A stretch of 64,000 nucleotides of DNA from Heterodontus francisci (lineage: Eukaryota): contig NC_090374.1 in NCBI RefSeq assembly GCF_036365525.1, positions 99,690,762-99,754,761 on the forward strand. The letters run 5' to 3'. Below the pieces are notes generated by a model, which was not told the origin of the DNA, did no database searches, and saw only the letters and a program-made list of their open reading frames with translations. Numbering within the stretch: the first letter of the stretch is position 1; each line of letters begins with the position of its first letter. This document shows, in pieces, positions 1-64,000 of this stretch. The translations under genes and the position numbers were made by a program.

Positions 1-262
1 ATACTAATCCCACATTCCTACCAAACATCCCCACCTGTCCCTATATTTTCCCTACCACCTACCTATACTAGTGACAATTTATAATGGCCAATTTACCTAT
101 CAACCTGCAAGTCTTTTGGCTTGTGGGAGGAAACCGGAGCACCCGGAGAAAACCCACGCAGACACAGGGAGAACTTGCAAACTCCACACAGGCAGTACCC
201 GGAATCGAACCCGGGTCCCTGGAGCTGTGAGGCTGCGGTGCTAACCACTGCGCCACTGTGCC
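1..262 (-). mobile_element. tRNA-derived SINE, HE1-like (shark), cut by window edge
   Basis: Minus strand begins ggcacagTGGCGCAGTGGttagc...GGTTCGATTCC (Pol III A and B boxes); a closely similar copy lies at 6262-6578. Confidence 0.85.
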
Positions 263-263
263 G

Positions 264-870
264 GTCAGAGGCTAGGAATTCTGCAGCGAGTAATTCACTT
301 CCCATCTCCCTAATGCCTGTCCACCATCTACAAAGCATGAGTCAGGAGTATGGTTGAATACTCTCCACTTACCTGGATGGGTGCAGCTCCAACAACGCTC
401 AAGAAGCTCGACACCATCCAGGACCAAGCAGCTCGCTTGATTGGCAGCCCATCTAGATCCTTCAACATTCACTCCCTCCACCACCGACACACAGTGGCAG
501 CAGTGTGTACCATCTACAAGATGCACTGCAGCAACTCGCCAAGTCTCCTTCGACAGCACCTTTTCAAATCCGTGACCTCTACCATCTAGAAAGTCGAGGG
601 CAGCAGATGCATGGACGAACACCACCACCTACAAGTTCCTCTCCAAGTCCCCCACCATCCTGACTTGGAATTATATCGGCATTCCTTCTCTGTCGCTGGG
701 TCAAAATCCTGCAACTCCCTTCCTGACAGCACTGTGGATGTACCTACACCCCAAGGACTGCAGCAGTTCAAGAAGGCAGCGCACTAGCACCTTATCAAGG
801 GCAATTAGGGATGGACAATAAATGCTGGCCTGGCCAGCAATGCCCACATCCCATGAACGAATAAATAAAT
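264..870 (+). mobile_element. LINE 3' fragment (CR1/L2 group)
   Basis: MEYSPLTWMGAAPTTLKKLDTIQDQAARLIG ORF2 C-terminus with A-rich tail; related copies at 18428-19155 and 58838-58983. Confidence 0.8.
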
Positions 871-871
871 T

Positions 872-1780
872 AAAGTGATTCTCTGGCTACGATTAGATAA
901 GAATGAAACCAGGTGAGAGAAGTCCCACTCAGCCGGATGACAGTGGAGAGGTGTTGGAGGAGGATGGTGTGGTCAACCACGTGAAAGGCTGCAGACAGGT
1001 TGACGAGAACAGGGAGGGAAAATTTGTCTTTGTCACTGTTACATTGGATGTCACTTATGATTTGATGATGACTCTCTTTCAGTTCTGTGTTTGGAGCTGA
1101 AACCTGATTGGAGGGATTCAAACCTGAAGTTCTGGGAAAGATGGGAACAGGTTTGGGAGGTGAAAACACATGCAAGGACTTTGGAGATGGGATGGTAGTT
1201 TGCAATTTGGTGGGGTCAAGGTTTTATTTTTAGGAAAGGGGTGTTGGCGAATTTAAAGGAGAGAGGGCAACACCTGAAGAGAGAGAACCGTTTACAATAT
1301 CTGCTAACATGGGGATCAGGAGGGGAAGTTGGGTGATCGGCTGTTTAGTCAGAATAGAATCGTGGAAACAGGAGGTTGGTGTCATGGACAAGGTGAGCTC
1401 AGACGGAGCATGTGGGGAGATAGTAAAGCAGCTGGAGAGAAATGAGAGTTCAGGGCCAGAGCAGGGGTGAGCATTATAGGAATTTTGGCCATGTGGGCTA
1501 GTGGAAGGGATGGACACAGCAGAGGCAGCTGATTGGATGGTCTTGGTCTTGGTGACAAAGATGTCCATGAACGCCTCGCACTTATTGTTGGAGGTGAGAG
1601 TGGATGGGACAGGGGTCGGGGGTTGATGAAGATGGTTTGCAGTAGATAAAAGAAGCCGGGGGTTATCTTTGAATTGCAAGATGATCCTGGAATAGTGAAC
1701 AGTTTTAGCAGATGACAGCAGGACCTGAAAGTGTTTTCAGTGGTCCATCAAGATCTGGTGGTGGACAGCTAAACCAGTGC
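872..1780 (-). mobile_element. L2-type LINE fragment, decayed
   Basis: LVNLSAAFHVVDHTILL resembles the L2 reverse transcriptase motif LLDLSAAFDTVDH; frameshifted. Confidence 0.75.
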
Positions 1781-1866
1781 AAGACTATTCTTGCAGCAGG
1801 CTGGAGAAAGGTGGTGCATATAATGTGTGTTCCTCTATAATTTTTCTTCACATTTTGTCTCTGTAG

Positions 1867-1939
1867 TTTGGAAGTTCTTCAGCAAAAGCCCTTCCTGAAC
1901 TATACAAGAGATCTGATGTGCAAAATGAAGACCGAATAG
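1867..1939 (+). CDS. SNCAIP: SNCAIP coding exon, 73 nt (FGSSSAKALPELYKRSDVQNEDRI)
   Basis: Acceptor ttttgtctctgtag, donor G|gtattt; resembles human YSVTSLKTIPELCRRCDTQNEDRS; ends in phase 1, matching the next exon. Confidence 0.9.
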
Positions 1940-2344
1940 GTATTTCATATACTTGTTTTATATTATTTTGGCTTTTCCTAGTTTGTAATGTGTGCATGTA
2001 GTTGATTAGAATTAAAAGCTAATAAGGTAAAATATTTTGTTCATAATCCTATGTATTGCAACAGAATTGAAGAAATATTTGCATTCACAATTCTGAACAG
2101 GACCTTGATCTATCCTGCTGAGTTATTGTTAAAACAGCAGAAAATAAGAGACAGAGATTGAAACTAGTGCCAGCCTGCCAGTGCAAACTGGGCACAGGAA
2201 ACAATCTGTGCTCTGAGACAGTTTGAGCCTGAGGGATATTCAGTCTGGGGCCTCGTGTAAATTAGTCCGGTGAGCTAGGGATGCCTGCTGCACGGGAATG
2301 GGATTTAAATTTTGGGCCAATTCTTCGCTGAAGGGGAGGAGTTG

Positions 2345-2942
2345 GAGTCATTGAGTCATTTACGGCACAGAAGGAGGGCATTCGGCCCATCGAGTCCATA
2401 CCGGCTCTCCATGGAGCAATCCAGTCATTCCCACTCTCCCCGTAGTCCTGCAAGTTTATTTACTTCGTGGCCATCCAATTTTCTTTTGAAGTCATATTGC
2501 CCACAAAGGTGGTGGAAGCTGAGACAGTGAGTTCCAGGTCATTACCATCCACTCCGTTAAAAAAAAAAAGCTCTTCCTCATCTTCACCCACATTTCTTGC
2601 CCAAAACCTTCAATCTGTGTCCCCTAGTCTTTGTACCATTAGTTAATTCCTTGTCTAACTTATCTGAGCCTCTCATAATCTTGTACACCTCTATTAAATC
2701 TCCCCTCGATCTCCTTTGCTCTAAGGAGAACACCCCCAACTTTTACAACCTAACCTTGTAACTAAAATCCCCCATCCCTGGAACCATTCTGGTAAATCTC
2801 CTCTGTACCCTGTCAAGGTCCCTTATATTCTTCCTAAAGTGTGGTGACCAGAACTGGACACAATACTCCAGTTTGGACCTAACCAGAGCTTTTATCAAGG
2901 TTCAGCATAACTTCAGCTTTTGTACTCAATGCCTCTATCTAT
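2345..2942 (-). mobile_element. CR1 LINE 3' fragment
   Basis: CR1-type 3' UTR hairpin (ggcattcggcccatcgagtcc), short-repeat tail and remnants of LEYCVQFWSP coding sequence. Confidence 0.8.
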
Positions 2943-4036
2943 AACTTATTAATCAGGAAGGGGTCGGCAATGGCCTTCATGACTGCTGTGGAGCCTGAAA
3001 GAGCACTGCTGCTCCTCCTGCTTCCACATTCAGGTAACTATTTTATAAAAAAACAAAGTACCTTTTTGGTGGCAGCCTTCAATGGTCCCTTTTAAGGTTG
3101 CAGATAGACTTGGTTATTGTGAATGCAGTAAGCTTAGCACTGGCAGCATTCAGGACAGCCAATATCAGGAAGGGATCTTGAAGTAGGCTGCTCTCAATCC
3201 CCCCCACACCCATATCAAAATGGCCTAATGCCTGTTTCAGGCCTGGGCCCTGGATGTTTATACTTCAGCCTTTACCAACATGGTGGGCAATGCACTTTCG
3301 GCAGGGAATGTTCTTGCATATGCCTGTTTGCTATATTGGATGTTTTGGTGCCTGTTTTGCACCAAGGGCACTTCACAGATCAATAGGTTGTTAATCTCAA
3401 TTTTTTAAAAGAAAGAAATTGCTATTTTTATTTTCAACAAACATACAAAAAGTCGCCAGTTGCCTCCAAAAGTCACTTTACTCCAACCCACACAACACTT
3501 CTACGCAGAACCCAGTACACCGAGCCACTCGACTTGCTTGGATCTAGTTCACAGAGACATTGCTCCCATCCAACTCACCACCCTTGCACTGAGACACAAT
3601 TCCTCCTTTCCATTTCATGCTGGCACTCCTCTCTCTCCTCACTCCACGCCCACCCCATCCGCTCAATTCAACTGCCACATGTTCCTCTGTCAAGCCAGTG
3701 TTCCTCTTTTCTTCCCTGCCACTCAATTCAAGCTGGTACTCTGCTGTATTTCTCCTCACCCCTTTCAGGCACTGTTTCAACACCACCCCCCCCCCCCGCC
3801 CCCCTTCAATGTTGCTTCTACCTGAATGCTGCTGTTACTTGAAATTCAGGCTCCTAAATACTAAAGGAGAGAGTTCCAGCTTTCACATGAAATTCCACTT
3901 ATTGTAATGAGAGGTTTGAAATGTTTGAGTGGAGAGGGGCCGAGTCACAATGATTTTTTGTTAGCAAATGCTAACATGTGGATTGTGCTGCCAAAATCCT
4001 GTCAGCATATATTGCTGATGGTTGATATAAAAAGAT

Positions 4037-4760
4037 TCATAAATTCATAACATCATACTACAGAAGTAGGGAGGCCATTTAGCCAATCATTCTTGTACTG
4101 ACTCTTTTAAAGAGATATCCAATCAGTCCCACTCCTTTCCCGAAGTTCAACAAAATTTTCCTTTTCAAGTATATATCCAATTCCCTTTTCAAAGTTACTG
4201 CTGAATCTGCTTCCACCACCATTTTAGACAGTGGATTCCAGACCATAACAACGCCCTGCATTAAAAAACTCATTTACTCCTGGTTCTTTTGCCAGTGACC
4301 TTTAAATCTGTGTGCTCTGGTTACCCACCTTTCTGGCAGTGGAAGCAGGTTCACCCTATCTAATATATCGGGACAGTTCATAATTTTGAACACCTCACCC
4401 CTTTACCTTCGCTGCTCTAAAGAAAATAATCCCAGCTTCCCCAGTATCTCCACATAATTGGAGATCCCTCATCCCTGCTGCCATTCTAATATCTAATCTG
4501 CACCCTTTCCAAAGCCTTGAAAGACTTCCTAAGGCCTGGTGCCAAGAATTCGACACAATACTGCAGCTGAAGCTAACCAGTAATTCATCAAAGTTTACCA
4601 TAACTTCCTTGCTTTTGCATGCTATGCCTTTATTGGATCCCATTGTTTTTTTTTTAACAACCTGATACCTTAGCCTGCCAGCTTTAAAGATTTTTGTATG
4701 TGAAGTTTTGGGTCTCTCTGTTCCTGCGCTCCTTTAAAATTGAATTGTTTCATTTTTACA
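4037..4760 (-). mobile_element. CR1 LINE 3' fragment, decayed
   Basis: Similar to the other CR1 3' ends in the window (QGVVMVWNPL...VVEADS). Confidence 0.7.
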
Positions 4761-5419
4761 GTCCACACCACTTAAAACATCTGTGTTCAAAACGGACATT
4801 TGCTTATATCGTCCCAAAGAATTGCATTAACATCAATTTCAAAGTTGCTGGTTATAAGTGTTCTGTTTTGGGCAGAAATAGTTGTCCTTACTCACTACTT
4901 TGTTCAACCAGGCAATAAGCAAATCACTAGATTGGCATTAGCCACTGTTGCCACATTAAATCAAATTAGAACAGGATTGATAGCTACTCAGTGATTACTT
5001 CAATAACTCCTTCCTTAAAGTGGAAGAGCTACATACACAGGCAAAATAAACTGAGTTTTCATAGCATGCATGAAATACTGAGCCTCCACAAGATTCCAGC
5101 TATACTGTGAGATCATAGGTTAGTTAACATGGCACAATAAAACAACCAATAGGCAAATGACTATGAGCTAATGAAGTTAGTGTTGATTTAATTTAATTGT
5201 TTTCACCTTTTGGTCAGATGTCTACTCCTACAGAAATACTTTATTATTTTGCATTTTCTCATTTTGTTGTAAGTGTATCAGTTTTAACGTCAACGCTATT
5301 CAATACGTGACCATAATGCTGACCATAAAAGTTTCAAATGTTATACCAGCCATTGCGTCTAGTGGGCAAATTGCGTTTGCAGGAACGATCCTGTTTCAAG
5401 CAGGGGGGACTATAATGCC

Positions 5420-6840
5420 TCTCCTTATTCTTCCTTCAAAAATGTATCACTTCACACTTATCTGCATCAAATTTCATTTGCCACGTGTCTTTTCTTCAGC
5501 TTGCCAATGTCGTCCTGAAGTCTGTTTTTATCCCCCTCACTGTTAACTATATTTCTAAGTTTTATGTCATCTGCAGACTTTGAAATTATGACTTATACCC
5601 AGGTGCAGCTAATTAATGTCTAACAAAAAGAGCTGTGGCCTTAACGTTAACCATTGGGGAGCACCACTGTATATTTCCCTCCAGTCTGATGAATAACTGT
5701 TCTTCACTCCTCTGCCTTCTGTGTCATAGCCAATTCCGACTCCATGCTGCCACTGCCCCTTTAATTCCAGGGGCTTCGATCTTGCTAACGAGCTGATTAT
5801 ATGGCTTTATCGAATGCCTTTAGAAAGCCCACATACACATCAACCACACCACCCTCATCAATCCTTTCCATTACTTCATCGAAGAACTCAGTCAAGTTTG
5901 TCAGATATGATTTGTCTTTAACAAATTTGTTAGGTGTCATTTTTTTTTTTCAAATGCCAATTAATTTTTTTCCAGATTATAGTCTCTAGAAGTTTCTCAA
6001 CCATCAACATTGGGCTGCCAGGCCTGTAGTTACCAGGTTTATCGCTCCCTCCTTTTTTTTTTGAACAGGGGTTAGTATTTGCAACCCTCCAAAGTTCTGG
6101 CACCACTCCCATATCTAAGAAGACACGAAAGATTGTGCTGAGAACCTTCGCTATTTCTACCCTGCTTACCTCGGCAACCTAGGGTGCATCCCATCTGGTC
6201 TGGGTGACTTTTCTACTTTGAGCACTGACAACATTTTAAGTACCCCTTCTTTATGTATCTTAGAGTCATAGAGAGATACAGCCCTTCGGCCCACCAAGTC
6301 TGTGCCGACCATCAACCACCCATTTATACTAATCCTACATTAATCTCATATTCCCTACCACATCCCCACAATTCTGCTACCACCTACCTATACTAGGGGC
6401 AATTTACAATGGCCAATTTACCTATCAACCTGCAAGTCTTTGGCTGTGGGAGGAAACCGGAGCACCCAGCGGAAACCCACGCGGTCACAGGGAGAACTTG
6501 CAAACTCCGCACAGGCAGTACCCAGAACTGAACCCGGGTCACTGGAGCTGTGAGGCTGCAGTGCTAACCACTGTGCCACCCTAGAAACATTTGGTAAGCA
6601 CAGATACCAGGAGCAGGGCTTATCTGTTTTAGATTTTCTAACCCCTGTCCTTTCCTGTTATGTTGGCAGCATCCTCTTTCTTTATGAAGACAGATGCAAA
6701 GCACTCTTTTAGTACCTCAGCCATGCCCTCTATCTCCACAAGAAGGTTTCCTTTCTGGTTTCCTCCCTTCCTTTGAACTATCCTTTGCTCTTTTTATATG
6801 TTTTTAAAAGTGCTATCTTTTCTCAGGCACTCTCTTAGCC
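5420..6840 (-). mobile_element. CR1 LINE fragment interrupted by a SINE
   Basis: GVVPELWRVAN...KKGGSDKPGNYRP motif; RT remnants. Confidence 0.75.
6262..6578 (-). mobile_element. tRNA-derived SINE, HE1-like, near full length
   Basis: Closely similar to 1-262; tRNA head at the right end, CR1-like tail (tagagtcatagag) at the left. Confidence 0.85.
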
Positions 6841-9772
6841 TGGTTTAATAATTGTGTTACTAAAATGCCTTTTCATTTTTGGTTGGATGCTACTAAAATC
6901 ACCCGGAAAGTCACTCAACTGTAACCAGTTACTATGCTCAGTAGTGGCTTGCCTGACCAGTTGTTAACTAGGCTGTGGTGCATCACATGTATAGCCCTAA
7001 AAAGTGGGGAGGAAAATTGCAAAATGTTTTATTAATGAAGAGCTTTTTCCAGAGCTCATTTGTAGAACTTCTGAGTTGTCGTTCTTTCTCACTGTTGTTG
7101 AAACTTCTGGTGGGACATTTTCCTGCACATTTCTCGATAATTAACATTATCTATTTGCAACAAAAAAGTAAAATGCCACATTGCATGGCATTTTGGAAGA
7201 GCATCAAGAACTTCTATGAAGATATTTTTGGAATCAGATACTTGGGTGGCATTTTCTCTTGCTCTCTTCGCGCTCTGATTAATGGGCAATAGTTCACTTT
7301 TTATAGTTGTGTGACTATTTTAATTCGTGTACTTAGAGGTTTGTGCAATGACACCACCTTCTGTCCATTGTGAAATGTTTTCATGTATTACCAGTGTTCT
7401 TTTCTGCAATGCTTTTACATGCTGATGGGCAAATTTTAATCAATTAAAATAGAATATTGAAAGCCTGACTTTCCATTGGTTTTAATTCCATTAAAAAAAT
7501 TTGGATGTAAAATTGCATGTAAAATGTAAAAGATCAGTAAAGATAAGTCATAATTAACCTTAAATGGAGTTTGATCTCAAATAAGCTTTTTTTTTTGGTG
7601 TTAACTTTTCAAGTGCTTGTCTCCAAAACTATTTCTTATGTTCTTGTGTTATGTTTACATTGAAAGTTTAAAGATGGTGATCTGACAACTGCAAAAACTT
7701 GACTGTGCAGAATGAAAGAGAAGGAATTTTGAATTTATAGCATTACTCCTGTTCAAAATCTGAATTACATGTAATGTCATGTATCTAGAAGCGCAGTGTT
7801 GCTATTCTAAAGTTCTGTATATGCCAGTTTGATACTTTGGTAACCTCTTCAACTGGTACCCTTTTTATACTCAGATCGCCAGAACTAAAAATGTTTCTTC
7901 AACACCTAGTGTTATGCAGAAGGTGAGGTTGAGTTATCTTTAGGTGGAGAGGAAAAAGTCCTTTTGTGTTTTCAGTTATTTATATATTCAGTTTAAGAAT
8001 GGTAGCATATGGGAGCAAGAAGACGCATCCAACCTATCCTGTTAAATTTGTCATACTGATTCTATTTCATGACATTCCTGTTTTGCAACATGACTTAACC
8101 ACTTTTCCACTAAATTAAAATCTTATGTAATAAAATGTCACACATAAATATTGCAAATCAGTTTGTACTGAACATGATTTCTTAGCTATTCTACCATGGA
8201 AGGAATATTTTAAAGATTTTCTTTGAACATTTGGTATACGGTAGGCTAAAGAACAATGCTAGCATAATAGAAAGTTCAAAATCTTGGCAGCTTTTGAAGG
8301 TCTAGACCTGCCTTTGCAAGGGGTTGTTTTCATAAACCCTGGACAGGATTTGTCTGCATCAAGGTCTTTAATGGTTCCTGTCAGTATAAAACAGCTAGGA
8401 AACATCTGGCATCCATTTTTCAATATCACTTGGAAAGAATTTCACATGTAAATAAAACCAACATAAAAGCACAGCCCTGTGAACCCTAGCTCTTGTACAC
8501 TGTGGATCTAAAAAGCACAATGGATTCCTTGTGTTAAGTTACTAAGTTACTAGTCTGTTAGAAAGCTATAACTTTTCTAGGTGTTTGGTAAGCTGGAAGT
8601 TATTTTTCCATGAACAAAGAAATTATAAGCTGTTTACGAGGGTATAAGAAAGTATACATATAGATTATATATTGCCCATAGCATGATTAAAAAGTTTTCT
8701 TCAATAGGCAATTACCTATTGATACATGAACTACACTATTTAGGCTTTAAGATGAAAACTGCTGATAAAAATGTGAGGCTAAGTTTAGAAAGAAAATTCA
8801 TTCGTTCTTGTATCTGCTGTAAAACTGAGATTCAGGACTCTATTTTATGCATCTTTAAGTAGATAAATGTGTAAGATCCATTAGGACCTAGAATTATGGT
8901 TATTGCTCCCTTGTTCATATGGGAGAAATCTGTTGAAATATTTTGTTCACCACTAATTTGTTCATGCTACACCCATTAAAGCTCATGCACAATTTATATT
9001 TTAGTCACAAACTATTTTCAAAAGATAATTATATCAATGTAACTTGTATAATTTTAGCATAAGTCCAGGAAAATATTTTGTGGTGAACATATTCCACTTA
9101 GGTTCAGAACTAGTGTGGTGTGTTAATTATTAGCCACACTACACCATTGCCCTAGCATACAGAATGGGTTGCAAGAGCAAAGATCTGTTCGTGTTTTTTA
9201 AAAAATGCCGTTACCCCCCATAACAAAAGGGTTGGAGCTTTTCTTTTACAGCGCAGAGTGACACCAAACATCCTAAAAAAAAAAATTAAATCGATCATTT
9301 AAAAAATTTAATATTTTATTTATTTTCCTGTTTCTTTTGTGGCTTTTATGTGGTTTTAATTGGATATTATTTCTGAAGATTGTCTTTTACATCCAGTTGA
9401 GACCCAAATGTTTAACAAATCAGGTGGTCTTGTCATAAATGTAACAAAGGCAACTTTTGATGCAATTTGAAGTGTTACTGGTCAAATTATTTTTGGTAAC
9501 ATTGTTCATGACACCACCAGCCTGGATGAGCAAGCATGCTTTCTGTGGTTTTCTAAGTATGTCACGCATGTATTAAATATTTCAGATGTGCAATGTATTA
9601 AATTAAAACTTTGTTTTATATCGGCAGAGGCATGATCTCTTGTGGTGCTGTTAAAGTCTGTGGTTACTGTATGTAAAAAGATGGGGGAGTTTGATGTTTT
9701 TTGAGGAATGGATTATTCTAAGAACAGTTTCTGAACTGTTTGGTTTACTAATGGTTTTGATCAAATCTTAAG

Positions 9773-10647
9773 TTTCTAGCTCAAACTGGTCTTCTGGAGG
9801 TACAGCATCAGTTAGCAGTGGAATAAAAGCCAAAGGCACCACAGATGTGTACAGTAAATTCAGACCTGTGAAAAGAGTTTCACCTCTCAAGCACCAACCG
9901 GAAAACCCTGAAAATGATACAGATACTGAACAGCATGAACTCAAAGGTGACTACAAAAAGCAAGATGATGCAGAAAATCCAAGTCCGTGTAATACCTTGT
10001 ACCACAGCAATGGACAGTGCTTTAAGATCAAAGACACTGGCACCGGCATTTTGCTTGGTGAACTTGAGCACTATGATTTGGATATGGATGAAATTTTGGA
10101 TGTTCCTTATATTAAATTAAACCACTTTCCTTCCCAGAGATGTATTCCTTTCACAAAGATTGCCTCAGAGAACCGGTCAGGTGTGGGAATGAGAGATGAT
10201 GTTAGCAGGATCTGTACAGCAGTGAAGCATGAGAACTCACCAACCAACTTGACACAGTTTTGTATTCTGTCACCAGTAAATAGCTTGGAGTTGAGAAAAG
10301 CAAAAGCAGTTGTCACAAACCATCACAGGCATGCAACTGGCAGCTTGGAGGGCTCCCAATCACCAGATAGCTGTGATACAGTACATAATGCTGAAGCCCA
10401 GGGTAAAGACTTGACTAGCAGAACTTCAAATTTGTTTGTTAATTCACATGGGCACAAGGTTGGCAGTACCATGCCAAACTCTCGACCAAGGACATTGTCT
10501 CTGCAAACTCCAACAGGAAGCAAACTAGAAGAAGGATGCAGTAATAAAAATGGGATTAGCATGGGAGGACCTGGAGAGACGAGTGAGGAAGCAAAAAACG
10601 TTAAAAGCATTTTAAATATAGTCAGAGAAGGACAGATTTCATTGCTG
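9773..10647 (+). CDS. SNCAIP: SNCAIP large N-terminal exon, 875 nt (VSSSNW...IVREGQISLL)
   Basis: Frame of ORF 9847-10659; acceptor cttaag|TT gives the required phase 1; donor CTG|gtaagt. Confidence 0.95.
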
Positions 10648-13600
10648 GTAAGTGTTTGAACTATTGCAATTTCCTATAAATGTTTTAAAAATGGAGTGTA
10701 GCATAAAAGAAAAGTGGTTGGGTACTTTTGCTTCATACCTCCTAAGAGTGAAAGTTTTGTGTGTTTATTCTGATTTTTTTTTTACACACTGATTTATGCC
10801 TGTTTTAAGTTTGGCTGCATTCTAATGAGATACCCAGGAAATTTCAGCACTATTGCTGTAGAACAAAACTATATTGCTAAAAGCTATATAGTCTTTTCAA
10901 TTTTTAAAAAGCTAACAAACTGCCTAGCAATTGTCTGTGGAAATGCTGCACCATTGTCCAGTTGAGAAAGCACCATTTTTGTTAGTAAAGTTTTCCCATT
11001 GTTACAAAAAATAATTGAAGTTTGTGATATGTTGTGATGCAGATGTTTTAAATTATAAATGAACATTGGCCTTTTAGGGAGAGCATTGCATTTCTTCAGA
11101 ATGCTGTAATACTTTCAGAAGATAACACCCAGACCATAAGAGCTTTAGGTGTCATTGTGGTTCACTTAGTTATTCCCGGATTAATTTTCAGTTGTGAATC
11201 TGATTGAACTCATGACGAGAACACTGGGACCTCTGTGATACTTTAATTAGTATTCACAAGAGTTTGTGACATTGCAACTGAAGTTTGTATGACAATGCCA
11301 TAGTTACTTAACCTTTATCCAAGGTTCTGATCAGTTCTAGCTATGCGATCAAGCAGCATGCTAATCTGCTTTCAAATAAACTAGTTTTGAATGAATTACA
11401 GTACAAATGTGAAATGGAATAATAACATGGATGTAGTGTTCTGTTTTGTTCTAGATTAAAAAAAAAAAAATAATTGCACAATAGATTCTGGGGCAGTCTC
11501 TTAATTGCATTTTGAATCCTGTCACATCAGTAATCATTTCAAAATGTGCATTATAAATATTGGTTAACTATTTAGGTTGCTAATTTTTTAAAATTTCAAC
11601 AATGATTGGAATTTAACTTTCTTGACTTTGGATGAATATTTCTGATTGCTCCAGTAAGAGTGCCATAAATATTCAGTAATAAATTATCCATGAGTCAATT
11701 ATACAGTATCGAAGATAAAGAGTAAAGTCCTTTCTTACCCCGTCCTGTCTCTATTAATAAAACTTATTGCTCAGTATGGCCTGGAATCGCCTCCTTGGGC
11801 ACAACCTGAAAGTTAGATCTGAAAATGCACCCGTTCCGATGTCCAATCTCGATGTTGATGGAGAAGTTTCTTGGGAACCTCATTAGAATACCAGCATAAA
11901 TCAGTGCAAACATTCGGAGTCCAAGGAAGGCACTGAACTTGCACCATATGGTTCTTTAGGTATGAAAGTTAGAGTTTCAACTCAGTTACCCATCTTTCAT
12001 GCACTTCAGGCACAGCATGTTTGAGCCTTCAATCGGAGAAACTTCTCAATTTTTGCTGTGGTTTATACTAATGAAGTAAAAATGCATTCAAAGAAACTCT
12101 TGCAGGAATCTTGTGTATAAGGCCAGGGATGGGGCCATTATTATGGCAGGTGGCGTGATTGGGTGGAGGGATCAATAGACATTCGAGATTTGGGCATATT
12201 GTACTGGCACAAATAACTCACTTATGCTCAAATTTCTGCAATTTCTTGGGCCACATCTTTGATTAGTGTCCAGATTGTGTGTCTCCCTGGTTGAAAATAC
12301 GCAAGAAATTCCAGACCCACATTATTGACTGGTTTGTCATTGTGGCATAATTCCAGTTATTTTCAAAAGGTTTACTTGTATAGAAAAGTTGGTATAGAAT
12401 AGTTTAGTTGCTATAGAAAAATGTGCTGTCTTCTACACTGTTCGATTGTCTCAAGTCTTGTTGGATGTCAGAACATTACGTTGTCACATGTATCAAATCT
12501 TTTAGATTTATTAGCAAAATGAAAATGCAGCAACAGGTTCAGTCATTTAGATGACATAACTCAATCACAACCTTACATAAATTTTCAATATCTCATTAAT
12601 ACGGTTTAGTTCAATAAATGCTTATAAATTGGATTTGTAATTATTTTTATTTCCTACATTGTGATCTATATTTACGGCATTTATGTTTACTGACCTGTTG
12701 TTTGAGTGCTGCTACTGAGATTCAGATATAGAATCAGCTATTTTGTTTAGTTGGTTATATGACAGGAGAATATAAATGTATTCTGATACATCTGTGATCA
12801 GATAATTTGAGTTTTCCCATACACCACCACCTGTAACTCACCTCTGACTCACACTCTTAGGAGTGTACTGATCCCTTTGTGTCAAAGAATAGTATTTGCT
12901 GTTCATTTATAAAATAAAATTGGCCAAAGGGTGAAAGAGTTGATGGAGCATTCATAGAAAACTTCATTTAAAACAAAGACCTGAAGCAGAGCCAGGAAGC
13001 ACCTTGCATTGTTCCCATGAATCATCTTGGTCCCTAAATGACAGCTGAGCATTGATAGCCTGACTTGCTTTCTCATTTTGAACTTCTTAATTTTTAACTT
13101 GTGCCCATAATTACTTGAATCTTTTATGATGTTGAACAATTTGCTAATCCTTTTCTTAAATACTTAAGTAACTTCAAAATCTGTTTACAAAGAAAGCAAG
13201 CCCCAACTTCTTTAACCTTTCTCATAACTGAGATTCTCTTTCCACAATCATCTGGTTGCTCGCCTCTGTATCCTCTTGAAAGCAATAATATGCTTTTAGT
13301 TAGGTAACCAGATCTACACAATCTATTCCAGATGGGGGGTTTGACTAATGACTTGTATAGAAACAATATTGTCTCCTAATTTGTTCTACATTATTCTGCT
13401 TAAACTGGTCATTAATGTTGCCTTTTTTCACTCCAGGCCTGAAAGTTACAAATATTTAGCGACAGTGTATCTAAGATCTCTTAATCAACAAGCAGCTCAA
13501 CAAAAATGGCTAGGGAATAAATAGTTATAGAACAGGAGTGTAAAAAGATGGTTAAAATAAAATTGGAGGAACTGCTATTAAACCTGATTTAAACTATCTG

Positions 13601-14262
13601 TACAGCAATACACACAGTATCTGTAATAAAACAGGGGAACCTGAGGTAATATGTTGTGAGGAACCAGATATAGTAAGGATTACTGAGATATAGCTACAGA
13701 AAAAGCAAGACTGGGAATTAAACATTGCAGGATAAACATATTTAGAAAAGATAGAGACATGTTACTTAGTGGAAATAACAATGGTTGTAGAAAAAAGTGA
13801 CAGCCATCAGTATATGAAATAGATTGCATATGGATAGAGATAAAAGATAATAAAGGATCAATCACACTAAATGGAGTAGTGGATAGCGGAATGGTGTTCC
13901 TACAATGTGTACAGGACTGCATTCTAATCCAACAAAGGAGGATTCACTACTAGATCTAGTAACGAGGAGCAGATAAGAGAAGTAAAAGTAGGGAACATCT
14001 AGACAATAGTGACCATAATATAATACGGTTTAAGATAATAATTGAGAAGGACATAAACGTGACAAAGATCAGAGTAATAGATTGGAGAAAAGGTGCTTTT
14101 GAGGAACTGAAAATAGAATTTGGGAAAATAAAATGTGCACAGATATTGGCAACCATTGATGAAGAAAGGCAATGGGAAACATTTAAAATCGTGTTCAACA
14201 GAGTCCAGAAAAAAAATATTCCACTAAAAAACGAGAACAAATTAAACAATAATGAGGCACCA

Positions 14263-14975
14263 CCGGCAGGATTTTCTGTTTGGTGTCAGGACCCTGACAT
14301 CAGGATCAAATATGGGTTCTGACCTCAAACCATGTAGGGTTGGCCTGTTAGTGGTCAGAGAGCAAGCTCGCCATCCAATTAAGGACAGCAAGTGGGCACT
14401 GTGAGCTGGAGGGCCAACAGGAGGCTCTCCAATGCTGAAGGAGCAGCAGCCTGCCATTGAGGTAAGGGGGGGGGGGGGGGGGGGGGAGAGAGAGGGTACC
14501 TTCATATTGAGGCACCCTTTCAGCACTGCTTACAAAAATGAAAAGAAATGGCCACAGCTGCTGGACCACCATTTCAGAAGGTAAACCCCTTCACGGGGTA
14601 GTCTGCGACCACAGCTCCAACCAGGTAGGTATGGTAGGGCAAGGGGCTCAAAGTGATCCTGGAGTGCTGGCCACCCCCTGCATTCCCCGAGTCTGATGCT
14701 GGGAGGGCTACCTCTAATCATCTCCTGGACTTTGGATGCTGCGGGGCACCAGGAGACCACCTGAAAAGTTTGTCGGCCTCTGATCAGTTCCCTTAATTGG
14801 CCTTTTAATTGAGTAAACAAGCTACCCGCTGCTTGCCCTTCTGTACTTGATTTGGCCTCCAGGAAAACAGCCGGGAGTTGGGATCATGGCGGGGAATCGG
14901 CATGCTGGCTAGCGTCAGCAAACTCGGCGCCTGTCCACCTCCGTTCCTGCCCCCATATTGACACCAATATCCTAC
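14263..14975. mobile_element. GC-rich non-autonomous DNA-transposon-like insert
   Basis: Sharp GC shift inside an AT-rich CR1; shares ccaattaag and ggattttc motifs with other GC-rich inserts in the window. Confidence 0.5.
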
Positions 14976-16080
14976 CCCGTGGATGAATAAAGATACAAGG
15001 AAAAAATCAAGGGTAAGGAAAGAACCATACAATAAGAACATGGGCAACAGGAGAGAGCATGATCAGGGAGAATATGAAGAGATTAGGAAAGAAGTTTTAA
15101 AAATAAAGAAAGCAAAGAGAAAATATGAACTTAAATTATCAAGTAACATTAAAAGAAAGTAAAATATTTTACAGGCACATAGATTTTAAAAAAAGGTAAG
15201 TTGGAATGGTAAAAGGGCCACTAAGGGACGGACAGGATAAAATCTCAGGCAGCAGTAGTGAAATAACAAATAGTGAGTAATTATTTTGCCTCTGTATTTA
15301 GCAAGGAAATGGAAGATGAGATTAGAAATGATATGATCACATTTAAACTGAAGAGGAAAAATATTAAATTAACTGATCAAACTCAAGGAAGATAAAAACC
15401 CCTGATCTGGATGGTTCACATCCACGAATTTTAAAAGGCTCCAGGGAAGAGATAGCAGAGGCACTGTTACACACATTTGATAATTAAATAGAACATGTCT
15501 AGGGAATGATTAATCAGTCAGCTTAACATGGGAAGATAATGAAATTCCTACTAAAGAAGAAAATAGAAACTCATATGGAAACCAAAGATATAATGAATAG
15601 TCAATACGAATTTCAAAAGGGAACATCTTGCTTGATCTACCTCATTAAATTTTTAGAGATAACAGATGGTACTCAAGGGTAATGTTGTAAATCTAATGTC
15701 CAAAAGGCCTTTTGATAAGACACCACATAATAGACTAATGGATAAGGTCAGAGCATGAGGAATCTGGATAGTTAGCTGTCTGCAAGACACAGAGCAGATA
15801 GTAGGGGTAAAGGTTAGCTATTCAGAGTACCATAATGGAAAGTGGGATCCCACAAGGATCAGTGCTGGAACTAATGTTCACAATTTATACCAACGATTTC
15901 GACTTGGAATCAGAAATACAATTTCTAATTTGTGGAAGATACCAAATTAATGACCGGGGGGCTAGGGGTGGGGAAGAGGGTGAGGGAGATAATCAATACT
16001 GAGGAAAATTGTAACAAATTACAAGAAGACATTAATGAACTTGCAGAATGGGCATATAATTGGCAAATTAATTTTAATGT

Positions 16081-17158
16081 TGGCTTAGTGGCAGGGGGCA
16101 GCGGGTATTGGTCGAGGGTTGTTTTTGCGAGTGGAAGCCTGTGACTAGTAGTGTACCGCAGGGATCGGTGCTGGGACCCTTGCTGTTTGTAGTGTACATT
16201 AATGATTTAGACGTGAATATAGGCGGTATGATTAGTAAGTTTGCAGATGACACGAAAATTGGTGGTGTCGTAAATAGTGAGGAGGAAAGCCTTAGATTAC
16301 AGGACGATATAGATGGGCTGGTAAGATGGGCGGAGCAGTGACAAATGGAATTTAATCCTGAGAAATGTGAGGTGATGCATTTTGGGAGGACTAACAAGGC
16401 AAGGGAATATACAATGGATGGTAGGACCCTAGGAAGTACAGAGGGTCAGAGAGACCTTGGTGTACTTGTCCATAGATCACTGAAGGCAGCAGCACAGGTA
16501 GATAAGGTGGTTAGGAAGGCATATGGGATACTTGCCTTTATTAGCCAAGGCATAGAATATAAGAGCGGGGAGGTTATGATGGAGTTGTATAAAACGCTAG
16601 CTAGGCCACAGTTGGAGTACTGTGTACAGTTCTGGGCACCACACTATAGGAAGGATGTGATTGTACTGGAGAGGGTGCAGAGGAGATTCACCAGGATGTT
16701 GCCTGGGTTGGAGCATTTCAGCTATGAAGAGAGACTGGATAGGCTCGGGTTGTTTTCCTTGGAGCAGAGGAGGCTGAGGGGAGATATAAGTGAGGTATAC
16801 AAAATTATGAGGGGCATTGATAGGTTAGATAGGAAGAAACTTTTTCGCTTAGCGGAGGGGTCAATAACCAGGCGGCATACATTTAAGGTAAGGTGCAGGA
16901 GGTTTAGAGGGGATTTGAGGAAAAAAATTTTCACCCAATGGGTGGTTGGAATCTGGAACGCACTGCCTGAAGAGGTAGTAGAGGCAGGAACCCTCAACAT
17001 TTAAGAAGTATTTAGATGATTACTTGAAATGCCATAGCATACAAAGCTACGGGCCAAGAGCTGGAAAATGGGATTAGAATAGTTAAGTGCTTGATGGCCA
17101 GCACAGATACAATGGGCTGAAGGGCCTGTTTCTGTGCTGTATAATTCTATGACTCTAT
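16081..17158 (+). mobile_element. Young 5'-truncated CR1 LINE
   Basis: VPQGSVLGPLLF, FADDTK and RPQLEYCVQFWAP in one frame, with a single TGA at 16339-16341; intact 3' UTR and ctatgact tail. Confidence 0.92.
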
Positions 17159-17613
17159 AAGTGTGAAAGGTATTACATTTTGGTAAGAAAAATGAGGATG
17201 TTGCATGCTACTTGAAAAATAAGAATCTAAATGGGGTGAAAGATCAAAGTGATCAAGGAGTACTAATATACAAATCACTGCTCAAAGTAGTGATGCAGGT
17301 TAAGGCCAGAGAAAGAAAGAAAACAAGGCACTAGGGCTTATTTCTAAAGCAGTAGTACTGAAAAGTAGAGAAGTAATACTAAGTTTCTATCAAATTTTGG
17401 TTAAACCATATTTGGAGTACTGTGTACAGTTCTGGTTGCCATATTATGAAAAAATTATAGAGGCACTGAAGAGCATGCAAAAATATTTGCAAGGTTGATA
17501 CGTAATTGAGTTTATAACTATCAGAAAAGAATGAACAGCTGCTTGTTTTTTCTTTTGAAAAGAGAAGGCTAGGTGTTTAAAATTGTGAAAGGCTTGGATA
17601 GAGTAGATACATA

Positions 17614-18160
17614 GGGCTGAATCTTAATTCTCAAAAATGGGAGGGTTGGTGTTGGGTCAGAGGTTATACTTCAAAAAACCTGAAACAGGAAACTATGGTC
17701 CCTCTGACTTCTGTTTGCTGTGCATGGCTAGCTTATTGCACTGTGCGGTACCTTTAAGATTGACATGCAGCCACGCATGCACGCATCTTAAAGGGCATGT
17801 TGTTTGTGCGTGGCACATTTCTGATTTGCCGTGCAGCTTAGAAGGGATATTGACAGGACCCCAACCCGCCCCCCCTTGATGTTAACGGAGACGGAACAAG
17901 GGGCAAGCGGTCAGTCCACTTGCGAGAAGCGGGTTTGCTATTTCAATATTATAATGAGGCTGCCTGCCTTTTATTTTAAGTCATTCTATTTTCAAGTCGT
18001 GTCACCCAGGTTTCTCAGACCTCAGGAAACCTGGTAGCTGAAAGGAGGTGAGAAGGGCTGAATCCATAAGGTAAGTGCCCTTACAGCACTGTTATTGAGC
18101 AAGTGTGCTTCCTCCAGGCCCAACAGGCTACTAGTTAACACCCTTCCACCAGCCCTGGGA
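17614..18160. mobile_element. Harbinger-like MITE fragment
   Basis: Starts gggctgaatctta, the terminal motif shared with 51530 and 59597; right end not resolved. Confidence 0.5.
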
Positions 18161-18427
18161 ATTGATGTATTTAAAACAGCCAAATGAAGTTTGAGCAAAG
18201 TGGGTCACTAGAAATAGAAGCCTTTCTCCCTACGCTTTACTGTACATTGCGTCGAAGGTGAAGTATTAGATGATAGCCAGCATATACTTTTTAAAAAAAA
18301 AACAGTATTATAGTTTACCTGGATGTTTTATTCAATTTACATGCACAGCTTAATATATTTAGTTTTACATTGATCATAATAAAGTTAATAGCTTTCATCC
18401 AAGGTTTGAGTAAAAGTAAAAGAGAAT

Positions 18428-19155
18428 TTAACCATCTCCCTTTGACATTCAATGGCATTACCATCACTGAATCCCTCATCATCGACATTCTGGGGGTTAC
18501 CATTGACAAGAAACTTAACTGGACCAGCCACGTAAATACTGTGGCTACAAGAGCAGGTCAGAAGCTGGGAATTCTGCGACGAGTAATTCACTTCCGGACT
18601 CCTAATTCCTGTCCACTATCTACAAGGTATGAGTCAGGAGTGTGATGGAATACTCTCCACTTGCCTGGATGAGTGCAGCTCCAACAATACTCGAGCTTGA
18701 CACCATCCAGGACAAAGCATCCTGCTTGATCACCAATCCATCCACTACCTTAAACATTCACTACCTCCACCATCACCGCATAGTGGCAGCAGTGTGTACC
18801 ATATACAAGATGCACTGTAGCAACTCACCAAGCCTCCTTCGACAACATCTTTCACACTTGCGACCTCTACCATCGAGAAGGACAAGGGCAGCAGATGCAT
18901 AGGAACACAACCACCTGCAAGTTCCCCTCCAAGTCTCTCACCATTCTGTCTTGAGTCTCTATCGCCATTGGTTTACTTTCACTTGGTCAGTACCTGGAAC
19001 TCCCTTCCTAAAAGCACTGTGGGTGTACCTACACCAGATGGACTGCAGCGGTTCAAGAAGGCAACTCGCCAACACCTTCTCAAGGGCAATTGGGGATGGG
19101 CAACAAATGCTGGCCTTGCCAGCGACTCTTACATCCCATGAAAGAATAAAAAAAA
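18428..19155 (+). mobile_element. LINE 3' fragment, same family as 264-870
   Basis: ILGVTIDKKLNWTSHVN and MEYSPLAWMSAAPT; A-rich tail. Confidence 0.8.
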
Positions 19156-19339
19156 ACTCATGAGTGCTACAAGCGTGAATCAGTTATGTTGCTGTTCTAA
19201 TGAAAGAGCCCCTAGAACGCGCTGTTATTATTGATGCACTGTATTTATTTCACAGGAGACAGTAGCTCCAATAATTTTACAAGCCATTAGATTTTTGCGT
19301 TCATCGGTTAAAGGGCAATTCATATTCATATATACATGC

Positions 19340-19899
19340 CAATTAGAAAGAGACAGAGGAGCACATCTTTAGGGAAGTCAAAGATGTACAAGACCTGTAG
19401 AGTGGTGATATTGGGGAATGTTAATTACCCAAATATCGATTGGGATAATGTTAGAGTAAAGGTTAAGTGGGGGTGGGGGGGCGTGGAATTTCTGAAACGT
19501 GTTCAGGAGAGCTTTTTTGACCAGTATGTTCTTGGTCCAACTAGGAAGGAGGCATTGCTAGATCTGGGGCTGTGGAATGAGGTGAGCCAAGTGGATCAAG
19601 TGTCTGTTGGGGAACACTTGGGTAAGAATGATCATTGTATCATTAGGCTTAGATTAGTAATGGAGAAGAGCAAGGAAGAATTTTAACTAGAACTTCTAAA
19701 TTGGAGGAGGGCTAACTTCAATAGTGAGTGGGGATATAGCAAGGGTAAAAAGGAACCAAAGACTGAGGAGAAAAACTGTAACAGAACAATGGGTGATCTT
19801 TAAGAAGGAGATACTTCAAATATAGCCTAGGTACATGCCAACAAGGGCAAAATATAGGGGAATCAAAGCCAGGGCTCCTTGGATAATGAGGGAAATCGA
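19340..19899 (+). mobile_element. CR1 endonuclease fragment
   Basis: VVILGNVNYPNIDW, PTRKEALLDL, HLGKNDHCII (APE endonuclease motifs). Confidence 0.8.
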
Positions 19900-20315
19900 G
19901 GGCTGAATTTTCTGGGCCCCCGATGAATGGAGGCAGGGTCTGGATGGGTGGGGTCGGCCCATAAAATAGTTGGGGAAAGTGTGGGGTGGAGCACTCCTTC
20001 CAATTCAGTCTGGGGTGGGGAAGGCCTACCTGCCCCAAGCCTATTGAGGTCCTTAAGTGGACATTAATGGTCCACTTAAGGGCTTCTTCCTGCCTCCATC
20101 TCAATTTAATGGAAGGTGGAAGAGCCCACCAGTGTGGGGAGATGCTGCCAGGTCAAACCTGGCAGCCTGCAAGCAGGATCGGGGTGGGGCTTCTGTCCTT
20201 TGGGGGTATTCCATTGCCACCCTAGAGAGCCCCTACTTGGCAATTGCTGCCTCTTTCCCCCCCCCCCCCCCTGCCCCCACAACTATCCCCCCACCCCCTT
20301 CCCGGCCCACCCAGA
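19900..20315. mobile_element. Harbinger-like MITE, truncated
   Basis: Starts gggctgaattttc; GC-rich body. Confidence 0.55.
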
Positions 20316-20316
20316 A

Positions 20317-22977
20317 AATCACAGAATTGTTACAGCACAGAAGGAGGCCATTCGGTCCATCATATCTGTGCTGGCTCTCGGGGGAGCAATTTACCTAGTG
20401 CCGCTCCCCCAACTTCTCCCCATAGCCCTGCACATTCTTTTCAGATAACAATCCAATTCCCTCTTGAATGCTGTGATTGAACCTGCCTACACCACACTCA
20501 GGCAGTGCATTCATACAAACATACGAATTAGAAGCAGGAGTAGACCACTCGGCCCTTCGAGCCTGCTCTGCCATTCAGTAAGTTCATGGCTGAACTGATT
20601 ACTCCACATTTCCACCTACCCCCAATAACCTTCCACCCCCTTGCTTATCAAGAATCTACCTACATCTGCCTTAAAAATATTCAAACACTCTGCTTCCATC
20701 GCCTTTTGAGGAAGAGAATTCTAAAGACTCACTACCTTCTGAGAAAAAATTTCTCCTCATCTCTGTCCTAAACGGGCGACCCCTTATTTTTAAACTGACC
20801 CCTAGTACTGGATTCTGCCACATTGGGAAATATCCTTTCTGCATCCACCCTGTCAAGACCCCTCAGGATCTTGTGTTTCAATCAAGTCACCTCTTACTCT
20901 TCTAAATTCCAGCAGATTCTTAGCCTGTCCAATCTTTCCTCATAAGACAGCCCGTCCATTCCAGGTATTAGTCTAGTAAACCTTCTCTGTACTGCCTCCA
21001 ACACATTTACATCCTTTAAATAAGGAGACCAGTACTGTACACAGTACTCCAGATGTGGTCTCACCAATGCCCTGTATAGCTGAAGTATAACCTCCCTACT
21101 TCCATATTCAATTCCTTCACGATAAACAATAACATTCTATTAGCTTTCCTAATTACGTGCTGTACCTGCATGCTAACCTTTTGTGATTCATGCACTAGGA
21201 CACCCAGATCCCTCTGGATCTCAGAGCTCTGCAATCTCTCACCATTTAGATAATATGCTTTTTTATAATTCTTCCTTCCAAAGTGGACAATTACACACTT
21301 TCCCATATTATACTCCATTTGCCAGGTCTTTGCCCACTCACTTAACCTATCTATATCCCTTTGTAGCCCCCTTATGTCCTCTTCACAAGTTACTTTCCTA
21401 CCTATCTTTGTGGTATCAGCAAATTTAGCAACCAAACCATCGGTCCGTTCATCTAAGTCATTTATATAAATTGTAAAAGGTTGAGGCCCCAACACAGCTC
21501 CCTGTGGCACACCACTCGTTACATCTTGCCAACCAGAAAATGTTCATTTATGCCTACTCTGTTTCTTGTTAGCTAGCCAATCTTCTATCCATGCCAATAT
21601 GTTACCCCCTACACCATGAGCTTTTGTTTTCTGCAAAAACCTTCGTAGTGGCGCCTTATCAAATGCCTTCTGGAAATCTAAGTACAATACATCTACCGGT
21701 TCCCCTTTATCCACAGCACATGTAACTCCCCCAAAGAACTCCAATATTGGTTAAACATGATTTCCCTTTCACAAAACCATGTTGACTCTGCCTGATTACC
21801 TTTGAATTTTTCTAAATGCCCTGCTATAACGTCTTTAATAGCTTCTAACATTTCCCCAAGACAGATGTCAAGCTAACTGGCCTGTAGTTTCCTGCTTTCT
21901 GTCTCCCTCCCTTTTTGAATAAAGGAGTTACATTCACTATTTTCCAATCTAATGGAACCTTCCCCGAATCTAGGGAATTTCGGAAAATTAAAACTAACGC
22001 ATCAACTATCTCACCAGCCACTTCCTTTAACACCCTAGGATGAAGTCCATCAGGACCTGGGGACTGGTCAGCCCACAGCTCCAACAATTTGTTCAGTACC
22101 ACTTCCCTGGTGATTGTAATTTTCTTGAGTCCCTCCCTCCCTTCCATTTCCTGACTTTCAGCTAATACTGAGATGTTACTTGTATCCTTAATAGTGAAGA
22201 CTGTGCAAAATATCTGTTCAATTTATCTGCCACCTCCTTATTATCCATTATTAATTCCCAGGCTCACTTTTTATAGGACCAACGCTCACTTTGTTAACTC
22301 TTTTTAAAATATCTATTGAAATTCTTACTATCTGTCTCTATATTTCTAGCTAGCTTTCTTTCGTACTCTAATTTTACTTTCCTTATCAATATTTTAGTCG
22401 TTCTTTGCTGTTTTTTATATTCTGTCCAATCTTCTGACCAGCCTCCCATCTTTGCACAATTATAGGCCTTTTCTTTAAGTTTGATACTATCTTTAACTGT
22501 TTTAGTTAACCACGGATAGTGGGTCCCACCCTTGGAATTTTTCTTTCTCATTGAAATGTCTATTCATGTATTCTGAAATATCCCCTTAAATGTCTGCCAC
22601 TGCATCTCTATTGACCTATCCCTTAACTTAATTTGCCAGTTCACTTTAGCTAGCTCTGCTTTCATGCCCTCATAATTGCCCTTATTTAAGTTTAAAATAC
22701 TCATCTTGGACCCACGCTTCTCTCCCTCAAACTGAATGTAAAATTCAATCATATTCCAGATCCTAATCGCTCGCTGCGTGAAAAAGTTTTTACTCGTGTC
22801 GGCATTGCTTCTTTTGCCAGTTACCTTAAATATGTGCCCTCTTGTTCTCCACCAATGGGAACAGTTTTTCCCTATCTACTTTGTCCAGACCCCTCATGAT
22901 TTTGAATACCTCTATCAAATCCTCTCTCAACCTTCTCTTAAAGGAAAACTTTCCAACTTCTCCAATCTCTCTGCATA
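20317..22977 (-). mobile_element. Nested CR1s: outer 3' fragment (20317-20511 and 22753-22977) split by a 2.2-kb inner CR1 (20512-22752)
   Basis: The outer sequence ggcagtgcattc|cagatcc rejoins across the insert; the inner copy has SPGPDGLHPRVLKE, YLDFQKAFDK, FADTTK and a catacaaa tail. Confidence 0.88.
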
Positions 22978-23395
22978 ATTTAAGATTGTCAGTTGGGCTT
23001 GCAGTGTGGCTCATTTGTGCATACTAGAAGCTACATATATTAATACACAGGGCCCTGTTCTTTGCTAACAAAAAGAACATGTACACACATTGTGCCTGTT
23101 TCAGCTAAACAAAATAAATGATAGCCATTCGCTGGTTCATTCCTCAGGGTAATGCCTTGACCAGTCAGAGCCAAGCTACCTGGTTTAAATTTCCAGCAAA
23201 GCTTGGCAGTTAACTGTCAGTCACCATAAACTGGTGCATTCTCCATGGCAACGTCTCTACCAATCAGAGTCCACTTGCCAACCAATCAGCACTCTCCTCA
23301 TACAGTGTAAATTTGTTGTTTCCCTTATTTCTTTCAAATTGTCCTGATGAGTGCAAGATGAAAAGCTTAGACAAAATGTCTCTATTTTCAGCAAT
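22978..23395 (+). mobile_element. Penelope-like element 3' fragment (GIY-YIG C-terminus and pLTR with hammerhead)
   Basis: From 22979 reads FKIVSWACSVAHLCILEATYINTQGPVLC*QKEHVHTLCLF, similar to the LEAxxI end of PLE endonucleases; hammerhead core at 23344. Confidence 0.75.
23339..23374 (+). ncRNA. Minimal type I hammerhead ribozyme motif
   Basis: ttgtc-CTGATGA-gt gcaag at-GAAA-agct-TA-gacaa: 5-bp stem I, intact core and palindromic stem III. Confidence 0.75.
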
Positions 23396-24335
23396 GCTCT
23401 CTCTTTGCTTCTCTGATTTGCTTTTTCACTTTCCCTCTAAACCTTCCATATTCAGCCTGGTTCTCGGTTGTATTATCCACCTGACATCTATCACACTTTT
23501 TCTTCATCTTAATCCATCTCTTTCATCATCCAGGGAGTTCTGGATTTGTTTGCCCTATCTTTCGCCTTCGTGGGAATATACTTTAACTGTGCCTGAACTA
23601 TCTCCTCTTTAAAGGCAGCCCATTGTTCATTTACAGTTTTGCCTGCCAACCTTTGATTCCAATTTATCTGGGTCAGATCCATCCTTAACCCATTGAAATT
23701 GGCTTTCCCCCAGTTAATTATTCTTACTCTAGATTGTTGTTTGTCCTTTTCCATAGTTAACCGAAACCTTATGATAAAATGATCACTGTCCTCTAAATGT
23801 TTCCCCACTGACACTTGATCCACTTGGCCCACCTCATTCTCAAGAACCAGCTCTTAGCAGTGCCTCCTTTCTTGAGGGAAACATACTGCTATAGAAAATT
23901 TTCCTGAACACGCCCTAGGAACTCTTGCCCCTCTCAGCCATTTACACTACTGCTTTCCCAGTCTATATTTGGATAATTAAAGTCCCCATTATAACTACTC
24001 TATTATTCTTGCATCTCTCTGTAATTTCCTTGCAAATTTATTCCTCTACATCTTTCCCACTAGTTGGTGGTCTATAGACTACACCGAGCAATGTAATTGC
24101 ACCTTTTTTATTCCTTAGCTCTAGCCAAATAGATTCTGCCCTTAACCCCTCTGGGACATCCTCCCTCTCCAGCATGGCAATGTTCTCCTTAATCATTACT
24201 GCCACCCCTTCCTCTTTCCTTCCTTTCCTATCTTTCCTAAACACCTTGTATCCAGGAATATTTAATGCACAGTCTTGCCCTTCTTTGAGCTAGGTCTCTG
24301 TTACAGCCACAACATTACATTTCCACATGGCAGTC
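23396..24335 (-). mobile_element. CR1 endonuclease-region fragment
   Basis: FRKDRKGRK, ESIWLELRN, GVVYRPP, HLEDSDHFII. Confidence 0.85.
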
Positions 24336-24344
24336 TATTTCTTC

Positions 24345-25340
24345 CAGGGTTGTCTCCTGTTTTCGTACTGCAGGGGAGGTACCAGAAGTTTGGAGAGTGG
24401 CAAATGTGATACCCTTATTCAGGAAAGGGTGTAAGGACACTCCTAGAAAGTACAGGCTAGTCAGATTAACTTGACTGGAGGAGGTATGATTAAGAAGTTT
24501 GCAGTCGATACAAAAATTGGCCATGTGATTGATAATGAAGAAGAAAGCTGTAGACTACAGGAAGATATCAATGGACTAGTCAAGTGGGCAGAACAGTGAC
24601 AAATGTTCAGTCTGGAGAATTGTGAGATAATGCATTTGGGGAAGGCTAATTAGGCAAGGGAATACACAAAAAATGGTAGGGTACTGAGAAGTGTAGGAGA
24701 GCCGAAGGACTTTGCAGTGCATGTCCACAGATCCCTGAAGGTGGCTGGACAGATACTAGCCTTTATTAGTCGAGGCATAGAATATAAGAGCAGGGAGGTT
24801 ATGCTGGACCTGTATAAAATACTGGTTAGGTCACAGCTGGAGTACTGCTTGCAGTTCTGGTCACCACATTATAGGCAAGGTGCGATTGTGCTAGAGAGGG
24901 TACAGGAGATTTACAAGGATGTTGCCGGGACTGGAGAATTTTCATTTTGAGGAAAGATTGGATAGGCTAGTGTTTTCTTTGGAACAGAGAAGGCTGAGGG
25001 GAGACCGAATTGAAGTGTGTAAATTATGAGAGGTCTAGAGTGGATAGAAGGCCCTTGTTTGAGGGGTCCATAACCAGGGGGAATAGATTTAGGTTAAGAG
25101 GTGGGAGTTTAGATGGGAATAGAGGGGAAATGTTTTCACCCAGAGTGGTGGGAATCAGGAACTCACTGCCTGAAAGGGTGGTAGAAGGCAGAAACCCTCA
25201 TAACATTTAAGAAGTACTTGGCTATGCACTTGAAGTGCCATTACCCATAAGGCTACAGATCAAGAGCTGGAAAGTGGGATTAGGTTGGATGGCTACTTGT
25301 TGGCTGGTGCTGACATGATGTGCTGAATGGCCTCCTTCCG
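24345..25340 (+). mobile_element. CR1 RT and 3' fragment with internal deletion
   Basis: GEVPEVWRVAN, RSQLEYCLQFWSPHYR, CR1 3' UTR. Confidence 0.85.
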
Positions 25341-25589
25341 TATGTAAATTTCTACGATCCTGATCAATGTAAAAGAGTTCCTTTTGTGCAGTTGTTGAAT
25401 AATTCCTGATGGTGAAATCAAATCAATTTACATGAATTTCTGAACTGAAAAGCTGTTAAAAGGAATGATGGGTAACGCAAAAATAACAAAGCATAACTGA
25501 AAAGTTATGAGTATACAAAGTTATAAAATCATAAGTTTCTCATCTGTGTAACATAGTATCCTTTCTCTGTTACCCCATGTAACAATTAG

Positions 25590-25769
25590 CCACATTTAAC
25601 TGTTGACAATCTGGAGAAGATTCATGACGAAAAAGGAAATAATCTACTGCACATTGCAGCCTCACAAGGACACCTTGAGTGTTTACAGCATCTGACTACC
25701 TTAATGGCAGAGGAATGCTTGACGGAGCGTAATAATGAGAAACTTACACCATCATCATTAGCTGTAAAG
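25590..25769 (+). CDS. SNCAIP: SNCAIP ankyrin exon, 180 nt (PHLTVDNLEKIHDEKGNNLLHIAASQGHLECL...LAVK)
   Basis: Acceptor aattag, donor AAG|gtaggt; ankyrin motif GNNLLHIAA; phase 0/0. Confidence 0.96.
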
Positions 25770-27064
25770 GTAGGTTGAATGTAAATTAACCAATAAGTGT
25801 TTGTAAACAATGTACATTAAATTTGGTAAAGGGGGCAAAACTGCTGGAAAAATATTTTGCTTCTTCCTCATGTTTTAAAATGTTTGGTTTTCTTCCTAAT
25901 GGGCCAGAGAGTAAACAGAACTAAGAGCATACCATTGCAGATGTATATGGTGGATTTATGAATAAGCAGTGTTGGATCATGATCCCAATATGAAGGATTG
26001 TTTCTGCGGGCAATGTTCCCCACTCCTTTTAAAGTATTTATGGTTTAATTTTCTTTTTTTTATTATCTTCTAATTTAGCTAGAGCATTTGCCACCTGTTA
26101 TAAGGACCTTTTTAACCATTTGGAACAGCTCAATATATCTCTGTTTTGCCTCTGATTTTTTTTCCTCCTCTTGCCCTGTAAGGAGTTACCATTTTCTTTC
26201 CTCAGTGCTTCCCTACAATGACATTGCTGAGACTAGGAGCTCAATGTAATGGGGAATACAAGTTTGTCGTTTCATTACTCTGACTGCTCTGTATTGATGT
26301 ACCCAATACTGTTGCACAACCCTGATCCCTTGCAATGTAGTTTTGATAATGTACTACTAGCTTGAAGTTAGCATATAAGTGAATGAGTTTTTCATGGATC
26401 ACATTGAGTGTATGGTGGAGAACCTCACTGTCATTAAATGAACCGTATCTCCGGGAAAATATAGCTCAACTGATCAGTTTGTGGCTTCCATAGAATTAAA
26501 TCAAAACTTTCTCAAAATGGATATGAATGTTATCAAACTTAAATGCTCCGATAAGTATTATTGCAAGTTTAGGATCAGCCTGGATATTCTCTCAGTACAG
26601 CAGCACTGGTCACTTGTGCACGTTGTCCAAGTATCTCGTGTTCAGGAATGTGCCCGCACTGTCAATATCTAATTTTGCAGTAGTGTAATCTGGGGTGTTA
26701 CAAGGACTCACTTGTGATCTGAATTCCATATTGTGTCTTTCGCGTGCTCTTATGTACGCTTTCCAATCTTCCCAAGGACATACTGAAATACTTGGTGATA
26801 CAAGACCAAATACAATTCATTAAATTAATTTATTTCGCAGATAGGATGTGAAAATACAGAGTAACCACTTCTTGTCTGTAAAATTCCACTTGCCTCAATT
26901 ATCTTTGGAAAAATAAGAAAATAAATTGCACCTTTTTAATGGGCTATTTTCTTTTTTTTGGTACTTTTCTTTCCAGACAGCAATTAATTGCAAAAACTGA
27001 CTGAGCATTTTAGCTCCCAGCTACACCTGCAGCTTGCAGACTCTTTTGTTCAAAAATTGAATAG

Positions 27065-53125: not shown

Positions 53126-55169
53126 TGTTGTATGCAAAACTTTTATATTCCTTTTTATTTGCAAAATTACAATTAATTAATAAATAACTACATAGTTTAC
53201 ATTTGTCACTGGATGGAGATCTAAAAACATAACACTATAAAGTTTTCTCTACTATTGGAACGTTTTATGCTTTTATTTCTGTCATAAAAATGATTTGCAA
53301 TAACCTGAAAGTTTTTTTTTCCTTTGGGATTAGTTATTTAATGTAAGAACAGCAATCAAGTAGTAACCATTTCATCAGAACTCTTTTTTTTAACTGAAAT
53401 GTCTGCTATGTGATTTAGGCAACATTAGTCATGTTTGAAGTTTTATTTTGCTCAATGTTTGCTTGGAATTTGATTTTAAAGTTGTTAAAACTTTGATTTG
53501 CACTTGTTTAGTTTTGTTTTTTTCTTAGAATCCCATGGCACTATTGTTTGAACAAGTAAACTTGTAATGCAATCCTAAATATGATGTAAAAGCTGTAGAA
53601 GTTGACACTGGATATGAGTTTTTTTTTAAAAGAGAAGGGTTGTATCATCTGCAACACATTTAGAAATCCCAAATGCAAAAATGATTTTTTTTCCATTTCT
53701 CTTTTTTTGTATATATGATTGAGGTTGTCTAAAGATGGGGCTGTTGAAATCCAAGGATTTTTGTTCTCAGCCCTATGAGGTTATTGATTTAGCACAAGCA
53801 GATAGAAAAATAATTTAGGAAGCTGTATTCAGTGAACTTGTATTCAGCACTTTCCTGAAATCAAGTCATAAGATAGGAAGCTTGAAACACAAGATTATTG
53901 AAGTGAGGTCTGTTAATGGCCATCATTATACAGTTGGGATAGTAATTGCTCCAGGGTGAAGTCCTCCATGCACTATGTTTAAACAAATGTACTCTGACAA
54001 ATAAACACAGGAACTGTTAAGATAATTGATTTTACTTTTAAAGGACTATAACCCTTTAAAGGGAGTATGTGCTTATGTATTAATTACCTGTATTTGCTTA
54101 ATAGGAACTATTGGATAAAGTGAACATTAACTCATGAGGGTATTTCTGTTTAGTTTTTACTGTGTTTATGATGAAAGGATTCATACACTATGTGGCTGAT
54201 AGGAGAATGAATGATCCCTTATGTAAAGCTGTAGAAACCCACATGGAAATGTGTGTTAATAGTATTAATCCATTTAAGATGTTTTTTTACAGATACTCCT
54301 TTCATGGTTTTACTTGGAAAAAATTCTTAAAATGACAAATTTTTAATAATTTATCTTTACAAAAACACTGGCAGTGCTGTACAAATCTTTCATAGGGCAT
54401 GCTAGAAAATTTGTTTTTATCACCCTGCATACCAGCTGGGATTCAGTTGCTAAAGAATCAGCTATTATTTAATCCTCAGCGCATCTTAACCCTTTATTCA
54501 AAGGATCCCTCTTTTTGTTTTTTTTTAGTCCATTACAAATTAAAAACATCAACATTGTCTACTCCTATTTCCCCCAAAATGTCTTCTCAACAAAATTGTT
54601 GCTATGACTGAGTTTAAAGAATAGTCATATCTAGTAAACTAGCAATCGTAGCACTGAGGGTCAGAGTGGCTCATGTTTCTATAAATTAACTCTGCCTTGT
54701 TAAAATTGCAAGAGGACAAACTTTGAATATAAACTGGGTGAAAAACAGAATTGGAATTTATTTCACAAACTTTTGATTATGATTATATTTTGTTATTTTG
54801 GAATTTAAAAAGATAGCCATATGGTGCTACGGTTGTAATTGCTCCAAGTACAAAATCTTTGTAAAGTAGCTGTCCAGGCAACCGCTGCTGGACAAGGGAC
54901 CACAAGATCTTATTCATACAGCTGAAAAGTAGTGCCATGGTGTTCTTGTTGCTACTTGATGTATAAGAAGGAAACCATTTGTTAGGCCAGTTTCTGGAAT
55001 AGGAAAGGAATAATGTGAAATGCTTAATTTTATTAAATTATTTTCTAATTCATTTGTATGAACATAACTTATTCTTAAGTTGCATATATTTGTCTTCTGG
55101 TGGCTGGGGGTTTTGCTTTATCTGGCTGTATTTGGCTTGCATATCTGAATAAGTATTCACCTCTCTTAG

Positions 55170-55228
55170 GACCTTTGCAGCAACAATGTTCCTTCTGCAT
55201 GCTTACTGATCAAAGGAACTGGGGCATG
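55170..55228 (+). CDS. SNCAIP: Candidate cassette exon equivalent to synphilin-1A exon 9A, 59 nt (DLCSNNVPSACLLIKGTGA+W)
   Basis: Acceptor ttcacctctcttag, donor TG|gtatgt; length 3n+2 and open; weak similarity to recalled human EMYSSCINLSSNMLIE; shifts the last exon into its long frame. Confidence 0.7.
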
Positions 55229-55743
55229 GTATGTTTGAATGCTACAAAAGGGAACTTACTTGATTCACGTATTATTGGCTGTTGGTTTTGTATTAACTTC
55301 ATCTTTTGTGTCATAAACCTAACAAGTATGGAACTAACTCCTGTTTATTCATTGTTAACTTTTAAGCCAAGCTAAATAATGTTCATTCCTAACTTCAGTC
55401 AGACTTAATTATTTTCTAACATACAAATTGTAGTTACTAAAACTTCTCTTCTGCATTATCCATTCTATAAATTGAATATTTAATCAGAAGTTACAGTTAG
55501 TGATCACTTCACCATAAAAATGCTCCCTCTTGCGTTCAGAAAATGTTTTTCAATTGATGTCTTTTTTCAGTAATTTTAAACAAAAGAAAAAATGTAATAT
55601 GATTAAAATCTAAGTAATAAAATGGGAACCTAATTATGTTTAATTTTTAACTAACATTTTCAGAATAGGCTGAAAGGGCTTACATTAATTTAGGTATTTA
55701 TAACGAATCCTGACAATGGAATGATAAAATTAATAAAAAAATT

Positions 55744-55937
55744 CTGGAAATACTCAGCAGGTCTGGCAGCATCTGTGGCGAGAGAAGCAGAGTTAACATT
55801 TCAGGTCTGTGATCTTTCATCAGAACTGGGCAGTTCTGATGAACGGTCACAGACCTGAAATGTTAACTCTGCTTCTCTCTCCACAGATGCTGCCAGACCT
55901 GTTGAATATTTCCAGCATCTGCAGTATTTTGCTTTTA
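55744..55937. mobile_element. Head-to-head inverted pair of Penelope-like ends, each with a hammerhead core
   Basis: 85-bp arms (55744-55828 and 55831-55915), about 5 mismatches, 2-nt spacer; cagttCTGATGA...GAAAtgttaact on both strands. Confidence 0.8.
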
Positions 55938-56705
55938 TTTTAATGGAATTATAAAATTTGCTAATTTTCCACATAATGAGATGCATGTTACTCATAGAAG
56001 TACTCATTGCTATCCTTCTGTGACATGTTTGTCCTATTAATTTGACACACATCTTTCCTCAATATTAATCAATGAATACTTCCTTAATCATCTGTATTGA
56101 AAAAAAGAGTCTGCCTAAAGGTTTATTTTTAAAATTAATGAATTGGCTGTTCTAAACCATATATCAGAATCTACAGTCTTCAAACAGGGTGGGATTTGTT
56201 TCTGCTGGAAAAAACAGATACCTATGAACTTGAATGTTTTTAAAAACCTAAACTCTATGAATATTATTGTCCATTTTCTCTTTTAAATCCCAAAGAAAAT
56301 TATTATTAGTGAAAGTTTAATTTGAATAAATCAAGAGCAAATGACATAACCACGTGAAAATAGGTCTCTCTTTTTCAGAAAAGGTGAAAAGCAAAGTAAT
56401 CTAATTGGCAGATATTCTTTTCCACAGAGCATTAGCTCAGCATGTCTCAAAATATGGCCAAACTGCCTTCTCTGCTTTGGTGTTGGATTATTATTCAAGA
56501 GTTTTCAGGGAGAAGTGGGTGGGGATAGAAAAGTGGGTGAAAGGAAAGAACAATCAATGAATTGTAAAGGAACCAAACTAATTTCAGTGTCTGCAATGCT
56601 GTGATGATAATTCATCTTCCAAAGATTTTTCTGAAACTTAATTTTTGTTGGTGATTATTAAAAATGTAGATATCTAACTATGTTTTAATCATTTTGTTGT
56701 TGTAG

Positions 56706-56720
56706 GCACAGCCACTTTAG
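56706..56720 (+). CDS. SNCAIP: SNCAIP terminal exon, canonical frame (AQPL*)
   Basis: Branch-like tctaac near 56673, acceptor ttttgttgttgtag, exon opens with GCA as recalled for human (A*). Confidence 0.85.
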   Translation, partial: AQPL

Positions 56721-56802
56721 TGACCAGCTCAAGAATTCTATGCTGAAGAATATCTTTGATAAAAACATGGAGGAAACAGAGTTACGAGAAATCTTCCTAT
56801 AA
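56706..56802 (+). CDS. SNCAIP: SNCAIP terminal exon, alternative 1A-type frame (HSHFSDQLKNSMLKNIFDKNMEETELREIFL*)
   Basis: 31 open codons after the first base, ending TAA at 56800-56802; resembles the recalled human 1A end ...KHIAEPESKELFL*. Confidence 0.8.
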
Positions 56803-57049
56803 ATTATGGTAGCTATAATGCAAATTCTATTCAGTGGTGGGACATCAGCATTCTGAAGCACATGATTCAGCCTCATGTAATCCAAACCTAGAACATAACA
56901 AATTGTATAAAAGGTGGTTTTTAATGAAAATCTGGAACAACAATAACCATATCTTCAAACTGTACCCAGGGAAAAGGGTGAAAAGGGAAAGAATGCATCA
57001 GGCTGAAGACAATAGGCTAGTGCTGCATTCCTAAATACAACAGCTGATT

Positions 57050-57055
57050 AATAAA
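57050..57055 (+). terminator. Candidate proximal polyadenylation signal AATAAA
   Basis: First AATAAA I noted after the SNCAIP stop codons; motif only. Confidence 0.3.
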
Positions 57056-57489
57056 TCCAGTGACCTGAATAAGGTCAACTTGTATTACTGGGCATACCTG
57101 TGCAGCCAATTTTGGACAGCTGCCTTATGACTCAAACACCATGTGTTGAGAAAAGTGGTCAGCAGTCTGTATCACACAAAAATATGTTTGTATTATCCTA
57201 ATTTCAGTGGAAATGTTTTTGAACATATGGTACAGAATGATCTGAGTTGTGTATCAGGCAAGTTGCACCGAATTTTATGCTAATCTTCCCATCGGTGAGT
57301 TATGTTATTTTTCCCAAGAATCTCTAGTAAATGCCGGAAAGTAAAACCTTGCGTAAAACCATTTGAAACCGGCATAAATAATTGTAGGTAGAGGAAAATG
57401 CTGAACTTACACCACGTTCCTTCTTCAGCTCCCTCCATGCAAAAGATTCAAATTGGAAGCCATCAAATTTTCACTTATGCACTTCGGGA

Positions 57490-58780
57490 GATCATAGGAA
57501 ATGGGAGCAGGAGTTGGCCATTCAGCCCGTCGTGCCTGCTCCACCATTCAAACAAATCATGACTGATCATCTACCTCTATGCCGTTTTCCCCACTATCCC
57601 CAAATCCCTTGATGTCGTTAGTATTCAGAAATCCATCGATTTCTGTCTTGAACATGCTCAACGATTGAGCTTCCACAGCCCGCTGGAGTCGAGAATTCCA
57701 CAGATTCACCACCCTCTGAGTAAAGAAATTCCTCCTCATCTCAGTCTTAAATGGCCTTCCCCTTACTCTGAGACTGTGTCCCCATGTTCTAGACTCACCA
57801 GCCAGAGGAACATCCTATCCACATCCACCCTGTTACACCCTGTAAGAATTTTGTGAGTTTCAATGAGATCACCTCTCATTATTTGAAACTCTAGAGAATA
57901 CAGGCCCAGTTTCTGCAATCTCTCCTCATAACACAATCCTGCCATCCCAGGGATTAGTCTGATGAACCTCTGTTGCACTCACTCTGCAGCAAGTATATCC
58001 TTCCTTAGATAAGGAGACCAGAATTGTACACAATACTCCAGGTGGGGTCTTACCAATGCTTTATACAATTAAAGCAATGCATCTTTACTCCGGCACTCAA
58101 ATCTCCTTCCAATGAAAGCCAACATATCATTTGCCGCCTTAATTGCTTGCTGCACCTGCACACCAGCTTTTAGTGACTCCTGAACAAGGACACTCGGGTC
58201 TCTTTGGACATCACCATTTCCCAACCTCTCACCATTTAAGAAATACTCTGCCTTTGTGTTCTTGCTACCAAAGTGGATCACTTAACACTTATTCACATGA
58301 TATTCCATCTACCACGTTCTTACCCATTCACTTAAACGTCAAAATCCCCTTGAAGCTTCCTTGCATTCTCCTCACTACTTACATTCCTTCCTAGTTTTGT
58401 GTCATCTGTAAATTTGGAAATATTACAATTGGTCGCCATATCCAAGTCATTTATATAGGTTGTGAACAGCACTGATTCTTGCATTACCCCACTAGTAGCA
58501 ACCTGCCATCCTGAGAATGGCCCATTTATTCCTACACTCTGCTTTCCATCTGTTAACCAATTCTCAATCCATTGCAGTATATTACCCCAAATCTCATGTG
58601 CTCTAATTTTGTTTACTAACCTCCAGTATAGGACCTTATGAAAAGCCTTCAGAAAATCCAAATGTACCACATTCACCGGTTCTCCTTTATCTATGCTACA
58701 AGTAACAGCCTCAAAAAATTCTAATAAGTTTGTCAAACATGATTTCCCTTTCACAAATCCATATTGACTCAGCCCAATCT
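57490..58780 (-). mobile_element. CR1 LINE, RT through 3' end
   Basis: KGKSCLTNLLEFF, FTDDTK, RNFFTQRVVNLWNS. Confidence 0.9.
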
Positions 58781-58837
58781 ACCACAAATTTGACGACTTT
58801 CGATCCTGTTACGCCTAACATTTTAGGCACACGTCTA

Positions 58838-58983
58838 CAGCACTGTGGATGTACCTACAACACATGGACTGCAGTGGTTCAAGAAGGCGGCTCACCACCG
58901 CCTGCTCGAGGGCATTTATGGATGGGCAATAAATGCTGAACTTGCCAATTACACCCACATCCCATGAACGAATGGGGAAAAAA
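58838..58983 (+). mobile_element. Short LINE 3' end, family of 264-870
   Basis: cagcactgtggatgtacctac...cacatcccatgaacgaat. Confidence 0.7.
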
Positions 58984-59596
58984 ACACATTCGGAACTGGC
59001 ATAAATTCAGGAAGTTCGCGTGAGTTACACTTTTACTGGGTGGTGGAGTTATGTTAAGAATTGGCATAAAAGATTAATCAAATTCGAGTGTAGCGTTAAA
59101 ATTGGGTGTAAAGTCACTTGCACCCAAATTTCCAAATCATTTGCCCCGAAAATCAGCATTATGCAGTACTTACGCTGTTGTTTCAGCATAGGTTTTCAAG
59201 AAACTATATATTTTTTTAAATGCTTCTTCGCCAGAGGTTGGATGAGGGCTTCATTGAGTTACTTTGTAGTCTGACAATGCATAATGAAAAGAGCATCTTT
59301 TATATGATCAGATTATAACCAAAATATTTGAAAATTTATCGTAGAAGTATTATGCATTGGACAGAATTTGAATTAGAAGTTAAAGGTGATGGTCATGGAG
59401 GGTTCTAGATTATCTTACAAAACTTTGGTGTGTTTATAAAATGTATCTAAAATAACCATGATTGGTCCATTTCCAGAATAGATAAAACAAGGTAGTAGCA
59501 TAAACTGTAGGAAGTCCATATATGCTTCTGTTTAAGGAGGCTTTCTCAATTTCTGACTGGGAAATGAATGCGGCAAGTTTATTTTTTGCTATCTAT

Positions 59597-60313
59597 GGGC
59601 TGAATTTTACCAGCCCCTCCCCGTCGTGCGCCGCAGTGGTGCTGGTTAAATGCTGCGGGGAGAGGCCCGCCTTGATCTGCAACGTCGAGAAGGGCCAGCT
59701 GCATATTACCGGCAGCGGGCCCTTCATAATATTCAAATCAACAGTAATGATATGTAAATTCACTTACCTGCTGGCGGTGGCCATCCCACGCCGATTTTAC
59801 AGCCGCTGTTCGTCTCTCGCCGCCTTCGGAACTCCACATGGTGGGGAGGGGGGAGAAATAACATTTTCAGGGCGGGAGGGGTTGGGGAGCGGGGAAAACA
59901 ATGTTTATTGGCTGTGGGGCTGGTAGGAAAGGGTTGAGGGCCAAAGGGAACAAATTTTTGGGGGGGAAGTTCGGGATATTATTAAAAGTTTATTATCGGG
60001 GAAGAGGGCAACTAATGTATAAATTACCCATTGTGGGGTGGGAGACGTGAGTTATATTTGAAATAACATTTTGTTTTTATTTCCCGGAGATCGGGACCTT
60101 TAAATTTTAAACAAACTGAAGGGCTTGAAGCTCTTTTAAAATGGCGCCTGCGCAATGGCGCGGACACAGTTGCCAGGGATGCGTCATCAGGGGCAGAAAC
60201 TCTGCTCCCTTTATTTAAATCAGCCCCCGCGTGTAATATCGAGGGGGCTGTGTGGCAGCAGTTACATTAGGGAAGGCCGCCGCTCTCTGTGTGAGCACTA
60301 ATAAAATCCAGCC
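59597..60313. mobile_element. Harbinger-like MITE
   Basis: TIR gggctgaatttta / taaaatccagcc; probable TSD TAT. Confidence 0.72.
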
Positions 60314-61769
60314 TATATTTCAACATAATATTTTTAAAGAATACTTCAAATATTTCGAACTTTGCTTAAAAATTGGGTTTATTTCATTTGGAAAACAACT
60401 GCAGTATTTCGACAACAGCTTGTTTGTGCTGGGTACCTAGGATGGTAGTAACAGATTCTTGAGTAATCTTTGCAAGCATTAAACTCTTTTATTGAATGAT
60501 CTTAACCTCCTAGATTCTAATGCATTCTGAAGTACCCAAATTGTGAAAAGCTAGCGAGACTACGTGACTCAGAATTCTTTCTTGCAGATCTCTGGATTTG
60601 CAGTCCCCTGAATTTCCTTGATGTTTGGATTTTCTCCCAATGACAAGAGGGCCAAGTTGTTTTTTATATAATTAGTTTTAAGGGTACACTTTGGGAGGTA
60701 ATATGAGGTGCATTCTCGCTAAATTTATCCCTTATGAATGCAGCCACCACTACTTCCTTTTCCTACGTTTAGAAAACACACCTCCCAATTTCAGCTGCAC
60801 TGTACCAACTCTGCAGAACACAAAACTACAATTACTTTAATCTTAATTCAGTTGCAAATGCACTTATTTCTGTTGAGAGAACTACTCAACTCACAAAAGG
60901 AAAAACAAAAAATTACAAGTAAGAAACATGAAATTTTGAGAAATAAGTTAAGGAAAAAGGCAAAATAATTAAGTATTGAACTTGTTTAACAGGGGAAAAA
61001 AAGGAAAATGTAATTAATTAATTGAAATCCCTAGGATACTATTTATAAATTATGCATAGTGGAAAGATCACCCATGTTTCTCTCATGCCTGAAAATTATG
61101 GAAGTATTATCCTCTGTTGCGGTACATTTTAACGTAACCTTGTTAAGTGAATGCTACATGACAATTAAGGAGATTTAAATTTTTGTTTTTCATTCCCACT
61201 TATAATTGACACCAGAACAGCAGAGACAGTTGTCAAAAGTCAAAAACAAACCTTAACAATAAGTCATTTACAGCCAAAAGCAGGGGTAAGAGTGGTTGAT
61301 AATCCAGGAATGCAGAGGGCATTGTAAGAGGAGGTACCAGACCTGTCACTTCTCCAGGTTCTGGATTTACTGCTACAGGGTCAACTACCTTAACCTTGCC
61401 ATTTGCCAAGATTTATAAGCAAAGGACACCATTAGAACTGCCTCTGGCAATGAAAGTTAACACTGCCTTAAATTATTATGCAAAAATGTCTTTGGAGGCA
61501 CCGTCATGAATTACTCACGGATGATGCATAATTTCTAAATAGTGCCCTAGGGAATTCACCACTTTAATTCATTGCACCTTCTCTACTTTTTTCCCCTGTT
61601 CAATTTAAGATTCTTGTTGTGATTTAAATTTCATTGTTGCCTTTTTCTTTACCTCACTTAGGAACTGGTGAGTTGGCAGTGTACCAGTACACAAAGTTCA
61701 TATAATTGCACTTGGGGCAGTAAAGATTTTTTTCCAACAGTAGTGTCATACAAAGTGTCAGATTGTACA

Positions 61770-62092
61770 CACCTCCTGCAGCACTACAACCATCTGATAG
61801 CTCCGTTCCTCCAAATCTGGGCTCTTGTACATCTCTTACTTCCTTTGCCTCACGATTGTCAGCTGTGACTTCAGCCATCTAGACACTAAACGCTGGAATT
61901 ACCTCCCAGAACCCCTCCATCTCTGTCCTCCTTTAATACACTCCTTAAAACCTACCTCTTTGACCAAGGTTTTGGCCACCTGATCTAATGTCATTTTCTT
62001 TGGCTTGGCCAATTTTTATCTGATTATGCTCCTGTAAAGTGCCTTGGGACATTTTATTACTTTAAAGGTGCTGTATAAATGCAAGTTGTTGT
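61770..62092 (+). mobile_element. L2 LINE 3' end
   Basis: ctccttaaaacctacctctttgaccaag...gtgccttgggacatt...tataaatgcaagttgttgt; similar to 52900-53125. Confidence 0.75.
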
Positions 62093-62169
62093 ATGCAGCT
62101 TATGTACAGCAACAACTTAGATTTATATAGAGCACTAGCAAGGAATTCTGATGAAATGTTATCAACCTG

Positions 62170-62610
62170 AAACATTGGGAGGAAGTTTATGGACGTGTGG
62201 GGTCTCGGCTGCCACCTGGAGAGCTGACGATAGACCTGCATTGCCGCCTTTGGGGGAAGGCCCGCTGTATCACAAGCCAATCAGGCACTTGAGAGGCCAC
62301 TGGTGGGCCTTTCCTGGATCAGGACCCTGGGGTGGGAAGTCCTGCCCACTGGAGCTGTCAGCCAGTCAGAGGCTGGCAGCTCTTTTGCTCAGCAACGCCA
62401 CTGGGGAGGTGGAGGCTGCTGCTGGAATGGCACCCACCAGAGGCTCAGGAACGTGGGGCAAGCCAGGCCAGAGGTAAGTGATGGCGGGTGAGGAGGGGGC
62501 TTTAGGAGTCAGCAGCAAGTTCACGGGGAGTGACTTTCAGGAGGAACCCCCTTCTCAATACCGGGTCCCTAGATCAGGCACTGAGTGCCTTTGAACGAGG
62601 GACTCCCTCT
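62170..62610. mobile_element. GC-rich MITE-family fragment
   Basis: Shares gggaagtcctgcc, gccagtcagagg and aatcaggcac motifs with 51530-52190. Confidence 0.55.
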
Positions 62611-62700
62611 GGGTTTTAACATTGCACTTTCCATCAACATCAAATAGCAGGTTGAAGATCCCTAAATCTATAATATGTAGGACCAGCAATGACATTAGAC

Positions 62701-62728
62701 ATCCAGTTCACACTAGTGTGAACTGGAT
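62701..62728. repeat. Perfect 28-bp palindrome atccagttcacactagtgtgaactggat
   Basis: 14-bp arms with no spacer. Confidence 0.9.
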
Positions 62729-63568
62729 TCAACAACTAAGTGTTGTAACTCCCCCCACCCCTCATCACATTGACCTATCATGTTGAACCATCATCCTTGC
62801 TTTAAATTGCAAACTGCTTCTTACTGACTGTACAAAATCAAATAAATTTCAGTGTAACTAATACAATTTATTTTTGTGGGTAGAACTCACAGTATTACTT
62901 TGTTCTACATATTCTATTGTTTACATGCATTTGCATTAGGTAACTAAAGGTTAACAGCCTCACATTATATCCATTTGTTTAATTATAGTGTTGATGGATA
63001 TTTGGGTTGGCTGGAGTTTAGTCAACTGGAATTTACAATCCATGTTTTGTACTTGGTTGTACAGCTGTACTTAGGATTTGTGCTGTTCACAATTTTTATC
63101 TTAAATGAATTTTTATACATTTTTTTATGAAACACTTCCCAGTAGTTTATTATATAAGTTAATCATTAACTAGTAACCAACAAACAGTTGATTTTTAAAA
63201 AATTATCGTTGCATCATGAACTCCTGGCTACTGCAGCAGAAGTAACATGTAATGTTTTGCTGAGGGTATATCACCTTGTTCCTTAATCTACAATCAAACC
63301 AATATAAAGAAAATGACCATAATGTAAAAAATGTTGTCCTAACTAATCTTCTGGATATTATCTGAATATTTGTTCTTTTAAATGAACTAAAACCAGAATG
63401 CATATTAATATTGTCGTTTTTTTTAACTAAATGATCTTTTATATCTTTGATAGTTTATCTATAAAATTGCTAAAATTGATGATCTTTGTTCTGTTGTGTA
63501 AATATACTTGAAGCCACAATAATTACAGAATAGAGCTTATCCATTCAAATATTTGTATTGTACACTCC

Positions 63569-63574
63569 AATAAA
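63569..63574 (+). terminator. Candidate distal polyadenylation signal AATAAA
   Basis: Ends an AT-rich, TGTA-rich tract and is followed by GT/T-rich sequence (agtttgtatgtttg, ttttgtttcatttttc). Confidence 0.4.
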
Positions 63575-64000
63575 AATGACAGTTTGTATGTTTGAAACAG
63601 ATCAGAATTTTTGTTTCATTTTTCGTATTACTCCAAATGGTGTGTATTCTGTGTCTTTTTTATCAATTCACTGATGGTACCCAAATGATTAACTTAACGC
63701 ATTTTCTTAAACCAAGTTAGAATTTTACAGCAGAAACGGAAACTCTGAAGAACTATCCATCTACTCATGCTTGTATACACAAGTCTGGATTTGTGGTACT
63801 AACAATATTGTTAAAAATGACACCGATAGATAATCTAAGCGACAGACCCAAAGTTATTAAAAATATAGAATGGTTCCCTTCATTTAAAAAGAAGTTCTTA
63901 TACTTTTTACATTTGATTACGTAAAAAAACCAAGCAAGGGCAGTGCCCCATGCTGGACAATGGAAGCAAGGTGCTGAAGACAGATCTTGTGGTCAACCAT

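Follow-up and report, generated by a model that had tools for sequence, protein, structure and literature searches.

The last coding exon of the shark synphilin-1 gene (SNCAIP) can be read in two frames, which raises the questions of whether a short upstream exon selects between two C-termini, as in human synphilin-1A, and which of the two ends is the older. The DNA analyzed here (the window) is a stretch of 64,000 nucleotides from Heterodontus francisci whose + strand carries the bulk of the gene. An earlier note, made from the letters of this DNA, had taken the gene to be a synphilin, and this identification was borne out by the exons, which match the RefSeq synphilin-1 of the same species (P0121) at 98-100% in six of eight HSPs and at 97% and 82% in the other two. 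The genome contains one SNCAIP locus, and Pfam matches on its relatives comprise the ankyrin repeats and the synuclein-binding coiled coil (PF16700) of this single-copy gene. The relevant features of the locus are:

Upstream of the window (L006:2258): SNCAIP coding exon 1
1867..1939, + strand: SNCAIP coding exon 2, 73 nt, holding a TAG (1937-1939) that ends the +1 frame
48080..49139, + strand: the large exon before the switch, here called exon 9, with a phase 0 end and donor GTGAGT
49140..49178, + strand: intron read-through frame, 12 codons and then a stop, whose counterpart ends most elasmobranch protein models
55170..55228, + strand: cassette exon, 59 nt, phase 0 to 2, the counterpart of human exon 9A, with donor GTATGT
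56706..56720, + strand: last exon, short frame, AQPL and a stop, reached by the direct join to 49139; RefSeq P0121 ends in this way
56707..56802, + strand: last exon, long frame, 31 codons ending EIFL and then TAA
57050..57055, + strand: first AATAAA 3' of the stop

The contig alignment of exon 9 begins at 48078, and its start was placed at 48080, where an AG fits on both sides; the exon contains an RVTF motif, which is also kept in amphioxus. The contigs continue beyond 57400, so the AATAAA at 57050..57055 is not established as the transcript end. The last intron carries high-copy repeats at 51387-52654 and 55736-55945, the latter marked by very deep contig coverage and by joints that link opposite strands. 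Elsewhere, an intronic long simple tandem repeat (~32100-35900) gives rise to spurious proline-rich open frames, and the introns contain many reverse-transcriptase-like fragments.

All of the junctions proposed for the switch were verified (49139/GTGAGT, AG/55170-55228/GTATGT and AG/56706), as were the two usable frames of the last exon and the role of the 59-nt cassette in supplying the phase of the long one. At the DNA level, the gene thus has an additional exon, located between its last two, whose inclusion would shift the frame of the final one. The cassette is flanked by AG and GT, contains no stop and consists of 19 codons plus two bases of a Trp codon (TG/G). The direct join of 49139 to 56706 gives AQPL and a stop, and the route via the cassette gives a 51-aa tail (20 + 31 residues) that closes with EIFL and a stop at 56802. 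The cassette is single-copy genome-wide, which rules out a repeat-derived origin for this exon. The earlier note had also proposed that total tail length is maintained in shark and human by compensating 12-nt changes in the cassette and the last-exon frame. This did not hold up: across species, tails range from 50 to 54 aa, cassette lengths span 59-77 nt and the last frame varies between 26 and 31 codons, and the equal length in shark and human is therefore likely a coincidence.

An open frame of 31 codons is unremarkable alone, with a chance probability of about 0.12 at the stop frequency of the 3' UTR, and the intron contains 141 open 3n+2 AG..GT candidates. The cassette splice sites are adequate, not outstanding; with a crude home-made matrix, the donor falls in the top 6 of 329 intron GTs and the acceptor in the top 35 of 378 intron AGs. 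It is homology that decides in favor of this cassette over the chance candidates. Alignment to the chimaera cassette peptide gives the cassette a score of 59, compared with 26 for the highest-scoring of 136 non-overlapping candidates. When all 2781 six-frame segments of the window are searched with a profile built from 63 bony-vertebrate tails, the last-exon frame comes out on top (E 7e-5; next 1.4). A profile of 63 bony-vertebrate cassette peptides places the shark cassette only 5th of 141 (E 1), so that it is position, phase, the junction residue, donor context and the chimaera as an intermediate that tie it to mammalian exon 9A.

Contigs from 4 of 15 listed runs, corresponding to at most two samples, were aligned to the window; none of the listed holders is on record as RNA, and the RNA status of these runs is a guess. 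The junction between 49139 and 56706 is seen in single contigs of runs X1 and X3, and the skipped form therefore exists. It is the one junction observed; no cassette junction stands among the joints listed for these contigs, which are unable to show absence. The bin 54874-55190 has no cover in any of the four runs and the bin 55191-55507 has a trace in one (0.76 in X2), cover that was not counted as evidence because contigs drop rare forms. The high-copy repeat at ~55736-55945 crowded the joint table, which has at least 76 joints beyond those listed. A second organism (run X4) differs from the window at 11 positions over 56706-57400, none of which lies within 56706-56802; this lends weak support to the long frame (~0.19 by chance if the changes are evenly spread).

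Among the tails compared, the closest match to that of the shark is from a chimaera, Callorhinchus milii, in the predicted synphilin-1 XP_007897520.1 (P0139, 972 aa), which has the same tail architecture and 31-codon last frame with a cassette of 65 nt instead of 59. Its tail of 53 aa is identical to that of the shark at 27 of 53 positions (z 18.9, none of 1000 shuffles as high), with 11/22 identities in the cassette part and 16/31 in the last-exon part (~51% of the tail); the corresponding figures for exon 9 are 270/354 (76%), and 59/75 for its last 75 aa. Shark and chimaera share the two splice sites, the phase, the Trp at the junction, the last-frame length of 31 codons and the terminal motif, and constraint in the tail is concentrated at the junction and in the last seven residues. 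Comparison with nine bony-vertebrate tails gave z values of 4.7-10.3 (0/1000 shuffles in each case), the primate tail standing at 4.7. A later chimaera RefSeq model (XP_042201621.1) has the short end, ARPL. A homologue search with the tail alone (P0139, residues 915-972) failed to retrieve even its own query and is uninformative.

An E-x-F-L end is found in 58 of 154 stored proteins, from mammals, marsupials, birds, turtles, crocodilians, squamates, gar, paddlefish and chimaera, and the tail is also present in lungfish, three caecilians, bowfin and sturgeons, which were added after the 154. All comparative evidence consists of predicted protein models. For 10 of 11 species with annotated short and long forms, the two ends fit a single DNA sequence read in frames offset by one base; the position of the junction is unique in chimaera (ARPL and a stop) and lungfish (ARTPQ and a stop), and one-residue cases fit 2-4 positions. 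The 11th pair, from paddlefish, failed, two paralogous copies having been paired. The two-frame exon is thus preserved in chimaera, lungfish, gar, bowfin, sturgeon, caecilians and primates. The donor context is similar as well: read-through models continue after the junction residue as WYV in paddlefish and sturgeon and RYV in a rodent, and the window would give WYV and a stop. Since short and long ends come from one DNA in chimaera and lungfish, the switch is of at least jawed-vertebrate age and, as the earlier note had argued, predates the split of cartilaginous and bony fishes. The human numbers given there also fit the primate proteins, which have a 51-aa tail with the same ending and from which a 71-nt cassette was deduced; the name 9A and its 71 nt, which we take to be those of the human exon, were checked against primate proteins alone. 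Long forms are already in RefSeq for many vertebrates, and the chondrichthyan tail is already a database gene model. The tail was found in none of four coelacanth proteins and none of eight teleost-type representatives, and loss in teleosts is possible. These eight teleost-type models (P0155, P0158-P0160, P0179, P0182, P0235 and P0273, two of them named) end just past the exon-9 equivalent.

The intact cassette and 31-codon frame would therefore give the shark a tail matching those of chimaera, bony-fish and tetrapod synphilins, and we think it probable, with some reserve, that the long end is the older and that skipping makes the short one. Two synphilin models from Lampetra end in QEFFL, the same five residues as the chimaera, and hagfish models end otherwise. 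Because the lamprey end is older than jawed vertebrates, it is likely that the long end is ancestral and that skipping, not inclusion, is the derived frameshift. The terminal motif is very probably vertebrate-wide in age, and the chances that it is chordate-old or older are about equal to those that it is not.

Beyond vertebrates, proteins from amphioxus, hemichordate and starfish group with vertebrate synphilins in a tree (100/100) and share N-terminal and post-ankyrin motifs with them. The tree included 14 of 25 chosen proteins, the motif pattern having missed 11 (three echinoderms and eight protostome-type), and its outgroup of five unrelated ankyrin stretches drew long-branch warnings. A search with the invertebrate alignment gave eight hits and added just three synphilins. 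In the invertebrate orthologues, W-Y-[ED]-x-S is found at a distance of 20-44 residues from C-termini that include VMYF, IYFL, ICYL and ESYL; among 101 unrelated ankyrin hits, an [FY]L end does not occur. The junction Trp of vertebrates lies 27-31 residues from the end, and its surroundings in the chimaera (KAWHD) resemble those in the hemichordate (KAWYE). Invertebrate intron positions were deduced from isoform differences of protein models. A single Gln, 23-24 residues before the W, is present or absent among amphioxus isoforms, as from a phase-0 tandem acceptor, and one amphioxus model stops exactly at the W, as from read-through of a phase-2 donor; two proteins of the sea urchin cluster (P0328 and P0329) break 23 residues before the W. 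These breaks suggest a penultimate exon of 68/71 nt in amphioxus, phase 0 to 2 and of the size of primate 9A, and a nonsense change could be another explanation of the stop at the Trp. A C-terminal acidic motif, W-Y-[ED]-x-S-D, recurs among the invertebrate relatives (P0177-P0347, mostly annotated as uncharacterised), protostome-type proteins included.

The long tail might instead be a novelty of jawed vertebrates, or of vertebrates, that arose by exon inclusion, with the likeness of invertebrate ends due to chance. The vertebrate tail profile leaves the invertebrate tails unscored (E 0.23 or worse, with E 0.25 for the lamprey tail), protostome-type proteins and hagfish end differently, and reviews, in their accessible text, describe 1A as an unusual form carrying an additional exon. 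This reading is nevertheless unlikely, if worth serious attention, given that the lamprey shares the last five residues of the chimaera, that shark, chimaera, lungfish and sea urchins all place the Trp 30-31 residues from the C-terminus, and that amphioxus and urchin isoforms break where a penultimate exon would begin or, in one amphioxus model, end.

An older long end, as favored here, does not imply that the shark still uses it. The tail was found in none of 36 elasmobranch proteins from 20 species, including the RefSeq protein matching the window. Most elasmobranch models terminate within the intron that follows exon 9, after 7-9 codons of read-through in 18 species. Of the 18 read-through models, 8 have M, L or D in place of V directly after exon 9, which suggests that the GT donor has been lost in those elasmobranchs, apparently by mutation in several lineages. 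A catshark model (P0003) uses an in-phase donor 9 nt downstream, so that donor loss need not close the route. There are thus signs that may speak against selection on the long tail across sharks and rays. The cassette could accordingly be read as a relic in the shark, an ancestral jawed-vertebrate exon that is no longer spliced in, while elasmobranchs move to short or read-through ends. The absence of the tail from all 36 proteins and the implied donor changes would fit such a reading, as would the faster divergence of the tail compared with exon 9 and the fact that the skipped junction is the form found in contigs. We regard it as quite improbable, since splice sites, phase, junction Trp, 31-codon length and terminal motif have been kept between shark and chimaera, and the catshark model has an in-phase donor at its disposal. 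Preservation of the stretch for an RNA-level reason, as a 3' UTR element of the short mRNA with the open frame as a by-product, is highly improbable: nucleotide conservation is high in a further frame used by a sevengill shark (12/12 identical) and hence not specific to the long one, but the varying position of the motif exchanges hydrophobics alone (L, F, V, I), tail indels are frame-preserving across clades, the separate cassette is also conserved with the chimaera, and 49000-58500 contains no Rfam match.

The sevengill-shark model (P0009) uses an internal donor of exon 9 (48942/48943) and enters the last exon in the third frame, with the 12 identities falling at window positions 56708-56746; the window keeps an intact internal donor. 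A devil-ray model (P0147) is similar, and with these two models all three frames of the last exon are annotated in cartilaginous fishes.

The label of synphilin-1A, which the earlier note had applied to the shark form, could not be retained. Human synphilin-1A (SNCAIP, NM_001242935, 603 aa) has the same extra penultimate exon moving the frame of the last exon, a tail likewise of 51 aa with an E-x-F-L end, and the same phase and donor context. The two differ in cassette length (59 nt in shark, 71 in human), last frame (31 codons vs 27) and short end (four residues vs one), and above all in the alternative start frame of human 1A, which is closed in the shark. An alternative ATG is present in the shark, and its frame runs into the TAG that forms the final codon of exon 2 (1937-1939); the primate counterpart of the 1A start frame was found in P0074. 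An electric-ray model (P0011) starts in the primate-1A +1 frame, and there, in contrast to the window, this frame has no stop where exon 2 ends. In the accessible text of three papers (PMC2671999, PMC4573652, PMC4468357), 1A is defined by a different start and initial frame, the loss of two exons and an extra exon, and the loss is given in reviews as skipping of exons 4 and 5. With the TAG at 1937-1939, skipping of exons 4 and 5 in the shark would not yield the 1A protein. The shark tail would instead sit on a full-length protein, resembling the ~960-970-aa 'X1' models of other vertebrates, not on a true synphilin-1A. The two events that define 1A are separable, given that the tail is ancient and the alternative N-terminus is closed in the shark. 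Reviews describe synphilin-1A, a human isoform linked to Parkinson's disease, in the parts available, as aggregation-prone and neurotoxic.

The function of the tail may reside in its last four residues. Among 56 tails cut out of the 58 (the other two, from parrots, have an extra insert and were set aside), 37 end in ELFL, 17 in EFFL and two in EVFL. All 56 have L at position 0, F at -1 and E at -3, and position -2 is L, F or V (I in the shark); one caecilian ends in EFFF, and echinoderm ends carry C or S at -2. Class II PDZ ligands have a hydrophobic residue at positions 0 and -2 of a free C-terminus, a pattern found in 56/56 tails and in the window, and the tail end would fit such a ligand. 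In an AlphaFold2 model of low confidence (mean pLDDT 38.5), the tail scores below 50 and lacks secondary structure; a tail without a confident fold would be consistent with a short linear motif. A predicted complex of the ankyrin/coiled-coil part of the chimaera protein with its own tail scored 0.01 against a mark of 0.34. An mRNA with its stop in the last exon escapes nonsense-mediated decay by the exon-junction rule, and since both stops lie in the last exon, neither mRNA should be degraded by the usual rule. We propose that the cassette would be included in some shark tissue or stage, so that splicing would turn on or off a terminal motif consisting of an acid, a hydrophobic residue, F, L and the free carboxyl. 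This motif, at the end of a predicted disordered region, would likely dock on a conserved partner. The most likely kind of partner, at somewhat less than an even chance, is a carboxyl-binding pocket, PDZ-type or similar.

Switches of this type are known. Ancient dual-coding C-terminal exons, in which splicing picks between two terminal-exon frames and hence C-termini, as in SNCAIP, have been described for 82 genes preserved across jawed vertebrates, mostly neural (bioRxiv 10.64898/2026.05.28.727796); SNCAIP was not found in the main text of that report, and its supplements may list it. In SNCAIP, both frames are preserved across jawed vertebrates (10 of 11 pairs), with the exception of the coelacanth, teleost-type and elasmobranch models, where this was not found. 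An ancient two-frame terminal exon in a neural gene thus belongs to a known class, which limits the surprise. In SYNGAP1 alpha1/alpha2, as presented in the available part of PMC9064290, SynGAP-alpha1 gains a PDZ ligand by frame choice through alternative acceptors, whereas SNCAIP would use a 3n+2 cassette; with one frame nearly empty (1-5 codons), SNCAIP is closer to an on/off tail switch than SYNGAP1. A second parallel is the tail of PP2A-family catalytic subunits, DYFL, which binds TIPRL according to the accessible portion of PMC4973239. It shares with synphilin an acid, a hydrophobic residue, F and L at a free C-terminus, a likeness in sequence over four residues alone. Hemichordate synphilins end in YFL like DYFL, and vertebrate synphilins have L, F, V or I for the Y. 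A TIPRL gene was located in the shark genome.

A pig variant with a prolonged last exon has been noted in silico in the literature, as far as its accessible text goes, and no paper dealing with how old the tail is or where it came from was found in the open-access literature. The points that are likely new are the possible reversal in which the long end is the older, the lamprey QEFFL, and the invertebrate W-Y motif with the matching breaks in amphioxus. In its fullest form, about which we are evenly divided, the favored reading holds that exon 9A and the long frame were the once-constitutive end of a chordate or deuterostome ancestor, older than the synucleins. The human 919-aa 'canonical' synphilin-1 would then be the skipped form, lacking a conserved terminal binding motif that is possibly a mimic of the PP2A-family tail, and elasmobranchs and teleosts would be independently losing or rewiring the switch. 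Synucleins are reported, in the accessible part of PMC4832246, to be vertebrate-specific, so that a tail older than these would require a different partner.

The normal function of synphilin-1 is called unknown in the available text of PMC4468357, and reviews, in the parts available, treat the tail as a peculiarity of an aggregation-prone human isoform. If the tail is instead the older, conserved end, the normal function of synphilin-1 may need a motif that is absent from the standard construct. If the 919-aa protein is indeed the skipped form, the version used in most Parkinson's work would lack the terminal binding motif.
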